From: Candidatus Campbellbacteria bacterium
GTDB taxonomy: Bacteria; Patescibacteriota; Minisyncoccia; Phycocordibacterales; JABAAK01
Direction of reading: 5' to 3'
DNA length: 63,499 bases
NCBI GenBank assembly: GCA_028817035.1
Contig: JAPPQH010000005.1
Span: 1 to 63,499 of the forward strand
In this document: one piece after another, positions 1 through 63,499 of the stretch
Position numbering within the stretch: the first letter of the stretch is position 1
Layout of the letters: every line of letters starts with the position of its first letter
Notes under the pieces: model-generated
Told to the model about the DNA's origin: nothing
Database searches by the model: none
The model's input: the letters and a program-made list of their open reading frames with translations, nothing else
Made by a program: the position numbers and the translations under genes

Positions 1-80
1 TTGCCGAGCCTGCGAGGCAAGTCAAGCGAGTGGCGAAGCCACGAGCGATAATAAATAGAAGCGAACGAAGTGAGCGACTG
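1..80 (+). repeat. GC-rich two-hairpin interspersed repeat, copy R1 (cut by window edge)
   Basis: TTGCC-GAGCCTGCGA-GGCAA hairpin, GTCAAGCGAG linker, GTGGC-GAA-GCCAC hairpin, CGAGCGATAATAAATAG tail. Related copies at 14149, 34472, 48094, 48231 and 56271 (minus). Confidence 0.8.
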
Positions 81-153
81 AGCCACCTGTCGGGATCGAA
101 CCGACGACCTTTGCGTTACGAGTGCAATGCTCTACCAACTGAGCTAAGGTGGC
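81..153 (-). tRNA. tRNA-Thr (anticodon CGU)
   Basis: Cloverleaf read by eye: GCCACCT acceptor, GCTC/GAGC D stem, loop CTCGTAA, GTCGG-TTCGATC-CCGAC T arm. No encoded CCA. Confidence 0.9.
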
Positions 154-181
154 AGGTTTTTAATATTATAAATCTTTTTTA

Positions 182-631
182 TTAATCTTTCTTTAGGGCT
201 TTTTGTTTGTTTCGCTCTGCCTTCCAACCAGTCAAATTCGCAAAAAGCTGTATGAGCGTGGCAAGTCCTGCGAGCGCCGCCACATAAAGTAGAAAGGTTG
301 TGAAAGGCGTGAGGTAAAACAAAACCACCGAGACAAGTGTCATCCAAATACCAGCGCACCACGGACAAGAAACTATGTCAGACAAGAGTGTCCATAAACC
401 ACCCTTACCGCTGTTTGTGATTATGGAGTTTCTATAAACAGATGTTATGGAGTCATATACAAAAAGCCTTGTGAGTCTGAATGACCCCAAAATTATAATC
501 ACCGTTTCAAACAGCGTTGGAGAATACCAAGAGCCGTTTATAGTAACGAGATAAAAAACTATATACGATACGAGTATAAAAACAATGAAAAAAACAAGCG
601 ACCACCATCCGTATTTTGAGTCTCTTTTCAT
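182..631 (-). CDS. DUF1360-like integral membrane protein
   Basis: 149-aa ORF with several hydrophobic helices and a CPWCxGxW motif typical of DUF1360. Confidence 0.6.
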   Translation of the reverse strand: MKRDSKYGWWSLVFFIVFILVSYIVFYLVTINGSWYSPTLFETVIIILGSFRLTRLFVYDSITSVYRNSIITNSGKGGLWTLLSDIVSCPWCAGIWMTLVSVVLFYLTPFTTFLLYVAALAGLATLIQLFANLTGWKAERNKQKALKKD

Positions 632-726
632 ACTTTCAATATATGAGAGTTATCAAATTTTGTCAATGTCAAAGAAATCACCCGTCCGAGAGGCTCGGAC
701 GGGTGTATGTGCTAAGCAACGAGTTG

Positions 727-1641
727 TTACTCAACAAGGGAAACGGGAACGGAGAGTATGCCTTCAAGAACTTTGCCATCTATGGAGCAGTTGGAGTATT
801 CGACATCATTTTCAAGTGCCACAAACTCAACAACGCCATTCATGTAGATTTCGATTTCCTTGATTCCAGAAGCAATCATCCTTGGGACGATATCATTGGT
901 ACTACCACCAAGGACTCCATATCCTCCTAAGCCCTTCTTTTCCCAGCATTTGTTGTCGATGAGGTTCTTCAGCTCCTTTGCTTGGTTTTCAAAACCATTC
1001 TCTTTGCCGATACGACCTCCATTTTTGTGTACAGAAGTGCAGCAGTCAGCATCCGTTATGACTACCTGACCATTTGCGTGGAACCAACAACCCATGTATC
1101 CTTCCTTCAAGAGCAGTTCCGCCAAGCGATATGCTTCTTCCAGCATTTCTTCTTCAGACAAAGGGTTTTTCTTCCATTTCCCAGCCATCAGAAGTTTGTG
1201 GATTTTCTTCATCTTGGCTCTGTTTTTTCTTTCGCTCTCTGCCTCTTTGTACATAGCCTCAGTCGGGTCCACTCCATGCTTCTTGCAAAAGGCGATTATC
1301 TCGGATTCTTCCATCTTAACAATCGGCAAGGTTTTCAGCGGAATGATTTCCACTTCATCCGACTCAGAACCCTCGCTGATGGCAGCATGCCCAAAGTGTG
1401 TTTTTGTGTCTTCCTTGCCACTACCCTCAATGACTTGCTTGTTGGTTTTGTTGGACTGGTCTACCGAATCAGAGGGTGTAGAAAACATGACCTGTATGGA
1501 CAGTTGCTTTTTGTGCCATTCAGAATCCTTATCCGTAAGATACCGTTTGACGACATCCCCTCCGTGACCATGCTTTTTGAAGAAAGCACTGAGTTGTTCT
1601 TGTGTCATCTTGATTGTTCCTGGTGCAGAACATAACATCAT
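727..1641 (-). CDS. Hypothetical protein (304 aa), SD-led, visibly GC-richer
   Basis: ATGATG start preceded by AAAAGGAGGTG. TGGTATAAT extended -10 at 1700-1708. Two GAACAATTC direct repeats in the leader. No recognisable domain. Confidence 0.6.
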   Translation of the reverse strand: MMLCSAPGTIKMTQEQLSAFFKKHGHGGDVVKRYLTDKDSEWHKKQLSIQVMFSTPSDSVDQSNKTNKQVIEGSGKEDTKTHFGHAAISEGSESDEVEIIPLKTLPIVKMEESEIIAFCKKHGVDPTEAMYKEAESERKNRAKMKKIHKLLMAGKWKKNPLSEEEMLEEAYRLAELLLKEGYMGCWFHANGQVVITDADCCTSVHKNGGRIGKENGFENQAKELKNLIDNKCWEKKGLGGYGVLGGSTNDIVPRMIASGIKEIEIYMNGVVEFVALENDVEYSNCSIDGKVLEGILSVPVSLVE

Positions 1642-1733
1642 AACAAACACCTCCTTTTTTCTAAGAACAATTCCTCTGAACAATTCAAAGGATTCCAACC
1701 TCATTATACCAAAAAATTTCCAGAAGTAAACAA

Positions 1734-1770
1734 GCAAAGACCCCGCGGAGAACGGGGTCTTTGCTTTTTA
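1734..1770 (-). terminator. GC-rich hairpin between the surface-protein gene and the 727-1641 gene (possibly bidirectional)
   Basis: GCAAAGACCCC / GGGGTCTTTGC 11-bp stem. The T run is on the plus side and the minus side is only moderately U-rich. Confidence 0.5.
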
Positions 1771-1839
1771 ACGCGCGTTTGTTTTGGGGAGAAACCAAGG
1801 TGGCCACACATGGCTCCTCCTCTTCCCTATCTTTCTTGT

Positions 1840-4584
1840 TTATTTAACAAGAAAGTATTCTTGCGCTGCTCGGTCAATTAATTCGTTTAATCTCTCAAGC
1901 AGACTTTTGTTTTCGCTAAGTCCAACTCGCCTTACTCCTCCGCCCACGATCTTTTTAGACCGAGTTGTAGAGCTTGTTTTACTTTTGCGTTTGTTTTTGA
2001 CTTTTTCGTCTGCGGAAGAATCACCGAAGTGTTTCTTGTACACTTTGTCAAAGTGTTTTGCAGATATAGGACCGAATACTCCTGTTGAAGGAATACCGAA
2101 CCTTTTTTGACATTTGACTAATGCTCTCTTTGTGAGTGGACCAAAGTATGTGGTTTCCTCACCTTCTGAGCCGTATCCTTCCTCTGCAACCGTACAACCT
2201 TCAATGTTGAGTAGTTGCTGTAGAAGTTTGACATCTTCGCCATAGACACCTTCAAGCAAGCAACGATCAAATACTTCTGAGTGTGGGAATTCATCCCTAA
2301 CTACTGGGGTAGATGGTCTGCTTGGTGTAAGTGGTCTTGGTTTAACGACTTGAGGGGGAACTACTGGTGCTACAGGAGTTGAATAATCCATGCGAGGTGC
2401 ACAAATCCAGTTGAATGGATTTGGTACATCTTCTTGCACACAGTCGTGTCCTCTTCCGCCTCCGCCTCGTCTGGTTGGTCTCCTATCATCACCTCCTCCT
2501 GTGACTATTCCGACATTAATTCCTGGAGTAGATGTTGTAGGATTTGGATCTGGATTTGGGTTTGGGTTTGGGTTAGGATTTGGGTTGGGATTTGGGTTTG
2601 GCGTAACTCCGCCTCCGCCGCCTCCGCCGCCGCCTCCACCTCCGCCACCTCCACCTCCTCCGGTAGAAGCTTGGATTGTGCTTGTGACTGGCGTTGAGAC
2701 ATTGTTTGCAGCTGAGTTGTCAGTTGCTCTGGCACAGATTTGTTGTTCTGACGATGTTCTTGTAACAGTAACAGTTGCAGTCCTTGTGGTACTTGCTGAA
2801 GTGCCTGAAAGACCTGAAACTGCTGTGTAACCTGTTGTTCCACAACTTGCTGATGAAGCAATAACTTTGTACTCTGCTGACAAAACACCGCTTGTATCTG
2901 TTGCAGTAATCGCTACGCTTGCCTGAGTATTACTTGGCAATGTAACAATTAATCCAACTTGTGGTGCGTCAGTGTCTGCTGTGCCTCCGCCTCCACCTGA
3001 AGTAGAAGCTTGGATTGTGCTTGTGACTGGCGTTGAGACATTGTTTGCAGCTGAGTTGTCAGTTGCTCTGGCACAGATTTGTTGTTCTGACGATGTTCTT
3101 GTAACAGTAACAGTTGCAGTCCTTGTGGTACTTGCTGAAGTGCCTGAAAGACCTGAAACTGCTGTGTAACCTGTTGTTCCACAACTTGCTGATGAAGCAA
3201 TAACTTTGTACTCTGCTGACAAAACACCGCTTGTATCTGTTGCAGTAATCGCTACGCTTGCCTGAGTATTACTTGGCAATGTAACAATTAATCCAACTTG
3301 TGGTGCGTCAGTGTCTCCACCTGTTCTCGCAGGAACGGGAATGTCGTCAATAGCAGGGTTACCTGCTGCATCAATAGACCTCAAACAAATTTTGCTTATT
3401 TGAGCTTGCTGATTAACATCCACCCTTCCAGTTCTTACAGATGTCCCTCTACGAGTTCGGGAATCGTAATTACCAGATAGAGTTATGTCCTGATTGTATG
3501 CTAATGAACTTGCAGATGGACATGCCTGACCTTGCGAATTCACTATTGTGTATTTCGCATCTCTGATACCAAATCCGTTGGTATCTGTTACCGTAAATGC
3601 CAATCTGGACACACCCGGTGACGGTGATGGAAGTGGGGTGTTATATCCGCCAATTACTGGAGGAGTTGTATCAATTCCTCCCAGTCTTCCTGAGGTCACC
3701 CTGTAGTACACATTTCCAGAGTCAGCGGTAAGTCTAAGACAAAAATGCTTGTTGTTGTCATTCTCGCTGTCCTGATGAAGTGTATCAATCTGAGTCTCTC
3801 CACCTGACAATGTTGTAACCACTACTCCTACAAATGAGCTGGTTGAGCTACACTGTGAAGTGCTACTAACCAAAGTATAGCCTGCACTGGTTATCCTTTC
3901 AGAAAACTCTCCACTATTAATTGTAATCCTAGTCCTGGCTCTTGTACGAGGTGTCTGCGGAAGAACGATGTTTATAACAGTAGCATGTGTTCCACCGTGA
4001 ATTCTCTGAGAAGGTGGTAATTGAGCAGGTTGTGCTTGCGGAACTGCTGGCTGTTGCTGTGGCTGTTGAACCTGTTGTGCTTGTGGAACTGCTGGCTGTT
4101 GAGTAGCAGATGGTGACTGGCTCAATTGAGCAGGCACTTCTGGTGTTTCTTCAGCTGGTTGTTCAGTTTCCTCTGCTGGTTGTTCAGTCTTTTCAGCAAC
4201 TTTTTCAGTTTCCTCTGCTGGCTGTTCTGCTGGCTGTTCTGTCTCTTCAACCGCCTCTTCGGCTGGCTGTTCAGTTTCCTCTTGATTTACTTGTTCGTTT
4301 TCAACGATGTCGTCCGCCTCATCTTCTTGTTCAGTTACACCTTGTGGTGCGTCCTGATTTTCAAGAGAATCCGCATCGTCGTTGTCAATATTAGGTTGTT
4401 GATTTGTTTGAGCACGATCGTCCACGCTTCCCACCACAGTCTCTTTTTCTTCAGTTTTTGTTTCTTTAACTTCTGAATTAGGTGCGAGAGGAGCGGGACT
4501 TTGTGCCAATGATGGCACGGCTATTGTGAGTGCAATTAATATACCCACAAAAGCAATTGTCGCGCTCTTTAAATTTGCGCTCAT
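1840..4584 (-). CDS. Secreted repetitive surface protein with C-terminal peptidoglycan-binding (PG_binding_1-like) domain
   Basis: Signal peptide MSANLKSATIAFVGILIALTIAVPSLA, an E/Q/P-rich acidic region, two identical 113-aa Ig-like repeats, G18 and (NP)n tracts, and a C-terminal LLQQLLN...FGPLTKRALVKCQKRFGIPSTGVFG motif. Confidence 0.8.
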   Translation of the reverse strand: MSANLKSATIAFVGILIALTIAVPSLAQSPAPLAPNSEVKETKTEEKETVVGSVDDRAQTNQQPNIDNDDADSLENQDAPQGVTEQEDEADDIVENEQVNQEETEQPAEEAVEETEQPAEQPAEETEKVAEKTEQPAEETEQPAEETPEVPAQLSQSPSATQQPAVPQAQQVQQPQQQPAVPQAQPAQLPPSQRIHGGTHATVINIVLPQTPRTRARTRITINSGEFSERITSAGYTLVSSTSQCSSTSSFVGVVVTTLSGGETQIDTLHQDSENDNNKHFCLRLTADSGNVYYRVTSGRLGGIDTTPPVIGGYNTPLPSPSPGVSRLAFTVTDTNGFGIRDAKYTIVNSQGQACPSASSLAYNQDITLSGNYDSRTRRGTSVRTGRVDVNQQAQISKICLRSIDAAGNPAIDDIPVPARTGGDTDAPQVGLIVTLPSNTQASVAITATDTSGVLSAEYKVIASSASCGTTGYTAVSGLSGTSASTTRTATVTVTRTSSEQQICARATDNSAANNVSTPVTSTIQASTSGGGGGTADTDAPQVGLIVTLPSNTQASVAITATDTSGVLSAEYKVIASSASCGTTGYTAVSGLSGTSASTTRTATVTVTRTSSEQQICARATDNSAANNVSTPVTSTIQASTGGGGGGGGGGGGGGGGGGVTPNPNPNPNPNPNPNPNPDPNPTTSTPGINVGIVTGGGDDRRPTRRGGGGRGHDCVQEDVPNPFNWICAPRMDYSTPVAPVVPPQVVKPRPLTPSRPSTPVVRDEFPHSEVFDRCLLEGVYGEDVKLLQQLLNIEGCTVAEEGYGSEGEETTYFGPLTKRALVKCQKRFGIPSTGVFGPISAKHFDKVYKKHFGDSSADEKVKNKRKSKTSSTTRSKKIVGGGVRRVGLSENKSLLERLNELIDRAAQEYFLVK
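2663..3316. repeat. Tandem duplication, 339-bp period, 315 bp identical by eye (2663-2977 = 3002-3316)
   Basis: I compared the two stretches line by line. They encode two identical 113-aa modules of the surface protein. Confidence 0.85.
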
Positions 4585-4806
4585 AGTAATAATAACTTTG
4601 TTTTTCTTAATTGTTAGACAATAAGACAGTGAAAATATAGAACTGTCTTTGAGATCCAATATAAGATCGTAGAATCTCTAAGAAAGACCATTTGGTAAGA
4701 ACAATAGAAAAAACAAGGTTATTAATTACCTTATTTATGTAAAAGAACAGTGTATCTATATGTTATCATTATTTCATAAAAAAGTCAATAGCCACAGCAA
4801 ATAGGG

Positions 4807-6459
4807 CTATTTTTTGGAGGCAGCAGCCCTTATAAAGCCAACAAACAAAGGGTGTGGGTTGATTGGTCTTGCAAGGAATTCTGGGTGATATTGTGTGCCG
4901 ACAAAAAATGGGTGTATATTTTGATCAAGCGAAAACGCCTCAACGGTGGATTTGTCAGGGGAATACGCAGACATTATGAGCCCTTTATTTTCAAAACGCT
5001 TTATATAAGCATTGTTAAATTCATATCTGTGTCTATGTCTTTCAGAGACATATTGCTTTTTGTATAATTTTCTTAAAAGTGTTTTGTCCTTTACATGCAT
5101 CTTATACGCGCCAAGACGCATGGTTCCGCCATAGTTTTTGTTTTTGATGTTGGACTTCTGTTCCTTCATCGCGTGTATCACTTTATCCCTTGCTTTTTCA
5201 TTTAACTCCTCTGAAGTCGCGTTTCTGATTCCCAAAACATTGCGTGCAAACTCAATCGCAGCAATCTGCATACCATAACATATTCCAAAATATGGTATTT
5301 TATTTTCTCTCGCGTGTTTTATAATTTTTAACTTCCCTTTGACACCGCTATTACCAAAACCGCCAGGAACCAAAATACCATCATAAGAAGAAATCTGTTT
5401 TATCACACTGTTGTGATTCGCGCGCTCAAGATATTTTGAATTAAACCAATCAATTTCCACCTTGACACCAACCGCCACACCAGATGATTTGAGTGCATCA
5501 CCTACTGATATGTATGCATCTGTGAATTTCTCAGTGCTTCCCAAATATTTTCCTATCACTGCGATTTTTACTGACTTCTTTCTTCCCTTTTGAGATGAAA
5601 CAAATTTTTTCCATCGGTTTATTTCTTTATTCTGCCGCTTCCTTTCCAGACCCAGCGTGTCAATAAGAAGATCATCAACTCCCTCTTCCCTTAGGCTCAA
5701 AGGAACCTCATAAATACTTTCTAAATTAGGCGCAGAGATTACGATATCTACATCTATATTAGAAGATCTTGCAATTTTTTCCTTGTGTTTTTTATCTAAA
5801 TCTTTTTCACTACGCGCGATTACCACATCTGGACGGATACCAAAAGTATTCAAATCTCTTATTGCTCTTTGTGTGGGTCGTGTCTTGATATCACCCAAAA
5901 TGGAAGGCATAGGCGAGTAAGTGACAAGTATAAATGCTACCTCATCAGGATAATTCACCTGAAAAGACTTTGCCGCTTCAAGATATATCTGATTCTGATA
6001 GTCCCCTATCGTTCCGCCAATCTCTACAATCTGGATATCCGCCTTAGACTTGGTGGCAGAACGAACTATCCTCTGATATGCCTCATCAACCAAGTGTGGT
6101 ATCGCCTCAACACACCGACCCTTGTATCCAAACGCCCTTTCTTTTTCAATTACACTTTTGTAAAGCATCCCGCTTGTGAGATAGTCATCATTTGTATAGT
6201 TTTTGTTTGTAAATCTCTCATAGTTACCCATATCTTGATCACACTCAAGACCAGAATCAAGAATAAACAACTCTCCGTGCTCAAGCGGATTCATCGTGCC
6301 GGCATCCACATTAAGATATGGATCAATCTTCATAAGATTCACCCTATAGCCACGAGAAGACAGCAAAAGACCTACTGATGATGAAGATATGCCCTTACCA
6401 ATACCAGACATCACCCCGCCAATAACAAAAATATATCTCGTTGTGTTTTTCTTGGGCAT
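4807..6459 (-). CDS. pyrG: CTP synthase
   Basis: 550 aa. N-terminal YIFVIGGVMSGIGKG synthetase motif and a C-terminal glutamine amidotransferase domain (GICYGMQ, HRHRYE). Confidence 0.95.
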   Translation of the reverse strand: MPKKNTTRYIFVIGGVMSGIGKGISSSSVGLLLSSRGYRVNLMKIDPYLNVDAGTMNPLEHGELFILDSGLECDQDMGNYERFTNKNYTNDDYLTSGMLYKSVIEKERAFGYKGRCVEAIPHLVDEAYQRIVRSATKSKADIQIVEIGGTIGDYQNQIYLEAAKSFQVNYPDEVAFILVTYSPMPSILGDIKTRPTQRAIRDLNTFGIRPDVVIARSEKDLDKKHKEKIARSSNIDVDIVISAPNLESIYEVPLSLREEGVDDLLIDTLGLERKRQNKEINRWKKFVSSQKGRKKSVKIAVIGKYLGSTEKFTDAYISVGDALKSSGVAVGVKVEIDWFNSKYLERANHNSVIKQISSYDGILVPGGFGNSGVKGKLKIIKHARENKIPYFGICYGMQIAAIEFARNVLGIRNATSEELNEKARDKVIHAMKEQKSNIKNKNYGGTMRLGAYKMHVKDKTLLRKLYKKQYVSERHRHRYEFNNAYIKRFENKGLIMSAYSPDKSTVEAFSLDQNIHPFFVGTQYHPEFLARPINPHPLFVGFIRAAASKK

Positions 6460-6466
6460 AAAATTT

Positions 6467-7399
6467 TTATTTTATATATTTCCTTACTGCGATTATGCTT
6501 GATATACAGCCGACAATCACGCCTATGAGAAGCAATATACCAAATACAAATAATGAGTTTGTTGAGTAATATGAAACCAACCCCTCACCGCCAAAGAAAT
6601 TTTGTGTTATCGTGTTTGCCCACAATGAGAAAAAGTAAAGCGCAATCATTGCTATAAACGAACCAAACACTCCATACAACAAACCCTCAATTATAAAAGG
6701 ACCTTGACTATAAAATCTTCCTGTCCCAACCAACCCCATAACCGCAATTTCATCCTTGCTTGAATACACAGTGAGGCGAACAGTAAGATAATTTATAATC
6801 AAAGCAACAATAACAAGTATTAAAATTATTACCGTCATAATAAGGTCGCTTGTGTCTATTATGTTTGAAAGTCGCTGTATCACTATCTGATTCTGATCCT
6901 CAAAATAATCTATCTTGTCTATCACCGTTTCCTTGTCGTCTGAGAAAAGATCTTTATTTTGTATGCTCTCAGATATGCTTTCATAATAAGTTATGTCTGT
7001 AGCGTGGACATGCAACCTTGCGCGAAGCGGATTTACTTCAAGTTCATCAAGCCCCTGCAAAAGTTCAGCATCATCTGCGTGTTTTCGCCTGTATTCTGCA
7101 AGTGCCTCATTTTGTGACACATAAGACACATCGCTAACACCATCCAAACCCTCTGTGAAAGCCTTAAAATCATTTATTACCGCCTCTTCAGTTGCTGGGA
7201 CAAAATAAACCGTAACATCAACCTTCTCCCTCACCCTCTCCAAAGCATCATTAAAAAGCGTATTGCCAAGAAGGGACAAACCCACCACAAAAAGCATCGT
7301 CGCCATAACAAAAACTGAGGAAAGCGAGATGAAAGTGTTTCTGAAAAAATTAACAAACCCGTAATGTATTATTCTTTTTATGTTCGTTGAGAATGACAT
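6467..7399 (-). CDS. ftsX: Cell-division ABC transporter permease FtsX
   Basis: 310 aa with an N-terminal TM, a large extracytoplasmic loop and three C-terminal TMs. Immediately downstream of ftsE. Confidence 0.85.
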   Translation of the reverse strand: MSFSTNIKRIIHYGFVNFFRNTFISLSSVFVMATMLFVVGLSLLGNTLFNDALERVREKVDVTVYFVPATEEAVINDFKAFTEGLDGVSDVSYVSQNEALAEYRRKHADDAELLQGLDELEVNPLRARLHVHATDITYYESISESIQNKDLFSDDKETVIDKIDYFEDQNQIVIQRLSNIIDTSDLIMTVIILILVIVALIINYLTVRLTVYSSKDEIAVMGLVGTGRFYSQGPFIIEGLLYGVFGSFIAMIALYFFSLWANTITQNFFGGEGLVSYYSTNSLFVFGILLLIGVIVGCISSIIAVRKYIK

Positions 7400-7406
7400 A
7401 TATCAA

Positions 7407-8090
7407 TTACACGGAGTATTCACCCTTATTATTATCACGGACAACTGAGCCATCTTCAAGTGTTATCACGCGACCGCCAACACTTTTTACAACCCCCTTG
7501 TCATGCGAGGTCAGAATTATTGTATGACCAAGTTTGTTTATTTGTTTAAGTATATCAATAACCTCATAAGAGTTCAGCGGATCTAAATTACCAGTCGGCT
7601 CATCAGCGATTATTATCTCTGGCCGCATCACTATCGCCCTTGCGATTGCCACTCTTTGCTGTTCCCCACCAGAGAGTTGTCGCGGAAAGCTATCTGATTT
7701 TTCTGACAGATTAACAAGTTGTAAAACATAAGGGACATCCTCTTCTATTATCTCATCAGGGACACCACACGCCTCCATCACAAATGCGACATTTTCAAAC
7801 ACCGTTTTGTTTTTAAGCAGACGAAAATCTTGGAATATGGCACCAATCTGCCTCCTGTAATCTATAAGTTCCCCTTTTGAAAGATTGTGTATATCAATTT
7901 CATCTACAAACACCTCACCAAAAGTTGGCTCCTCCTCCGTCAGCAAAAGTTTCAGGAGAGTTGTCTTGCCCGATCCAGAATAACCAGTCAATGTTATAAA
8001 TTCATTATTACCCACCCTGAAAGAAACATTGTGAAGGGCGTTTGTATTGTCATATTCTTTTGTTACTCCTTTGAATTCTATTTTTGCCAT
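7407..8090 (-). CDS. ftsE: Cell-division ATP-binding protein FtsE
   Basis: Walker [18 protein letters not shown] signature and Walker [14 protein letters not shown] lies 7 nt upstream of the ATG, which looks leaderless. Confidence 0.9.
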
Positions 8091-8123
8091 TTCAAGTATT
8101 TTAACCTATTTTATATAGATATG

Positions 8124-8162
8124 TAAATAAAAACACTCCGCCATTACTGGTAAGGAGTGTTT
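8124..8162 (-). terminator. Intrinsic terminator closing the sRNA array, upstream of ftsE
   Basis: AAACACTCC / GGAGTGTTT stem followed on the minus strand by TTTTATTT. Confidence 0.6.
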
Positions 8163-8185
8163 GTAGCCAAAAATTGACTATTTTT

Positions 8186-8293
8186 TGGAAAATATGGGGT
8201 CCTCTACCTTGGTTAAGAGCGACGTGTTGGGTTTTACGCTACCTTTCCTTTCATTCTGTGAAAAAAAAGAACTTTCGGCAAAGAACCCCACAC
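8186..8293 (-). ncRNA. Long-hairpin small RNA, unit A (unassigned family)
   Basis: Promoter TTGACA (8321-8326), 17-nt spacer, TATCCT (8298-8303). The 5' GUGGGGUUCUUUGCC pairs with the 3' GGUAGAGGACCCCAU over 15 bp, followed by a U-rich tail. Confidence 0.65.
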
Positions 8294-8339
8294 AAATAGG
8301 ATATATTATGCCCTTGGGTTTGTCAATTTATTAAAATTG

Positions 8340-8421
8340 TGTGGGTAGATGTGGGGTCCTCTACCTTTAAAACCCTCACGGGCTCACAACAACTTTCAGA
8401 CATCGGCAGAGAACCCCACAA
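8340..8421 (-). ncRNA. Long-hairpin small RNA, unit B
   Basis: Promoter TTGACA (8450-8455), 17-nt spacer, TACCTT (8427-8432). 15-bp closing helix 8405-8419 with 8351-8365, and an internal GUGA-capped hairpin. Confidence 0.65.
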
Positions 8422-8464
8422 CAATAAAGGTATATTATGCCCTTGGTCTTGTCAATTTATTAAA

Positions 8465-8558
8465 ATATAGAAAGTGTGCAGGACCTTCTATAGCCTCGTC
8501 CTTAGTCGGATGGGTTTGCGGGATGAAACCACCCGACGCACAATAAAAAATCCTGCAC
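8465..8558 (-). ncRNA. Long-hairpin small RNA, unit C
   Basis: Promoter TTGACA (8589-8594), 17-nt spacer, TACACT (8566-8571). 16-bp closing helix 8543-8558 with 8476-8491, and an inner 12-bp hairpin. Confidence 0.65.
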
Positions 8559-8611
8559 GAATAAAAGTGTATTAAACTTTTTTTAATTTGTCAAATTTAT
8601 TGAAATTGTGT

Positions 8612-8681
8612 AAATAGAAAATATGGGGTCTCCTACTTTACCGGTTGGCAGAGACGAAATCGGTAAAGCAAAAGACCCCAT
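8612..8681 (-). ncRNA. Long-hairpin small RNA, unit D
   Basis: Promoter TTGACA (8711-8716), 17-nt spacer, TACCAT (8688-8693). AUGGGGUCU/AGACCCCAU closing helix plus CUUUACCG/CGGUAAAG, then AUUUUCUAUUU. Confidence 0.65.
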
Positions 8682-8784
8682 AAGTAGATGGTATGGCTTA
8701 CTTTTTAATTTGTCAAACTGATAAAATAAAGACAGATTTTGGTTTTGTACCAGAAACCAATTCTATGCTATCCTTGTAAGTGAA

Positions 8785-8858
8785 GCGAATGTAGCTCAGT
8801 TGGTTAGAGCACTCCACTGATAATGGAGAGGTCGTAGGTTCAAATCCTACCATTCGCA
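8785..8858 (+). tRNA. tRNA-Ile (anticodon GAU)
   Basis: GCGAATG acceptor, CTCCA-CTGATAA-TGGAG anticodon arm, GTAGG-TTCAAAT-CCTAC T arm. Confidence 0.9.
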
Positions 8859-9080
8859 CAAACATTTCGCTTAACACACAAAATAAAAGGAGTTCTGGCT
8901 CGCTACCGACAGAACCAATCGCGATAGCGATTTGGGTTTTGCGAAGCAAAACTTGGCGGGTGGAGCAGCGAGCGACAGCGAGCGCCGGAACCAAAACAAA
9001 AATGTATAATTTCTTTAACATTTTTGTTTTGGTTTGGTACCGTCAAGTGAGATTCCTACCATTCGCACAAACATTTCGCT
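8845..9080 (+). mobile_element. 182-bp hairpin-rich insert flanked by a perfect 27-bp duplication of the tRNA-Ile 3' end
   Basis: TCCTACCATTCGCACAAACATTTCGCT occurs at 8845-8871 and 9054-9080. The insert holds a GTTTTGCGAAGCAAAAC hairpin, a GAGCGACAGCGAG motif and a 15-bp stem (CCAAAACAAAAATGT / ACATTTTTGTTTTGG). Confidence 0.6.
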
Positions 9081-9094
9081 CTTGTAAAGATTAA

Positions 9095-9124
9095 CGCCCC
9101 GAACGAAATTAATCGTTCGGGGCG
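9095..9124 (-). terminator. Terminator of the 9152-9667 gene
   Basis: 12-bp stem CGCCCCGAACGA / TCGTTCGGGGCG with a 6-nt loop. Confidence 0.6.
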
Positions 9125-9151
9125 TGTGGATTGCTCGCCACAACCTTCTCC

Positions 9152-9667
9152 TCACTTGGGATCCAGTTCTGTGGGATCGCTACCGCCTTCTGCAAGCGGA
9201 GGTCCTGCTTGGGGGGTTGTTTCACCAAAATCTAACCCAAAGTCTGTAGGCACAATTGTCCCGTCATGCATTTGTCCTTCTTCATCTCCATTATTTTTCT
9301 TTTCCATAAAGTTGATGAAAAAATTGCTCGCACAAAACAAAAGTGCCCCATCAATGAGCGCGAGACCCGACAAAAAAAGCAAGGAGTCATCGTCTTTGAA
9401 GAAAGCCCATAAAAGACCAGCGATAAAAGCAAGGAAAGCTGTAAGAAAGCAAAAGTAGGTTAGATGCTCTACAGTTTGCTTAATCACTGTCTCTTCATAT
9501 GAATCATGGATACACAAACCAAGACGAACAAGGATGTATACACAAAGAGACATTACAAACGCCAAGCTGATTGATGAAATAAAAGGCAAAAGCAGAATTG
9601 CTCCACATGCAACCACAGTTGACGGAAGCAACAACGGAAGCAGAAAAGCTTGTTTTTGTTCCAACAT
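9152..9667 (-). CDS. Hypothetical membrane protein with acidic C-terminal tail (171 aa), SD-led
   Basis: About four hydrophobic helices. TAGGAGGAAAACGAT precedes the ATG. Promoter TTGTCA-17-TATAGT lies at 9700-9728. Confidence 0.65.
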   Translation of the reverse strand: MLEQKQAFLLPLLLPSTVVACGAILLLPFISSISLAFVMSLCVYILVRLGLCIHDSYEETVIKQTVEHLTYFCFLTAFLAFIAGLLWAFFKDDDSLLFLSGLALIDGALLFCASNFFINFMEKKNNGDEEGQMHDGTIVPTDFGLDFGETTPQAGPPLAEGGSDPTELDPK

Positions 9668-9699
9668 ATCGTTTTCCTCCTAAAAAGATCACCATTATT

Positions 9700-9728
9700 A
9701 CTATACACTATAATTTCCACTTTGACAA
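9700..9728 (-). promoter_or_regulatory. Sigma70-like promoter for 9152-9667
   Basis: TTGTCA (9723-9728), 17-nt spacer, TATAGT (9700-9705) preceded by TG. Confidence 0.55.
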
Positions 9729-9892
9729 AAAGCGAAATTATGCCAAAATGAGATTGGTGAACCTATGGTTCATTGTTCCTCACACACCCCCATCCAAGAC
9801 CAACGAACACCATGTTGCATCGTGAGCTATATGCCTGCGTTGCGAACATGGTGTTCTTTATTTTTGTCACATCACCAATCCTATCCTACGCA

Positions 9893-9936
9893 TTGACAAA
9901 CCTTTTAAATTCCCTAATAATCAACATAGGGAATTT
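9893..9936 (+). promoter_or_regulatory. Promoter of the gor-like gene overlapped by a 10-bp-arm palindrome (candidate operator)
   Basis: TTGACA (9893-9898), 16-nt spacer, TAATAA (9915-9920). AAATTCCCTA (9907-9916) and TAGGGAATTT (9927-9936) form the arms of the inverted repeat. Confidence 0.55.
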
Positions 9937-9975
9937 TCCCATAAACTGATCTTTGAAACAAAGGAGGAAAAGAGT

Positions 9976-11433
9976 ATGGGTAACCAAAAGAAGAAGATCT
10001 ACGACATGATTGTCGTGGGAGGAGGAAGTGGCGGCATCGCAGGTGCCATTCGGGCAGGACAACTTGGCAAAAATGTATTGTTGGTAGAGTCAGCAATCTT
10101 GGGTGGCACATGTGTCAACCTGGGTTGTGTGCCAAAGAAACTGCTTTTCTCTGCTGCAGACTTTATGTCGTCCGTGAAAAACGCTGAGGAGTTTTTCTCG
10201 GTTGAGGAAATCATTTTCAGACAGGAAATTTTCAAGAGCAAATCAAGGAATTATATAGGACGACTGGGTAATGATGTATACCCTCAAAAACTCAACGAGG
10301 CAGGGGTTGAGGTTGTTGAAAGTCGAGCACAAAGCATCAGATTGCTCGCCAACAGAAATGGAGTGGAAGTGACGACAGACACACAAAAGAACTTTCACGG
10401 CAAAAAAGTCCTCATAGCCACTGGTAGTAAGCCCTATGTTCCCAAAATCAAGGGTGCAGAGCTGGGTATTACCAGTGATGATTTTTGGTTCCTTGAGAAA
10501 CTCCCCGAAAGCGTTGCGATAGTTGGTGGTGGTTACATAGCCACTGAATTCGCAAACATTCTTCATCGGCTTGGTGTCAAGGTAACCATGCTTATCCGCG
10601 GAGAAAATATTTTGCGCGGATTTGATGAGGATATCGTCAGGTTTGTTTCCGAAGAGATGTCTAGTTCAGGCATAACGATCGTCAACAAAGCGAATATCAA
10701 GTCGCTGGAAAGGACGAACGGAAAAATCTCTATATGGAACGGACCGACCCCTCTCAATGGGTTTGAAACAGTCATCTGGGCAACCGGACGCATCCCCAAC
10801 GCAAACTTTGAGGGAATCAAACTCCCTCTGGACGACAAAGGCAAGATACTTGTTGGAAAAGGCAACCAAAAGGTTTTGGGGTCCGAGCGTGTCTATGCCG
10901 TGGGAGATGTGTGTAATCGCGGCATGGATTTAACGCCATCTGCCATACATGACGCGAGGCTTCTTATGGAGCTACTCTTCGGCAAGAAAAAGCTTCCCCC
11001 TACCGATGCCTTCTCATCCTGTTCAAGCAGTGTTCCAACTGTTGTCTTCAGCACACCGACAATTTGTGCTGTAGGCATAACCGAAAAGGAAGCGAGGGAA
11101 AGGTATGGAGAAGCGGTGAATGTGGTTAAGGTCGAGTTTAACAGTCTTGACGGAGCACTTGGAGAAAAGAAGGTGCGCAACACCTACAAGGCTGTTATTG
11201 TCGATGAGGAAGGTAGCCCTGAAAATCCTGGGAGCCACATCATAGTCGGTATCCACTTGGCAGGTGGCAAGTATGTTGCGGAAGTGGCACAGCTAATCCC
11301 CCTGCTTTTGGAGAAAAAGCTGCAAGACATCAAGCCTGCCCTTGACCACTTGGTCCATCCGACTGCTACAGAGGAGTTGGCAGGAATGATCGTGCGTTAC
11401 ATCTACGAAAAACTTCCTGCTAAGGTCTGCTGA
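9976..11433 (+). CDS. gor: Glutathione-disulfide reductase-like class I pyridine nucleotide-disulfide oxidoreductase
   Basis: VVGGGSGG FAD motif, redox centre GGTCVNLGCVPKK, C-terminal HPTATEE. Preceded by AAAGGAGGAAAAGAGT and visibly GC-richer than its neighbours. Confidence 0.85.
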   Translation: MGNQKKKIYDMIVVGGGSGGIAGAIRAGQLGKNVLLVESAILGGTCVNLGCVPKKLLFSAADFMSSVKNAEEFFSVEEIIFRQEIFKSKSRNYIGRLGNDVYPQKLNEAGVEVVESRAQSIRLLANRNGVEVTTDTQKNFHGKKVLIATGSKPYVPKIKGAELGITSDDFWFLEKLPESVAIVGGGYIATEFANILHRLGVKVTMLIRGENILRGFDEDIVRFVSEEMSSSGITIVNKANIKSLERTNGKISIWNGPTPLNGFETVIWATGRIPNANFEGIKLPLDDKGKILVGKGNQKVLGSERVYAVGDVCNRGMDLTPSAIHDARLLMELLFGKKKLPPTDAFSSCSSSVPTVVFSTPTICAVGITEKEARERYGEAVNVVKVEFNSLDGALGEKKVRNTYKAVIVDEEGSPENPGSHIIVGIHLAGGKYVAEVAQLIPLLLEKKLQDIKPALDHLVHPTATEELAGMIVRYIYEKLPAKVC

Positions 11434-11458
11434 AAGCGAATCGGATGATCTTTATTAC

Positions 11459-11488
11459 TGCCCGCACTCACAGTGCGGGCATTTTTTA
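11459..11488 (+). terminator. Intrinsic terminator of gor
   Basis: TGCCCGCACT-CAC-AGTGCGGGCA followed by TTTTTT. Confidence 0.8.
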
Positions 11489-11495
11489 TAAAAAC

Positions 11496-11527
11496 AAAAA
11501 AGATATGCGGCTAAGCATATCTTTTTT
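11496..11527. terminator. Bidirectional A/T-flanked hairpin terminator
   Basis: AAAAAAGATATGC / GCATATCTTTTTT. It separates gor from the 16S trailer. Confidence 0.6.
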
Positions 11528-11704
11528 GACATATTTTTTTCAATACAAAATACAAAACATCAGTTTATGTTTTCTTTTGTTCCGTCCAACCGCCGATAAC
11601 GTTATTTCGGAAAAACGGGCACATATTTTGAGACATTAGTGCCATTGTCTCAGCGATTTCTCGCTGATCAACCTATTCACTTACGCGAAAAATTGCGTAA
11701 GAAA

Positions 11705-13160
<1,456 letters not shown>

Positions 13161-13295
13161 ATTGAATAACGGTTGAGCGGAACAAAAGAAAACACAAATT
13201 ATTATTTGAGCTCTTTAAGACTGGTTGCATTTTGTATTGAACAAAAATATGTTAAAGATCTTCCCTGCTCTCCTACAAAGAAAGCAAGGACTTTC

Positions 13296-13324
13296 ATTGT
13301 ATCACTTCATCCATAAGTATGCAA
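13296..13324 (-). promoter_or_regulatory. Candidate 16S promoter
   Basis: TTGCAT (13319-13324), 17-nt spacer, TACAAT (13296-13301), upstream of the leader half of the processing stem. Confidence 0.55.
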
Positions 13325-13345
13325 CCCTATGATATGGGATATCTT

Positions 13346-13374
13346 TTGACATAGAACAACCAATGGTGTATATA
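13346..13374 (+). promoter_or_regulatory. Promoter of the Cys-rich protein gene, divergent from the 16S promoter
   Basis: TTGACA (13346-13351), 17-nt spacer ending in TG, TATATA (13369-13374). Confidence 0.55.
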
Positions 13375-13416
13375 ACTTTTAGGTTCTTTTTAGGAAAAAC
13401 AAAGGAGGTATCCAAG

Positions 13417-14085
13417 ATGACCACGCAAAATGCTGGGCATCAAGGATGCCCAGGCGGAGAGAAGAAAGAAGAGGAAGGAAAGAAGGGTGTGTGGTGCTAT
13501 TGTAAGAAGTGTAAAGGATGGAGGGAGCACTGCGCACATGGTCTTTGTAAGCTTTGCTACAATAAGCAACGGAAGGCGAGAGAGTTCCTATGCCCAGGGT
13601 GTAAAAGATGGAGGGAATACTGCGCACACGGTTTCTGCAAGAGTTGCTACAACAAGCAATGTTGTAAGGCGAGAGAGTTCCTATGCCCAGGATGTGAAAG
13701 ATGGAGGGAATACTGCGCACACGGTTTCTGCAAGAGTTGCTACAACAAGAAACGGAAGGCGATAGAGCTCCTATGTCTAGGGTGTGAAGAACAGAGGGAG
13801 CACTGCGCACACAAACTCTGTCGTCGGTGTTACAAAAAAGTTCGGCGCCTAGCCAAAAAAGAAGGGCTGACAGTGAAAAAATTTTTGGCAAAGGAAGGAG
13901 CGAAGATATTACCATTTGCACCTTCACCGCCACGACCAAAGTCATCAAAAGCGAAAAAGGGTAACAAGCTTTTGACAAAAAAAGAAATGTCGTTGCCAAA
14001 AGAACAAAGGGTGAAACTCATCAAAGAAAGAAGGCTATCTCTCATCAAAAATGCTGTTGAGAGGTATCAATTGCCAAAATATTAA
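13417..14085 (+). CDS. Basic protein with four tandem CxxC-x6-CxH-xx-CxxC zinc-binding modules and a Lys-rich tail
   Basis: ATG at 13417 preceded by CAAAGGAGGTATCCAAG. Four repeats of C..C......CAHG.C..CY, and a 93-bp near-identical DNA duplication from about 13578 and 13671. Confidence 0.75.
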   Translation: MTTQNAGHQGCPGGEKKEEEGKKGVWCYCKKCKGWREHCAHGLCKLCYNKQRKAREFLCPGCKRWREYCAHGFCKSCYNKQCCKAREFLCPGCERWREYCAHGFCKSCYNKKRKAIELLCLGCEEQREHCAHKLCRRCYKKVRRLAKKEGLTVKKFLAKEGAKILPFAPSPPRPKSSKAKKGNKLLTKKEMSLPKEQRVKLIKERRLSLIKNAVERYQLPKY

Positions 14086-14128
14086 CACCCAGAAATCATT
14101 ATGGAAGATGATTTCTGGGTGCTTTTTT
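14086..14128 (+). terminator. Intrinsic terminator of the Cys-rich protein gene
   Basis: 14-bp stem CACCCAGAAATCAT / ATGATTTCTGGGTG followed by CTTTTTT. Confidence 0.8.
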
Positions 14129-14148
14129 CCCCAACTCTGCCTCCAACT

Positions 14149-14236
14149 CCGCGACCCTGCGAGCAAAACCAAGCGAGTGGCGGAGCCACGAGCGATAATG
14201 AATAATGAATAAGGAGGGGCTCGCGGAGCGAGCCCC
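14149..14236 (+). repeat. GC-rich interspersed repeat, copy R2
   Basis: CCTGCGAGCAAAACCAAGCGAGTGGCGGAGCCACGAGCGATAATGAATAATGAATAAGG, then a GGGGCTCGC-GGA-GCGAGCCCC hairpin. Confidence 0.75.
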
Positions 14237-14278
14237 GGGGGGTTGACAAATCTTGCGACTTGGTATACCATATATATT

Positions 14279-14390
14279 GAGGGTCGGAGAGTTCTCCAAC
14301 CTTTCGGGATGGGGGACTAAAAATCCCGTTAAAAGTCCCCTAGCGGGTGTGTGGAGACTAGCAACCTCTCCACCACCCGCTTAATCTTTT
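14279..14390 (+). ncRNA. Unassigned small structured RNA of about 110 nt with a predicted pseudoknot
   Basis: Promoter TTGACA (14243-14248), 17-nt spacer, TACCAT (14266-14271). Closing helices GGGU/ACCC and GGAGAG/CUCUCC. The loop of hairpin CGGGA/UCCCG (GGGGACU, 14312-14318) pairs with AGUCCCC (14334-14340). 3' CUUUUUA. Confidence 0.5.
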
Positions 14391-15481
14391 TATATCTTAA
14401 ACAAAACGATATCACCGTCTTGAACCACATAGTCCTTCCCTTCTGTTCGGGCAAGTCCATTTTCTCTCGCCACTGCCAAAGAACCACACTTTACAAAATC
14501 ATCATAGCCAACGACTTCTGCTCTTATAAATTTTTCTTCAAAATCAGTATGTATCGCACTGCCCGCCTTCGGCGCTTTGCTTCCCTTTTTTATAGTCCAA
14601 GCACGGGTTTCTTTTTCTCCCACCGTAAAAAAAGTTATCAATCCAAGTAATTTATAGCACTCGCTTATAAGAGAATCCAGAGAGTCAACTTTTATTCCCA
14701 CTTCTTTACAGAAAAGTTCCCTCTCTTCTTGGCTCACCTGTGACAAACTATTTTCTGCAAATACATCAAGTATTATCGCTTTTATATTCCGCTGTTCAAT
14801 TATCTCGCATGCATATTGGTATGATTCATTGCTCTGCTCCACATTCTCACCTGCCATCTCAACATTAAATATGTATAGCATTGGTTTTATGCTTAGAAAA
14901 CCAAGATTGTTCAGCGCGGTCTTTTCATCTTCTTCAAAATCACCTTCCAAAAGTGGTTTTTCTTTTTCAAGGTATCCGATTGCTTTTGTGATAAGTGCCA
15001 GTTCTTTTTTCGCTTCAGGGTCTTTTTTTGCATCTTTTTTCAGTTTTTCAGCGCGTCTGTTTGATATCCCTAAATCATAAAGTATGAGTTCAAGCGATAT
15101 TGTTTCTATGTCTCTTTTTGGATTGGGCGCACCATCAACATGGACTATCTTTGAGTTTTTGAAAAGTCGAACCACCTGAACTATCGCATCAACCTCTCTT
15201 ATGTTTGAGAGAAATTCATTGCCAAGACCTTCACCTGACGAAGCGCCTTTGACCAAACCTGCGATATCAACATACTGAACCACCGCTGGTATTTTCTCTT
15301 TTGAATTTGCAAGCTCAGACAGCCTTTCAAGTCGCTTGTCAGGAACAGGAACTATTCCGACAGATGGCTTTATCGTGCAGAACGGATAATTTTCTGCAGG
15401 GACGGATTGACCTGTTAGTGTGTTGAAGAGTGTTGATTTACCTACATTGGGCAGACCCACTATGCCGAGAGTTAATGACAT
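14390..15481 (-). CDS. ychF: Ribosome-binding ATPase YchF
   Basis: [13 protein letters not shown]1 motif, a TGS-like C terminus and 363 aa typical of YchF/OLA1. Confidence 0.92.
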
Positions 15482-15484
15482 AAT

Positions 15485-16069
15485 TTAACAAGCTTTTTTA
15501 CCTAAACTTTCTATCTTTTCCAGCCAACTCTTCCTCACTGTTTCATCTACTTTTTCTGCTGGTCCAAAAGTACTGACTTTAACAGGGCTAAAACCACTAA
15601 AACCTAAAATGCCTCTTGATATTTCATTTGTAAAATCTCCATACTTCCAAAACAAGCGCCACGGAGCGTCCGTCCCTGCGATAATTATCACCCTTGCGCT
15701 CTTGCCTGCAAGAAGTTTTTTTAATGACTTTGTTTTCTTGTCAAAGTTAAAAGCAAAGCCAGGCAAAAAAGCACGGTCAAAAACTCCCTTTAATAATGCG
15801 GGCATCGTAGACCACCAGTTTGGATAAAGAATCACGATATGATCTGCCCATTTTATATTTCCCTGAAACTCCAGCAAGTCTGGTTCAAGCGGTTGTATTT
15901 CCCTATAGCCATTATGGAGTATGGGGTCAAACTTCATATCTCCTATATTCATTCTTTTGATACTATGCCCTGCTTTTTTCGCAGCGTTTTCATATGTATC
16001 AGCACACGCTGATGAGAAAGAGCCTTTTACTGAATTGCCGAGGAACACAAAAATCTTTTTTTTCTCCAT
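15485..16069 (-). CDS. Flavodoxin-like fold NAD(P)H dehydrogenase (quinone) family protein
   Basis: 194 aa. The pattern IFVFLGN...ADHIVILYPNWWSTMPALLKGVFDR matches the Flavodoxin_2 / MdaB-KefF-like pattern as I recall it. Confidence 0.7.
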   Translation of the reverse strand: MEKKKIFVFLGNSVKGSFSSACADTYENAAKKAGHSIKRMNIGDMKFDPILHNGYREIQPLEPDLLEFQGNIKWADHIVILYPNWWSTMPALLKGVFDRAFLPGFAFNFDKKTKSLKKLLAGKSARVIIIAGTDAPWRLFWKYGDFTNEISRGILGFSGFSPVKVSTFGPAEKVDETVRKSWLEKIESLGKKAC

Positions 16070-16071
16070 AT

Positions 16072-16581
16072 CTATTTGTTTATTTGGGTTTGGGTTGTTA
16101 CTGGCTTGTAGAAAGAATTATACAAAAAACCAGACAAGGATATGACTATCAAATACATGCCCAACACACTGACAAAATCATCAGAGCTTGTTATTGGAAC
16201 ATAATATATTCTTGAAAAAACAACATAAAAAAGATAAGTATACCAAGAAGCAAACATAAGCGGTGGTCCAAACCACATGGGTATCCTGTGCGCTGTCATC
16301 AAGACCGCATTAGAGATTATCACCAACATTATGAGAGCACGAAACCAAACGGAATAGTCTGAAAAGTCGGTGAGGAAAAGGAGGAGTATGAGAATTATGC
16401 TTAATGAGAACATCGCCAAGCGCAAAACAAAATATATGCTACCCATTATCCTCCTTTCAGATTTTTCTATGACTCCATCTTGAATTGATGCGAAATATGA
16501 CAAAACCGCAAAAGTAGATACGCCAGCACCCAAACTAATCATCAGAGATTCTAAAAATATGAGTAGTGTGATATCAAACAT
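16072..16581 (-). CDS. Hypothetical integral membrane protein
   Basis: 169-aa ORF with 5-6 hydrophobic helices, tightly packed with its neighbours. Confidence 0.6.
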   Translation of the reverse strand: MFDITLLIFLESLMISLGAGVSTFAVLSYFASIQDGVIEKSERRIMGSIYFVLRLAMFSLSIILILLLFLTDFSDYSVWFRALIMLVIISNAVLMTAHRIPMWFGPPLMFASWYTYLFYVVFSRIYYVPITSSDDFVSVLGMYLIVISLSGFLYNSFYKPVTTQTQINK

Positions 16582-16584
16582 GGT

Positions 16585-16812
16585 TTATTTCATTGTATCA
16601 ATTATCTTCTGGCGATACTGCTTCATAACGGCGATTGAGGCGAGTGTTTCGTCCTGCCCTTCTTTTTTGCGCTTTTCTATCTGGTCGTTTATCTCTTTGA
16701 ACAACTGAGGATTTTTCTCTATCAACCTTTCAACAAACTCCCTCTGTTCTGGTGGTAGTTTTTTGAGTTTTGACTCCATCGCCTTCCTGTAAAAAAAATC
16801 TTTAATTCCCAT
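16585..16812 (-). CDS. Small hypothetical helical protein (75 aa)
   Basis: The track ORF trimmed to M28, because upstream codons translate tRNA-Ala. TATTAT lies 6 nt upstream of the ATG. Confidence 0.55.
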   Translation of the reverse strand: MGIKDFFYRKAMESKLKKLPPEQREFVERLIEKNPQLFKEINDQIEKRKKEGQDETLASIAVMKQYRQKIIDTMK

Positions 16813-16834
16813 ATATCTATAATACCTTAATTTG

Positions 16835-16908
16835 TGGACCCGACAGGAATCGAACCTGCGACCTCCGGAGTGCAAAACCGGTGCTCTAGCCAACTGAGCT
16901 ACGGGCCC
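16835..16908 (-). tRNA. tRNA-Ala (anticodon UGC)
   Basis: GGGCCCG acceptor with G3-U70, loop TTTGCAC, GCAGG-TTCGATT-CCTGT T arm. Confidence 0.9.
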
Positions 16909-16951
16909 ATTAGGTAATTATTAATTCTATCACAATATTCTTTTTCGTGTA

Positions 16952-16983
16952 CAAAAAGATATGGCGACCAGCGGTCGCCATAT
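16952..16983 (-). terminator. Intrinsic terminator
   Basis: ATATGGCGACC-AGC-GGTCGCCATAT, followed by CTTTTTG on the minus strand. Confidence 0.7.
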
Positions 16984-16984
16984 G

Positions 16985-17224
16985 TCAGTTAAGAGAATAA
17001 GGGGCTTCGGGTATGATGATTATACCATTGCCGTTTTTGGTCCCTACCATCTCCTCTATCCGATTACGATCTTTCTCGTATAGGTGAGCAAGCAATTTCT
17101 CCTGCCACTCCCCTATTTCTCGCTGTCTTTCTGGCGACAGAGTCGCTGGGTCTGACAGCCCGAGAGACTGATAAAATTCCTTGAGAGCCTTGAGAGATAG
17201 AGCCTTTGTGTCATTATTTTCCAC
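16985..17224 (-). CDS. Possible small protein (79 aa) with GTG start
   Basis: The track ORF trimmed because its N terminus translates tRNA-Leu. AGGTGG lies 6 nt upstream of the GTG, and the gene has its own terminator. The start is uncertain. Confidence 0.35.
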   Translation of the reverse strand: MENNDTKALSLKALKEFYQSLGLSDPATLSPERQREIGEWQEKLLAHLYEKDRNRIEEMVGTKNGNGIIIIPEAPYSLN

Positions 17225-17311
17225 CTTCAACCACCTCGCTGTGTAAGGAACATTTGAAACAACCAAGTTAATTATACATAAAGAAAAAAGTTGTTGCAAT
17301 AATTTTTGTAG

Positions 17312-17394
17312 TGGGCAAGGAGGGACTTGAACCCTCACTGGATAAATCCAACTGCGTCCTAAGCGCAGCGCGTCTGCCATTCCGCCACTTGCCC
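17312..17394 (-). tRNA. tRNA-Leu (anticodon UAG)
   Basis: Class II tRNA: GGGCAAG acceptor, CTGCG-CTTAGGA-CGCAG anticodon arm, long variable arm, GAGGG-TTCAAGT-CCCTC T arm. Confidence 0.9.
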
Positions 17395-17423
17395 ATCTAT
17401 AAAATGATACATCAAAATATACC

Positions 17424-17467
17424 AAAAATAAAAGGCCGTTTACATTTATTACGCGTAAACGACCTTT
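17424..17467 (-). terminator. Terminator separating the atypical tRNA-like gene from tRNA-Leu
   Basis: AAAGGTCGTTTAC / GTAAACGGCCTTT stem with one mismatch, followed by TTATTTTTGG on the minus strand. Confidence 0.6.
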
Positions 17468-17474
17468 GGGATCG

Positions 17475-24374: not shown

Positions 24375-26396
24375 TTACTTTTTATCTCCCTTTAATTCCC
24401 TTATTTCATCCCTTATTATCGCTGCGGTTTCAAAGTCAAGTATCTTAACTGCCTCTTCCATACTCTTCTTTTTGTCTTTCAGAAACTTCTTTGGGTTTTT
24501 GTCATATTTTTCCCTATCAAAAACAAGGAGTGATTTGACTGTTTTTTTGTGCCTGGTGCTTATCTGGCTTGTTATATCTTTTATCTCCTTTCTTACGGTC
24601 TTTGGGGTTATGTTGTGCTTTTTGTTATATGCGATCTGTATTTTTCTCCTACGGTTGGTCTCTGTGATGGCGTTTTTAAGTGCTGCTGTCTCCTTGTCTG
24701 CATACAAAAGAACACGGCTTGAAACATTCCTTGCTGCTCGCCCGATTGTCTGTATCAGAGAGGTGGTAGACCGCAAAAACCCTTCCTTGTCTGCGTCAAA
24801 GATGCCGACCAGTTCAACTTCAGGAAGGTCAAGCCCTTCACGCAACAAATTCACGCCAACAAGGACATCAAACTCCCCTTTTCTAAACTCTGTGAGTATT
24901 TCTATTCTCTGTATTGTCTTTATGTCGCTGTGTAGATATTTTGTCTTCACTCCCTGTTCTGTAAGATATGAAGAGAGGTCTTCTGCCATTTTCTTTGTGA
25001 GAACAGTTGCAAGAACACGCCCTTTCTTTTTTATCACTCCTTTTGCTTCTTTTATAAAATGTTGAACCTGACCTTTGTATTTACCACTTTCAGTAACAGG
25101 ATTAACCGATATCTCTGGGTCTACAAGTCCTGTGGGACGGATAATCTGTTCAATCACATTCTTTTTACTTTTTTCCAGTTCATATTCGGCTGGTGTTGCA
25201 GATGTGTATACAATCTGCCCAACTCTTTCACGAAATTCATCAAACTTTAGCGGTCTGTTGTCACAAGCAGATGGCAAACGGAAGCCGTATTTAACCAAAG
25301 TTTTCTTTCTTGATCTGTCGCCAGCATACATGCCTGCTATCTGTGGCGTTGTCACATGCGACTCATCTATAACCGTAAGGAAGTCAGGTGTGCCATCTTT
25401 TTTCTTTGGAAAATAAGACAAAAGCGTAAAGGGTGGTTCTCCTTTTTTCCGTCTGTCAAAAAATCTTGAGTAGTTTTCTATGCCCGAACAATATCCAACT
25501 TCAAGGATGAGGGATATGTCGTTTTGTGTTCGTCTTTTTAATCGTTCTGCTTCAAGGTTCATCCCTGCTTTCTGCAACGCTTTGATGGATTCTACCAATT
25601 CTTTTTTTATCTCTTTGACAACCAAAACCCTCTCTTCCTTTGAGGACACGAAGTGCTTTGCTGGAAATATAAAAAGTGTCTTTAGTTTTTCAAGCACTTG
25701 CCGTGTTATCGCATCAAGAACGACTATCTCCGAGATGCCGTCTGTTTCAAGCGATACACGATAAATAACCTCTTCACTGCTCGGCATCACCTCAATGGCG
25801 TTGCCCACTGCACGAAATGTCCCTGAACGCAAATCACCAGAAACTCTCTCAAAATAAACATTTATCAAGCGTCTCACAAAATCCCTTCTGTCTGTTTTCT
25901 CTCCCACTTTTACAGACAGATTGCTTTTTTCATATTCTTCAGGGTTTCCAAGACCATAAATGCAGGACACAGAGGCGACAACAATCACATCTCTCCTCGT
26001 AAGCAGTGCCTGAGTTGTGGCATGTCTCAATCTGTCAATCTCCTGATTTATTTTCGCATCTTTTTCAATGTATGTATCCGTTGTCGGAACATACGCCTCT
26101 GGCTGATAATAATCATAATAGGAGACAAAATAAGAAACAGCATTGTTGGGAAAAAACTCCCTATACTCCTGTGTAAGTTGTGCTGCGAGGGTTTTGTTAT
26201 GCGCGATTACAAGGGTTGGTAGGTTAAGTTTTGATATTACATTTGCTACTGTAAATGTTTTTCCAGAACCAGTAACGCCAAGAAGTGTTTGGTCTCTGTT
26301 TCCTTTCTTTATGGACTCCACAAGAGAGCGTATTGCTTTTGGCTGATCACCTGATGGTGCAAATGGAGACTTTAGAAGAAATTTTTCCTCTGCCAT
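24375..26396 (-). CDS. uvrB: Excinuclease ABC subunit B
   Basis: GVTGSGKT helicase motif I, DESH box and a C-terminal UVR motif (AAIIRDEI). Confidence 0.95.
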   Translation of the reverse strand: MAEEKFLLKSPFAPSGDQPKAIRSLVESIKKGNRDQTLLGVTGSGKTFTVANVISKLNLPTLVIAHNKTLAAQLTQEYREFFPNNAVSYFVSYYDYYQPEAYVPTTDTYIEKDAKINQEIDRLRHATTQALLTRRDVIVVASVSCIYGLGNPEEYEKSNLSVKVGEKTDRRDFVRRLINVYFERVSGDLRSGTFRAVGNAIEVMPSSEEVIYRVSLETDGISEIVVLDAITRQVLEKLKTLFIFPAKHFVSSKEERVLVVKEIKKELVESIKALQKAGMNLEAERLKRRTQNDISLILEVGYCSGIENYSRFFDRRKKGEPPFTLLSYFPKKKDGTPDFLTVIDESHVTTPQIAGMYAGDRSRKKTLVKYGFRLPSACDNRPLKFDEFRERVGQIVYTSATPAEYELEKSKKNVIEQIIRPTGLVDPEISVNPVTESGKYKGQVQHFIKEAKGVIKKKGRVLATVLTKKMAEDLSSYLTEQGVKTKYLHSDIKTIQRIEILTEFRKGEFDVLVGVNLLREGLDLPEVELVGIFDADKEGFLRSTTSLIQTIGRAARNVSSRVLLYADKETAALKNAITETNRRRKIQIAYNKKHNITPKTVRKEIKDITSQISTRHKKTVKSLLVFDREKYDKNPKKFLKDKKKSMEEAVKILDFETAAIIRDEIRELKGDKK

Positions 26397-26920
26397 TACT
26401 CTTCATCTAAGATTTCAATCAGAAAGATCTCAAAATACAGCGTTGAATTTCTTAGTGGATAGTAAGGAGAGTCTTCTGGAACAGAAGCATATGCAAGTTC
26501 AGGGGGTATCTTTACCAATCTTGTTCCACCTTCTCTCATTCCCAAAACAGCGATTTGGAAACCAGGGATGATAGGGCCTTCTCCCAATTTAAATTTAAGG
26601 GGTTCGTTATTGTTACCCAAGAGAGAAGAATCAAATACGCTACCGTCTTCAAACACTCCTGTGTAGTGAACTCTTACTGTGTCCCCTGCTGTTGGCGATC
26701 TGCCCTCTCCTTCTCTTTGATCAAACACAGCGAATCCAGAAGGGTCTTCTGATGGAAGTCGGTTCAGTGTGGAAGGTATGTAAGATTTTTCGTTTTCATT
26801 GTTTACATCACTCACTTGTGGGTTAGTGCCCTGCAAATTGAAATAACCAAATATGAAAAGCAAAAAGCCAATGACTATTATTGCTATTACGGTTTCTGTC
26901 TTATTTATTTTAGTTGCCAT
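26396..26920 (-). CDS. FKBP-type peptidyl-prolyl cis-trans isomerase, membrane-anchored
   Basis: N-terminal TM followed by GDTVRVHYTGVFEDGSVFDSS...FKLGEGPIIPGFQIAVLGMREG. Confidence 0.85.
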   Translation of the reverse strand: MATKINKTETVIAIIVIGFLLFIFGYFNLQGTNPQVSDVNNENEKSYIPSTLNRLPSEDPSGFAVFDQREGEGRSPTAGDTVRVHYTGVFEDGSVFDSSLLGNNNEPLKFKLGEGPIIPGFQIAVLGMREGGTRLVKIPPELAYASVPEDSPYYPLRNSTLYFEIFLIEILDEE

Positions 26921-26972
26921 AAGATACGATTTTAATGTTTATAAGTTTCATATTATAGAATACCACAAAATT

Positions 26973-28499
26973 TTATTTGTCTTTTTTGGGGGCAAGGAGA
27001 GGAAATAGTATTGTTTCTTTAAGGTTTTTCGTGCCCGTCAAAACAGCGACAAAACGCGATATTCCAAGCCCAAAGCCCACCATAGGCGGCATGCCGTGTT
27101 CCATGGCGGTCAAAAATTCCTCGTTCAGCCGTTCCGCTTCATTATCACCCCCCTTTCTTGCGCGTTCCTGCTTCATCAATGCCTCCCTCTGAACAACGGG
27201 GTCTATCAACTCAGAGTATGCTTTTACAAGTTCAACTCCTCCCACAACAATCTGGTAGCTATCCGCCACTTTCTCATTCTTATCGTTTGGTCGTGCAAGT
27301 GGAAACATATCAACTGGGTATTGGGTTACAAATGTTGGTTCAATTATATTTGGTCTTACTGTTTTTTTGTATAGTATATCAAGCAGAGCACCACTTGTTT
27401 TTCCTTTTATCTCTTTTTCACTTACACCTGTCGCGACTATTTTTTTTCTCAACTCGTCCTCGCTTGTGTCTGAATCAACGCCTTCTTTCTTCATTAAATC
27501 AAGAAATGCTATTTTTCTAAACGGAGGATCAAGTGAAACTGTCTTCGCTTCCCCACTCTCAGAAAACACAATACCTGTTTTTTTGCCAACTGTTGATAGC
27601 GCTGCTTGTGACAGCATATCTTCTGCCCACTCCATGCTTTCTTCAATAGATTTATAAGCACAATAAAATTCAAGCGACTGATATTCCTGCAAGTGCTCGG
27701 CATCAATGCCTTCGTTCCTAAAAACTGGTCCGATTTCAAAGACCCTTTCCTTTCCCCCTGCGACTGCCATCTTGAGATCCAATTCGCTTGCAATTCTCAA
27801 GTAAAGATCAACATCAAGGTAATTGTGATGTGTGACAAACGATTCTGCGTTTGCACCTCCTGGAAGATTCTGCAAAACACGAGTTGTAACTTCAACAAAG
27901 TCCCTTTCTTTCAGCCAATTTCTTAAAAAATCAACCATCTCTATCGCAACCCTCATCGTCTCTCTTGATTTTTCATTTAATATCAAATCAAGATATCTTT
28001 TTCTATAACGCAGTTCTGTGTCCTCTATACCAAAATGTTCTGAGGGCATCGGGTTTATCGCCTTACTCAACAGCTCAATCTCTGCAACACAAAGCGCAAG
28101 CTTGTCCTGTTTTGTCATAAACGGTTCACCAACAACACCGACAAAGTCCCCCATATCAAGCATATCCACAACAAAAGAGAATTTTTCTGCGCCCAAAATA
28201 TCTTCCTTGATAAATACCTGTAGTTCGCCACGCATATCCTGAATATTTACAAAAAGAATTTTTCCGTGATTGCGAATTGCTAAAATTCTTCCAGCCGTTC
28301 TTATGTCTTTTTTTGTGGAAGTAAATACATCCTCTGACTCTCTTAATTTATTCTCTTTTGCATAAAACATAACTTCATCAGTGAAATGCGTTTTTGCAAA
28401 ATTAGATTTATAGGGGTTGTCCCCTTTTGATTTTAATTCTTGGGCTTTTTTTATTCGTGTTTCCCTTTCATTCTCTATTGGCTCTATCGTATCGTTCAT
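26973..28499 (-). CDS. lysS: Lysine--tRNA ligase (class II)
   Basis: OB-fold N domain and class II motifs (FRNEG, GGxGLGIxR-like GFGLGISR). TATACT lies 7 nt upstream of the ATG. Confidence 0.92.
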   Translation of the reverse strand: MNDTIEPIENERETRIKKAQELKSKGDNPYKSNFAKTHFTDEVMFYAKENKLRESEDVFTSTKKDIRTAGRILAIRNHGKILFVNIQDMRGELQVFIKEDILGAEKFSFVVDMLDMGDFVGVVGEPFMTKQDKLALCVAEIELLSKAINPMPSEHFGIEDTELRYRKRYLDLILNEKSRETMRVAIEMVDFLRNWLKERDFVEVTTRVLQNLPGGANAESFVTHHNYLDVDLYLRIASELDLKMAVAGGKERVFEIGPVFRNEGIDAEHLQEYQSLEFYCAYKSIEESMEWAEDMLSQAALSTVGKKTGIVFSESGEAKTVSLDPPFRKIAFLDLMKKEGVDSDTSEDELRKKIVATGVSEKEIKGKTSGALLDILYKKTVRPNIIEPTFVTQYPVDMFPLARPNDKNEKVADSYQIVVGGVELVKAYSELIDPVVQREALMKQERARKGGDNEAERLNEEFLTAMEHGMPPMVGFGLGISRFVAVLTGTKNLKETILFPLLAPKKDK

Positions 28500-28531
28500 T
28501 GATTTGAGTATAACATAAAGTATTTTTTATT

Positions 28532-29674
28532 TTATTGGAAAAATGCTGGATAAACAAAACCAAAGGCAGCCATTGACGGAACTTCTTCTGATGTTCCGTC
28601 ATAGAAAAAGCGGACTGTTTCAAGCTCACCATCCCATACTGCCCTTACTTGCCTATCACCCAACGCAAACAATTGCTCACCCGCGCTCTCAATCTCCTTG
28701 CGAACAGCGACAAAAGAATTACCGCCAAACCTGTCAAATACATTATCAACCGCCTCAAAAACGACAAAGGTTATTTCTTTTACGCTGACCTCTCTTGATT
28801 CTTGATTGCGTGCAGGAAAGATTGTAAGAGCAATTTTGGATAATAGTGTAGAGAGAAACCTGCCAAATACATTATCAACCGACTCAAAAACGACAAAGTT
28901 TGTTTCTTTTACGCTGACCTCTCTTGATTCTTGATTGCGTACAGGAAAGATTAAAAGATCATTTGTGTAATAAGTTCCATAGGGATATGACGAATAATTC
29001 CTTCTATGACCTGTTTTTGTGGAGAGTATCTTTGTGTCTGGGTATTTCTCCACCCACTTCCCAAGCTCTGTTCTATACGCTGGTATCCGTTCAAGGACAT
29101 CATTTGTTTTTTCACCGAGAGCGCCTATGCCCCACGGCTGAACCCATAGTGAGTCCGTCTTTCTGTCATACATAACAAGGCATGAGTGGTATAACTTTCC
29201 CGACACACCAAATGTCGTTTCTTCTCCGTCAATCATCCTTATAAAAACAGAGTTTGTCTCGCAGAGCGGACAATAGCTTACCGCGATGGGAAGACCGCCT
29301 ATTGTGTCATTTACTATTTCATGCCAGTTGAGGATGCCGTATGGATACGCCTTCGCCTCACCGTTATGAAACACACCTATTATAAGTTCATCATCGCCAA
29401 AAGGCGTTGTGTCTTTGTTATCAAACTGCGGAGAGTCCATTGATGGTATCCCGTCTTTTGGCGGACCACCTGACAAAAGAGAACGCCTGTCTATGCGACC
29501 TTCGGTCTCTGTGATGTTCTTAAAGTCCTCGTCATATTTTTCAAGTAATGGATTGTTGGTTATGGTAAAAAACCCCCAAGCCCGTGCAGTAGAAAGTTTT
29601 ACATCTTCCCAAAAATAAACCACCGCACCTAAAATTACAGCAACAAAAATATATATGACAAATTTATTACCCAT
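28532..29674 (-). CDS. DUF3179 domain protein with an internal 43-aa tandem duplication
   Basis: PKDGIPSMDSPQF motif. 129-bp near-identical repeats from about 28735 and 28864. Confidence 0.7.
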   Translation of the reverse strand: MGNKFVIYIFVAVILGAVVYFWEDVKLSTARAWGFFTITNNPLLEKYDEDFKNITETEGRIDRRSLLSGGPPKDGIPSMDSPQFDNKDTTPFGDDELIIGVFHNGEAKAYPYGILNWHEIVNDTIGGLPIAVSYCPLCETNSVFIRMIDGEETTFGVSGKLYHSCLVMYDRKTDSLWVQPWGIGALGEKTNDVLERIPAYRTELGKWVEKYPDTKILSTKTGHRRNYSSYPYGTYYTNDLLIFPVRNQESREVSVKETNFVVFESVDNVFGRFLSTLLSKIALTIFPARNQESREVSVKEITFVVFEAVDNVFDRFGGNSFVAVRKEIESAGEQLFALGDRQVRAVWDGELETVRFFYDGTSEEVPSMAAFGFVYPAFFQ

Positions 29675-29717
29675 AAAACCACTTTATAACTTTCTGCACT
29701 GAATTACAAGGTGGGGA

Positions 29718-32198
29718 TTAACTGCCACAAGACAAGCAAGTATTTGGCGGACTTGTTGGGTCATCATCCGATGAAACAATAGGGGTTGTTATTTTCTGTC
29801 TTGAAGGTTCTTTTTCTTCAATAAGCGCTTTTTGCGAGTCGTTTGATGGAGAAATGTTTGTGTTGATAAGTCGGTCTTCTTTTCTCTCCACGCCTTCCTG
29901 TTCTTCACTATTTTTATTCTGCTTGATTTCCTGTTTGACGGTGAACTTGATGGCGTCAGCAGATGCACGGGTTCTGAAATAATACATGCCGGTTTTCAAT
30001 CCTTTCTTCCATGCATAAAAATGCATAGATGTCATTTTGTTAAATGCGGGCTCTGCGACAAACACACTCATTGATTGAGATTGGTCTATAAACGGTCCCC
30101 TGTCAGCTGCCATATCAATAACCGATCTCATAGAAATTTCCCACGCTGTTTTGTAAACACTTTTTATACTTTCTGGAAGATAATCAATTTCTTGGACTGA
30201 ACCATTGTGACGCATAAGGTCTTGTCGCATATTTTCACTCCACAATCCTCTATCAATCAATTCCTTCATCAAATGTTTATTAACAACAACAAATTCCCCC
30301 GCGAGAGTTCTGCGAACATATAGGTTGGAGGTTTGCGGCTCAAAAGATTCTATGTTTCCAAGTATCTGTGCTGTAGATGCGGTCGGCATGGTCGCAACCA
30401 AAAGAGAGTTGCGTACTCCGTGTTTCTTTATTGATTCGCGTAGTTTGCCCCAATCCCACATTCCAGAAAGATCTTCATCAGTCAGTCCCCACATCTGATA
30501 TTGGAATATGCCCTTTGATATAGGCGAACCCTTGTAAGTTTTGTAAGGACCCTCTTTTTTCGCCAACTCGTTGGAAGCCGTAAGAGCACTAAAATATATC
30601 GTTTCAAAAATTTCTTGGTTCAGCTGCCTCGCCTCAGGGGAATCATAAGAAACATTCATCATCATAAACACATCAGAAAGACCCTGCACACCTATTCCTA
30701 TAGGTCTATGTCTTAAGTTTGAACGCTCTGCTTCTTTGACGGGATAAAAGTTTTTGTCTATCACTTGGTTCAAGTTCCTTGCTACCTTTTGAACAATCTC
30801 AGAAAGTTTCTTGTAGTTAAAAGACCTATCTTCCACAAACTTAGGCAACGCGATGGATGCGAGGTTACACACCGCGACTTCATCGGGTGAAGTGTACTCC
30901 ACAATTTCTACACATAGGTTTGATGACCTTATTGTTCCCAAATTTTTCTGATTAGATTTTCTGTTTACTGCATCTTTGTAAAGAATGTATGGGACTCCTG
31001 TTTCAATCTGGGAATCAAGTATCTTTAACCAAAGACTTCTCGCAGAGATTGTTTTACGACCCTTGCCCGCTTGTTCATACTCTTTGTATTTTGCTTCAAA
31101 CTCCTCACCATACAAATCACAAAGACCAGGACACTCATTAGGACACATGAGAGTCCAGTTCTCATCATTTTCAACCCTACTCATAAACAAGTCCGGAATC
31201 CAAAGAGCCATAAACAAATCCCGTGCTCGCAATTCCTCTGCGCCGTGATTCTTGCGCAAATCAAGAAACGCCTCAACATCCGAGTGCCACGGCTCAAGGT
31301 AAACAGATATAGAACCATTTCTTTTTCCTCCTTGATTAACATATAGCGCGGTCTCATTAAACACTTTTAGCATAGGGACAATTCCATTTGAAACACCGTT
31401 TGTTCCAGCGATATGACTTTGTGACGAACGGACATTCTGAACTGAAAGACCAATGCCGCCTCCCCACTTGGATATAAGCGCACATCTTCTCAATGTTTCA
31501 TATATACCTTCTATACTGTCACCTGCCATAGAAAGCAAGAAACAGGAAGACATTTGTGGCGTGTTTGTCCCTGCATTAAACAAAGTTGGTGTCGCGTGAG
31601 TAAACACACCAGTTGACATCAGCTCGTATGTTTTTAATACCTCCTCTATATCAGGTGCATTCACGCCTATTGCAACGCGCATAAACAAATGTTGCGGTCG
31701 TTCTATTATTTTGCCATCAACCTTAAACAAATAAGCGTTCATAAGCGTTTTCAAACCAAAATAGTCAAACATATTGTCTCTCTCATAATCAATAGCAGAT
31801 TCTATTCTCTTTTGGTGTTTTTTTGCAAAGGCAACAAAATCGTCCGACACGAGGGGTGCTTTTTTACCGGTTTTGCTTGCTATATGTTCGTTAAGAAGAA
31901 CGGCTGTTTTAAGAAATTCATCACCTGTATTTTTATGTAAGTTTGAGACCATTATCCGTGCAGCAAATCGTCCGTAGTCAGGGTGCTCTGTTGAGAGTGC
32001 TGCCGCAATCTCAGAAGAAAGAAAATCAATCTCACTTGTCTTCATTCCCGTCTTAAAAGATTCAATTGATTTCTGCGCAACCAAAACTGGATCAACTATT
32101 TTTGAGAGACCTTTGGAAAGTTTTTCCAACCTTGTTTTTATTTTATCAAATTTTACACTCTCCCTCTTCCCATCTCTATTTATTACATACATAGTCAT
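29718..32198 (-). CDS. nrdA: Ribonucleoside-diphosphate reductase alpha subunit (class I)
   Basis: ATP-cone N terminus, catalytic NLC.E region and a C-terminal CLSCGS tail after a low-complexity extension. Confidence 0.93.
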   Translation of the reverse strand: MTMYVINRDGKRESVKFDKIKTRLEKLSKGLSKIVDPVLVAQKSIESFKTGMKTSEIDFLSSEIAAALSTEHPDYGRFAARIMVSNLHKNTGDEFLKTAVLLNEHIASKTGKKAPLVSDDFVAFAKKHQKRIESAIDYERDNMFDYFGLKTLMNAYLFKVDGKIIERPQHLFMRVAIGVNAPDIEEVLKTYELMSTGVFTHATPTLFNAGTNTPQMSSCFLLSMAGDSIEGIYETLRRCALISKWGGGIGLSVQNVRSSQSHIAGTNGVSNGIVPMLKVFNETALYVNQGGKRNGSISVYLEPWHSDVEAFLDLRKNHGAEELRARDLFMALWIPDLFMSRVENDENWTLMCPNECPGLCDLYGEEFEAKYKEYEQAGKGRKTISARSLWLKILDSQIETGVPYILYKDAVNRKSNQKNLGTIRSSNLCVEIVEYTSPDEVAVCNLASIALPKFVEDRSFNYKKLSEIVQKVARNLNQVIDKNFYPVKEAERSNLRHRPIGIGVQGLSDVFMMMNVSYDSPEARQLNQEIFETIYFSALTASNELAKKEGPYKTYKGSPISKGIFQYQMWGLTDEDLSGMWDWGKLRESIKKHGVRNSLLVATMPTASTAQILGNIESFEPQTSNLYVRRTLAGEFVVVNKHLMKELIDRGLWSENMRQDLMRHNGSVQEIDYLPESIKSVYKTAWEISMRSVIDMAADRGPFIDQSQSMSVFVAEPAFNKMTSMHFYAWKKGLKTGMYYFRTRASADAIKFTVKQEIKQNKNSEEQEGVERKEDRLINTNISPSNDSQKALIEEKEPSRQKITTPIVSSDDDPTSPPNTCLSCGS

Positions 32199-32201
32199 AA
32201 G

Positions 32202-33194
32202 CTAAAAATTATTAGTTTCTTTAAAAGCGTCTTCTCGCCCCCCCGACAAGACACCCGATTTTTGATAATCCCCCACTCTTTTTTCAAAGAAGTTTGTCTT
32301 GCCCGAAAGTGAAATCATATCCATAAATGGAAATGGATTGGAAACATTGAACACCGGTTGACAGTTAAGCGATACGAGCAAGTGGTCAGCAACATACTCA
32401 AGATATTTTTCCATCAAACCCGCATTCATTCCGATAAGTTTAACAGGTAGTGCTTCAAGGATAAATTTCTTTTCAATAACAAGAGCATCTGCAATTATTT
32501 CTTTTATTCTGTTTTCCTCCAATTTATTTACAATGTGGTTGTTGTAAAGGTGTACTGCAAAGTCGCGGTGCATACCTTCGTCTCTTGAGATAAGTTCATT
32601 TGAAAAAGTAAGTCCTGGCATAACACCTTTGCTCTTCAACCAAAAGAGTGCACAAAAACTTCCAGAGAAAAATATTCCTTCAACTGCAGCAAAAGCAATC
32701 AATCGTTCTGCAAAACTATTAGAATCAACCCACCTAAGTGCCCAATTACCTTTTTCTCCCACACTCGGCATCGTTTTCAAGGCATTAAATATTTTTTCTT
32801 GTTCTGCTACATCATCTATGTAAGTTGCGATCAGTTGTGAGTACATTTCGGAATGAATGTTTTCCATCATCACCTGAAACCCATAAAAAAATCTTGCTTC
32901 TGGATATTGAACTTCCTTTAAGAAATTTTCTGCAATGTTTTCGTTGACTATCCCGTCACTTGCAGCAAAAAAACCGAGGATATATTTAATGAAATGTCTT
33001 TCGTCATCAGTTAATTTCTTCCAGTGTGGTAAATCAGGAGCCAATTGTACTTCTGACACAGTCCAAAAGTTTGCTTCTGCCTTTTTATACCACTCCCAAA
33101 TGTCGTTATGTTTAATTGGAAATAAAACAAACCTATTGTCGTTCTTTCTTAGTATTGGTTCTTCATTAAGATTTGTTTTCATAGTTAACTTCAA
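32202..33194 (-). CDS. nrdB: Ribonucleoside-diphosphate reductase beta subunit
   Basis: Di-iron/tyrosyl radical motifs ([14 protein letters not shown]). Directly upstream of nrdA on the same strand. Confidence 0.93.
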
Positions 33195-33336
33195 GAATGT
33201 ATTTATATATTACACCAAAAAAAATGGTTTTATATTTTTGTCGCAGAGGAATTTGTGGGTAAAGTTGGGAAAACCAGCAACCTCGCTTAAAAATTTATCA
33301 ATTCCCAAGACAAAAAATTACAGCGCAACCGCCTTG

Positions 33337-33645
33337 CTATTGACGAGATTTCTTTTTTATGCTGAAGATATTTTTCTGCTCAATCCAAACACCTATTGAA
33401 TAGTATATGAGAAAGTTTATAGTCGCACCCATGAATACTATGATGTAAAAAATTGTAGGATCTGAAGAATAAACTGGCATCGTGGGAATACTTACAACAA
33501 GAGAAACAATAAACTGCGACAGTGGATACCCCGCAAGCAACGCAAGCAATATGGAAGTCGGCGCGTATGCAAGGGCAATAGACAAAATAAACCAAATAAT
33601 TACACACCAAGCGATAGGTCTTCTAAGAAGTTTTATATATCTCAT
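33337..33645 (-). CDS. Hypothetical small membrane protein
   Basis: 102 aa, three hydrophobic helices. Confidence 0.5.
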   Translation of the reverse strand: MRYIKLLRRPIAWCVIIWFILSIALAYAPTSILLALLAGYPLSQFIVSLVVSIPTMPVYSSDPTIFYIIVFMGATINFLIYYSIGVWIEQKNIFSIKKKSRQ

Positions 33646-33663
33646 TCAATTGTATTTTATTCT

Positions 33664-34254
33664 TTATATCTTCCCTACCAAGTTCTCTCCAGGCTCAAGC
33701 TTGTCTTTTCCAGGTTCCCAACTTGCAGGACAAACTTTCTTTCCACCTGTTTTTTCTACTTCAATGGCTGCACGCAACTTACGAAGAAGTTCTTTAGCAG
33801 AACGACCTATTGAATTGTCGTTTATCTCTACACTCTTTACAATTCCATCTTTGTTCAAAAGATATGTTCCGCGCAAAGTAACACCTTCATCATCAATATA
33901 AATACCAAAACTTTTGGCAATTTTTCCCGTTGCGTCAGATCCCATAGGAAACCCAACTTTTGAAACAGCAGGAGATGTGTCGTGCCACGCTTTGTGAGCA
34001 AACGCTGTATCGGTTGAGAAAGAAATTACTTCTGCTCCCTCTTTCTTAAACTCTTCATAGTATTGCGCCATCTCTTCAAGTTCAGTGGGACATATAAATG
34101 TAAAGTCGGCAGGATAAAAGAATAGTATTAACCATTTTCCTCTAAAATCAGAGAATTTTTTTCTTTCTATCTTTCCATTTTGATATAAATCAAAACTGCA
34201 GTCAGGTACTTCTTTGGAAACACCTATTATTTTATTATTTATGTTATCTTCCAT
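33664..34254 (-). CDS. Peroxiredoxin (2-Cys AhpC/Prx family)
   Basis: FYPADFTFICPTE peroxidatic Cys motif and a resolving Cys in KKVCPASW. Confidence 0.9.
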   Translation of the reverse strand: MEDNINNKIIGVSKEVPDCSFDLYQNGKIERKKFSDFRGKWLILFFYPADFTFICPTELEEMAQYYEEFKKEGAEVISFSTDTAFAHKAWHDTSPAVSKVGFPMGSDATGKIAKSFGIYIDDEGVTLRGTYLLNKDGIVKSVEINDNSIGRSAKELLRKLRAAIEVEKTGGKKVCPASWEPGKDKLEPGENLVGKI

Positions 34255-34308
34255 ATTGGTTTGAAAATCAAATTTTATTTGTTATCATTTGTAATAAATA
34301 CACATTAT

Positions 34309-34947
34309 ATGTTACACAAAATACATAATTATATCAACACCGATATTTCGTTAAATCATAAATTTTTCAAAAACAAGGGTGCCGTTCGTGTTGCCCGCGC
34401 TCTCTTGGGCAAGGCAATCATAATTCACAGGTTGGAGGGTGTGAGTCCAATTGGAAAGACCGAATACGACCTTGCCGAGCTTGCGAGGCAAGTCAAGCGA
34501 GTGGCGGAGCCGCGAGCGATAATAAATAAGGTAGCAATAATAACAGAAACAGAGGCATATACACAAAAGGATGAGGCATCGCATTCTTTTCGTGGAAAAA
34601 CTGAAAGAAACAAAAGCATGTTTCTCAGAGCTGGCTATTCATATGTATATCTCATATATGGCGTCCATCACTGCCTTAATATAGTAGCCGAGAAAGAAGG
34701 GGTCGGATCTGCCGTTTTGATAAGAGGGGTGATTCTGAAAGAAGGAGAAAAAGAAAGGAAAATAGCAGGACCTGGCAGGGTCTGTAAGGAACTTAAAATC
34801 AGCAGAAAACACGATGGAATTGATTTGCTTGATATACAAAGCCCTATATTTATAGCAGATGTTGGAATATCAGCGAAAAATATCAAAAGATCGGAAAGAA
34901 TCGGCATCTCAAAAGGAAAAGAGAAGAAATGGAGATTCATCGCCTAA
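34309..34947 (+). CDS. mpg: DNA-3-methyladenine glycosylase (MPG/AAG family) carrying an in-frame repeat insertion
   Basis: VARALLGK, ITETEAY, ASHSFRG, GYSYVYLIYGVHHCLNIV motifs. Residues LAELARQVKRVAEPRAIINK are encoded by repeat copy R3. Confidence 0.8.
   Translation: MLHKIHNYINTDISLNHKFFKNKGAVRVARALLGKAIIIHRLEGVSPIGKTEYDLAELARQVKRVAEPRAIINKVAIITETEAYTQKDEASHSFRGKTERNKSMFLRAGYSYVYLIYGVHHCLNIVAEKEGVGSAVLIRGVILKEGEKERKIAGPGRVCKELKISRKHDGIDLLDIQSPIFIADVGISAKNIKRSERIGISKGKEKKWRFIA
34472..34531 (+). repeat. GC-rich interspersed repeat, copy R3, 60 bp, inside the mpg CDS
   Basis: Near-identical to 1-60 of the window: TTGCCGAGCTTGCGAGGCAAGTCAAGCGAGTGGCGGAGCCGCGAGCGATAATAAATAAG. Confidence 0.85.
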
Positions 34948-35010
34948 GGGTTGATAATAGTGGGATAATAGGGGGTTGACAGATGGTTGGCTTGGGTGTA
35001 AGATACTAAA

Positions 35011-35395
35011 CAGATGGGGATTGGAAATCGCCCAAAAATGCGATTCTCCAACAAACCCAACCGATCTCTAAACTCCAAATACAACCAGTTGCTCTGAAGG
35101 GCGGTGTTTATGTTGTATTTGTCTCAGTAGAACTGAAGGCTTGTCGTTTACAGCGGCAACCTTCGGTAAATTAGCGACAGCCCTTAGTGGTTGTTTCTTG
35201 AGGTCCCCAGTAAGCAAAACTTCTGGGTAGGAATGCAGTTAAATCCAAGACTCTACTGAGGCTGAACGATGGAGAAAAGTTGAAAATCCCAACACGGTCG
35301 CAGGAGGACTGGGATATCACAATTTCTTCAAAGGACAGTGAAACTGCAGGCAGCGCGCCAATAACACTTTGTGTTAGGTGCGCTGCTTTTATTTT
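35011..35395 (+). ncRNA. Unassigned structured RNA of about 385 nt
   Basis: Promoter TTGACA (34976-34981), 17-nt spacer, TAAGAT (34999-35004). Long-range pairings 35077-35086/35111-35120 and 35123-35131/35252-35260. Terminator hairpin 35350-35386 plus a T run. Only short spurious ORFs. Confidence 0.55.
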
Positions 35396-35433
35396 TATTA
35401 TGCGAAAATGGGGGTGCGGTGAGCAAGTGGAAA

Positions 35434-35469
35434 CAAGCAAAACACCCGCGGGGGCGGGTGTTTTGCTTG
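35434..35469. other. Perfect 16-bp GC-rich hairpin
   Basis: CAAGCAAAACACCCGC-GGGG-GCGGGTGTTTTGCTTG. It is followed by repeat-like GTGGAGCCACGC / GCGGAGCCGCGC segments and a T run at about 35510. Confidence 0.6.
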
Positions 35470-35532
35470 CGGGGTGGAGCCACGCATCTGTGCGGGGCGG
35501 AGCCGCGCACTTTTTTCCATCTTTTAGATGTT

Positions 35533-36021
35533 TTATTGTGGGCAGGCGGTTAGGTTTGTTGTGGCAAACCTGTACTTTCTGCCTATTCTCTGCTGATCTA
35601 TCGGTATGATACCAGATATTTCAGTGTATTCTCTTGATGTGCCGAGAGAATCGGTGCACCACCAAGTTGGATTTTCTCCTTCAAGTTCAAAGAGGGCGAC
35701 CCATTCGTTTTGTGTGGAGTTGCAGACGATTTTGTCGTCTTTGTTTCCTGTTCTTTTCTGGACTAAGTCCAGAGCTTCTTTAATGGTTTCGCTTGTCTCT
35801 TCACTTAATGAACCTCTGTTTCTGCCGTCTTCTACCACATTGCAAAAGTTTGTGTAGTTACCGTTTTCTGACAAGTATGCGACTGATGTGTCGCGGATGC
35901 TTGAGAGTTCTATTTTTGCTACTGATTGATTTGCGACTATCCTTTCGGGACTTGTCGGCAAAAGCAACCAGATGATGAAAAGTAGAACGAGGACAATAAC
36001 AAGCAACAAAACTTTTTTCAT
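35533..36021 (-). CDS. Pilin-domain-like protein lacking a prepilin cleavage motif
   Basis: N-terminal TM but no G/FTLIE. The C-terminal part resembles the adjacent pilin (FCN..., VCNSTQNEWVALFELEGENPTWWCTDS versus ILCASNKDAWVAAFRLED...NWYCVDS). Confidence 0.55.
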   Translation of the reverse strand: MKKVLLLVIVLVLLFIIWLLLPTSPERIVANQSVAKIELSSIRDTSVAYLSENGNYTNFCNVVEDGRNRGSLSEETSETIKEALDLVQKRTGNKDDKIVCNSTQNEWVALFELEGENPTWWCTDSLGTSREYTEISGIIPIDQQRIGRKYRFATTNLTACPQ

Positions 36022-36050
36022 TTGCTATGTGGTTAAGCGTTGGTTCTTAA

Positions 36051-36623
36051 TTAGTTATTCTCGCAAGTAAAATCTCCTGAGGTTGTTCTCTTAATAGCCG
36101 CATATCCAGACACAGTTGATGCGTTATCATAGTTCCACTCACCACCAGTAGCACTTCCATCGGTTCCGGTAATTTCTTTTGATCGTCCAGCAGAATCAAC
36201 ACAATACCAATTCTCACCATTTGTTGCATCAACATCCTCTAACCTAAAAGCAGCAACCCAAGCATCTTTGTTTGATGCACAAAGAATTCTATTGTTGCCA
36301 CGGGTGCTGAAACGTTCGCTTATTGACACTATTATTGTCTCTGCACTTTCTGATGCTTTCTTCACCTTTTCGTCACTACTGGCAGAATTGGTGAGAAGAG
36401 TTCCACTGTCAGTATTACAAAAAGTTGCAAAGCTGCCACTATTAGCATCCTTATACTCTACACCAACAGTTCTAAGTTGTCCCAACTCCAGTTGTGATAC
36501 ATTAGTGTTTGCTGTGTCCTCAGTCGTTGAAAGGGAAACCAAAACAACGGATGACAAGACACCAATGATAGCAACCACAATAAGCAATTCAATAAGAGTA
36601 AATCCTTTATTCATTATTTTCAT
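36051..36623 (-). CDS. Type IV pilin (major pilin candidate)
   Basis: MKIMNKG/FTLIELLIVVAIIGVLSSVVLVSL class III signal with Glu at +5. Confidence 0.88.
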   Translation of the reverse strand: MKIMNKGFTLIELLIVVAIIGVLSSVVLVSLSTTEDTANTNVSQLELGQLRTVGVEYKDANSGSFATFCNTDSGTLLTNSASSDEKVKKASESAETIIVSISERFSTRGNNRILCASNKDAWVAAFRLEDVDATNGENWYCVDSAGRSKEITGTDGSATGGEWNYDNASTVSGYAAIKRTTSGDFTCENN

Positions 36624-36754
36624 AATAATTTACAATTTTTAATTAATATATTAATAAACACCTAAAAGGTATTAATTTTAATTATATAGATAAAATAAGG
36701 ATTTTATCATTTATTATGCATTAAGGTTGGTGATAAAGAAAAGGCGGAAAATCC

Positions 36755-37957
36755 TTAAAATTGGCTTGAAATTGTGTATATCGGCAGGAGGACAGATGCC
36801 ATCAGAATTGAGACGGCGAGCCCCAAAAACACTATAAGCAGTGGTTCTATGAGTTTTAAGGTGGCGTCTACATAGTCCTTTAACTCATTTTCATAGAAAT
36901 TCGCCGCTGATGCCATCATACTGCTCAGTTCTCCTGTCTCCTCACCGACACGGGACATCTGAGACATAAGCGGAGGTATCAAGTCGGAGTGTGTGTCCAA
37001 CACGCTGGCAAAGGATGATCCACCTTTTATCTTTTTTGATGCATCAATGAGCATTTTTTCATATATGACATTGTCCACGACTTTTGCCGTAACTTCTGTG
37101 GCACGAAGGAGCTGAACACCACTTGTTAACATAAGGGAGATGTTGTTCGCTATGCGAGAGAGGTAGAGGTTTCTATACAACCTCCCTATTATGGGGGTTG
37201 AGAGTTTGAGAAAGTCAAAAAACTTTTTTCCCTGTTTGGTTCTGCTATATTGGAATATTCCACCCAACAAAATAAGTATGAAAATAAAGAGCAAGAGAGA
37301 ATTTCCTGCGACGAAATCACTTATAGCCAACATTATGGAGGTTATAAAAGGAAGTTCGGCTCCTGAATCTACGAGGATGGTCGCTATCTGCGGTATGACG
37401 AAACCAAACATAATCCACATAACTCCAACAAAAGTTAGTATGACAAAAGCGGGATAAATAAGTGCACCTTTTATTTTTCTTGTCACATCATATGACCTCT
37501 CTAAGTAGTCCGCGAGCCGAAGAAAAGATGTGTTTAATGTTCCTGCTTCCTCACCGACGGCGACCATGTTAACATAAAAAGGTGAAAATGCTTCTTCGTG
37601 TTCTGCGAGTGAGTTTGCTATTGGGACACCTTTTTTTATACTCTCAGAAACTTGGGTCAGTATGTCCGCTAATGCGGGGTTGCTGACCTGAGATGTCATA
37701 AGAACGAACGCACGGTAGGCAGGGACACGCGCTTCAAAGAGGGTTGCGATCTGTCTTGAGAAAAGAACTATGTCTTTGTTTTTAACTCTCTTTTTGATTA
37801 TATCAACGCCCCAAACTGATTTCTTTTCTTCTTTCAGAGATATGATTGTTATTCCTCTGCTTTGCAGTGTTGTTATCGCAGAGTTTTTGTTGACTGCTTC
37901 TACCATTCCCTTTGCTTGAACTCCGTCTTTATTTATTCCTGTGTATTCAAAAATCAT
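36755..37957 (-). CDS. pilC: Type IV pilus platform protein PilC (GspF family)
   Basis: 400 aa with two T2SSF repeats and three TM segments. Confidence 0.88.
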   Translation of the reverse strand: MIFEYTGINKDGVQAKGMVEAVNKNSAITTLQSRGITIISLKEEKKSVWGVDIIKKRVKNKDIVLFSRQIATLFEARVPAYRAFVLMTSQVSNPALADILTQVSESIKKGVPIANSLAEHEEAFSPFYVNMVAVGEEAGTLNTSFLRLADYLERSYDVTRKIKGALIYPAFVILTFVGVMWIMFGFVIPQIATILVDSGAELPFITSIMLAISDFVAGNSLLLFIFILILLGGIFQYSRTKQGKKFFDFLKLSTPIIGRLYRNLYLSRIANNISLMLTSGVQLLRATEVTAKVVDNVIYEKMLIDASKKIKGGSSFASVLDTHSDLIPPLMSQMSRVGEETGELSSMMASAANFYENELKDYVDATLKLIEPLLIVFLGLAVSILMASVLLPIYTISSQF

Positions 37958-38028
37958 ATTTGTTTTTTAGTTTTTAGTGTTGGTTTTTGTTTTTTGTTGG
38001 TTGTTTGCTGTTTGCCGATGGATTATGG

Positions 38029-39102
38029 TTATGACAAGAAATAACCAAGCGACTTGGAGTCCGTTGCCATTTGGAGAGCCATTTCGTTGCTTATTTCCCC
38101 TTCTTTTACAAGGTTTGCGAGGGATTGGTCAAGCTGTATCATCCCTTCGTGTAGGTGGCTTTGTATTATTGAGGAGATGTCAGAGAGCCGATTTTCCCTG
38201 ATTATGTTTGCTATCGCGGGGTTGTTGAGCAGAACCTCATAAGCGGGGACAAGTCCGCCGCCGACCCTTGTGACGAGGCGGATGGAGAATATGCCGAGTA
38301 GTGAGTATGAGAGTTGTTCTCTTATCTGCTCTTTGTCGTTGTGAGGGAATGAGCCTACTATTCTGTTTATGGTGTCTGCTGCGCCGTTGGTGTGGAGTGT
38401 TGAGAGGACTAAGTGACCTGTTTCTGATGCTCTTATGGCTGTTGTTATGGTTTCTTTTGTTCTCATCTCACCGACCATCATCACATCCACATCTGCTCTC
38501 AGTGCGGTGTTTAGTCCGTCTTCAAAGTTTTTTACATCTGTTGGGACTTCGCGCTGTGTGATTATACTTTTTTTGGATGAGAGGATGTATTCAATGGGGT
38601 CTTCAATAGTCATTATGTGTCTTGAGTGGCTTTGGTTTGTGTCTTCAAGCATTGAAAAAATTGTTGTTGTCTTTCCGTGACCTACTGGACCGACAACAAG
38701 GAAGAATCCTTGCGACCTGCCGACAACATCTCTAAGGACGGAAGGCAGGGATATTTCTTCTAAGCGGGGGATGAAGGTTGATATGTAGCGGAGGTTTATG
38801 GCTATTGAGCCTTTTGTGAAGTAGGCGCTGCCACGGAAACGGGCGGAGGTTTGGTCTATGGTGTGTGTGTGTGAAAACTGTAGAAACTTTTGTATTGAAA
38901 GCTTTTCTAATTGTTCAGCGGTTAGGAGCTCGGAGAGGAAGTTGTTCATATCTTCGTCTGAGAGTTCTTTTTTGTTTGGTATTGAGATAAGTTTTCTGAA
39001 TACACGGATTGACGGAACAACATTTGGCAAAAGGTGTATGTCTGACCCTTCTTGGTCTATCAAAAGTTCAATGTATTCTCTTAGTTCTGTTTTATAGTCC
39101 AT
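38029..39102 (-). CDS. pilT: Twitching-motility ATPase PilT
   Basis: Walker A GPVGHGKTT, Asp/His boxes (MVGEMR, STLHTN). Start set at MDYKTEL, overlapping the pilB stop by 11 nt. The upstream Q/H/T-rich extension of the track ORF overlaps pilB. Confidence 0.85.
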   Translation of the reverse strand: MDYKTELREYIELLIDQEGSDIHLLPNVVPSIRVFRKLISIPNKKELSDEDMNNFLSELLTAEQLEKLSIQKFLQFSHTHTIDQTSARFRGSAYFTKGSIAINLRYISTFIPRLEEISLPSVLRDVVGRSQGFFLVVGPVGHGKTTTIFSMLEDTNQSHSRHIMTIEDPIEYILSSKKSIITQREVPTDVKNFEDGLNTALRADVDVMMVGEMRTKETITTAIRASETGHLVLSTLHTNGAADTINRIVGSFPHNDKEQIREQLSYSLLGIFSIRLVTRVGGGLVPAYEVLLNNPAIANIIRENRLSDISSIIQSHLHEGMIQLDQSLANLVKEGEISNEMALQMATDSKSLGYFLS

Positions 39103-41419
39103 AGTTTGTGTTGTTATTAAATCCGTTTGGGTTTGGTGTTGGTGTTGTTGTTGGGCTTTTTGGTGTGGCGTTGTTTGGCGTGTTTCGTGCGTTTGGGTCG
39201 GTGTATTTTCCGTTTGCTGTGGCTTGTTCTTCCTCTTCAAGATCTTTACCCATTTTTACCCTTTTGTCTAAATCAACTGCTGGTGCTATGCTTTCGTCAC
39301 CATTTTCACCTTCTTTCTCGCCTACTTTTGTTTCCTGCCCTATTGTGTTTATCTCAGTATATGGGATGGTGCCTTGTGCTGCTTTTCTTATGGCGTCTTC
39401 ATACATTGTAAGCATTCCCTTTTTGCGAACCAACTCATACACTTTGAGTTCTGAGGGCTTTCCAAAGATAAGTTCTTCAACTTGATCATCAACTAAAAAG
39501 CCTTCTAAAACAGCGACACGACCTTTCATCCCTGTGGGACATTTTGGTGTTGGTTGGGCTTGGTATAGTTTATCAATCTTTGGAGCCCTGTCTGAAAATT
39601 CTTCTGGTAGGTCTTCAAACACGCTTTCAAGTTGTTGTTTCATTTTTGCGTGTGGGACAAACTCCTTGCCAACTCCGTCACAAAGACGGCGGACAAGTCG
39701 CTGACCGAAGACGGCTGTTAGTGCGGGTGCGATGAGGTATGGGTCGACGCCCATGTCAATCAGTCGTGGGATGACACCGACCGCAGAGTTGGTGTGTATG
39801 GTAGAGAAAACTTGGTGGCCTGTGAGTGCCGCTTGAACGGCAAGTGCTGCGGTTTCTTTATCACGAATCTCACCAACGAAGATGACATCTGGGTCGCCGC
39901 GGAGTATGCTTCTAAGCCCGTTAGCAAATGTGTATCCTATCTCTGGTCTTATCTCTGACTGGTTTATTCCCTCAATGTTGTATTCAACTGGGTTTTCAAG
40001 TGAGACGATATTTTTTTTCTCTCTGTCTAACTGCGTTAAGATGGAATACATCGTGGTGGTTTTTCCAGAACCAGTTGGTCCTGATGAAAGGATCATTCCG
40101 TATGGTTTTGCTATCGCCTCTTTTACAATGTCAATGTGATCTTTCTCAAACCCTATGTCTTCATAAGAGAGAGAGTCGCGGCTACTATCAAGCAACCGAA
40201 GGACAACCTTCTCCCCTTCTGGTGTCGGAAGTGTCGCAACACGAAAGTCAATTTTTTTGTTTTTTATCCCTGCGGTAAAACGACCGTCTTGTGGGATTCT
40301 TTTTTCATCAAGTCGGATTCTTGACCTTATCTTTAGCTGCGCTGTCAGTGCGCTGTGGACATTTCGCGGAAGTGAAAACGCGCGTGCCAAAACACCATCC
40401 ACGCGGTAACGGATTATGAGTTTCTCGCGATACGGTTCAACATGAATATCAGATGCGTTAATGTCTACACCGCGTATTAGGAGGTTGTTAACCATTTTTG
40501 TTATTGGTGCGTCTTGTCTTATCACCGCGTTTTCTGAAGCGACTTTGCTGTCTTGATCAATGGAAGAAAAAGTAACCTCTTCTTCTGTGGTTGTTGCGTA
40601 GTCATCGCTTTTTTGGTACTCAGACAATGCGTCTTGAACTGCGCTTGTTGTTTCGCTGTATTGTTTCAAAATCGCCTCAAGGACATCTTCATTTATTTTC
40701 ACCAGTTGAAAGTCAATGTTCTCGTGGGTGGAGATGAAGTTAAGGGCATCAATCGCCTCAATGTTCTTTGGGTCGGTGGTGCCCACAACGAGAACATTGT
40801 CGTCCTTCATCTCCAGAGGGACAATCCTGTAATACTTTGCTGAAGCTTCTGGGATGAATTTTAGGATGGGTGGGTCTACCTGATATTTATTGCCATTTGA
40901 TGCGTAATTATTTTTTGGGGGTTGTTGTTGTGGTTGTTGTGGTGCTTGTGGTTGTTGTGCGGCGGTTGTTGGCTGTGGGGTTTTTGTTGGCTGTGCGACT
41001 TTTGTTGCCGACTCTTGTGGTGCTTGCGGTGCTTGTGGTGCTTGCGCGATTTTTTCTTTTTTTAATTCTTTTGCTTTATTTATATTTACAGAAGGATCTA
41101 CCGGCTCTTTTGGTAGCCTGCTGGATAAAACTGATGGTTGTTTTTGTTGTGTTGGCTGTGCTTGTGGTTGCGCTTGTGGCTGCCCTTCTTGTGAGTTCTG
41201 GAATTTTTTTGCCAAACCACCGCCTACGCTATATGCTGTGGTTTCGTTTTCGCTTGTGTCTGTGTCTGTGGGTGTCGCTGTTGCTGTTGCTGTGGCTGTG
41301 GCTGTGTTTGTGCCTGCGCTCAATACATCATCATCTGTGGCGACAACACCCTGTGAGTTGTTAAGGGTGTCGTCCTGTTTTATTACATCTGATTTTTTTG
41401 TTTTTCCAAATAGTGCCAT
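39092..41419 (-). CDS. pilB: Type IV pilus assembly ATPase PilB (GspE family) with low-complexity N and C extensions
   Basis: GPTGSGKTT, GDPDVIFVGEIRD, STIHTN. Contains a (TA)n / Q-P-rich N-terminal region. Confidence 0.9.
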   Translation of the reverse strand: MALFGKTKKSDVIKQDDTLNNSQGVVATDDDVLSAGTNTATATATATATPTDTDTSENETTAYSVGGGLAKKFQNSQEGQPQAQPQAQPTQQKQPSVLSSRLPKEPVDPSVNINKAKELKKEKIAQAPQAPQAPQESATKVAQPTKTPQPTTAAQQPQAPQQPQQQPPKNNYASNGNKYQVDPPILKFIPEASAKYYRIVPLEMKDDNVLVVGTTDPKNIEAIDALNFISTHENIDFQLVKINEDVLEAILKQYSETTSAVQDALSEYQKSDDYATTTEEEVTFSSIDQDSKVASENAVIRQDAPITKMVNNLLIRGVDINASDIHVEPYREKLIIRYRVDGVLARAFSLPRNVHSALTAQLKIRSRIRLDEKRIPQDGRFTAGIKNKKIDFRVATLPTPEGEKVVLRLLDSSRDSLSYEDIGFEKDHIDIVKEAIAKPYGMILSSGPTGSGKTTTMYSILTQLDREKKNIVSLENPVEYNIEGINQSEIRPEIGYTFANGLRSILRGDPDVIFVGEIRDKETAALAVQAALTGHQVFSTIHTNSAVGVIPRLIDMGVDPYLIAPALTAVFGQRLVRRLCDGVGKEFVPHAKMKQQLESVFEDLPEEFSDRAPKIDKLYQAQPTPKCPTGMKGRVAVLEGFLVDDQVEELIFGKPSELKVYELVRKKGMLTMYEDAIRKAAQGTIPYTEINTIGQETKVGEKEGENGDESIAPAVDLDKRVKMGKDLEEEEQATANGKYTDPNARNTPNNATPKSPTTTPTPNPNGFNNNTNYGL

Positions 41420-41423
41420 AGTA

Positions 41424-41723
41424 TTATCTGAAAGGATTTTCTTTACCTTGTGTTGATGGCGTTATGGGTATTGAAAAGTCCTCTCGCGACTGTGAAGAGA
41501 AGCTTGTTATAAACTCTGTGTCTATTTTTATATCTCCTATACTATTTATCAAAACAAGCAATTCATCTGCATCGCTTACTGCCTGTGTTGTGGTTGTTTC
41601 GCCTTCAGCAACTTCTTCAACGGGTGGCGAAACAACTACACTCAAAAAGTAATACACCACGAGTGTTATAACTACGAAATATGCCAACTCTTTTATTAAA
41701 ATTCTTATAGTTTCTGTGTTCAT
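41424..41723 (-). CDS. Small pilus-operon protein (single TM), function unknown
   Basis: 99-aa ORF between pilO and pilB that overlaps the pilO stop. Confidence 0.5.
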   Translation of the reverse strand: MNTETIRILIKELAYFVVITLVVYYFLSVVVSPPVEEVAEGETTTTQAVSDADELLVLINSIGDIKIDTEFITSFSSQSREDFSIPITPSTQGKENPFR

Positions 41724-42292
41724 GATGCAAAATATAATTTAAAGGATATGGAAAACTGCTGTCGCGTATTTTCAACTTCCTGTCCGTCCTCACCAGAACC
41801 ACCGCCACCGCCTCCAGATGTTGTGATGGATTGAATCGCGATACTCCTAACACTTCTCTCTATGTCTATCAAAAATTCTTTCATCTCAAAGTATTCCGCC
41901 TCAAATGTAAAACTCATATTCACCACCGCAACAGAATTATCTGAAGATTCGTTCCCTACTGATAAGTTTACACCATACGGACTAAGTCTTATTAACCTTC
42001 CGTTTCTTGTTATCAGTGATTCAATCTCACGAGCAAAACCAAGCAGGGATTCTGCAGAATATTTAGGAAGTGCGTTGTTTATGAGGGTCTTTGTTGCAGA
42101 AGGTATGCCTTGATATTCCCTGTTTAGAGAATCCCTCTGCTCTTGCAATTCTTGCGTTCTGGTAAAGGCGTTGTTAAGGGATGTCTGTGTCTGCTTCGTC
42201 CCCTCAACTGCAAGCCATACCGACTGAGACAGGTAGAAATAAACTAAACCTGCTACGATGATGAACAATACTGGTGTGATTATCTGTCTCAT
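41720..42292 (-). CDS. pilO: PilO-like pilus assembly protein
   Basis: N-terminal TM, coiled-coil, C-terminal alpha/beta domain. Position in the operon supports the call. Confidence 0.65.
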   Translation of the reverse strand: MRQIITPVLFIIVAGLVYFYLSQSVWLAVEGTKQTQTSLNNAFTRTQELQEQRDSLNREYQGIPSATKTLINNALPKYSAESLLGFAREIESLITRNGRLIRLSPYGVNLSVGNESSDNSVAVVNMSFTFEAEYFEMKEFLIDIERSVRSIAIQSITTSGGGGGGSGEDGQEVENTRQQFSISFKLYFAS

Positions 42293-42297
42293 AATAA

Positions 42298-43317
42298 TTA
42301 AGGCGAATTAGTGGGCGGTGCCGTTGTGGTGGCATCTGGCGTTGGAGGTGTTGTGGCGCCTGGCACTTGTCGTGTAGGGAGCCCTTGTTGTGCGGGGTTG
42401 GTTGGTTGTGAATTTTGTGGGGTTGTTTGTTGCTGTTGTTGTGGTTGTTGTTGTGGTTGTTGTTGTGCCGGATTTGCTGCCGGATTTATCGCTGGGTTTG
42501 CTGCTGGTTGCTGACCAAAAAAACTCGCGGGGTCAATATCAACGCCACCCTGCTCAGGGACAACGCCACTGCCTTGCTCATTATTATTGCCGTCAATAAT
42601 AATGGCGGATTGTGGTGAGGAAGGGTCTTGTGTGTTTTCTTGTATAGTGTTAGGAATTACAGCATCGCGAGTTGCTTCTTTTTTTATTAAATCTTTACCA
42701 ATGTTGCCCGAAACACTAAAGACATAATTGCTTGCTTGATCCCTTGGAGAAAAACTCACCTGTGAAACATTCAAAGAAGAGAAAAGTGTGTCGGACTTGA
42801 AGGCTCTTATTTGGTTTATTATGTCATTCAACGACACCAACTCTCCAGAAAAAGTTAAAGAATAACTATCATCATTTTCTGTTATGCTTATGTTGTAAAT
42901 TGTTGCATCCGACAACAAAACTTTTTCAAACCGACCAAAAAATCCGTTAAAAGAAATACGCGAAGTCTCAATCTGTTTCAACGCATTCACATTGTTATGA
43001 AAACCATCAATCTCCTTTATCAACTCTGGATTAAAGTAATCTTTCGCATCAACAAGTTGTTGTTGCAATGATTCAATCTGCCTGCCAAGATACCAGTTGT
43101 ATGCATGCCCTGCACCATACCAACCAAGCGAAGACAAAAGAAGTAAGAAAGACAAAATATAAAATATGGAAATCTTTTTCTCTGGCTTTTGGCTGTAAAC
43201 ACTATCCAAATCAGGACGGCTGCTTTGGTCCTGTCTTTGTTGCTGCAGTTGTTGCGGCTGATTATCCTGATTTACTGTCGGACTTTTCGTGAAATTATTG
43301 GCAAATTGAGGAATCAT
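42298..43317 (-). CDS. pilN: PilN-like pilus assembly protein with Q/P-rich termini
   Basis: Single TM followed by a coiled-coil. Lies between pilM and pilO. Confidence 0.6.
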   Translation of the reverse strand: MIPQFANNFTKSPTVNQDNQPQQLQQQRQDQSSRPDLDSVYSQKPEKKISIFYILSFLLLLSSLGWYGAGHAYNWYLGRQIESLQQQLVDAKDYFNPELIKEIDGFHNNVNALKQIETSRISFNGFFGRFEKVLLSDATIYNISITENDDSYSLTFSGELVSLNDIINQIRAFKSDTLFSSLNVSQVSFSPRDQASNYVFSVSGNIGKDLIKKEATRDAVIPNTIQENTQDPSSPQSAIIIDGNNNEQGSGVVPEQGGVDIDPASFFGQQPAANPAINPAANPAQQQPQQQPQQQQQTTPQNSQPTNPAQQGLPTRQVPGATTPPTPDATTTAPPTNSP

Positions 43318-43397
43318 AGTTATGTTTTCTTATTATAACACCTACAAAACAACAAACACCTTTTTATAAAGGGTTTTATTGTGGTTTATTGTGGTTT

Positions 43398-44555
43398 TTA
43401 TCTGTCCTCTTCACCCAAAGAACGAAGAGCCGAACCGATGGCGACAGAAAACTCAGGGCCTATGCGTTTTACGGAATTAGCAAGATATTTGGGGGTTTTA
43501 ATAGAGAAAAATGGGGATGCCATTTCAATATCCACATTTATATTCTCTTTTGCAAGGTCCAAAAAGCCCTCAAGGATGGAGCCGCCGCCCGTCAAAACAA
43601 CCTTTCCCACATTTTTTCTATACTTATTTTGGAAAGTACCCAATGAGCTGTTTATCTCACCAATGATATCTTTAACCACAAGCCCCTGCGCTCTGCGGGC
43701 GTTCTCATCACTAATAGACAAACCCTCTGCCCTTTTGACTGCCTCTGCCTCGCTAAAAGTAAAGTTCAAACTCTTTGCAAGAGCAAGGGTGATGTCCTGC
43801 CCTCCCTTGTTTATGAAGTGGGAACGAAGGATAACACCATTTTCAACTATGTAAAACTTTGTTGTGTTCGCGCCCATATCAATTATGAGTGTGGGGAAAA
43901 AATTTCTTGGCAACACCGAACGGAGAACACTAAATATCTCTATCTCAAAAAAGTTTATATTCAAATTAGACGACTGTGCCACATTTTTATATTTTGATAA
44001 CTGATCGTTGTGTATCGCAACCAAAAGAACTTTCGCCTTGTCTTCTTTCTTTGGCGCATCTTTTGGTTTTTGTTCAGTATCAACTAATTCATCCCCCTCT
44101 TCCTTCGGTTCAAAAAGTGCTTGCGCTTTTGACAAAACATTTTCAGGAACAATAAACCAATCAATAGAAACCTCTTCAATGGGGATGGGAATGTATTTAC
44201 GCACCTCGTAAGGAATTATTTGCGCCAGTTTTTTCTCTGCAACATTTGGAACTTCAATAAGTGAAATCAAACTCGCAGAAAAAGGTATGGAAAGACCAGC
44301 AGACCTTGTTGACACACCTGACTCTTTTAAAAGATCGGTGAACACTTCAAGCAAAATTTTATCCGACACATTGTCTATGGAACAACCCACCTCTTTTTTT
44401 ACATAAGGACCTATCGCAAGAGAGCCGTATGTCTCAAGTTCCACAACGCCCTTGTCTTTTTTTAACTGGACAATTTTTATAGAAGAGGAGCCGATATCAA
44501 CTCCCACAACGGATTTAGCATTGCTTTTGAAAAATTTTGAAAAAATAGATACCAT
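43398..44555 (-). CDS. pilM: PilM (actin-like pilus assembly ATPase)
   Basis: VGVDIGSSSIKIV phosphate-1 motif and LTGGGS. ATG at 44555; the track start at 44591 is TTG. Confidence 0.85.
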   Translation of the reverse strand: MVSIFSKFFKSNAKSVVGVDIGSSSIKIVQLKKDKGVVELETYGSLAIGPYVKKEVGCSIDNVSDKILLEVFTDLLKESGVSTRSAGLSIPFSASLISLIEVPNVAEKKLAQIIPYEVRKYIPIPIEEVSIDWFIVPENVLSKAQALFEPKEEGDELVDTEQKPKDAPKKEDKAKVLLVAIHNDQLSKYKNVAQSSNLNINFFEIEIFSVLRSVLPRNFFPTLIIDMGANTTKFYIVENGVILRSHFINKGGQDITLALAKSLNFTFSEAEAVKRAEGLSISDENARRAQGLVVKDIIGEINSSLGTFQNKYRKNVGKVVLTGGGSILEGFLDLAKENINVDIEMASPFFSIKTPKYLANSVKRIGPEFSVAIGSALRSLGEEDR

Positions 44556-44590
44556 TGATAATATAGATTCTGAAAAGAACTCTACAATCA

Positions 44591-45247
44591 ATGATAATTA
44601 TAACACGGACCATCGCCTTCTTTGCAAAATTATTCAAAGAAACCGCAGATATAATAGCGCCACCCAAGAAAAACACTTTTATTTTGGAGAGTAAGAGTGG
44701 CAAGATTCTTGTGCCCAAACAAACGATAAGCATACACAACGGACACAGAGCACTCACCCACTATGACGACAAGAATATGAAATTGTTGCTACACGCCTTG
44801 AAATATGAAAAAAATTTGGCTGCTGCAGGGGCGTTGGGGCAGATTTTGCTTGATATTTTGTTGGAAGAAATAGCGGAGGCACAGATGTTTTTACCACCAG
44901 AATCCATTTTGGTAACGCACATACCCGCAGATCAGAGGAGGTTGAGAAAAAGAGGATACGACCACTTGGAACTCATCTCAAAAGAACTGGAGAAAAATGA
45001 TGTATCGGTTAAGGAATTGTTGCGCAAGATAAAAAGCACCGCAAGGCAGACAAAACTAACCGCGAAGGAGAGGAAGTCTAACCTTCGTGGCGCGTTTGAG
45101 GTCACGGAAAGTCTCGCAGGAAAATACATTATCGTTTTTGACGACATAACCACAACAGGAGCAACCCTAAACGAAGCGAGGAAAACACTAAAAAAGAGCG
45201 GCGCGAAAAAAGTCAGCACCATCGCCATCTGCCGCGCTGGGTTTTGA
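44591..45247 (+). CDS. comF: ComF family phosphoribosyltransferase-like protein (no N-terminal Cys cluster)
   Basis: IIVFDDITTTGATLNEA PRPP-binding motif. Divergent from pilM. Start uncertain. Confidence 0.75.
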   Translation: MIIITRTIAFFAKLFKETADIIAPPKKNTFILESKSGKILVPKQTISIHNGHRALTHYDDKNMKLLLHALKYEKNLAAAGALGQILLDILLEEIAEAQMFLPPESILVTHIPADQRRLRKRGYDHLELISKELEKNDVSVKELLRKIKSTARQTKLTAKERKSNLRGAFEVTESLAGKYIIVFDDITTTGATLNEARKTLKKSGAKKVSTIAICRAGF

Positions 45248-45320
45248 TAAAGCCCAAGATGTGGACACGAATGGATCACGCTGGAAGTTTTCCCACAAAT
45301 AATATAAAATGATATGGCAT

Positions 45321-45393
45321 GGTGTCTATGGTGTAATGGTTAGCACTCGGGCTTGTGGAGCCTGCAGTGAGGGTTCGAATCCCTTTAGACACC
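45321..45393 (+). tRNA. tRNA-His (anticodon GUG) with encoded G-1
   Basis: G-1 plus GTGTCTA acceptor, loop TTGTGGA, GAGGG-TTCGAAT-CCCTT T arm, discriminator C. Confidence 0.88.
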
Positions 45394-45609
45394 CTTGAAA
45401 TCAATTACAAATACCCTTGTGGTATTTGTAATTGGTTTTTGGTCTAAGCGGGAATTCTCACGGACGGGGTTGCAGGGGGTTTCCGAACCCCCTGCAGGGG
45501 TCAGCGAAACAAAACAATGTCTTTGTTTTGTTGAGCGCATAGGGGTGCACCCCTATGGCGCAGACAACACGAAGTGTTGTCGAGCAGTGAGTGTTCCCTT
45601 TAGACACCC
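45380..45609 (+). mobile_element. 200-bp hairpin train flanked by a 15-bp duplication of the tRNA-His 3' end
   Basis: TCCCTTTAGACACCC occurs at 45380-45394 and 45595-45609. The insert contains five consecutive hairpins: 45402-45434, 45471-45496, 45508-45532, 45535-45561 and 45563-45581. Confidence 0.6.
45402..45440 (+). terminator. Intrinsic terminator after tRNA-His
   Basis: CAATTACAAATACC-CTTGT-GGTATTTGTAATTG followed by GTTTTT. Confidence 0.75.
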
Positions 45610-45626
45610 CGATAAAACATATTTAA

Positions 45627-47048
45627 TTATTTCTTAATCACATTAAGAAATCTGTACTTGCCATATGAAAGAAATTGCCGAAGTCCTGGATATTCAATAG
45701 ATTCATATTTCCACCCTTTCTCAAAATCAACAAGGTATAAGCTACCGTGAAAACGTTTGGTAAAAACTAAGTATCTTAGTTTTCCATTTTCAAAAATTGG
45801 TTTTGAGTATTCTATATAATCTGGTATGTAATCCCCTCGCCATTCTCCATCAATTATCATTATGTTGTCATATAAGGAACGGCTGTCTGTCTTGAGTGGA
45901 TGTTTTGTTTTATAAGCATAATGGCCGTCTTCATATATACAAACTATTGTTTTATTATCACAAAATGGAAATGAGTTTATTGCATTTTCATCATATGAGA
46001 AAAATGATCTGATTACATTTATGGTAATATCGTCTACCTTCCCTCCATTTTTTACAAGGTCAGCATTGAGTTCAACTAGTCTAGATAATTTTCTTTTGTA
46101 GTCAAATTTTAAAAGATAAAAATCACCATCAACATAATCCAAATCAATAATATTTGTGTATTCATTATCGCCATATTTCAGATATCCCAAGCCTAGACCC
46201 TCAAGGTTATCATAATTTTCTTGTCGAAATATTCTAACAATAGTATTATTATCATCTAAAAAGAAGTCTGTCACTGGCAATTTTTCATGTACTACCACGG
46301 TCGTTCCGTCTGTTATATCATATATATAAAATTTTTGTCCTTCCTCCTTTTGATAAATCACTACGCCCTTGATTTTCTTAAATATGTAGTTAGTAAAAGA
46401 TGGTGCTGGTCGCAATCTATCTATTTTTTTGTCTGACAAGGGGACCCCCAAATATTCTGCTAGATAACGTTCTCCGACATCTATTTCTTTTATGTATTCT
46501 TTTGTACTCGCTATTTGTTTATTATTTAGGAAAAGCCCTCTTTCTTCACAGCCGTTTGTCCCAATAGAATCATAGTATTTGACTTTAACGCATTTCTCAT
46601 AAATTACATTTTCTTCATCATACCAAAACTCATTTGGTGAAGTTGTTGATACAAAATAATTTCCATTATGTTTTATACACCATGAATTCTCTATGTGGTT
46701 ACCATTTTCTGCTTTTTTGATTATCTCCTTACCACACCCTATATCACGACCTTCGCCAAAGCTATTAATTAATGAAATATATTCTTGAGAGTTTGGAATT
46801 GGTAATAAATTTGTCCACCCCTCTTCGCTTTCACCCACAACCTCGCTATTTATATTTACTTGATTATAGACTGCATCACCACCCTCCACACCAAGCAAAA
46901 CACCATATTTACTAAAAAATTCTATTCGTGGCACAAGAAAGAAAATAAAGACAAAAACTAGCAATAAAAGTATTAGAAGTGTTTTTAATACTGACTTCTT
47001 ATTTTTATTGATATTTTGAAGTATTCCCTTGATGTTCATCTTTGACAT
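45627..47048 (-). CDS. Hypothetical membrane-anchored protein (473 aa), very AT-rich
   Basis: N-terminal TM after a Lys-rich segment. The Y/W/G-rich repetitive beta-like sequence has no firm family assignment. Confidence 0.6.
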   Translation of the reverse strand: MSKMNIKGILQNINKNKKSVLKTLLILLLLVFVFIFFLVPRIEFFSKYGVLLGVEGGDAVYNQVNINSEVVGESEEGWTNLLPIPNSQEYISLINSFGEGRDIGCGKEIIKKAENGNHIENSWCIKHNGNYFVSTTSPNEFWYDEENVIYEKCVKVKYYDSIGTNGCEERGLFLNNKQIASTKEYIKEIDVGERYLAEYLGVPLSDKKIDRLRPAPSFTNYIFKKIKGVVIYQKEEGQKFYIYDITDGTTVVVHEKLPVTDFFLDDNNTIVRIFRQENYDNLEGLGLGYLKYGDNEYTNIIDLDYVDGDFYLLKFDYKRKLSRLVELNADLVKNGGKVDDITINVIRSFFSYDENAINSFPFCDNKTIVCIYEDGHYAYKTKHPLKTDSRSLYDNIMIIDGEWRGDYIPDYIEYSKPIFENGKLRYLVFTKRFHGSLYLVDFEKGWKYESIEYPGLRQFLSYGKYRFLNVIKK

Positions 47049-47231
47049 GGTCTATTTATCCCACCCACTAAACAACAAAAGCAGTATATCACACACCCAA
47101 TTTTTCTGAAATTTAACAAGCATCTAATGAAACAAGTCCTGTTTTTAAGTGATTTTGTTGGAAAACTTGCAATATATCACTTCTCCCCAATCTCTCACAC
47201 CAAATAAAAATAAATTATTCCCTGTTATTTT

Positions 47232-47417
47232 CTATAGCCTGTGTTCTTCAACAACACAGATTGGGTAGCCACCAGGGTTTGACCCTCCGCCAAGGTCAAG
47301 ACAAATGTCAAAATATATTGCCTTGTGCCACTCCATTCCGAGCCAAAAAGCCAATACCAGACCAAGAAAAATTAAAACCGTGGAAATAAGAGTTTTATGT
47401 TTTTCCCAAACACTCAT
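47232..47417 (-). CDS. Small membrane protein (61 aa)
   Basis: One TM and a Cys pair. TAGAAT lies 5 nt upstream of the ATG. Confidence 0.4.
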   Translation of the reverse strand: MSVWEKHKTLISTVLIFLGLVLAFWLGMEWHKAIYFDICLDLGGGSNPGGYPICVVEEHRL

Positions 47418-47525
47418 ACTTTATTCTACCACGCACCGCCCTGCCCTGCAACCGAGAAAATTGGGTCAAAAGAAAAATGATGGCGTGTGGGAAAAAACTA
47501 CCCCCTAAAAATCTGCTAAAGATTC

Positions 47526-47798
47526 TTAGGGGGTGGTGGGGTTGGAAGTTTCAAAGGTGATGCCAAACATTTCTTCAAGGCATTGTTTGGCATTGAAAAG
47601 CGTGCTTGCGCTAAAGGTTTGGGTTGGCTTTCCGTCATTCCCCACAATCACCACCTCAAAACTATTTCCCTTTTTGAAAATATCAGCAAACTTTTTCTCT
47701 TCTTTCGATCCGTCAGTTTTACAGAGATAAACAACCCATTCGGGACAATCCCCATAAATACCAAGTCGTCCTTCAGAATCCACGATGGCGACCTCCAT
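47526..47798 (-). CDS. Hypothetical small protein (90 aa)
   Basis: Uninterrupted ORF with plausible composition and no motif. Confidence 0.45.
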   Translation of the reverse strand: MEVAIVDSEGRLGIYGDCPEWVVYLCKTDGSKEEKKFADIFKKGNSFEVVIVGNDGKPTQTFSASTLFNAKQCLEEMFGITFETSNPTTP

Positions 47799-47917
47799 AT
47801 TATTTGTTAAAAGGACATGAACCGACTGGCTCAGAACTAATTTAATTATACCTCAAAAAGGGTCGCAGAGTGTGGAGGCGAGCGACAATAAAAAGTCGCC
47901 ACCTCGGTGGCGGAACT

Positions 47918-48004
47918 TGGTGCTCAGGAGAGGACTTGAACCTCCACGGGATTGCTCCCACACGCCCCTCAAGCGTGCGCGTCTACCAGTTCCGCCACCT
48001 GAGC
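47918..48004 (-). tRNA. tRNA-Leu (anticodon GAG) with genomically encoded CCA
   Basis: GCTCAGG acceptor, CACGC-TTGAGGG-GCGTG anticodon arm, long variable arm, then ACCA at the 3' end. It is the only tRNA in the window with encoded CCA. A terminator hairpin GCCACC-GA-GGTGGC follows. Confidence 0.88.
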
Positions 48005-48280
48005 ATATAGATATATCTTATATCATTTTGGGAATTTTGAGAAATGGGGTGGAAGCAAGCGAAATAGGTTGTAAAGGCATAAGTCCGACCGCAACGAGCC
48101 TGCGAGTTGCGTCAAGCGAGGCGGTGAAACTGCCGAGCGATAATAAAAAGTCGCCACCTGAGCATATAGATATATTCTATATCATTTTTCTAATCTATGT
48201 ACTCCAGCCCTCAAGCGTGCGCGTCTACCCAGCGAGCCTGCGAGTTGCGTCAAGCGAACGGAGTGGGCGACTAAAATATA
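48005..48280. repeat. Mosaic of tRNA-Leu(GAG) gene fragments interleaved with repeat copies R4 and R4b
   Basis: The 5' acceptor plus upstream region (47994-48030) is re-found at 48153-48190. The D/anticodon segment (47965-47987) is re-found at 48205-48229. R4 lies at 48094-48150 and R4b at 48231-48275. Confidence 0.7.
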
Positions 48281-48540
48281 TACTCTATTCCTTGCAATAG
48301 GTAAAAACTTACATACGGAACAAACAAGACAAAGAGGATAATCAGAAGCACATTATACACTTGTTTATCAAGGTAGCCAGCCAACCAACGATACAAATAG
48401 ACGGCAACGATACCGGCTATCACAACAGAAAGCATGGCTAATGCCCAATGTGAGTAAGTCGCAACAGGAGCACTTATCACATAAATTATGGTGACTATTG
48501 CTATTACAACGGTTCCTGTTTTTGGGTTGATATTATTCAT
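48271..48540 (-). CDS. Small membrane protein (89 aa)
   Basis: Three hydrophobic helices. Lies inside the 26-bp-repeat-flanked segment. Confidence 0.45.
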   Translation of the reverse strand: MNNINPKTGTVVIAIVTIIYVISAPVATYSHWALAMLSVVIAGIVAVYLYRWLAGYLDKQVYNVLLIILFVLFVPYVSFYLLQGIEYIF

Positions 48541-48603
48541 ACAAATTATAGATTATCATTCTGAAAATGCACTATATAATTATTTGACTATATCAGAACT
48601 AAT

Positions 48604-48846
48604 TTAATTATACCTCAATTTTATAAGGGTAACAATCGCAATGGTTCCCCACACGATTTCAAGCGTAAAAGATGGGAATGCTTCTCTATGAAAAGCGTTT
48701 ATTCCAATACCAATCGCACCAACTAAATTCATAAGTTGATAGACACTTTTATCAGATTGGACTTTTTTAGAAGAAACAAGATAATACGCTAATAGGATTA
48801 AAAATGCTCCAATCCATCCAACTATGTCTACCCAGAGCTCAATCAT
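48604..48846 (-). CDS. Small membrane protein (80 aa)
   Basis: Three TM helices. Its last 5 codons plus 11 nt downstream form one copy of the 26-bp direct repeat. Confidence 0.5.
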   Translation of the reverse strand: MIELWVDIVGWIGAFLILLAYYLVSSKKVQSDKSVYQLMNLVGAIGIGINAFHREAFPSFTLEIVWGTIAIVTLIKLRYN

Positions 48847-48870
48847 GCTGTTCTTTGCTGACTTTCATGT

Positions 48871-49494
48871 TTATTTATTCTCCTCTTGTTTCACTTCTTC
48901 TTTCTCTTCCTGTTTTACCTCTTCCTTTGTTTCCTGTTTTACTTCTGTGCTCTGCTCCACTTTTTGCTCTTCCGTTTTCGCTTCTGCTTCTGCCTCTGCT
49001 TTTTTCACTTCCTCTTCTTTTTGTTTTGCAGCTTCTGCCTCTGCTGCTTCCTGCTTTGCTTTCGCTTCTTCTTCCTGTTTCGCTTTTTGGGCTGCGTTTT
49101 TCTTTATCTCCTCTTCACTGCTTGTTGCTTCATTAATATTCTCTGAACGGCGCAATTTTTGACGAATCACCTTAGGTGATTTTTCTCTTACAAAATAAAG
49201 TTTTGAGTGTCGGACTTTTGCACGCCGAACAATTTCTATTTTATCTATCATTGGAGAGTAAAGCGGAAAAACCTTTTCAACACCAAAGGCATCATTGATA
49301 CGCCTGACTGTAAAAGTTGCACCTGATTCTTTTCCGTGCTTTCTGGCGATAACCAGACCCTCAAAGACCTGTATGCGTATGCGATCTTTTTCTGGAACTC
49401 TCTGATGAACGCGCACAGTGTCGCCCGCCCGCAAAGAAAGGCTGCGGCGGCTTTCAATATCAACTGGAGAATGGACTACACTTGAAAATTTCAT
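48871..49494 (-). CDS. rplS: 50S ribosomal protein L19 with an E/K/A-rich C-terminal extension of about 90 aa
   Basis: RAGDTVRVHQRV...IQVFEGLVIARKHG...FTVRR...VEKVFPLYSP core. TATTAT lies 7 nt upstream of the ATG at 49494. Confidence 0.88.
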   Translation of the reverse strand: MKFSSVVHSPVDIESRRSLSLRAGDTVRVHQRVPEKDRIRIQVFEGLVIARKHGKESGATFTVRRINDAFGVEKVFPLYSPMIDKIEIVRRAKVRHSKLYFVREKSPKVIRQKLRRSENINEATSSEEEIKKNAAQKAKQEEEAKAKQEAAEAEAAKQKEEEVKKAEAEAEAKTEEQKVEQSTEVKQETKEEVKQEEKEEVKQEENK

Positions 49495-49542
49495 ATTAAG
49501 AATAATAGCACAAACAGATATTTTTGAAAAGGGCAAGAAATC

Positions 49543-50268
49543 TTACAAAACATTAAGCGCTTTTTCAAAATCTTTTGGTGTAGGTGCCTTAAATGTGGTG
49601 GGTTCGGCGCTTGAGGACGGCAGACGAACAGTTATTGAGTGGGCGTGAAGTGCGAGACGGTCAAATCCCAAGATGCAGTCAAGCCCAGAGGCATATCTTT
49701 TGTCACAAACTATGGGGTGACCGATTGACTTCATATGAACCCTTATCTGATGAGTCCGACCTGTTTTTGGAAACAAAGAGATAAATGACGCTTCTTTTGA
49801 TGCAGACAAGACAACATATTCCGTTATCGCTTCACGCCCACTCTCACTTGCCCGTGCAACTGTTTTTTTTCTTATATCTTTTTTGTCTGTGATGATGTCA
49901 CGCGAAACAGTCCCTCGTTGTTTTTTAACATTTCCATATACAAATGCTTGATATTCTTTTTTCACTTCCCTGCTCTGAAACTGCCGTTTCAAAAACATAA
50001 AACATTCTCTTGTCTTTGCTATCACGAGGACACCCGATGTCTCACGGTCAAGACGATGGACTATCCCTGGTCGTAAAATTTCTTTTCCTTCTTTTGTAAT
50101 GAATGGTTCGCCCACTTCAATAATATCGGGATACTTATCAAGAACCCAATCAGCGATGGTCTCTTCATCAGACGCTCTGCCCTTGTGCACCAAACAATGC
50201 GCGGGCTTGTTTATCACAACCACATCCTTATCTTCGTGGAGAATTATGAAATCTGACTTTTTGTCCAT
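49543..50268 (-). CDS. RluA-family pseudouridine synthase
   Basis: HRLDRETSGVLVIAK catalytic Asp motif. No S4 domain. Confidence 0.85.
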   Translation of the reverse strand: MDKKSDFIILHEDKDVVVINKPAHCLVHKGRASDEETIADWVLDKYPDIIEVGEPFITKEGKEILRPGIVHRLDRETSGVLVIAKTRECFMFLKRQFQSREVKKEYQAFVYGNVKKQRGTVSRDIITDKKDIRKKTVARASESGREAITEYVVLSASKEASFISLFPKTGRTHQIRVHMKSIGHPIVCDKRYASGLDCILGFDRLALHAHSITVRLPSSSAEPTTFKAPTPKDFEKALNVL

Positions 50269-50280
50269 TTAATTTTTATG

Positions 50281-50355
50281 TGGGCGATGGAGGGTTCGAA
50301 CCTCCGACCTTTCGGGTGTAAACCGAATGCTCTAAACCAACTGAGCTAATCGCCC
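50281..50355 (-). tRNA. tRNA-Val (anticodon UAC)
   Basis: GGGCGAT acceptor, TTCGG-TTTACAC-CCGAA anticodon arm, GGAGG-TTCGAAC-CCTCC T arm. Confidence 0.9.
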
Positions 50356-50410
50356 CCATGGGTGTTTACCATTATAACCAAATTTATCAGAATTTTTCAC
50401 TATAGGCAAC

Positions 50411-50439
50411 TTAAACCCCCGATGAAATCGGGGGTTTAA
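50411..50439. other. 13-bp hairpin with GAA triloop
   Basis: TTAAACCCCCGAT-GAA-ATCGGGGGTTTAA, with no adjacent U run. Confidence 0.6.
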
Positions 50440-50469
50440 CCATACTTACTTACAAAATTTCCAAAAAAT

Positions 50470-51444
50470 TTAAGGAAGTATATCTCTTGTTGTGAATACA
50501 GTATCGCCCAACAAACCTAATTCTTTATAGGTATCAATGGTTTCCTGCCATCCCCTTTCATTTTGATCTCCGTAGTTGCCGTCAATCAACTTATCACACA
50601 CACGCTCCCAACTATTAGCAACATAATTTGGGTCTTTCTCTGGAAATTCTTCTAAGAATGAAGCGACTGCGTCATCTTTATTCCGACATCCATCCCTGTA
50701 AGCACGCACTACTGCTCTTGACACATCTCTTATGAGTTCTTGCTCTGTTTCATAAGCGCTCCTTGATGTTACGATGTTTAGACCATATCCAGTAACACCA
50801 TATTCAGCCAACAAAATCTCATATACTTCATTATCAAGCGCGAGCTGCACCGGACTTAACTCGGTGTAGTTCAAAGAAGCATCTATCGTGTCAGATAGAA
50901 CTAAGGGAATGTCTGCACCAGTAAGTGAGACAATCTCAACATCATCATCATTAATGCCGTTGATTTTCATAAATGCCTTCAGTTCGTCCTTTGTTATGCT
51001 GTTTGGATAAACCCCAATTCTTTTTCCTTTCAAGTCTTCAGGTGCTTCTATACCCTTTGATCCCAAACCAAACAAGGTCGTTGGTATTTTCGGATATAAA
51101 ACACCGAGCGAAACAATCTCTGCGCCGTTGCTGTTTGCTATGACTGTTGCACCGCCAGATGCCGTCCCTATTTTGTATTTACCAGCAGCAACCGAAGAGG
51201 TAACATTGTGAGCACCCCATGAGGTTATGATGTCAACATCAAGTCCCAATCTCTCAAATAAACCGCTTGAACGGGCATAATAAACGCCAAGGTAGGTTGG
51301 TTCTGCCTGCCAGTCAATAATGAACTCAAACGGTGTGAGCTGTGCGCTACCAACATTTTCATCGTCAGAAGAATTTCTAAACCCATATACCACTACTATG
51401 AGTATTATCACCAACAAAACAAGTAATAATATTTTTCCTTTCAT
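50470..51444 (-). CDS. ABC transporter substrate-binding protein (NMT1/THI5, NitT/TauT family)
   Basis: N-terminal TM/signal and an SsuA/THI5-like fold pattern. Adjacent to the matching permease and ATPase. Confidence 0.75.
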   Translation of the reverse strand: MKGKILLLVLLVIILIVVVYGFRNSSDDENVGSAQLTPFEFIIDWQAEPTYLGVYYARSSGLFERLGLDVDIITSWGAHNVTSSVAAGKYKIGTASGGATVIANSNGAEIVSLGVLYPKIPTTLFGLGSKGIEAPEDLKGKRIGVYPNSITKDELKAFMKINGINDDDVEIVSLTGADIPLVLSDTIDASLNYTELSPVQLALDNEVYEILLAEYGVTGYGLNIVTSRSAYETEQELIRDVSRAVVRAYRDGCRNKDDAVASFLEEFPEKDPNYVANSWERVCDKLIDGNYGDQNERGWQETIDTYKELGLLGDTVFTTRDILP

Positions 51445-51470
51445 AATTTAATGTTTTTAATGTCTATTAA

Positions 51471-51486
51471 TATATATATATATATA
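51471..51486. repeat. (TA)8 microsatellite inside a 24-nt palindrome (51467-51490)
   Basis: TTAA(TA)8TTAA lies 27-46 nt upstream of the substrate-binding protein ATG. Confidence 0.8.
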
Positions 51487-51515
51487 TTAAAATGCTAAGA
51501 ATATCAAGTAGCCCA

Positions 51516-52286
51516 TTACTGCTCGTGTCTAAAGCGTTTTAACACCACTTCCTGTAAAAACTTTATAAAAGTCAATAAAATCAAGCCTATAAAGGAAAGA
51601 ATAACAAGAGAGGCAAAAGTTCTATCTAAGCGAAAATCAGAACCAGATGAGATGATCACATGACCAAGACCTGTGCCTCCACCGAAAAACTCAGCGAGAA
51701 TTGCCGCTATGAGAGCAAAAGGTGCGATTATTTTTAATGAGCCAGCAATATTGTAGATTGAATTAGGTATGCGACAATATAAAAATTCTTGCCATTTGGT
51801 GAAGCCGTGATTTCTCATAAGCTCAATATAATCTTGACGAGTATTTAATAAGTTCGTCATAACAATTATTACAAACGGAAAAAACGGAAGTAAGAACGCG
51901 TTTATAATCTTTGATATACTTCCAAACCCAAACCAAACAATAAACAACGGAATGAGTGATTCTCTTGGGAAACTTTGGAATATGACTATATAAGGCTCAA
52001 ATATATAAAGCAAAATCTTTGAATACGCAATTAAAAATCCAGTTATGGTTCCAGCCACTATGCCAATCAATCCTCCCACTCCAGCGTGGAACAATGTTTC
52101 AAGCGTTGGCTGAACAAAAAATTCTCTTTCATTCCACAGGGTTGAAAAAACATCAAGCGGTGCAGGGAGAATAAATTTAGGAAAATCCCAAATTATTATT
52201 ACCAACTGCCAAACTGCCAGTAATAAGAGTACCGATATTGTGTAGTGGATTATGCTTTTTAATATATAAAATAATTTCATAATCAT
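51516..52286 (-). CDS. ABC transporter permease (NitT/TauT family)
   Basis: 256 aa, 6 TM, BPD_transp_1-like EAA region. Confidence 0.8.
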   Translation of the reverse strand: MIMKLFYILKSIIHYTISVLLLLAVWQLVIIIWDFPKFILPAPLDVFSTLWNEREFFVQPTLETLFHAGVGGLIGIVAGTITGFLIAYSKILLYIFEPYIVIFQSFPRESLIPLFIVWFGFGSISKIINAFLLPFFPFVIIVMTNLLNTRQDYIELMRNHGFTKWQEFLYCRIPNSIYNIAGSLKIIAPFALIAAILAEFFGGGTGLGHVIISSGSDFRLDRTFASLVILSFIGLILLTFIKFLQEVVLKRFRHEQ

Positions 52287-52975
52287 TCTTCTAATATGCT
52301 ACTTTTAATCTGTTCTACAGAGTCGCTTTCGTCTGATTGAACAATACGACGAATACGAGATGGTTTGTTTTTACCTAATACAACAGATCGTTTGGAATAC
52401 AAGGTGGCATCATATAGGTCGTGCGTAACAAACAAGACCACTGCGCTGTGTGATTCTGCAAATTTGAAAAGTTTTGTTGCTATTTCATCTTTTACTCGCC
52501 AATCAAGCCCATTAAATGGCTCATCCAACGACAAAATCTTTGGCTCGTTTATCACTGACTGTGATATTGAGGCACGACATCTCTCCCCACCAGAGAGTTC
52601 GTGTGGGTATTTGTCTTTGATGTGGTAGGCAGAAAATTCATTTAGTATATGGTTGATGTCAATTGACTTTATGCCACAGAGTTTAACCACGAGAGATAGG
52701 TTTTGCTCAACAGTGAGCCAGTGTAAAAGCGGAAAGTTTTGTAGCGTTCGTGATGTGTTTTTGTTCAGCCACTCTTTAGTCCGAGCTTCACCATCAACAA
52801 ACAACTCACCCTCAAGGATGGGCGTTGTCCCAGATATTGTTTTAAGTATTGTTGTTTTGCCACACCCCGATGGTCCAATTATAGAAACTACTTCTTTTTG
52901 GTTTGCTTCAAAATTAATAGGTTTGGTGACGGGCTTGCCTGCATATCCAAAAACACCATCTTTTATTTTTAACAT
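52283..52975 (-). CDS. ABC transporter ATP-binding protein
   Basis: GPSGCGKTT, LSGGERCR, ILSLDEPF. Confidence 0.88.
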   Translation of the reverse strand: MLKIKDGVFGYAGKPVTKPINFEANQKEVVSIIGPSGCGKTTILKTISGTTPILEGELFVDGEARTKEWLNKNTSRTLQNFPLLHWLTVEQNLSLVVKLCGIKSIDINHILNEFSAYHIKDKYPHELSGGERCRASISQSVINEPKILSLDEPFNGLDWRVKDEIATKLFKFAESHSAVVLFVTHDLYDATLYSKRSVVLGKNKPSRIRRIVQSDESDSVEQIKSSILEE

Positions 52976-53020
52976 AAGCTTTATCTTATATTTTTTATTG
53001 TATCACAAAGATGGGTGAGA

Positions 53021-53042
53021 TTGGATGGGATTTGGATGGGAT
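53021..53042. promoter_or_regulatory. Perfect tandem 11-bp repeat upstream of the ABC operon promoter
   Basis: TTGGATGGGAT x2 (ATCCCATCCAA x2 on the minus strand) at the -35 position relative to TGtGATACAAT (-10 at 52997-53002). Confidence 0.4.
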
Positions 53043-53050
53043 AATGAGCC

Positions 53051-54115
53051 TTATTTTGAAACAGGATAGACGGATGTTGCGAGTTTAATTTTATTGGATT
53101 CAAGTGATTTGAGAATTGCCACATTGACTGCCTCTGCGAGACTTACCCTGTTTGAGAGGTTTTTGTTGTTTATCTTGTATGAGACAGAGATCAATATGCC
53201 GTGCAGGTCAATGTCAGATATTCCCGCAGATATGAAGTCAACGCCATCAATTGCATCTATACTCTCCCCTAAAATCTTGCTTATATTCTCCAATTTTTTT
53301 GTCTGAGTGGTTGCTGAGCCGACATAAAAAGCAACAGTAATTTTTCTGTCTTTTGGATTTCTTGAGTTCTCTGTTGCGTTACCGGTTATGTCGCTGTTTG
53401 GTATGATTACTTCTTTACCTTGGCTGTCTCTTATAACTGTTGCGCGGAGCCCAATTCTCTCCACCACTCCATCATGTTTTCCTGTTTTTACATAATCGCC
53501 AACTTCCATTATATTGTCTGCGTAGATTGTGAAGGTGCTGAACAAATCCTCAAAAACTTTTCTTAGGGAAAGCGCTATCGCCAAACCACCGACACCAAGA
53601 CCAGCGACAAGTGATGTTATGTTTACTCCGAGGTTGGAGAGGATGAGAAGGACCGCGATAATCCATATCAATATGGTCGTTGTCGCATCCATAAACTTTC
53701 CAATCGCTGTAACTCCCTTCTGTTTACTTTTCATCAGTGTTTTGTGTATTGTGTGAGTTACAATCAATCTCAAGCCACCAATCATCCTATACACAACCCA
53801 TATCCAAAGCACTCCAAAAACAATCGTGCCGAGCAGGTCGGGAAGTGTCAGTAAGTTAAGCGCGATGATTGCTGCGACGACATAATAAAAATCTGACTTG
53901 AAAGATTCGGCTGCGTGAAGCATAACTCTACACACTGACTCTTCATCTTTTGAAACCATTTTTTCAAGAAACCTGATTATGTAAACGCGAAAAATTATCC
54001 CTGCGATGCTCACAACGATGAACACCACAAAGGCAGTAGTTAACTGCTCAACTGTGTTTCCGAGTATGATGCCTTGTGCTATTATTTCTTCCATATTGTG
54101 ATTAAAATAATTCAA
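53051..54115 (-). CDS. Mechanosensitive ion channel (MscS family)
   Basis: Multiple N-terminal TMs followed by an MscS beta-domain pattern (GDYVKTGKHDGVVERIGLRATVIRD). Confidence 0.85.
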   Translation of the reverse strand: MNYFNHNMEEIIAQGIILGNTVEQLTTAFVVFIVVSIAGIIFRVYIIRFLEKMVSKDEESVCRVMLHAAESFKSDFYYVVAAIIALNLLTLPDLLGTIVFGVLWIWVVYRMIGGLRLIVTHTIHKTLMKSKQKGVTAIGKFMDATTTILIWIIAVLLILSNLGVNITSLVAGLGVGGLAIALSLRKVFEDLFSTFTIYADNIMEVGDYVKTGKHDGVVERIGLRATVIRDSQGKEVIIPNSDITGNATENSRNPKDRKITVAFYVGSATTQTKKLENISKILGESIDAIDGVDFISAGISDIDLHGILISVSYKINNKNLSNRVSLAEAVNVAILKSLESNKIKLATSVYPVSK

Positions 54116-55073
54116 ATAGGTTTCCTATAAAAATAATATAAAGTGCGATATAGAGCAACCCCTCCCAAGTGCGGATAACCCGTGCAAAAACCGTGATGGC
54201 TATCAAAATTGACGAAACAGCAAGGAACGGCATACCGATTGACAGTGCCTGTCCGTCAATGGGAAGTGTTGAAAAAAGACCTGCCAGACCTGCTATTATG
54301 AGGGAATTAAAGATATTTGAGCCAAAAATATTGCCGAGAATTATCTCTATATTCTTCTTCCTTGCTGCCTGTATGGAGACGCTTAATTCTGGAAGTGAGG
54401 TTCCTATGGCGATGGCTGTTATCGCAATCAACTCTTCCCCAACGCCGATAGTGCTGGACAAGAAAACAGCAGAACGGATCAGATAGATTGACGACACTCC
54501 AACGATGAGACCGCCACTTATCAGTTTTACCAAGTTGTATATATTGTCTTCTCTGCTTGTCCGCGGAACATTTTTTTTGTTGTCTTCATTTTTTTGTTCG
54601 GGCTGATTTATGAGTGTGTAAATGATATACACGATACCAGAGATAAACAAAACAATCGCTTCTTGGAACACTATCTCTCTGTCTATTATGACGGCAAGAA
54701 AGATAACTGTTGCTGTTATAAATATTGGGACTTCTTCTCTTGAAAGGCGTTTTGAAATGTAAATCCTTATTGAGAAGATTGCTGCTATTCCTATTATAAG
54801 TAATATGTTCGCAACATTTGAACCAATGACAAGTGATGGGACAAGTGATGGAGAGCCCTGCACAACTGCAGATATCGCACTTGAAAGTTCTGGCAGTGAG
54901 GTTCCAAAACCAAGCACAAACACACCAAGCACAAAGGGGCGCAACCCAAGAGCATAGCCAAGTTTTTCAGTTCCATCCAAAAACAAATCTGATCCTTTTA
55001 CAAGAAGAAGAATTGTGAGAACAAAAACAAATATCCAAAAGACAATATCTAACATAAAAACATTGTACCACAC
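54102..55073 (-). CDS. Ca2+/Na+ antiporter (CaCA/YrbG family)
   Basis: Two Na_Ca_ex alpha repeats (GTSLPEL twice) and about 10 TM. Confidence 0.85.
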   Translation of the reverse strand: MWYNVFMLDIVFWIFVFVLTILLLVKGSDLFLDGTEKLGYALGLRPFVLGVFVLGFGTSLPELSSAISAVVQGSPSLVPSLVIGSNVANILLIIGIAAIFSIRIYISKRLSREEVPIFITATVIFLAVIIDREIVFQEAIVLFISGIVYIIYTLINQPEQKNEDNKKNVPRTSREDNIYNLVKLISGGLIVGVSSIYLIRSAVFLSSTIGVGEELIAITAIAIGTSLPELSVSIQAARKKNIEIILGNIFGSNIFNSLIIAGLAGLFSTLPIDGQALSIGMPFLAVSSILIAITVFARVIRTWEGLLYIALYIIFIGNLFELF

Positions 55074-55096
55074 GGAGCGATTGGTAATTCCTTATG

Positions 55097-56209
55097 CTAT
55101 GGAAGTAATTCTAAAAGAAAAATTTTGCCTTCAGTTCGCAAAAGAGGGGTTTGGGGAAATCTGTCTGTTCCAAGATATGTCACATTGTTTATTCCAAAAT
55201 GTTTCATACTTTCAATGCTGAAAGTGTGCCCGTCAACTCTGAAATCTTCTTGGGTTGTCTTTGTCAAAGCGTTTAATGCTGCTGCCCTGTCTATTTCATG
55301 TTGAGACATTCTTGTGGTTTTTGAAAAATAATTTGAAACATCAGAATTAACGCCAATCTTTTTATAAAAAGCGACTTCGTTTTTCAGATCTTGTTTGTAT
55401 TCTGCGACCTTCTTTTTTAATTCTTCTTCAATATTAACATTATCAAGCTTAAGTTCTTCCACAATCTGCTTTCGCACAACTTCGCGAAACCTTCTGATTG
55501 CCTCTTCCTCTGAAATTCCATCAAGCTGACCTAACACATTGCCATGCCACCCTATTTGTGCCCCTGCTTCAATATACTTGTTGTCACCTGCTGGAAATAT
55601 GTAATTCGCGCAAGATGAAAAGCAGAGGGTTCGCACTCGGACATCTATCTCGTTATCATATACCCAATGACCCATATATTTTCCGTGTTTTGTGTTGCCG
55701 CCATCGGAGTTTATTATGAGTGTTTTTATTCTTTTGTTATGTCTGTTAATTGCATCTGCAAAATCAGCATATGACTTTCTGTCAATAGGTCCTATAAATT
55801 CTATGGTGTCGTTGCGAACTGAAATTTTTGCTTTGTTATGAATTATGCCGTGCCTGTCTACCCAATGACCTTCACCCTCTTCTAATATGACAGTTGGTCT
55901 GTCTTTTGATTGTGTCGGTGGGACCCTGCTTGCGACATAAGAATCTGGGACGGGCTTGCTCGTGGTGATGGGTGTTTTTGGTTTTGGTGTAGGTTGTGTC
56001 GGTGCGGGTGTTGTTGGTGCGATGTCTATTGGTGGAGGTGGTGGTGGAGTGTCGCCAACATAAATAATGTTTCCCTCGCTGTCGTATTCTATGTATTTTG
56101 AATCATCAAAGTTCAACAAGACCTCTTTATAAAACAAACCAGCGACAAAGGATAAGATTATAAATACTACAAATAAGATTATAATTGTGATAATTAACCC
56201 TTTTTTCAT
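55097..56209 (-). CDS. Hypothetical membrane-anchored protein with a Pro-rich linker
   Basis: N-terminal TM and a PPPPPPIDIAPTTPAPTQPTPKPKTP linker. The C-terminal domain weakly recalls ClpP/COG3904-like periplasmic proteins (INSDGGN...CFSSCANYIF). Confidence 0.55.
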   Translation of the reverse strand: MKKGLIITIIILFVVFIILSFVAGLFYKEVLLNFDDSKYIEYDSEGNIIYVGDTPPPPPPIDIAPTTPAPTQPTPKPKTPITTSKPVPDSYVASRVPPTQSKDRPTVILEEGEGHWVDRHGIIHNKAKISVRNDTIEFIGPIDRKSYADFADAINRHNKRIKTLIINSDGGNTKHGKYMGHWVYDNEIDVRVRTLCFSSCANYIFPAGDNKYIEAGAQIGWHGNVLGQLDGISEEEAIRRFREVVRKQIVEELKLDNVNIEEELKKKVAEYKQDLKNEVAFYKKIGVNSDVSNYFSKTTRMSQHEIDRAAALNALTKTTQEDFRVDGHTFSIESMKHFGINNVTYLGTDRFPQTPLLRTEGKIFLLELLP

Positions 56210-56270
56210 ATTTAATTACACTTTAATTATATCATTTTGTGGTTTTTGGGAAATGGGGTGGGAACACTCA

Positions 56271-56345
56271 CAGTCGCTTCGCTCCTTTCTATTTATTATC
56301 GCTCGTGGCTTCGCCACTCGCTTGATTTTGCTCGCAGGCTCGCAA
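56271..56345 (-). repeat. GC-rich interspersed repeat, copy R5 (inverted orientation)
   Basis: The reverse complement reads GCGAGCCTGCGAGCAAAATCAAGCGAGTGGCGAAGCCACGAGCGATAATAAATAGAAAGGAGCGAAGCGACTG. Confidence 0.8.
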
Positions 56346-56408
56346 AGGTCATACTCACACACTCCAATCTATTTTGTTCGCTGTGCGCAAGGCACATCTT
56401 TTATTATT

Positions 56409-56594
56409 TATGCGGAAGGGGTGGGATTTTTCACTTGCTTCGCAAGTGAAACTGTTTTCTAAACTCGCTGTCGCTCGTTAAGAAAAAAGCGCCGAACCTA
56501 TAGCCCTATCGGGCTCGTTCGAACCCACCCCATATAAAAAATAAAAGATGGTAATAAAACCATCTTTTATTTTGTATGCGGAAGGGGTGGGATT
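56409..56594 (-). mobile_element. 146-bp insert flanked by a perfect 20-bp duplication of the tRNA-Ser 3' end
   Basis: TATGCGGAAGGGGTGGGATT occurs at 56409-56428 and 56575-56594. The insert holds the tRNA terminator, an inverted T-arm fragment (56513-56535), a GAGCGACAGCGAG motif and a CACTTGC-GAA-GCAAGTG hairpin. Confidence 0.6.
56533..56568 (-). terminator. Intrinsic terminator of tRNA-Ser
   Basis: AAAAGATGGT / ACCATCTTTT stem followed by ATTTTTTAT on the minus strand. Confidence 0.7.
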
Positions 56595-56665
56595 CGAACC
56601 CACGGTGCCCTTGCGGACACTCCGGTTTTCAAGACCGGTGCAATCGGCCACTCTGCCACCCTTCC
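56579..56665 (-). tRNA. tRNA-Ser (anticodon UGA)
   Basis: GGAAGGG acceptor, CCGGT-CTTGAAA-ACCGG anticodon arm, long variable arm, GTGGG-TTCGAAT-CCCAC T arm. Confidence 0.9.
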
Positions 56666-56805
56666 AATAAATAATTGTACATTACATACACCTATATACA
56701 AAATGGCGGCACATATAGCGGCACACATAACGGCACATATGGCAGCACACATAACAGCAATCACGACAGCAACTCCCAATCAACACAACACCCCAGCGCC
56801 AAACA

Positions 56806-57897
56806 TCAGCTGTGATAAACATAAAACACTGCACCCAAAACAATCAGCAAGATAATCGCAAAATAAATGTGATTCCTATATTTTTTATCCATGACATCAA
56901 AAATAGCAGTCCCAAAAAGGCTCGCACAAAAAGCGACAAGTAAAAATCGGGTTGCCCTTCCTATAAGCGAACCAATGAAAAATGCAATTAATGATATGCC
57001 CAAAAAACCACCGATGATCGCAAAGACCTTGTAAGGTATGGGAGTAAATGCCACTATGATTGTAAGAAATATGATGCTTGTCGTGTATTGTTCCACTTGC
57101 GCAAAATATTCATCAAAAGAATCTAAACCTGCCGCAAAATCCTGAAACAAAAAACCAATACCATAACTCGCCAGACCTCCAAGAACAGAACCTATCGTTG
57201 TAATAATCGCAAGCAAGAACCACGACTTCCTGCTTGAAAGAACCATCGGCACAAGAAAAAAATCGGGCGGGACAGGAAAGAAAATTGCTTCAAGAAAAGA
57301 GATGAGACCGAGGACAGACCTACCAATAAAATTGTCAGCGCTCCGCGCAAGGTAATTTTTTAATACACCAATCTTTTCAGCAAACTTGCTTTTTTGTGTC
57401 TGCTCGCCGCTCGCCACACCACCACTTCGCACAACACCATCACTTCGCACAACACCGCCACTTCGCACAACACCATCACTTCGTGAAACACCGCCACCCC
57501 TCTCATCCTTTTTCCTTTTGTGACTCATACGATCCAGATAACTCTGCAGAATTATTGTCGCAGCCCGTGCATCAATATCAACATCACTATCAACCCTCTT
57601 CGCCTCTGCCGTTGTGTACCACTCTGGCTCAAAAACAACAGGCACACCACAAAAATCATTTATCTCCTTCGCCATCGCCTTTGCCTCCGCCATAACCCTA
57701 TTTTCAGCGCTCCCCATACCTCTCGGCTCACCGATAACAATGACACCAATACCCCTTTCTTCCACCATCCCCTTCACATCCTCTAAAACACCTTTTTTGT
57801 TTTTTAGAGTCCTAAGAGGAAACGCGACATTACCACTATCATCAGATACTGATACCCCTATTTTTTTCGTTCCAAAATCTATGCCTAAGTAACGCAT
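56806..57897 (-). CDS. ruvX: Fusion protein: RuvX/YqgF-like pre-16S/Holliday-junction nuclease domain + (GVVRS[DG])n linker + YqaA/DedA-like membrane domain
   Basis: MRYLGIDFGTKKIGVSVSD N domain. 18-bp x4 tandem repeat at 57423-57494. C-terminal LISFLEAIFFPVPPDFFLVPM multi-TM domain. TATAAT lies 7 nt upstream of the ATG. Confidence 0.75.
   Translation of the reverse strand: MRYLGIDFGTKKIGVSVSDDSGNVAFPLRTLKNKKGVLEDVKGMVEERGIGVIVIGEPRGMGSAENRVMAEAKAMAKEINDFCGVPVVFEPEWYTTAEAKRVDSDVDIDARAATIILQSYLDRMSHKRKKDERGGGVSRSDGVVRSGGVVRSDGVVRSGGVASGEQTQKSKFAEKIGVLKNYLARSADNFIGRSVLGLISFLEAIFFPVPPDFFLVPMVLSSRKSWFLLAIITTIGSVLGGLASYGIGFLFQDFAAGLDSFDEYFAQVEQYTTSIIFLTIIVAFTPIPYKVFAIIGGFLGISLIAFFIGSLIGRATRFLLVAFCASLFGTAIFDVMDKKYRNHIYFAIILLIVLGAVFYVYHS
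57423..57494. repeat. 18-bp tandem repeat x4 (CACTTCGCACAACACCRY)
   Basis: Counted directly. It encodes the GVVRS(D/G) hexapeptide repeats joining the two domains. Confidence 0.85.
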
Positions 57898-57903
57898 TGA
57901 GTT

Positions 57904-57915
57904 CATTATATAATG
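57904..57915. promoter_or_regulatory. 12-bp palindrome CATTATATAATG providing TATAAT on both strands for two divergent leaderless genes
   Basis: The plus-strand TATAAT (57909-57914) is 6 nt from the ATG at 57921. The minus-strand TATAAT (57910-57905) is 7 nt from the ATG at 57897. Confidence 0.55.
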
Positions 57916-57920
57916 TATAT

Positions 57921-58421
57921 ATGGACTTAAAACAAGAGAGCCAAAAAACAGAGCAGAAACAACTGCCCAATATATGCTGGAATGCCTATGAGTTTCAATA
58001 CAGAAAGAAATCAAAAGACAGACCAATAATAGTGATGATTGTTTCAATAACCATCGCGGTGGTGGCGTTTATATATGACAACATACTCTTCGCGATTATC
58101 GCGATATTGGGCGGCATATTTATAAAAGTTTTATCCAGCAGAAAGCCCGACTTTTGCGAGTTCCGACTTAATGAAAAAGGAGCGATAGCAAGAGACACCG
58201 TATACAAAATTGAAACAATAAATGGTTACAACATAGTAAAAAGAAGTGAAGCAGAAACACAGTTGGTTTTTACAACCACAGAAACAATAGGCGGAACAGC
58301 ACACTTTCCTATAAGAAAAAGAGATGTGGAAGCGATAGAAGAATATTTTTCATATTACGACATACCCAAAATAAAAGATTTAGACATAACAGTGTCTGAA
58401 CTTATATCTCAACACATCTAA
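57921..58421 (+). CDS. Hypothetical 2-TM protein
   Basis: The track ORF trimmed to MDLKQES. It has two adjacent TM helices and a soluble C domain. Confidence 0.55.
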   Translation: MDLKQESQKTEQKQLPNICWNAYEFQYRKKSKDRPIIVMIVSITIAVVAFIYDNILFAIIAILGGIFIKVLSSRKPDFCEFRLNEKGAIARDTVYKIETINGYNIVKRSEAETQLVFTTTETIGGTAHFPIRKRDVEAIEEYFSYYDIPKIKDLDITVSELISQHI

Positions 58422-58448
58422 ACACAAGAACTCCGCACGCCGCCAAAA

Positions 58449-61400
58449 CTAATTACCCAAAAAGTTTCTGAAGAAAGTTGGTCTTATTTTTACTCGCGCA
58501 AATTGGCTCACCACAGGTTTTTCATCTCTTTTACATTCCAACTCATATCTTTTTTCTGTCTCAACCCCAGAGTCTGTTGTGGCAGTGATGGTGTATATGT
58601 ATGCGCTGTCCTTATTACTCCATTTATATGCTATACCACCCGTACCCTCTGCATTGATACTCTTTTTAGTTCCTATTAGATTTTTACCAGGGTCGGCATC
58701 TGTTTTCTCAACAGTAGTAGTGATGTCATAAACACCACAAGTTAATTTTGGTTCATCCTCAGGCTCCACATCCTGAGATGTGTCTGATGGGGACCCAGTC
58801 GCTATATTAATCTTCTCTGATGACAAGAGATATCTATAAGAAACGTCATTATCAGAAGTGGTTCCCGTCTTTACCCTTACACAAACCTTCATACCGTTAT
58901 TTGTACTTATGCTCGTTGAGTATATGTTACCTTCTTTTGTAAAGTCAGTGTATGGTGATGCTGATGAACAAGCATTCTTATCAGTGGTACTACCAGGCAC
59001 AAAAGCAAATGCCACTTCCGTCACACCCTCCACATGAGAAACAACAAATTTATCATTCAAGACAGGACCTGGTTCAACATCATTTAATATTTTTACTGGT
59101 GACTCAGACAGGTACTCCCTTATATCCTCCGTGACAAGTTTTACATTATCCTCACTCCTTATCAACTGCGGCTCTGCAGCAAAACTTCCGAGAAAACCTT
59201 CCACAGAAAACTCACCGCGTATTCTTTTTGTATAAAATGGTGTGGTTAATCCACCGGCATTAGTTGGAGTTCCACAGTCCACAAAATAACGGAGTATCCC
59301 TGGAGATGCTACCCTTCCTGTACTTCCAGATGGTTTCTTCAAATCCTCTGGAGGTAAACCAAAGTTTGTCGCTGACGAAACGAGATTACCACAATCAAAA
59401 CTTACATCTATCTCATTACCAACACCAGAATCTCGGATTGAGATATCTATGAATTGTTCACCAGGATTTGGAATTATATTCACAAGGTCGCGTGGTATCA
59501 ACTGACCTTCTTCCAACCTCTCACCACCCAAACAAGAAGAGATCTCTCTGTCGGCATTTCTATCACAAAAACGGAAAAAACCAAAGTTATCACTCCAAGC
59601 CCATCCACGAAGCTCCCTCTCACCAAAAGGCGAATTTTCTCTATTACTTCTCACTACGACTTCATATTTTTTTTCTGTATTTAATGTTAATGTAGATGTA
59701 GATGTATTTGAATTGTCAAAAGAAATCCAGCCGAAATTATGGTCTTCATCCTTAAAACCCTTCACTCTCGCCCAACCTGTCAATTTGTGTACTCTGTCCT
59801 CATTAATTATCCTCGCCCTACAATCACAGGTTTGAGTAGCCGTTTCGCTGGAAGTCCGAGCATACAACTTAACACTTTTTATTTTATTATCTCGCGGACC
59901 TTGCCGACTGGCTACCAAAACCCTTGCCCCAGATGATGACAAAACAGGATTAGAACCTGCTAGACTATTACTGTCTCTTTCCCATGAATTACCTTGTTTT
60001 CTATATAAATAAACAGATTCCCTCCCTGAAAAACCACTATCAACAGCAATCGTGTTGCCCTTTACCGATACAAATTGACCTAAGTATGAAACAGACTCAA
60101 CTGTCTCTTTTTCTGGTTCTGCATCAAGGTCTGAAGTCTCATAGATATATATCGCGCTTTCCCACGATGCACCCACCACAAGAGTGTCGCCATCTATCGC
60201 GACAGACCAGCCAAACCATCGAGATGAGCTAGATGGTGGTTGACGCGGTGGTGGTTGTAATGTTTTTATTTTTGATAGTGTCTTGGCATTATAAACATAT
60301 ACTTTACCTTGACTACTATTGGTTGCAGGTGCACCCACCACAAGCGTGTCGCCATCTGTCGCGACAGAGTAACCGAAGCCCAGGACAGTGCTTGGGTCTG
60401 GTAGAGTTAGAGTCTGCATACTCCCCCATCTCCCACCTTGTTTTTTCCAGTAACGCACAGAGCCCGTATTGGTTGGTATATTACTCACACCCAATACAAT
60501 CAAGGAATCAGATATCGCCAAACTGGTTGCAGGTGTTGTATCACTATTGGTAACGAACTCAACCTCTTTTTTTGCTATTGCATCACTATCTGCCGTATCA
60601 AAAACATGAATTTTATATTTTTTAGAACTTCCTTCGGTCTCTTGAGTATCACTAAAAACAGCGACTTTATTCCCAGATGCACTTATAGAAGTTGGGCTTG
60701 TCACTTTCTCATTTTGCCTTGTCCACTCGTTGCCTGCTTCTGTTAAAACTACCAACTCGCCTTTTGATTTGCTCACCAAATAAATTTTTGGCGAAACAAA
60801 ATCAAGCAAAGACACATCATCGCCAACCCCTAAGCCAAGCTCTTCGTTTATAAAAGATCTATCTTCATCCCAACTTGGGGTAGAAGTTAAACTTCCATCG
60901 CGACAAATAGTACCACTACCAAACATACCAGTAGTAGCAGGACAATTATTAACATCTTCCTTATTAAATGAAATCTCACCGATAATAGGATTGTATGCGA
61001 TGCCACTTAACTCCGATGGACCAGGTTTATATGTTACTTTTATTTTGGAGTTGGTAGTAGTATCAAAAGGACACTTCTCGCCCCTACTATTTTCATCACA
61101 ATTAAGATACACCCAACCAACCACACTATTCCAAAGTCGCCCCACAAGATTCCAGCCGTCAGACCCAGTATCGCTCGCACTTCTGTCTAATGGCTTTGGT
61201 GGAACTGTTTTAGGAGACGATATCTGCGAAAGGGAAACTGTATTTGTCGCTATTACACAAATCTTTCTTGTCTCGGTCAAACGTATGTCCGTGATTGTTG
61301 CTGTTTTTGTTTTGCCACTAACTGTGAGTGCGGGTGTGTTGGTGTATGACGATGCGCTGGTAGGACAGCTTTGGGTGGCTGAAGTGACATATTTCCATTT

Positions 61401-63499: not shown

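Follow-up and report, generated by a model that had tools for sequence, protein, structure and literature searches.

An imperfect hairpin recognized on one strand is a feature of REP/REPIN-RAYT systems and of the ends of IS200/IS605 elements; the repeats are abundant in extragenic DNA close to terminators, and have been proposed to be mobilized as single-stranded DNA. The double-hairpin elements of Allomyces have a two-hairpin architecture in which the fold is conserved and the sequence varies. Mitochondrial hairpin elements are GC-rich, consist of one or two hairpins, reside in AT-rich compact genomes, between genes and near tRNA genes, and have a mobility that is inferred (PMC2800124; PMC4478555). 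Rickettsia palindromic elements (RPEs) are found between genes as well as in frame within housekeeping genes, to which they add a tolerated peptide, and classical bacterial MITEs can make in-frame fusions and supply promoters or terminators (PMC10969869). Here we describe a repeat of Candidatus Campbellbacteria that probably represents a lineage-restricted family of short, non-autonomous, selfish interspersed repeats, similar in general kind to REPs, RPEs and MITEs.

The window, i.e. the whole 63.5-kb stretch of DNA analyzed, had been predicted to contain six copies of this repeat. All six were recovered at the predicted positions and are named R1 to R6 (Table 1). The 11-mer GAGCCTGCGAG, allowing at most one mismatch, occurs six times in the window against 0.30 expected. 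We then trained a covariance model on four copies of equal length and used it, with filters disabled, to scan both strands of the entire window. The copies scored 89.5 (R6), 89.4 (R1), 86.8 (R3), 79.5 (R2), 59.3 (R4) and 33 bits (R5), and the next-best match in the window scored 12 bits. Thus, the family is sharply bounded, with six copies in the window and none between 33 and 12 bits. One copy of 54.7 bits was found on a related metagenome contig, L014. The original prediction had also listed looser relatives at 47871-47904 and 35470-35516, which are not members of the family. The latter has 12 nt in common with the repeat and is the terminator of another transcript; the former contains a fragment of the tail that is part of the tRNA-Leu terminator, its complement giving the T-run.

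Table 1. Repeat copies and associated features of the window.
Feature	Position	Strand	Description
R1	1-80	+	core 1-57, tail to 58, right arm 59-80 ending GCGACTG
R1 hairpins	core 1-57	+	hairpin 1 TTGCC/GGCAA, hairpin 2 GTGGC-GAA-GCCAC
R2	14148-14236	+	core 14148-14204, tail duplicated
Methylpurine-DNA glycosylase (MPG) gene, host of R3	34309-34947	+	PF02245, E = 2.8e-47
R3	34432-34527	+	96 nt: partial left arm and core 34472-34528
Tail-only fragment	47879-47904 (within 47871-47904)	+	CGAGCGACAATAAAAAGTCGCCACCT, 26 nt, 96% identical to R4 tail junction
R4	48049-48151	+	left arm 48049-48090, core 48091-48149
R4 hairpins	core 48091-48149	+	hairpin 1 GCAAC/GTTGC, hairpin 2 GGCGG-TGAAA-CTGCC
Rearranged tRNA-Leu pieces between R4 and R5	48152-48229	+	5' end and -10 region from 48152-48175 on; internal segment 48208-48229
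R5	48230-48272	+	hairpin 2 and tail missing, right arm (ACGGAGTGGGCGACT) retained
R6, most complete copy (inverted)	56272-56382	-	left arm 56382-56347, core 56346-56290, right arm 56289-56272

The element proved to be longer than the 60-75 nt originally proposed: independent loci share a left arm of ~40 nt and, on the other side, a right arm of ~22 nt, giving a full form of ~120 nt around a core of 57-59 nt. In order, its parts are the left arm (GTGGAAGCGAAAT..ATAGGTTG..GACC; present in R4, R6, twice in L014 and partly in R3), hairpin 1, the linker GTCAA, hairpin 2, an A-rich tail (GATAATAAATAG) and the right arm (AAGCGAACGAAGTGAGCGACT; present in R1, R5 and R6). No terminal inverted repeats of at least 8 nt were found in three full copies, and the arms are unpaired in the folds. 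The ends of the element look like imperfect direct repeats, the tail resembling the start of the left arm, and in R6 AAATAGAnnGGAG is present twice, 80 nt apart. The 13-nt direct repeat of R6 is internal to the element, because it is found again at other loci. A search for target-site duplications gave no clear one, the junctions in the MPG gene having a trivial AGG alone. The sequence GCCACCTG occurs five times in the window (positions 82, 47994, 48153, 11261 and 63481) against 1.15 expected and directly borders the right ends of R1 and R4, where it could reflect a target preference or recombination microhomology.

Every stem sequence that had been quoted for hairpins 1 and 2 is correct; R3 has TTGCC/GGCAA and GTGGC-GGA-GCCGC, and R6 has TTTGC/GCAAA and GTGGC-GAA-GCCAC. 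The proposal of two hairpins per copy holds for the intact copies, but R2 and R5 lack a working 5' arm of hairpin 1 and R5 also lacks hairpin 2. In R2 this arm is gone and the top G-C pair is broken (GACCCTGCGAG). In R5 the arm is replaced where the copy meets an internal tRNA-Leu fragment, and hairpin 2 and the tail are missing because an internal deletion has joined AAGCGA of the linker to AAGCGA of the right arm. In L014, a partial copy ends right after the 5' arm. Three copies are truncated or internally deleted.

The minimum free energy fold of the written strand was identical in all intact copies, (((((..(....)..))))).....((..(((((...)))))..)), and equals the proposed two-hairpin fold. 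Covariation of the stems, as originally predicted, was borne out: in a model-guided alignment (i.e. fitted to the covariance model) of seven copies, the six of the window and that of L014, which together represent only three stem types, 94.3% of the pair cells were standard versus 77.9% in shuffles, with 0 of 500 shuffles reaching 94.3%. Seven of the 13 pairs had changed on both sides, a number matched by one of 500 shuffles, and structures shifted by 1-3 columns were 19-48% paired. The strand assigned by the original prediction is favored by all G·U wobbles (all three wobble cells are G·U on the written strand) and by the CGAG blocks; folding energies were -14.7 to -19.8 kcal/mol for the sense versus -11.4 to -15.2 kcal/mol for the antisense strand. 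Compared with shuffled sequences the stability is ordinary (z-scores of -0.8 to -2.0 for RNA folding and close to 0 for DNA folding), which counts against a selfish repeat. Since these z-scores are unremarkable, the structural case depends on covariation, and thermodynamic stability was dropped as evidence for it.

Classically, tandem sheared G·A pairs form where CGAG faces CGAG, in RNA as well as in DNA. Each core contains four invariant CGAG blocks at fixed positions, for which the fold predicts tandem G·A pairs. The segments between the stems had been described as conserved and single-stranded. They are conserved, but in the predicted fold most of them are not single-stranded: the CGAG/CGAG blocks form 2x2 G·A/A·G internal loops, one surrounding the CCTG or CTTG loop atop hairpin 1 and the other at the foot of hairpin 2. 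The Watson-Crick stems between the blocks are free to vary in sequence while complementarity is kept, so that the folding strand reads stem-GA-G(CYTG)C-GA-stem, followed by GC-GA-stem-loop-stem-GA-GC. No variation is seen in loop or linker, not even between the window and L014. Judging from these comparisons of the copies, the predicted fold is real and under constraint on one strand.

Such constraint is what a functional structured RNA would display, either a small RNA family or a cis-acting site for processing, stability or protein binding, transcribed from the written strand. The 94% pairing, the restriction of G·U wobbles and tandem G·A to one strand and the loop and linker kept even across two genomes all fit that explanation; the two copies unable to form hairpin 1 and the one without hairpin 2 do not. 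The recurrence of CGAG four times per core at fixed positions would also suit a DNA site with a function for the host, bound by a nucleoid, topoisomerase or recombination protein (cf. REP/BIME) or serving as raw material for terminators. The strand asymmetry of G·U and G·A argues instead for a single-stranded fold, not for duplex recognition.

The original prediction had not recognized the family, and no described RNA family or repeat matched it in our searches either. At gathering scores, the 16S rRNA and tRNAs were the Rfam matches passing in the whole window, and no repeat copy was among them; at E<=1 over the whole window and at E<=10 no match overlapped a copy, and the best Rfam match to R6 with lax filters reached 14 bits versus a gathering score of 37. 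An exact DNA pattern gave 10 matches in 185,579 species genomes, all of them chance matches in GC-rich genomes without hairpins or tail, three chance matches in JGI metagenomes and none in viral contigs; blastn against phages and plasmids gave none. When peptides from three frames were used in a word-indexed search of 5.8 billion protein clusters, the MPG protein of the window alone was retrieved, and a full HMMER search with the 32-aa insert of this protein as query, against 1.84 billion representatives, again returned it alone. The known distribution of the family is the organism of the window and one relative (L014) only. Lack of supported covariation and a match to a known family were the two findings named beforehand as speaking against the family; covariation was supported, and no known family matched. 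Both the missing Rfam match and the absence from all other genomes and metagenomes searched weigh against a functional RNA.

Copy R3 lies within the MPG gene. It comprises 32 codons, in frame and without a stop, and the ORF is uninterrupted; the translation is LEGVSPIGKTEYDLAELARQVKRVAEPRAIIN. The other two forward frames of the element in R3 contain stops (TAA TAA and TAG), and R3 persists in the MPG gene because it is read in the sole stop-free frame. Alignment with 25 other homologues revealed ~28-32 extra residues between LLGK.. and ..ITETEAY, and none of the 25 has the insert. Homologues including human AAG have 0-9 residues where the MPG protein of the window has ~32 more; in the comparison with human AAG itself 34 residues of the query stand against 8 in the solved chain. 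In an AlphaFold model (mean pLDDT 84.8) the insert, with a pLDDT of ~52 versus 84-98 elsewhere, is located between strands 36-42 and 71-84. According to this model R3 adds 32 residues to the turn of a β-hairpin.

The only close relative that we found, P0002, is 82% identical and is encoded on L014, a JGI contig of 1.5 kb. The flanks are 84-89% identical between L014 and the window, and the L014 insert has the same junctions as R3, measures 177 nt (59 codons), is stop-free and holds the extra partial copy. An intron, an intein or translational bypass is unnecessary to explain the insert, as the ORF is open through it in both genomes. The L014 copy has the CTTG loop variant in common with R3; its stem 1, however, is GCAAC/GTTGC versus TTGCC/GGCAA in R3, and its hairpin 2 is extended by a further G·A/A·G block. 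The insert peptides of the window and L014 differ as a result of a change of reading frame in the interior of the element. Copies within the genome are 91-95% alike, R3 being 95% identical to its paralogue R1, whereas the two same-site copies of the MPG genes (R3 and L014) are 75% alike. That paralogues resemble each other more than same-site copies do points to turnover or gene conversion, not to locus-by-locus conservation. We saw no close relative with an empty site, so that movement is deduced from distant homologues only. Being part of the MPG mRNA, R3 is transcribed for certain, in line with a functional RNA; its translation within a housekeeping enzyme speaks against one.

Downstream of this gene, a promoter-like TTGACA-17-TAAGAT lies just past the MPG stop codon, and at 35489-35509 there is a terminator with a T-run behind it (34976-35515, + strand). 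The ~480 nt enclosed by the two contain no Pfam-bearing ORF and no Rfam match and are ~84% conserved in L014 (1160-1525); the region is a candidate for an unannotated non-coding RNA. Likewise, a strong promoter-like TTGACA-17-TACCAT just past R2 (14243-14390, + strand) leads into ~120 nt of non-coding DNA that runs to the stop codon of the convergent ychF gene, and this stretch may specify a small RNA or an antisense transcript.

The genes of the window are ordinary chromosomal ones, mostly on the minus strand, and include those for CTP synthase, FtsEX, 16S rRNA, YchF, UvrABC, LysRS, ribonucleotide reductase, AhpC, type IV pilus proteins and L19. A 38-nt inverted repeat (11555-13207), probably a processing stem, encloses the 16S rRNA gene (11707-13163, minus strand), which has no adjacent 23S gene or spacer tRNAs in the window. 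ARAGORN reports an 86-nt 'tRNA-His' at 17474-17559 on the minus strand, with anticodon atg at position 31 and an Rfam tRNA score of only 48 bits, which makes it an unusual tRNA or else a tRNA-like gene. Three large genes (1840-4659, 13363-14085 and 58449-63485) have internal tandem repeats: 300-nt matched stretches, 339 nt apart and with 98% identity, in the gene of a PG_binding-domain protein, three ~90-nt units in that of a zinc-ribbon/RING-like protein, and repeats 1173 nt apart in that of a 1678-aa Big_12/FG-GAP protein.

The original prediction placed most copies next to tRNA genes or terminators. Copies do lie beside these, but R3, the one intragenic copy among the six, is within a coding gene. 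R1 adjoins the 3' end of tRNA-Thr, which is on the opposite strand, and R6 has the tRNA-Ser terminator region on one side and, on the other, the promoter of gene 55097-56209. R2, R3 and R6 have the orientation of neighboring transcription and R1, R4 and R5 the opposite one. Accordingly, three copies are co-oriented as would suit a functional RNA; the other three are antisense to every neighboring gene, and the copies are not bracketed by a consensus promoter or terminator. Taken with the points given above, we regard a functional RNA as unlikely. The vicinity of tRNA genes and terminators would agree with a DNA site of use to the host, as would the observation that two terminator-like sites of the minus strand, those of tRNA-Leu and ychF, draw their T-run from the complement of the tail. 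The ychF site consists of a separate GC hairpin at 14216-14236 in the region of R2 with the T-rich complement of the tail; more generally, the terminator-like sites near copies are built from the tail and a different hairpin. On neither strand is the element a terminator in its own right, as no U-run follows the hairpins, and the intragenic and truncated copies have no obvious role, which makes a host DNA site improbable.

Several copies coincide with rearrangements. In R4 the tail runs straight into a fragment that duplicates part of the tRNA-Leu 5' end, and at the tRNA-Leu locus (47860-48300) the 5' end with its -10 region and an internal segment have been duplicated in swapped order; the terminator of the intact tRNA-Leu gene reuses a tRNA 5'-end fragment fused to the repeat tail. 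The copies are sites of deletion and segmental duplication. Assembly breaks also occur at copies: the window starts inside R1, whose left side is lost at the contig start, and a 100%-identical Logan contig stops 13 nt from R2, so that assemblers see a repeat with more copies elsewhere in the genome. Attempts to extend the sequence to the left of R1 yielded no record for the DUF1360 protein, and Logan contigs that were 100% identical but shorter. On the minus strand, a block of ~40 nt is common to the promoters at 48019-48055 (tRNA-Leu) and 56228-56268 (gene 55097-56209) and reads CCACCCCATTTCyCAAAA..CAAAATGATATAAk, with an extended -10.

The 3' ends of two other tRNA genes are present as exact direct repeats, of 26 nt for tRNA-Ile (8846 and 9055) and of 19 nt for tRNA-Ser (56410 and 56576). 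These duplications flank islands of ~150-185 nt (8846-9080 and 56410-56594) that have CGAGCGACAGCGAG, TTGCGAAGCAA and ACAAAATAAAAG in common and that may have been left behind by integrase-type insertions or may form a second family of small repeats. They raise the idea that the repeats are scars of tRNA-targeting integrative elements, being the att-proximal arm of degraded islands. Besides the exact duplications, the tRNA-Leu fragments flanking R4 and R5 and a relationship of GC-rich motifs of the two islands to the repeat would fit. We nevertheless consider this very unlikely, as R3 and R2 are not at tRNA genes, an integrase is absent from the window, the tRNA-Ile island has no true copy (best model score 9.7 bits), and tRNA-Leu is duplicated at its 5' end rather than the 3' end used by integrases.

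In its behavior, by analogy, the double-hairpin repeat is closest to RPEs. Both are short hairpin repeats, GC-richer than the small AT-rich genome they inhabit and without a transposase of their own, and both enter genes in frame in a way that fits the protein fold (here 96 nt and 177 nt, stop-free multiples of 3). RPEs were compared by description, no sequence relationship being expected, and they differ in being palindromes of ~100-150 bp, each family with a conserved encoded peptide. The present element instead has two short hairpins, independent of each other and containing tandem G·A blocks; its insert peptide is not conserved, and one copy in six is intragenic. In form, the nearest analogue would be the mitochondrial double-hairpin elements, which together with repetitive hairpin-forming elements and yeast GC clusters are also found inside rRNA and protein genes; these are organellar rather than bacterial and have no sequence relationship to the repeat. 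To our knowledge, no tandem-G·A signature has been described for mitochondrial hairpin elements.

REP/REPIN sequences and IS200/IS605 ends are similarly short imperfect hairpins in which stem sequence varies and structure is kept. The repeat differs from REP/REPIN in having no conserved GTAG-type 5' tetranucleotide and no inverted pairs, its copies being singletons or direct neighbors (R4 and R5) and one being intragenic; moreover, there is no RAYT or TnpA gene in the 63.5-kb window. With MITEs such as Correia, ERIC, RUP and BOX it shares being small, non-coding and interspersed. MITEs, however, are defined by terminal inverted repeats and target-site duplications, whereas here we found no such inverted repeat and no clear duplication, the ends resembling imperfect direct repeats. 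The REP model was rejected on the tetranucleotide and the pairing of copies, and the MITE model on the terminal inverted repeats. Other candidates were rejected as follows. Hairpin 2 is followed by the A-rich tail and, on the other strand, the T-rich stretch precedes the hairpins, so that neither strand has the U-run of an intrinsic terminator. Integron attC sites were dismissed as the ends have no R''/L''...L'/R' core sites (GTTRRRY) and the window has no cassette array or integrase. For a DGR or retron, there is no reverse transcriptase in the window, and the differences between copies are not adenine-specific.

Altogether, the mixed orientation, the defective copies, the insert in a gene, the likeness of paralogues, the rearrangements and the assembly breaks lead us to favor a selfish repeat. 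The original step from covariation to a functional structured RNA, as opposed to a repeat, is not borne out: the in-frame MPG insert is absent from all other homologues, and mixed orientation, truncated or deleted copies, paralogue likeness and contig ends at copies oppose it as well. The original wording, a structured RNA or ssDNA motif, loses its first half, but the second is compatible with a selfish repeat. Several points besides ordinary stability count against this reading. The comparison covered seven copies of three stem types, neither terminal inverted repeats nor a clear target-site duplication were found, and close relatives showed no empty site. Pfam scans detected no transposase, integrase, reverse transcriptase or HUH nuclease in the 63.5-kb window. 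In addition, the folding strand is the C-rich (+) strand in five of six copies, a bias (GC skew; n=6) opposite to the lagging-strand-template expectation of IS200/IS605-type elements.

For a selfish repeat, covariation would arise because only copies with an intact fold propagate, rather than because each locus makes a functional RNA. Copies within the genome are kept similar to one another or are replaced. Spread would depend on a folded single strand, most probably ssDNA on which an enzyme from another part of the genome acts; another route would be recombination or template-switch copying at microhomologies. Breakpoints would cluster at the 5' side of hairpin 1. The kept pairing and invariant CGAG blocks could equally well reflect a host function. 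More tentatively, and with the odds against it, the family may represent a new class of structure-specified mobile element, with CGAG/CGAG G·A modules, free stems, a single-stranded intermediate and in-frame colonization of genes, or else a protein-binding RNA module that has spread through the genome. If so, there would be a copying enzyme that has not yet been tied to any repeat family, in an uncultivated bacterium with a small genome.

The family is new and narrowly distributed, and its in-frame insert and G·A-module architecture make it moderately noteworthy. In-frame entry of small interspersed repeats into genes is best known from Rickettsia; the RPE-like entry described here would add an unrelated case from a reduced genome of quite another kind, suggesting that this route of protein and genome change is more general. 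The contrast between invariant G·A modules and freely covarying stems may show what the mobilizing machinery reads. In practice, covariation by itself cannot tell functional RNAs apart from selfish repeats that depend on their structure. Finally, copies of this repeat break short-read assemblies and rearrange tRNA loci in the genome that carries them.

Follow-up and report, generated by a model that had tools for sequence, protein, structure and literature searches.

Four candidate sibling small RNA genes in tandem between tRNA-Ile and ftsE in a Patescibacteria (CPR) lineage

The minus strand of the tRNA-Ile/ftsE intergenic region carries four consecutive units, arranged in the order D, C, B, A from 8716 to 8186, in each of which an exact TTGACA and, after a 17-nt spacer, a TAnnnT hexamer are followed by a self-closing RNA helix (coordinates refer to the window, i.e. 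the whole 63.5-kb stretch of DNA that was analysed). The existence of these four promoter-plus-hairpin units, described in an original prediction made from the letters alone, is confirmed, and the interpretation then attached to them is partly supported. On balance, we read the region as four paralogous sibling genes for small non-coding RNAs, which probably arose by local tandem duplication within one Patescibacteria (CPR) lineage. The features legible in the DNA on which this view is built are the promoters, the strand-specific compensated helices, a separate terminator, the lineage-specific presence of the array and its apparently young age. The elements of the region are as follows.

8785..8859, plus strand: tRNA-Ile(GAU), divergent from the array; marks the conserved junction where the array inserted
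8688..8716, minus strand: unit D promoter; TTGACA (8716-8711), 17-nt spacer, TACCAT (8693-8688)
8612..8682, minus strand: predicted unit D RNA; 22-bp helix 8682-8661/8643-8622 with 3 G-U pairs, 17-nt loop, tail AUAUUUUCUAUUU, z = -7.7
8566..8594, minus strand: unit C promoter; TTGACA, 17-nt spacer, TACACT
8466..8559, minus strand: predicted unit C RNA; 16-bp helix 8558-8543/8491-8476 running into an internal hairpin, tail ACUUUCUAUAUUUU, z = -5.0
8427..8455, minus strand: unit B promoter; TTGACA, 17-nt spacer, TACCTT; 87% identity with the A promoter over 46 nt
8344..8420, minus strand: predicted unit B RNA; 16-bp helix 8420-8405/8365-8350, 39-nt interior with one small hairpin, weak U tail, z = -7.1
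8298..8326, minus strand: unit A promoter; TTGACA, 17-nt spacer, TATCCT
8186..8293, minus strand: predicted unit A RNA; 17-bp helix 8293-8277/8208-8192, 68-nt interior with two hairpins, tail UUUCC, z = -4.5
8122..8162, minus strand: canonical intrinsic terminator after the array; 9-bp stem AAACACUCC/GGAGUGUUU (hairpin 8162-8131), then UUAUUU, z = -3.5
8098..8127, minus strand: ftsE promoter-like site, outside the array and given for context; TTTACA, 18-nt spacer, TAAAAT, ending 7 nt before the ftsE ATG (8090)

A regular-expression scan of both strands recovered the exact TTGACA-17-TAnnnT arrangement in all four units, as had been proposed, and returned only eight such sites in the whole window, half of them within the array. 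In every unit, and always on the same strand, the base of the helix lies 3–7 nt past the -10 hexamer. When the whole window was searched for closing helices that measure 16 bp or more and span 40–130 nt, only the array units and two terminator-type palindromes came up. Given this rarity of both promoter and helix in the window, the observation is real and far above chance. The -35 hexamer of the array promoters is stronger than that of the lone 16S rRNA gene (11707-13163, minus strand; TTGCAT-17-TACAAT), and in units C, B and A an A/T-rich TTTTAATAAA precedes it. Each unit occupies about 130 bp. The gap between ftsE and the tRNA gene measures 694 bp, not the 620 bp first given; the accompanying statement that it holds no credible ORF agrees with the independent Logan assembly L001, in which no gene is called within the array region. 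This assembly is 100% identical to the array region across 1.2 kb, so the array is not an assembly artefact.

Re-checking the helices showed the arm coordinates of the original prediction to be right, and a recount returned the same numbers of G-U pairs for the closing helices of A, B and C (4, 2 and 3). The helix of unit D, which had been described as 9 bp long and fully Watson-Crick, is actually the 22-bp, G-U-containing helix listed above. The interiors enclosed by these helices vary in length (A 68, B 39, C 51 and D 17 nt). Compared with shuffled sequences, the minus-sense and plus-sense folds have z = -4.5 and -0.1 for A, -7.1 and -2.9 for B, -5.0 and -3.0 for C, and -7.7 and -6.7 for D. 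A U-rich tract had been reported after each helix; it is good in A and D (AUAUUUUC) and moderate in C, but poor in B (ACAUCUACCC). Because B has no convincing U tract, independent termination is insecure for the set of four, and transcription from B probably continues into A. The arms of B and A would also be able to form a nested alternative pairing in a full-length transcript.

The four units are clearly related by descent. Promoters, downstream flanks and arms are alignable across all of them; the promoters of C and D are alike, the D arms are 83% identical to the A/B arms over 24 nt, and the C arms align with those of A, B and D as a diverged paralogue, which runs against the earlier view that C and D have different arms. 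A and B do share their arms as claimed, but their interiors are not altogether unrelated, having the first and last ~10 nt in common; otherwise, interiors are mostly unrelated across units. To say that the architecture is conserved rather than the sequence was thus an overstatement, since homologous promoters, flanks and arms clearly mark the units as tandem paralogues. The arm pattern, leaving unit C aside, can be written as TGGGGTYYTYTGC...GRRGACCCCA. Allowing up to 3 mismatches, the arm motif has only the three copies of A, B and D in the 63.5 kb, all inside the array. From the homology of promoters, flanks and arms it follows that the array grew by tandem duplication and that the interiors were later replaced or remodelled.

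The divergence between the paralogues also gives evidence on what has been maintained. The four arm pairs were aligned by sequence with MAFFT and pairs were counted. In this sample of four paralogues, with no orthologues and with arms that had been chosen for pairing, all 62 of 62 cells pair, and 6 of the 17 base pairs show double-sided changes; one pair column goes through the series G-C (B, C), G-U (A) and A-U (D). Wobble cells are exclusively of the G-U type (12 G-U versus 0 A-C). In the controls, sliding the partners left 0–1 double-sided changes, and the observed value was reached in only 1 of 500 shuffles. As no homologues were found beyond this population, the covariation evidence comes from the four paralogues only. 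Pairing kept through divergence, together with a wobble bias that falls on the strand of the promoters, argues for a constraint at the RNA level. The proposed minus-sense orientation and selection on RNA structure are therefore borne out by the 12:0 wobble ratio and by the compensatory changes between paralogues, and we consider it supported that selection acts on RNA pairing of the units.

By position, the array is upstream of ftsEX, as the original prediction had it, but it is separated from ftsE by the canonical terminator at 8162-8131 and by the promoter-like site of ftsE itself. With a terminator and a separate ftsE promoter downstream, the array forms its own transcription unit. The ftsE gene is apparently leaderless: the TAAAAT hexamer ends 7 nt upstream of the start codon, and the interval has no Shine-Dalgarno sequence (8090-8127, minus strand). 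The gene content of the window is, from Pfam annotation of 48 ORFs, that of an ordinary CPR chromosome, with pyrG, ftsEX, uvrABC, ribonucleotide reductase, type IV pilus genes and lysS. None of the 48 ORFs scanned with Pfam encodes a Nop/Tas protein, reverse transcriptase, Cas, TnpB, integrase or Ro protein, nor did the same scan of the 63.5-kb window find a gene for an RNA-binding partner near the array.

The other flank of the array, around tRNA-Ile, has duplications of its own. A stretch of 27 nt (8845-8871), made up of the last 15 nt of tRNA-Ile and 12 nt of trailer, is repeated exactly 209 bp downstream at 9054-9080, and a 15-nt stretch upstream of the tRNA (8737-8751) recurs at 9027-9041, just before the second 27-nt copy. 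Such an arrangement resembles a truncated duplicate of the tRNA, or an att-like scar enclosing 182 bp. Inside the 182-bp segment, at 8898-8983 on the minus strand, there is a possible fifth closed hairpin (z = -3.2), in which a closing helix of 10–11 bp encloses two further hairpins and is followed by a CUCCUUUUAUUUU tail; it has CG(U/C)AAAACCCAA in common with the interior of unit A and no consensus promoter. Directly upstream of it on the minus strand, 8989-9034 is a palindrome, perfect over 17 bp, that encloses a 12-nt loop (z = -5.6).

To judge the distribution of the array, we used FtsE as a guide to relatives. This protein places the organism among the Patescibacteria, its named matches being mostly of the Paceibacteria/Parcubacteria type. 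Across 5.8 billion proteins, an identical FtsE was found on three other contigs only and the next best was 70% identical; the lineage is poorly sampled. This genome is present in the samples SRR10996920, ERZ23499976 and ERZ27276928. The closest non-identical homologues (62–70% identity) led to seven relatives (L071-L073 and L089-L092), and no array was seen at any of their ftsE loci, although the sequence ahead of ftsE ends after 124 bp in L089 and 33 bp in L090, too short for the presence of the array to be judged. In L071 (69% FtsE identity) a tRNA gene, read as tRNA-Ile, is divergent from ftsE with 75 bp between them; the tRNA gene is one gene upstream of ftsE in L072 and L073, and in L091 and L092 a protein-coding gene lies immediately upstream. 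The suggestion that the array might be syntenic with ftsEX or tRNA-Ile in relatives hence came out negative at this range of identity.

Broader searches gave the same picture. GTDB species representatives, with FtsE identities of only 53–55%, had no similar units, and a promoter-plus-closing-helix detector run over the loci L001-L088 and the window was positive in the window and L001 only. Scanning JGI metagenome contigs, a collection evidently without this organism, for the arm pattern produced 15 matches, all of them unrelated palindromes or chance occurrences lacking promoters. The arm scan of IMG/VR gave 0 matches and blastn of the array against phages and plasmids gave none. Its absence from relatives and collections points to a young, lineage-specific insertion into a conserved junction. 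The absence from relatives also means that the array may be recent and non-essential, or even neutral.

No described RNA family accounts for the units. At gathering thresholds, Rfam 15 recognized only tRNA and 16S in the window, and with E <= 10 the best result in the array was a eukaryotic miRNA hairpin model, whose 30.9 bits fall short of the gathering score of 70 and reflect generic hairpin similarity. The lack of a match to tRNA, CRISPR, 6S, SRP, tmRNA or Y RNA reported at the outset thus agrees with the Rfam search, which yielded no family match either at thresholds or at E <= 10. Closed-hairpin RNAs such as 4.5S/SRP, 6S, Y RNA and phi29 pRNA resemble the array RNAs in having paired 5' and 3' ends, a long helix containing G-U pairs and strong dedicated promoters. 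The array RNAs, however, are too short for 6S and have no domain IV motif as in SRP RNA, no Ro/TROVE protein that would suit a Y RNA is encoded in the window, and in contrast to all of these, each with a single conserved gene, the locus holds four divergent copies, with no Rfam score above noise.

Listeria LhrC1-4 and Vibrio Qrr are examples of sibling sRNA genes. Clusters of this kind (Listeria LhrC1-4, Vibrio Qrr1-5, Neisseria NgncR_162/163) share with the array the presence of paralogous head-to-tail genes in one intergenic region and, as we read the array, a promoter and terminator for each gene and an origin by local duplication. Of the traits that define such clusters, promoters and paralogy are present here, and terminator-like tails follow A, D and C, with a weak one in B. 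The difference lies in what is conserved. Known sibling RNAs usually conserve a single-stranded seed and leave the 5' end free; in the array, conservation falls on the promoter and on a 16–22-bp helix joining the 5' and 3' ends, and it is the interior that varies. Tandem sibling sRNA genes as such are described as an established bacterial arrangement in passages of published work (e.g. PMC5362039, PMC9973317).

Under the sibling-gene reading, each gene would have a strong sigma-70-type promoter from which transcription starts at, or within 1–3 nt of, the base of the helix. The first 16–22 nt of the RNA would then pair with its last 16–22 nt, and a U-rich tract would follow the helix in A, D and partly in C. 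The closing helix may serve both as an intrinsic terminator and as a shield of both RNA ends against exonucleases, and the predicted products are stable closed hairpin RNAs of ~60–105 nt, with 5' ends predicted near 8681, 8558, 8419 and 8291. Promoter and closing stem would form a conserved scaffold, with the 17–68-nt interior as the carrier of any specificity, for RNA or for protein. Any read-through, for which B is the likeliest source, would be halted by the canonical terminator at 8162-8131, leaving ftsEX to be transcribed from its own promoter. We infer from this arrangement that the units are transcribed, where exactly their RNAs end, that these are stable and that they may act in trans on a partner or target. 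One point against reading the units as sibling sRNA genes is that closing helices around 40–70-nt interiors are atypical as terminators. Target prediction had been proposed for the interiors; their antisense pairing with the 51 translation-initiation regions present in the 63.5-kb window did not exceed that of shuffled controls, and they have no matches longer than 12 nt elsewhere in the window and no exact matches in IMG/VR.

The main rival to sibling sRNA genes is a neutral or insulating by-product of duplication, which we regard as unlikely, if worth serious attention: a segment with a terminator and a promoter would have been tandemly copied, the hairpins being kept for termination or insulation and the short RNAs having no function. 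Unit D amounts to little more than a looped 22-bp stem and its U tract, relatives do without the array, no targets were found for the interiors, and the repeats of 27 nt (tRNA 3' end) and 15 nt nearby are further local duplications. A 19-bp stem terminator stands right after tRNA-His(GUG) (45397-45439, plus strand), so that unusually long terminator stems are in use in this genome; other long-stem terminators measure 17–18 bp (8988-9035) and 13 bp (9094-9125). Other points speak against such a by-product. Four near-consensus promoters firing into terminators would be costly in a reduced genome, and nothing upstream on the minus strand needs four terminators, the 171-aa gene there having its own at 9125-9094. 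The interiors of A, B and C contain extra stable hairpins that a terminator would not need, and both promoters and helices have been retained despite sequence divergence.

A more ambitious version of the preferred interpretation takes the array as a modular RNA cassette system, in which a fixed scaffold of promoter and closing stem presents interchangeable interiors as guides, decoys or exported effectors to a partner whose gene lies in another part of the genome of this episymbiotic CPR bacterium. New units would be formed by duplication followed by interior replacement. We see this as a speculative extension with a small chance of being correct.

It is improbable, and somewhat more so than the cassette proposal, that the units are MITE-like elements in the manner of Correia or ERIC, with the arms as terminal inverted repeats and an outward promoter carried along. 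Correia/NEMIS and ERIC are likewise imperfect palindromes of ~60–130 nt that form RNA hairpins, and they may carry promoters and be RNase III substrates; moreover, A, B and D have common inverted-repeat arms around differing interiors and the insertion is beside a tRNA gene, where a relative has a compact junction. Those elements, however, occur in tens to hundreds of dispersed copies, whereas the array has tandem copies at one locus only. What makes a MITE unlikely is the confinement of the arm motif to the array (the three copies given above, at <=3 mismatches) and the inclusion of promoter and flanks within the duplicated unit, which is the pattern of tandem duplication rather than of transposition. 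No copies were found in the metagenome, viral, phage or plasmid collections, target-site duplications are not evident, and the 12:0 asymmetry between G-U and A-C indicates a constraint on RNA, not on DNA.

Leaderless micro-peptides or a type I toxin-antitoxin locus would explain why the A and D RNAs begin with GUG or AUG and open frames of 37 and 32 aa; the AUG of D is exactly at the predicted transcription start, ftsE is likewise apparently leaderless, and the two ORFs have MG(F/S)FA... and ...DPIFS ends in common. These common ends, though, only mirror the conserved RNA arms, and where the arms of A and B differ, the change is non-synonymous. In B the frame stops after 7 codons, C has an unrelated 18-aa peptide, the D ORF continues beyond the predicted terminator and the start codon would be buried in a -35 kcal/mol helix. 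Type I loci are often tandem repeats, according to passages of PMC2887945, but the ORF list and translations of either strand contain no conserved or hydrophobic toxin-like peptide. We give coding very little credence.

Among systems specific to CPR, TIGR-Tas arrays are the closest analogue, with tandem hairpins, palindromic stems and variable interiors in both. In the passages on them, TIGR arrays have tandem hairpins in which palindromic stems and interiors vary, and they are frequent in CPR/Patescibacteria (PMC12045711; bioRxiv 10.64898/2026.09.09.750476). The four stems of 16–22 bp do fit what is expected of such arrays, namely tandem hairpins whose palindromic stems measure 5 bp or more. 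The rule given in part of the preprint is that each stem-loop holds two intervals of box C (CCA/CGA/CUA/CAA or CUU), 8–10 nt and box D (UG/CG), with a short loop between (bioRxiv 10.64898/2026.09.09.750476). Counted in the RNA sense over the four units, these dual intervals number 0, against a shuffle mean of 4. Neither a candidate for Tas/Nop nor a nuclease fusion was obtained by Pfam from the 48 ORFs of the 63.5 kb, a scan that divergent Nop domains could escape, and PDB sequence searches of three unannotated ORFs returned nothing Nop/Tas-like. Every array unit has a consensus promoter; the passages on TIGR arrays report none, and those of the preprint leave open whether some tigRNAs have promoters of their own. 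In view of the missing dual intervals, the lack of a Tas in the window and the interior of D (17 nt), too short for two spacers, membership in the TIGR stem-loop arrays was rejected. An orphan TIGR-type guide array serving a Tas (Nop-domain) protein from another part of the genome would face the same objections, to which the absence of exact IMG/VR matches of the interiors can be added, and we find it barely credible.

Equally hard to credit are hairpins acting as single-stranded DNA, be it as attC-like recombination sites or as a single-strand replication origin: imperfect palindromes of 60–100 nt with variable centres would suit this, and DNA hairpins also tolerate G-T wobbles, but the attC core motifs RYYYAAC/GTTRRRY were not found in the arms, none of the 48 Pfam-scanned ORFs of the window is an integrase, Rep or relaxase, and a promoter at fixed distance upstream of every helix, on the strand of the G-U bias, is explained by RNA and not by single-stranded DNA.

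Several other parts of the window may be of interest for RNA biology. At 14243-14390 (plus strand) an exact TTGACA-17-TACCAT, with the same -10 hexamer as unit D, stands ahead of ~110 nt of non-coding sequence in which three hairpins and a terminator are found (z = -5.1). The sole Rfam match of this stretch, a candidate for a further sRNA, is sub-threshold SIB_RNA at 18 bits. Between the 16S promoter region and this candidate at 14278 sits the gene (13363-14085, plus strand) of a basic 240-aa protein with four tandem Cys/His repeats (C-x2-C...WREYCAHGFCKSCYNK); its Pfam and PDB matches are weak and RING-like only, and it may be a nucleic-acid-binding zinc protein. Another exact promoter sequence, TTGACA-17-TAAGAT at 34976-35280 (plus strand), is followed by ~280 nt without an ORF, a region with no Rfam match at E <= 1, and then by a 109-aa ORF at 35280. 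ARAGORN called an 86-nt "tRNA-His(AUG)" at 17474-17559 (minus strand) that scores only 48 bits with Rfam; its length suggests a tRNA with a long variable arm or a miscalled anticodon. No 23S rRNA gene was found anywhere in the 63.5-kb window.

We therefore return to sibling small RNA genes as the preferred reading of the array. It would be a candidate new small-RNA family of a familiar kind, tandem sibling sRNAs, with an unusual design in which the stem is conserved and the interior varies, and as far as the data go this family is confined to one uncultivated lineage. CPR/Patescibacteria have tiny genomes and, to our knowledge and in the literature searched, their small-RNA biology has been little described. 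The practical value of the finding is modest until expression, or a second lineage with the family, is found. The insertion point is datable, since a relative keeps the tRNA beside ftsE with only 75 bp between them, and if the four RNAs are expressed, the array would be a clear and easily testable case of newly evolved sRNA genes in a tiny genome.

Follow-up and report, generated by a model that had tools for sequence, protein, structure and literature searches.

The insert behind the tRNA-Ile gene of the stretch analysed here (the window, 63,499 nt) is an insertion that belongs to a family with conserved structure and fixed junctions, and it encodes no recombinase in cis. We favour the reading that it is a miniature non-autonomous element that targets the tails of tRNA genes and is moved in trans, and we give this reading a probability of roughly 0.55. 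Because no enzyme could be identified, mobility is inferred from the distribution of these units alone. The window is contig 9 of a genome of 566,427 bp (17 contigs, 97% complete; G000 in the following).

The 3' end of the intact tRNA-Ile(GAU) gene is directly repeated (Table 1). The 27-mer concerned occurs exactly twice in the window, both times on the forward strand; no further copy was found there at up to three mismatches, and 0 of 100 shuffles gave two matches. Since the tRNA ends at 8859 according to ARAGORN and at 8858 according to Rfam, the repeat corresponds to 15 or 14 nt at the 3' end of the gene and the 12 or 13 nt that follow. The first-pass annotation, made from the sequence alone, had reported this 27-bp duplication and divided it into 14 nt of tRNA and 13 nt downstream. 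The duplication is real, as judged from the exact two-copy match, the shuffle control and an identical contig described below, and the division matches the Rfam end. The 182 bp between the copies (8872–9053), which it had described as devoid of ORFs, contain no credible ORF: the listing for this interval is limited to mechanical ORFs of 42–51 aa and a longer frame of 102 aa that crosses the tRNA in antisense. In a public run that possibly comes from the source sample (X1), a separately assembled contig of 10,124 nt covers positions 8300–9700 with 0 differences at a depth of 14.4, although it may derive from the same reads as the window. The X1 contigs show a single form of the Ile locus, with no alternative, empty or circular joint, at a resolution that does not extend to rare empty or circular forms. 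Among 11 relatives, all of other genera, none has the downstream context of this tRNA-Ile locus (0/11), so that no orthologous empty site could be found, and none had a tail copy within 1.4 kb after tRNA-Ile (0/11).

Table 1. Coordinates of the tRNA-Ile insert, of two further inserts of the window, and locations of the related D-type copies in G011.
Feature	Position	Strand	Remarks
Intact tRNA-Ile(GAU), target gene	8785-8859	+	ARAGORN; Rfam RF00005 8785-8858, 80.7 bits
Direct repeat, copy 1	8845-8871	+	tRNA positions 60-74 (15 nt) and 12 nt downstream
A/C-rich left part, tRNA end to conserved GAAC, 57 nt	8860-8916	+	Left-end alignment
Hairpin 1, ATCGC GATA GCGAT	8918-8931	+	In G011, one compensated extra G:C pair
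Hairpin 2, GTTTTGC GAA GCAAAAC	8936-8952	+	Kept in all full D copies
Direct 7-mer repeat, GCGAGCG-ACA-GCGAGCG	8968-8984	+	Motif GAGCGAYAGCGAG common to families A, B and C
Long hairpin, perfect 17-bp stem (8989-9005 / 9018-9034)	8989-9034	+	Stem letters vary between copies, pairing kept
Conserved right-end motif GGTACCGTCAAGTGAGAT	9036-9053	+	Adjoins the tail copy
Direct repeat, copy 2	9054-9080	+	Tail copy 9054-9068 (tRNA positions 60-74) and 12 nt (9069-9080)
Terminator-like hairpin of the convergent ORF 9152-9667	9094-9125	-	Likely original flank of tRNA-Ile
Insert behind tRNA-His(GUG)	45395-45609	+	Terminator-like hairpin, four hairpins, end motif CAGTGAGTGT
A-type insert behind tRNA-Ser(UGA)	56409-56577	-	Scaffold 56429-56521 ends GTGAAA; tail copy 56409-56428 (20 nt), from position 58
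G011, D copy	behind tRNA-Arg(UCG)		Tail copy from position 60
G011, two D copies in tandem	behind tRNA-Leu(GAG)		Leu tail from position 60
G011, D 3' half (partial)	far end of a 2.2-kb cassette		Followed by a Leu tail
G011, D copy, 3'-degraded	behind tRNA-Tyr		Without tail

The interior of the insert is rich in potential secondary structure. Both short hairpins of the earlier description were recovered at their positions (Table 1), as was a long stem, which had been put at 15 bp and is in fact a perfect 17 bp. The motif that had been said to be shared with the tRNA-Ser insert, GAGCGACAGCGAG at 8970–8982, is present there on the opposite strand (56464–56476); its pattern has three matches at up to one mismatch, against 0.03 expected. 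The Ile stretch folds better than shuffled sequences on both strands (z = -4.2 on the forward and -3.6 on the reverse strand). Read from the sequence, CCGTCAAG of the right-end motif can pair with CTTGGCGG at 8952–8959, whereas RNAalifold chose another closing helix. Besides the tRNA, no match to Rfam 15 was found, other scores being at most 21 bits against thresholds of at least 40. A resemblance of the right-end motif to a T-box was considered and rejected, there being no Rfam match and no co-variation of the motif with the discriminator base. By eye, the D-type spacer contains no inverted (reverse-complemented) tail copy.

The scaffold of this insert, which we call D, is single-copy in G000, where blastn found no relative of it. 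It does have relatives in G011, a closed chromosome of 696 kb from the same family and a different genus, which carries four copies at or near full length and a fifth, partial one, with 72–78% identity to the Ile insert (blastn). The local tRNA tail, starting at position 60, follows four of these five copies; the copy behind tRNA-Tyr lacks a tail. All full copies have the same layout: an A/C-rich left part, two short hairpins and a direct repeat of a 7- to 8-mer, then a long A/T-rich hairpin, the 18-nt right-end motif and the local tRNA tail from T-loop position 60. The left part starts at the tRNA end and measures 57–58 nt in all four full copies, and the complete unit measures 209–221 nt. 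The left part of the Ile insert equals those of the G011 copies in length, and its first 12 nt (8860–8871) are the portion of the direct repeat that lies beyond the tRNA. Terminal inverted repeats are absent: the left 40 nt and the reverse-complemented right 40 nt of D share 6–7 nt at most.

The structure is conserved along with the layout. RNAalifold predicted 45 consensus pairs for five D sequences, 10 of them with compensatory double changes, a covariation that reflects few events because there are three independent D sequences in all. The consensus fold reaches -36.05 kcal/mol (45 pairs) in the sense of the tRNA, against -30.48 kcal/mol (35 pairs) in antisense, and several mismatches of D are G:T on the sense strand. 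This difference leans weakly towards the tRNA-sense strand as the one that may fold, and part of it depends on the alignment.

Evidence for insertion comes from the tRNA-Arg(UCG) locus. The genes around it are syntenic in G003, G008, G009, G010 and G006. In G003 and G008, species of the same genus as G011, tRNA-Arg runs straight into a promoter-like flank and the unit is absent; the same flank in G011 comes after the second tail copy. This empty site shows that the D unit is a discrete insertion.

Searches for the scaffold elsewhere returned little. With blastn, D was not found in 10 of the 11 other genomes of the family, nor in about 300 genomes of the order. A covariance model (R1) run over 151 genomes of the order recovered G000 only, plus one marginal match (E = 0.009), and gave nothing in the other 149. 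A 16-mer of the right end of D matched at least 120 stretches of a genome contig collection; among the listed stretches, a blastn check left chance matches except for the record of G011 itself and one 24-nt match. Longer D patterns gave 0 matches in viral and metagenome contig collections, and blastn of the Ile insert against phage and plasmid collections gave none. Hence, relatives, genomes of the order and the viral, metagenome, phage and plasmid collections show no sign of an autonomous parent. Gain and loss explain the patchy occurrence of D in two genera better than inheritance does.

Other families of inserts also lie behind tRNA genes. The first-pass annotation had proposed that the architecture recurs at tRNA-His and tRNA-Ser, and it does at both: a 15-nt repeat (45380–45394 and 45595–45609) bounds the insert at tRNA-His, and a 20-nt repeat (56575–56594 and 56409–56428) the one at tRNA-Ser(UGA). 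This recurrence was rightly seen and understated, given the genome-wide count reported below. The alignment it had suggested showed that the three inserts of the window cannot be aligned as copies of a single element; they have just short motifs and the logic of their junctions in common. The tail copy of the His insert (15 nt) starts from position 60 and its end motif resembles that of D, and this insert has no relative among 61 genomes, being unique to G000. The A scaffold (92 nt, copies 88–100% identical) is followed by six different tails, from Ser (four genes), Tyr and Pro. The C scaffold is present in 9 of 61 relatives, six other families included, and all full copies inspected follow a tRNA gene (Ser, Pro, Gly or Asp) and end in the tail of that tRNA. 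In C-type units, two upstream segments, split by a hairpin, together form the reverse complement of tRNA positions 54–74. The T-loop half matches the cognate tRNA at 11–12 of 12 positions, against at most 9 of 12 for others (three tRNA types), and the acceptor half in G041 matches its cognate at 9 of 9. Judged by this complementarity, the reverse-complement tail segments look guide-like. Two short motifs, the GAGCGAYAGCGAG repeat and AAACTTGACG, are common to families A, B, C and D. The B modules are mosaic repeats in G000, where a single query returned 48 blastn pieces; one B-module hairpin has 43 copies, with three fully paired stem variants.

We counted tail copies across genomes by looking for the final 12 nt of each tRNA again in the 3 kb that follow it, with tRNAs predicted by ARAGORN. 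They lie behind 13 of 38 tRNA genes in G000, 12 of the 13 within 350 nt, which answers the earlier suggestion to look for further 3'-end duplications in the whole genome, and behind 11 of 43 in G011. Random 12-mers recur within 350 nt at 0.8–1.0%, so that 0.3–0.45 tRNAs are expected by chance. Given these counts in the two genomes, the Ile repeat is one instance of a lineage-wide habit.

The junctions follow family-specific rules. The first copied tRNA base is 60 in 6/6 copies of the D/His class (Ile and His of G000, Arg and Leu of G011 and a second element in G041), 58 in 6/6 copies of family A and 56 in 10/11 copies of family C, for which the true junction is probably 56/57. At the other side, 16 of the 23 loci measured have a repeat that ends within 0–3 nt of the tRNA end. 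A fixed start together with an end near the tRNA 3' end places both ends of the element on landmarks of the tRNA. The exact repeat is less regular in length: among the six D-class copies, Ile has 27 nt and the other five have 15 nt, and the range is 17–61 nt in A and 19–67 nt in C. It reaches past the tRNA end at Ile (+12) and at Pro (+44). The extra 12 nt at 9069–9080 could be flank that was duplicated or, equally well, what is left of a further tandem copy. In the second case they would be the first 12 nt of the element, repeated after the tail; GAAC lies 57 nt from the tRNA end here, just as it does in G011, and partial next units are visible after the Ser arrays of G011.

Some tRNA copies bound larger islands that carry genes and no integrase. 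One, of 1.9 kb, lies at tRNA-Gln in G000 and encodes a PPDK_N/PEP-utilizer protein; two others, of 2.3 kb and 2.1 kb, are found in G011. Among the islands of G011, one encodes an N6_N4 methylase and an EcoO109I-like endonuclease (a type II restriction-modification pair) and ends in the 3' half of the D scaffold and a Leu tail, and one at tRNA-Ile encodes a matrixin-like protein.

A genome-wide search for integrases, as had been advised, returned no dedicated integrase: there is one Xer-like tyrosine recombinase and no serine recombinase. The Xer-like gene (306 aa) is the sole PF00589 match in G000 and is located on another contig, between ORFs that resemble xth and rpsO, as judged by eye from the translations. 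Exactly one such gene (306–312 aa in G000 and G011) is present in each of the five genomes searched (G000, G003, G006, G009 and G011). The protein falls short of the XerD cut-off at 247.8 bits and passes that of the archaeal XerA model (220) at 235 bits. Neither G000 nor G011 had a match to serine recombinases, reverse transcriptases (PF00078), IS110, or the DDE families rve and DDE_Tnp_1 (PF01609, PF00665), and G000 had none to TnpB-type (PF07282) or Y1/RAYT (PF01797) proteins. Two candidates were set aside in the process. A guide RNA of the TnpB/IscB type has no PF07282 partner in G000, and direct repeats do not fit it; a retro-element with a tail copied from mature tRNA is at odds with copies that lack CCA and run into genomic flank, and with the lack of PF00078 in G000 and G011. 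The only Cas1 gene of G000 adjoins a Cas12d gene and a CRISPR array of 21 repeats, whose 20 spacers have no match at up to two mismatches in G000 or G011. G011 and G003 both carry tRNA-tail inserts of the kinds described here and have no Cas1.

These observations are best accommodated if the 209-bp unit at 8860–9068 is one copy of a miniature insertion element that is highly structured and encodes no protein. [quoted passage not shown] The tRNA thus stays intact upon insertion and gains one extra tail. The element would move, or would have moved in the past, as a unit, by means of an enzyme supplied in trans, for which the candidates are the Xer-like tyrosine recombinase, a Cas1-type integrase and an unrecognised or external protein. 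The tail copy may have arisen by target duplication from staggered cuts at both landmarks, or it may represent a short att-like identity block. The related families A, C and His-like obey the same logic, each with its own T-loop junction. The D-class repeat, 15 or 27 nt, is inconstant in length and does not fit a classical transposase.

Of the two origins that the first-pass annotation had left side by side, a non-autonomous element mobilised in trans is now favoured, by one scaffold behind four different tRNAs in two genera, by empty sites, by constant length and by compensatory changes. The other, a decayed integrative element, fits poorly. In its explicit form, a kilobase-scale tyrosine-integrase element would have entered the block from the T-loop to the 3' end of tRNA-Ile and lost its interior, leaving a relic akin to a CIME. 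This is unlikely, even though integration into tRNA genes classically yields a tail repeat of this kind, which begins in the T-loop and restores the tRNA, larger integrase-less islands occur at other tRNAs (1.9 kb in G000; 2.3 and 2.1 kb in G011) and the tandem arrays resemble accretion. Decay to the same unit of ~200 nt with the same boundaries would have had to happen repeatedly, and independent decay would not converge on a 209–221-nt unit with a 57-nt left part, covarying hairpins and an 18-nt right-end motif in two genera. Furthermore, one scaffold is joined to different tails, whereas the identity block of an attP is fixed per element. Phage, plasmid and viral collections gave no relative of the insert, and a single Xer-like recombinase is the only integrase in G000, G003, G006, G009 and G011. 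Nor is it likely that the insert is primarily a functional structured RNA, or a folded single-stranded DNA, co-transcribed with the tRNA, with a tail that serves in processing or targeting and with spread as a secondary matter. Unpaired segments are conserved while stems covary, the sense strand gives a somewhat better consensus fold and carries the G:T mismatches, both boundaries coincide with landmarks of the tRNA as an RNA (T-loop and mature 3' end), and the C-type tail copy can pair fully with the two upstream segments in a foldback that resembles an acceptor and T-stem. Yet the strand preference is weak and partly alignment-dependent, Rfam has no matching family, the D-type lacks a segment complementary to the tail, and absence of the scaffold from most relatives would be odd for a housekeeping RNA; the polymorphism between empty and filled sites and the versions with cargo point to a mobile element.

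A bolder proposal, which we regard as quite unlikely, is that these are undescribed, protein-less, programmable elements of Patescibacteria. A folded RNA or single-stranded DNA would recognise the final 21 nt of a tRNA gene, and the C-type would do so by base pairing through its split reverse-complement guide. [quoted passage not shown] If so, tRNA genes would be docking sites comparable to integrons that also collect cargo, for instance restriction-modification genes. It is very unlikely that there is no dedicated element at all, and that template-switch repair at fragile tRNA sites of a repair-poor lineage copied the tail together with mosaic repeats. The genome is full of short mosaic repeats (the 48 B pieces and 43 hairpin copies), the inserts are modular mixtures, tRNA copies also start at the D-loop, at the end of the anticodon stem and at the 5' end, and no mobility enzyme was found, all as such repair would have it. 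Against it, the D scaffold of G000 has no second genomic copy that could have been a template and still matches the G011 copies over its full length, and random repair would not produce exact, family-specific junctions across genera and tRNA species. An assembly artefact, a mis-join or a collapsed repeat, has a negligible probability. Repeats at contig ends in G000 do indicate an assembly sensitive to repeats, but the X1 contig, possibly built from the same reads, reproduces 8300–9700 with 0 differences at depth 14.4 and the same architecture is found in the closed 696-kb chromosome of G011.

Mobile elements are thought to be few in ultra-small episymbiotic bacteria. In the two genomes of ~0.6–0.7 Mb considered here, small structured inserts with exact, tRNA-defined junctions follow about a third of the tRNA genes, with no recognisable transposase or dedicated integrase. 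If the inserts are mobile, they would represent a compact mode of DNA docking that leaves the tRNA genes unharmed, cargo such as restriction-modification systems included, and the question of what moves them becomes directly testable. Tail copies and pseudo-tRNA pieces can also cause errors in the tRNA annotation of such genomes and breaks in their assemblies. A literature survey of limited depth met no earlier account of comparable elements.

Several known systems resemble the inserts in part. One study reportedly located attB in the T-loop of a tRNA. As in tyrosine-integrase elements, a direct repeat of the tRNA 3' end accompanies an intact tRNA here; in contrast to them, the insert and its vicinity have no integrase. 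The constant identity block carried by such elements has no counterpart, since D is found with Ile, Arg and Leu tails and A with six. CIMEs are defined, in the relevant extract of one source, as elements that keep attL and attR and have lost their integration genes (PMC5704250), and an extract of another describes partial tRNA genes left by elements of 9–23 kb (PMC9897764). At the Ile insert the repeats are present and the genes absent, with the repeats as candidate att sites only. To the extent that these extracts describe them, such remnants share with our inserts a tRNA 3' repeat that bounds integrase-less DNA, an intact tRNA, tandem accretion and the position from T-loop to 3' end. They differ in that the inserts measure ~200 nt rather than kilobases and combine one covarying scaffold with many tRNA tails, and that no related ICE, IME, phage or integrase was found in the genomes and collections searched.

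Like MITEs and REP/BIME sequences, the inserts are small, non-coding, hairpin-rich, multi-copy and intergenic, form modular mosaics and lack an internal transposase. Unlike MITEs, D has no terminal inverted repeats, and its repeat of 15–27 nt is set by tRNA landmarks instead of a fixed 2–10 bp. As for copy number and a parent, D has four copies and a partial one in G011 and one in G000, with no match to DDE or IS110 transposases (G000, G011), or to Y1 or TnpB (G000). REP/BIME sequences are associated with RAYT, for which G000 has 0 matches to PF01797. Long and variable direct repeats are made by IS1549 and IS1634, according to the portion of the source consulted, by a mechanism without a model (PMC2266710). 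These elements are unlike the inserts in their size (1.5–2 kb), their DDE transposase and their want of tRNA specificity, and PF01609 has no match in G000 or G011.

Closer in its target is the casposase of A. boonei, which, in the section of the report that concerns it, inserts beside the T-psi-C-loop segment at the 3' end of tRNA-Pro with a 15-bp target duplication, and whose off-target events yield repeats of 3–1802 bp (PMC5137440). The 15-nt repeat directly after the T-loop in five of six junction-60 copies is alike. Terminal inverted repeats and a Cas1 in cis are lacking here, in contrast to casposons, and the sole Cas1 of G000 is linked to CRISPR. Because the repeats of families A and C measure 17–20 nt in this comparison, there is no single duplication yardstick. 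A Cas1-type mechanism is still an attractive analogue, given the 15-bp duplication of the casposase beside T-psi-C; the lack of Cas1 in the element carriers G011 and G003 speaks against it. The inserts also invite comparison with elements that pair with their targets. Group II introns, through their exon-binding sites, and IS110 elements, through a bridge RNA, find targets by base pairing. The inserts are far smaller, neither a reverse transcriptase nor an IS110 recombinase was found in G000 or G011, and the D-type has no complementary segment; the likeness lies in the C-type, whose internal segments are complementary to 21 nt of the adjacent cognate tRNA.

The gene tail copies found behind tRNA genes have a 5′-side counterpart at tRNA-Leu(GAG) of the window: an extra copy of its promoter region and 5′ end sits 159 nt upstream, and the sequence between the two copies holds pieces of the B modules (the mosaic repeats dispersed in the source genome, G000) together with another, internal, tRNA-Leu fragment. 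Another type of insert, with its junction in the D-loop, is found in G011, a closed chromosome from another genus of the same family. There, a conserved linker, about 58 nt long, comes after each of the two tRNA-Leu genes. Within this linker, tRNA positions 8-15 recur in inverted orientation, and beyond it lies a copy of the tRNA beginning at about position 18, in the D-loop.

The assembly of G000 was probably fragmented by its B and A repeats, because mosaic B and A modules occupy many of its contig ends. At one of these ends, on contig 3, a scaffold of the A type (the 92-nt insert family) precedes a tail, AATCCCACTCACCCC..., that matches none of the tRNAs found in the G000 assembly; this copy is either an orphan or a pointer to an unassembled tRNA gene.

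A reverse-transcriptase (RVT_1) gene was searched for in G000 and G011 and found in neither, whereas it is present in G003, a family genome of the same genus as G011. The type V-D CRISPR locus of G000 encodes a Cas12d/CasY of 1223 aa (NF033951, 1054 bits) and a Cas1 of 347 aa. None of the 20 spacers of its array (19 nt, between 21 identical 24-nt repeats) matched G000 or G011 with up to 2 mismatches.

Within the window, the identity of the 'tRNA-His(ATG)' called by ARAGORN is doubtful; it neighbours tRNA-Leu(UAG) and tRNA-Ala, and shares a 13-nt stretch with the latter. Upstream of tRNA-Ile, each of three tandem units carries a hairpin of the GGGGTC...GACCCC type, and two of them a promoter-like TTGACA-N17 site on the minus strand. 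The units may represent small RNA genes, or else a further family of repeats.

Locations of the features described in the text
Feature	Sequence	Coordinates	Remarks
Duplicated promoter region and first 12 nt of tRNA-Leu(GAG)	window	47993-48029 / 48152-48188	within 47918-48260
tRNA-Leu inserts	G011 chromosome	about 610040-610810 and 522000-522160	loci L015, L199
RVT_1 gene, 469-aa frame	G003 chromosome	198738-199445	locus L162
A-type scaffold and tail	G000 contig 3	18-140	start of contig
Contig-end B/A modules (examples)	G000	C3:1-24, C6:1-55, C7:60-240, C9:1-77, C14:1-120	
Type V-D CRISPR locus	G000 contig 4	about 13500-19200	locus L168, 7501-13196; outside window
'tRNA-His(ATG)', 86 nt	window	17474-17559	Rfam tRNA, 48.4 bits
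Three diverged tandem units	window	8170-8720	in the interval from ftsE to tRNA-Ile; repeat families D14/D15

Follow-up and report, generated by a model that had tools for sequence, protein, structure and literature searches.

A gene for a non-coding RNA under strong selective constraint lies on the plus strand in the gap between mpg and a type IV pilus operon of a Paceibacteria genome. The gene is probably transcribed independently, and its product is probably a highly structured RNA of a new family that acts through its fold. This reading draws on the predicted transcription signals and fold, and on comparison with one sister lineage. The original prediction, which had proposed an RNA of about 385 nt delimited by a promoter and a terminator, is supported.

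The locus was studied within a stretch of 63,499 nt of genomic DNA (the window), of which a Logan contig (L015) is an identical copy. The genome that contains the window (G000) comprises 566 kb in 17 contigs and is 97% complete. Titles of the nearest relatives of its PilC protein place it in the Patescibacteria, class Paceibacteria (Parcubacteria).

Locus organization

The gap between mpg and the pilus operon measures 585 bp and holds a promoter, an ORF-poor stretch, and a bipartite hairpin followed by a U-rich tail. The GC content of the RNA region is 43-54%, against 23-28% in ordinary nearby spacers and 39% genome-wide, and on a crude ORF-based map of the genome only the 16S gene is a longer GC-rich stretch without ORFs. 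The genome has one copy of the locus. The short overlapping ORFs of the gap are the only ones present, and none has a Pfam match. The features of the locus are as follows, with identities referring to the sister-lineage contig L026 described below.

34261-34947, plus strand: mpg (Pur_DNA_glyco), stop at 34947
34971-35004, plus strand: promoter found by consensus scan, with a G run, -35 TTGACA (34976-34981), a 17-nt spacer and -10 TAAGAT (34999-35004)
35012-35349, plus strand: RNA body of ~338 nt with its putative 5' end at AGAUGGGG, 93.7% identical to L026
35015-35059, plus strand: predicted 5' hairpin of UGGG/CCCA, UUGGA/UCCAA and AAUCGC/GCGAUU (base-pair probabilities 0.94-0.99)
35076-35121, plus strand: predicted hairpin H2, a 10-bp stem CAAAUACAAC/GUUGUAUUUG whose apical stem is UUGCUC-UGAA-GGGCGG, with probability 0.99 for the two lineages alike
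35123-35131, plus strand: CUCAGUAGA, pairing with UCUACUGAG (35252-35260) in a predicted 9-bp long-range helix of the single-sequence minimum free energy fold
35132-35167, plus strand: predicted hairpin H3, ACUGAAGG/CCUUCGGU plus UUGUCGUU/AGCGGCAA, with two compensatory double changes
35176-35227, plus strand: predicted hairpins H4 (GACAGCC/GGUUGUU) and H5 (CCCAG..CUGGG) (probabilities 0.85-1.0)
35234-35348, plus strand: predicted 3' domain, a long irregular hairpin closed by UGCAGUU/AACUGCA, the most conserved part
35350-35399, plus strand: bipartite intrinsic terminator from the predicted fold, with its hairpin at 35350-35386 and a U-rich tail
35434-35469, no strand assigned: perfect 16-bp palindromic hairpin, a putative bidirectional terminator outside the RNA
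35489-35516, plus strand: second terminator from the terminator scan, TGTGCGGGGCGGAGCCGCGCA plus T6
35533-36021, minus strand: last gene of the type IV pilus operon, pilin-like, convergent on the RNA unit

Five further ORF-free gaps of 420-760 nt with 45-50% GC appear on the same crude map (G000:C12:16080-16502, C3:8872-9297, C8:10459-10909, C12:6755-7517 and C12:17463-17890), and might hold other unassigned RNAs or repeats.

Conservation in a sister lineage

The comparison is provided by L026, a 1540-nt contig from JGI metagenome 3300007112. Its mpg protein is 82% identical to that of the window over the part aligned by BLASTP, the next best homologues being ~53% identical, and it carries the RNA directly after mpg, as the window does. 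The pilin-like neighbour has a single homologue among 5.8 billion proteins, on contig L027 from the same sample as L026, and gene order at the locus is the same in the sister lineage (L026 and L027). On L027, pilC (1469-2671) was called as two ORFs (68 and 314 aa), reflecting a frameshift or an assembly error.

Over the RNA body the two lineages are 93.7% identical, with 22 substitutions, 17 of them transitions. For comparison, identity to L026 is 83.6% across the mpg coding sequence, and only 57.7% (n = 260) remains at four-fold degenerate sites pooled from mpg, the two pilin genes and pilC. Second codon positions of the neighbouring genes are 84-95% identical, and the RNA body evolves at the level of the second positions of PilC. 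Recent transfer of the RNA segment alone is contradicted by the divergent flanks on the same contig.

The lineages are also separated by indels: 7 nt inserted in the loop of a hairpin, and deletions of 3 nt (apical loop) and 1 nt. These break every reading frame and so exclude coding on either strand. The only small ORF, 19 codons from an ATG at 35039, has undergone three changes, all three non-synonymous by manual translation. A protein-coding gene was accordingly rejected, given these frame-breaking indels and short overlapping ORFs that lack Pfam matches.

So that the test would not be circular, the placement of the substitutions on the structure was assessed with a fold for which only the window sequence was used. 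Twelve of the 22 substitutions are at paired positions of this fold and 10 at unpaired ones, so loops and junctions are as constrained as stems. Of 110 predicted pairs, 100 are unchanged in L026, five carry one-sided changes, two have compensatory changes and three are broken, compared with 7.9 +/- 2.1 broken pairs when the substitutions are placed at random (permutation P = 0.013). Of the three "broken" pairs, two sit in a helix that moves by one register and retains five pairs. Only on the plus strand are the five one-sided changes compatible with wobble pairing, and this, together with the many G.U pairs and the folding z-scores given below, favours the plus strand. Covariation is thin, being judged from two independent sequences, which provide two double changes and the permutation P of 0.013. 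The comparative alignment proposed with the original prediction shows strong purifying selection together with helix-preserving changes.

Promoter and transcript boundaries

The near-consensus promoter that had been predicted, TTGACA-17-TAAGAT at 34976-35004, is present. It matches the consensus at 10 of 12 positions in the consensus scan, with GGGGG directly 5' of the -35 hexamer. L026 has the same two hexamers and the same G run, but only ~47% identity in the 17-nt spacer. Conservation with L026 restarts exactly at AGAUGGGG (35012), 7-8 nt past the -10 hexamer, which places the likely start site at ~35012. Taking sequence and conservation boundaries together, transcription would begin there from a strong sigma-70-type promoter and stop at the intrinsic terminator at 35350-35399, yielding a transcript of ~340 nt, or ~385 nt including the terminator.

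The original prediction also held that a unit at 14279 is driven from the same GGGGGTTGACA context. The context is indeed shared, but it is a general strong-promoter architecture here: the genome has 85 near-consensus promoters in 566 kb, ~9 of them with a G run and several of them repeated cassettes, and these drive unrelated transcripts, mRNAs included. One 29-nt cassette, TTGACAAATCTTGCGACTTGGTATACCAT, is identical at window 14243-14271 and at G000:C7:5803 (minus strand), at two unrelated GC-rich transcripts; no gap in the genome is richer in GC than that at 14086-14389 (52%). The promoters of RNase P RNA (G000:C4:37199-37245) and of 16S rRNA (window 13290-13335) have ATAGGG(GG) directly 5' of the -35 hexamer, as here, and the motif "ATAGGGGG" is common to all three. 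The link is weak because ATAGGG is common genome-wide (291 observed against ~238 expected).

Predicted fold

The plus-strand fold of 35010-35395 has a predicted free energy of -136.5 kcal/mol (z = -6.5 against dinucleotide shuffles), compared with z = -3.7 for the minus strand of the same interval. When the terminator is left out, the body gives z = -4.1, and the sister-lineage body z = -5.2. About 64% of the RNA bases are paired in the predicted fold.

In the 5' hairpin, three substitutions in L026 shift the middle helix by one register and five pairs are kept. H2 differs by G35104 to A, which converts a U.G pair into U-A. The stem of this hairpin contains a complementarity in the original prediction, CAAATACAAC with GTTGTATTTG, which is present although it had been numbered one base off; it spans 35076-35085 and 35112-35121. 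A further claimed complementarity, CUGAAGG with CCUUCGG, was likewise found in the sequence. Both compensatory double changes are in H3, where in L026 A35137-U35162 is replaced by G-C and G35143-C35157 by A-U; the loop of this hairpin has the 7-nt insertion in L026. H4 and H5 are possibly enclosed by a helix of GAUCUC (35063-35068) with GAGGUC (35200-35205). C35181 to U and A35201 to G, each on one side of a pair, leave these pairs intact, but would disrupt an alternative fold that is predicted from L026 by itself.

The 3' domain has purine-rich internal loops (AA/GA, GA/AA and AGU/CAA) that are invariant. Across 35219-35306 and 35318-35355 there are no substitutions and just one 1-nt deletion. 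Within the domain the apical loop alone varies, being GCAGGAG in the window and the GNRA loop GAAA in L026. The AGGAGG loop at 35302-35307, which is Shine-Dalgarno-like and the only one of its kind, is lost in the sister lineage.

The complementarity that had been reported between CTCAGTAGA (35123-35131) and TCTACTGAG (35252-35260) is exact. The helix it would form, CUCAGUAGA/UCUACUGAG, is invariant in both lineages, with an estimated ~0.2 such helices expected by chance, and it crosses other predicted helices. Among these are GAUCUC/GAGGUC and UGCAGUU/AACUGCA, both of which agree with the one-sided changes. The three long-range helices are mutually exclusive unless pseudoknotted, and CUCAGUAGA/UCUACUGAG may be an alternative pairing, a pseudoknot or a chance match.

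Terminators and the second hairpin block

The bipartite hairpin with a U run had been correctly described. It is formed by GCAGCGCGCC (35350-35359) pairing with GGTGCGCTGC (35377-35386) around an inner AACAC/GTGTT stem, and TTTTATTTTTATT follows. In L026 its place is taken by an unrelated hairpin, GGCACGC-CAUAU-GGCGUGC; one terminator hairpin has been swapped for another, and structure is kept while sequence is not.

Beyond the terminator, the original prediction noted a second GC-rich hairpin block. The 16-bp hairpin at its core exists (35434-35469), but it is not part of a conserved unit: it is not conserved in L027, and the terminators of the sister lineage differ. The only piece of the block (35400-35520) that is kept in L027 is the terminator at 35489-35516. 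Near-identical copies of the CAAAACACCCGC-N4-GCGGGTGTTTTG hairpin, with A and T runs on either side, occur at window 35434-35469, C7:68896-68929 and C3:8887-8920, and this hairpin family probably consists of bidirectional terminators that were copied between loci. The copy in the gap is probably a bidirectional terminator that also ends the convergent pilus operon. We read the whole block as a termination zone of two convergent units rather than as part of the RNA.

Comparison with known RNA families

Rfam 15 at gathering thresholds detected nothing in the region. At E <= 10, with the body searched in both lineages, the only matches were terminator look-alikes in 35345-35526 and chance matches to miRNA and lncRNA families; the body thus has no hit to any known family in either lineage. 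The statement that the RNA is neither tmRNA nor RNase P RNA is borne out, since the respective covariance models are silent here and both genes occur elsewhere in the genome. For tmRNA, ARAGORN found none in the window, there is no tRNA-like domain, and RF00023 matched nothing in the region; the genome's own ssrA is at C17:13213-13554 (142 bits), next to smpB. For RNase P RNA, RF00010 and RF00011 had no match at E <= 10 and no P4 or core element was seen; rnpB is at C4:36861-37198 (136 bits). What the RNA has in common with these two is its size range, a GGGG-rich 5' end and a promoter like that of stable RNAs. Beside normal tRNAs in the window, ARAGORN called a tRNA-His with anticodon ATG at 17474-17559, with an unusual anticodon position (31) and an Rfam tRNA score of 48 bits.

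An AGGUC...GGAAUGCAG string in the RNA resembles helix 8 of SRP RNA. However, RF00169 and RF01854 had no match in the region or the genome, and the SRP reading was excluded because searches of the genome and the class turned up neither of the partner proteins Ffh and FtsY. No SRP RNA, small or large, was found in the genome or in 30-40 relatives. Searches of the genome for the SRP54 GTPase domain and for the M domain of Ffh gave no match, and their controls always responded. The M domain was likewise not found in 61 genomes sampled across class Paceibacteria, and the GTPase-domain search gave only weak partial matches in 30 relatives, two of them marginally at the Pfam cut-off. From these searches, the SRP pathway appears to be missing from this genome and its class-level relatives. 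A literature search found no paper stating SRP loss in this class, and nothing useful on structured RNAs of the Candidate Phyla Radiation (CPR).

Long stand-alone RNAs such as 6S/Ms1, CsrB and CrcZ act by binding proteins, and 6S RNA is a rod of ~185 nt with paired 5' and 3' ends and a large central bubble. The RNA described here is similarly long, stand-alone and abundant-looking, and has several GGA motifs and an A/C-rich stretch; it differs in that CsrA and Hfq were not found and in lacking a 6S-type rod with a central bubble. A 6S RNA was rejected for want of an RF00013 match and because the predicted fold has several domains, its 5' hairpin is local and its ends are unpaired; 6S RNA was undetectable anywhere in the genome. 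A sponge of the CsrB/Rsm type was rejected because CsrA (PF02599) was not found and an rsmX-like match is terminator noise (17.8 bits, against a gathering threshold of 56). Hfq, ProQ and CsrA were all sought in the genome and none was found.

The closest general likeness is to raiA motif RNA, HEARO, OLE, ROOL and GOLLD, which are also long, elaborately folded, independently transcribed and GC-rich enough to stand out in an AT-rich genome, with loops conserved along with stems. ROOL, GOLLD and OLE are reported to assemble into defined complexes. In Rfam 15 the present RNA matches none of the five in sequence or structure, and it is smaller (~340 nt) than OLE, ROOL and GOLLD. Unlike that group it comes from a single genus, by way of two sequences, and not from a wide clade.

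Distribution

BLAST of the RNA against 40 relatives found no match. Two covariance models were built, of the 3' domain (R1) and of the middle domain (R2). R1 had no match among the family's 11 other genomes, among 150 genomes from the order or at 80 Paceibacteria pilC loci, and none with filters off in syntenic regions downstream of pilC and mpg; R2 had none in 39 relatives. The two best matches were dismissed. One, to R1 (20.9 bits, genome G038), is a chance match inside an ORF; the other, to R2 (24.8 bits, genome G022), reads in the sequence as a terminator hairpin, after which come a stretch resembling a promoter and what seems to be the beginning of a tRNA gene. A metagenome scan with the 19-mer GGGTAGGAATGCAGTTAAA returned 11 loci, mostly of one unrelated coding-like context and none with the RNA. 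Viral scans with 17-mers gave chance matches only, and phage and plasmid searches gave no match.

Relatives in the family have PilC proteins that are just 37-44% identical, which puts the genus on a long lone branch, and sequence-based detection of a fast-evolving RNA is weak outside this genus. As judged by these searches, the known range of the RNA family is two lineages of this Paceibacteria genus. So narrow a distribution would be unusual for an essential ribonucleoprotein RNA.

Relation to the RNA of the cca-xth gap

At least nine other families of the order have a 260-450-nt gap after cca with a TGTGGATAA DnaA box and a TTTACA promoter on the strand opposite cca. The RNA of that gap is similar to the present one in several respects: both are of similar size, occur in Paceibacteria, have their own promoter and terminator, neighbour a base-excision-repair gene (mpg here, xth there) and are absent from Rfam. 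Here cca and xth share 4 nt (G000:C2:103-2402), and in the other genomes of the family that were examined the ORF after cca touches or overlaps it, or else a small ORF on the plus strand comes within ~85 nt. With no sizeable ORF-free gap after cca, this genome lacks the cca-xth RNA at its usual site.

The present RNA is nevertheless probably not a member of that family. It lies between mpg and the pilus operon, and its promoter has TTGACA with a G run where that of the cca-xth RNA has TTTACA with a DnaA box. The RNA promoter has no DnaA box, and promoters of the DnaA-box/TTTACA type are absent from the whole genome. R1 and R2 with filters off had no match in cca-xth gaps. Local alignment to ten cca-xth gap RNAs gave z of -0.8 to 3.0, compared with up to z = 10 among that family's own members. 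Relocation combined with extreme divergence is unlikely, and no observation favours it.

Interpretation and alternatives

The RNA would act by way of its three-dimensional fold, as a protein-binding or ribonucleoprotein RNA and possibly as a catalytic one. That nearly every position is under purifying selection, paired or unpaired, argues for fold-based action and against an antisense seed. The same conclusion is suggested by the lack of a standout antisense target, the longest perfect complement elsewhere in the genome being 14 nt, and by the failure to find the classical sRNA chaperones. The neighbours, mpg and the pilus operon, give no functional hint. A bolder version is in our estimate a long shot: the RNA would found a new and highly constrained class of ribonucleoprotein or catalytic RNAs, specific to this long-branch genus, and may have replaced the DnaA-box cca-xth RNA, which other families of the order have and which this family lacks at its usual site.

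Of the other explanations, a trans-acting regulatory RNA that works by base-pairing is unlikely. A stand-alone architecture with its own promoter and terminator is typical of small regulatory RNAs, and the predicted fold leaves several conserved stretches unpaired, with the C/A-rich linker at 35047-35075 and the junction GGUAGGAAUGCAGUUAAAUCC as candidate pairing segments. However, an RNA of 340 nt with ~64% of its bases paired and uniform constraint is unlike RNAs of the seed type, and the 14-nt complement is at about the chance level. Neither Hfq nor ProQ was found, and the sole Shine-Dalgarno-like loop, AGGAGG at 35302-35307, is the one lost in the sister lineage. We consider it still less probable, and a poor prospect, that the RNA is a divergent or relocated housekeeping RNA, either an RNA polymerase-binding RNA like 6S/Ms1 or a homologue of the DnaA-box-driven cca-xth RNA that has moved. 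Such an origin would account for a genome in which 6S RNA is undetectable and the cca-xth RNA is gone from its usual place while an RNA similar in size stands here. Against it, RF00013 and all other Rfam models are silent and the ends of the RNA do not form the 6S-type rod with its central bubble; as to the cca-xth RNA, the unfiltered R1 and R2 searches, the alignment z-scores and the missing DnaA-box promoter all point away from homology.

An effect in cis on the neighbours, either as a processed 3' extension of mpg or as a convergent transcript that interferes with the pilus operon ending at 35533, is very improbable. The terminator scan found nothing between the mpg stop (34947) and the RNA unit, the unit converges on the pilin-like gene with stacked terminators between them, and the sister lineage has the same gene order, all of which would suit action in cis. 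However, the unit has its own conserved consensus promoter, and interference does not need 94% conservation over 340 nt with helix-preserving changes. The spacer toward the pilus operon, moreover, is not conserved in L027. The chance that the region has no function at all, being a GC-rich spacer that arose by chance, a decayed gene or the remnant of a mobile element, is very slight indeed. The genome does contain many GC-rich hairpin repeats and duplicated promoter cassettes, but an RNA at 93.7% identity where neutral sites stand at 58% argues against this. The locus is also single-copy, phage, plasmid and viral searches were without a match, and the ORFs lack Pfam matches and are broken in every frame by indels.

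The favoured reading, then, is of an independently transcribed RNA that would work through its fold. It is a new family of a known general kind, the orphan structured non-coding RNAs of bacteria. Its stand-alone value is limited by its being known from two sequences of an uncultured organism. CPR/Patescibacteria have the smallest free-standing bacterial genomes, and in so reduced a genome several hundred bases are spent on this one structured RNA. That it is conserved like the non-synonymous sites of the most conserved neighbouring proteins, in a genome of 566 kb, argues for an important role.
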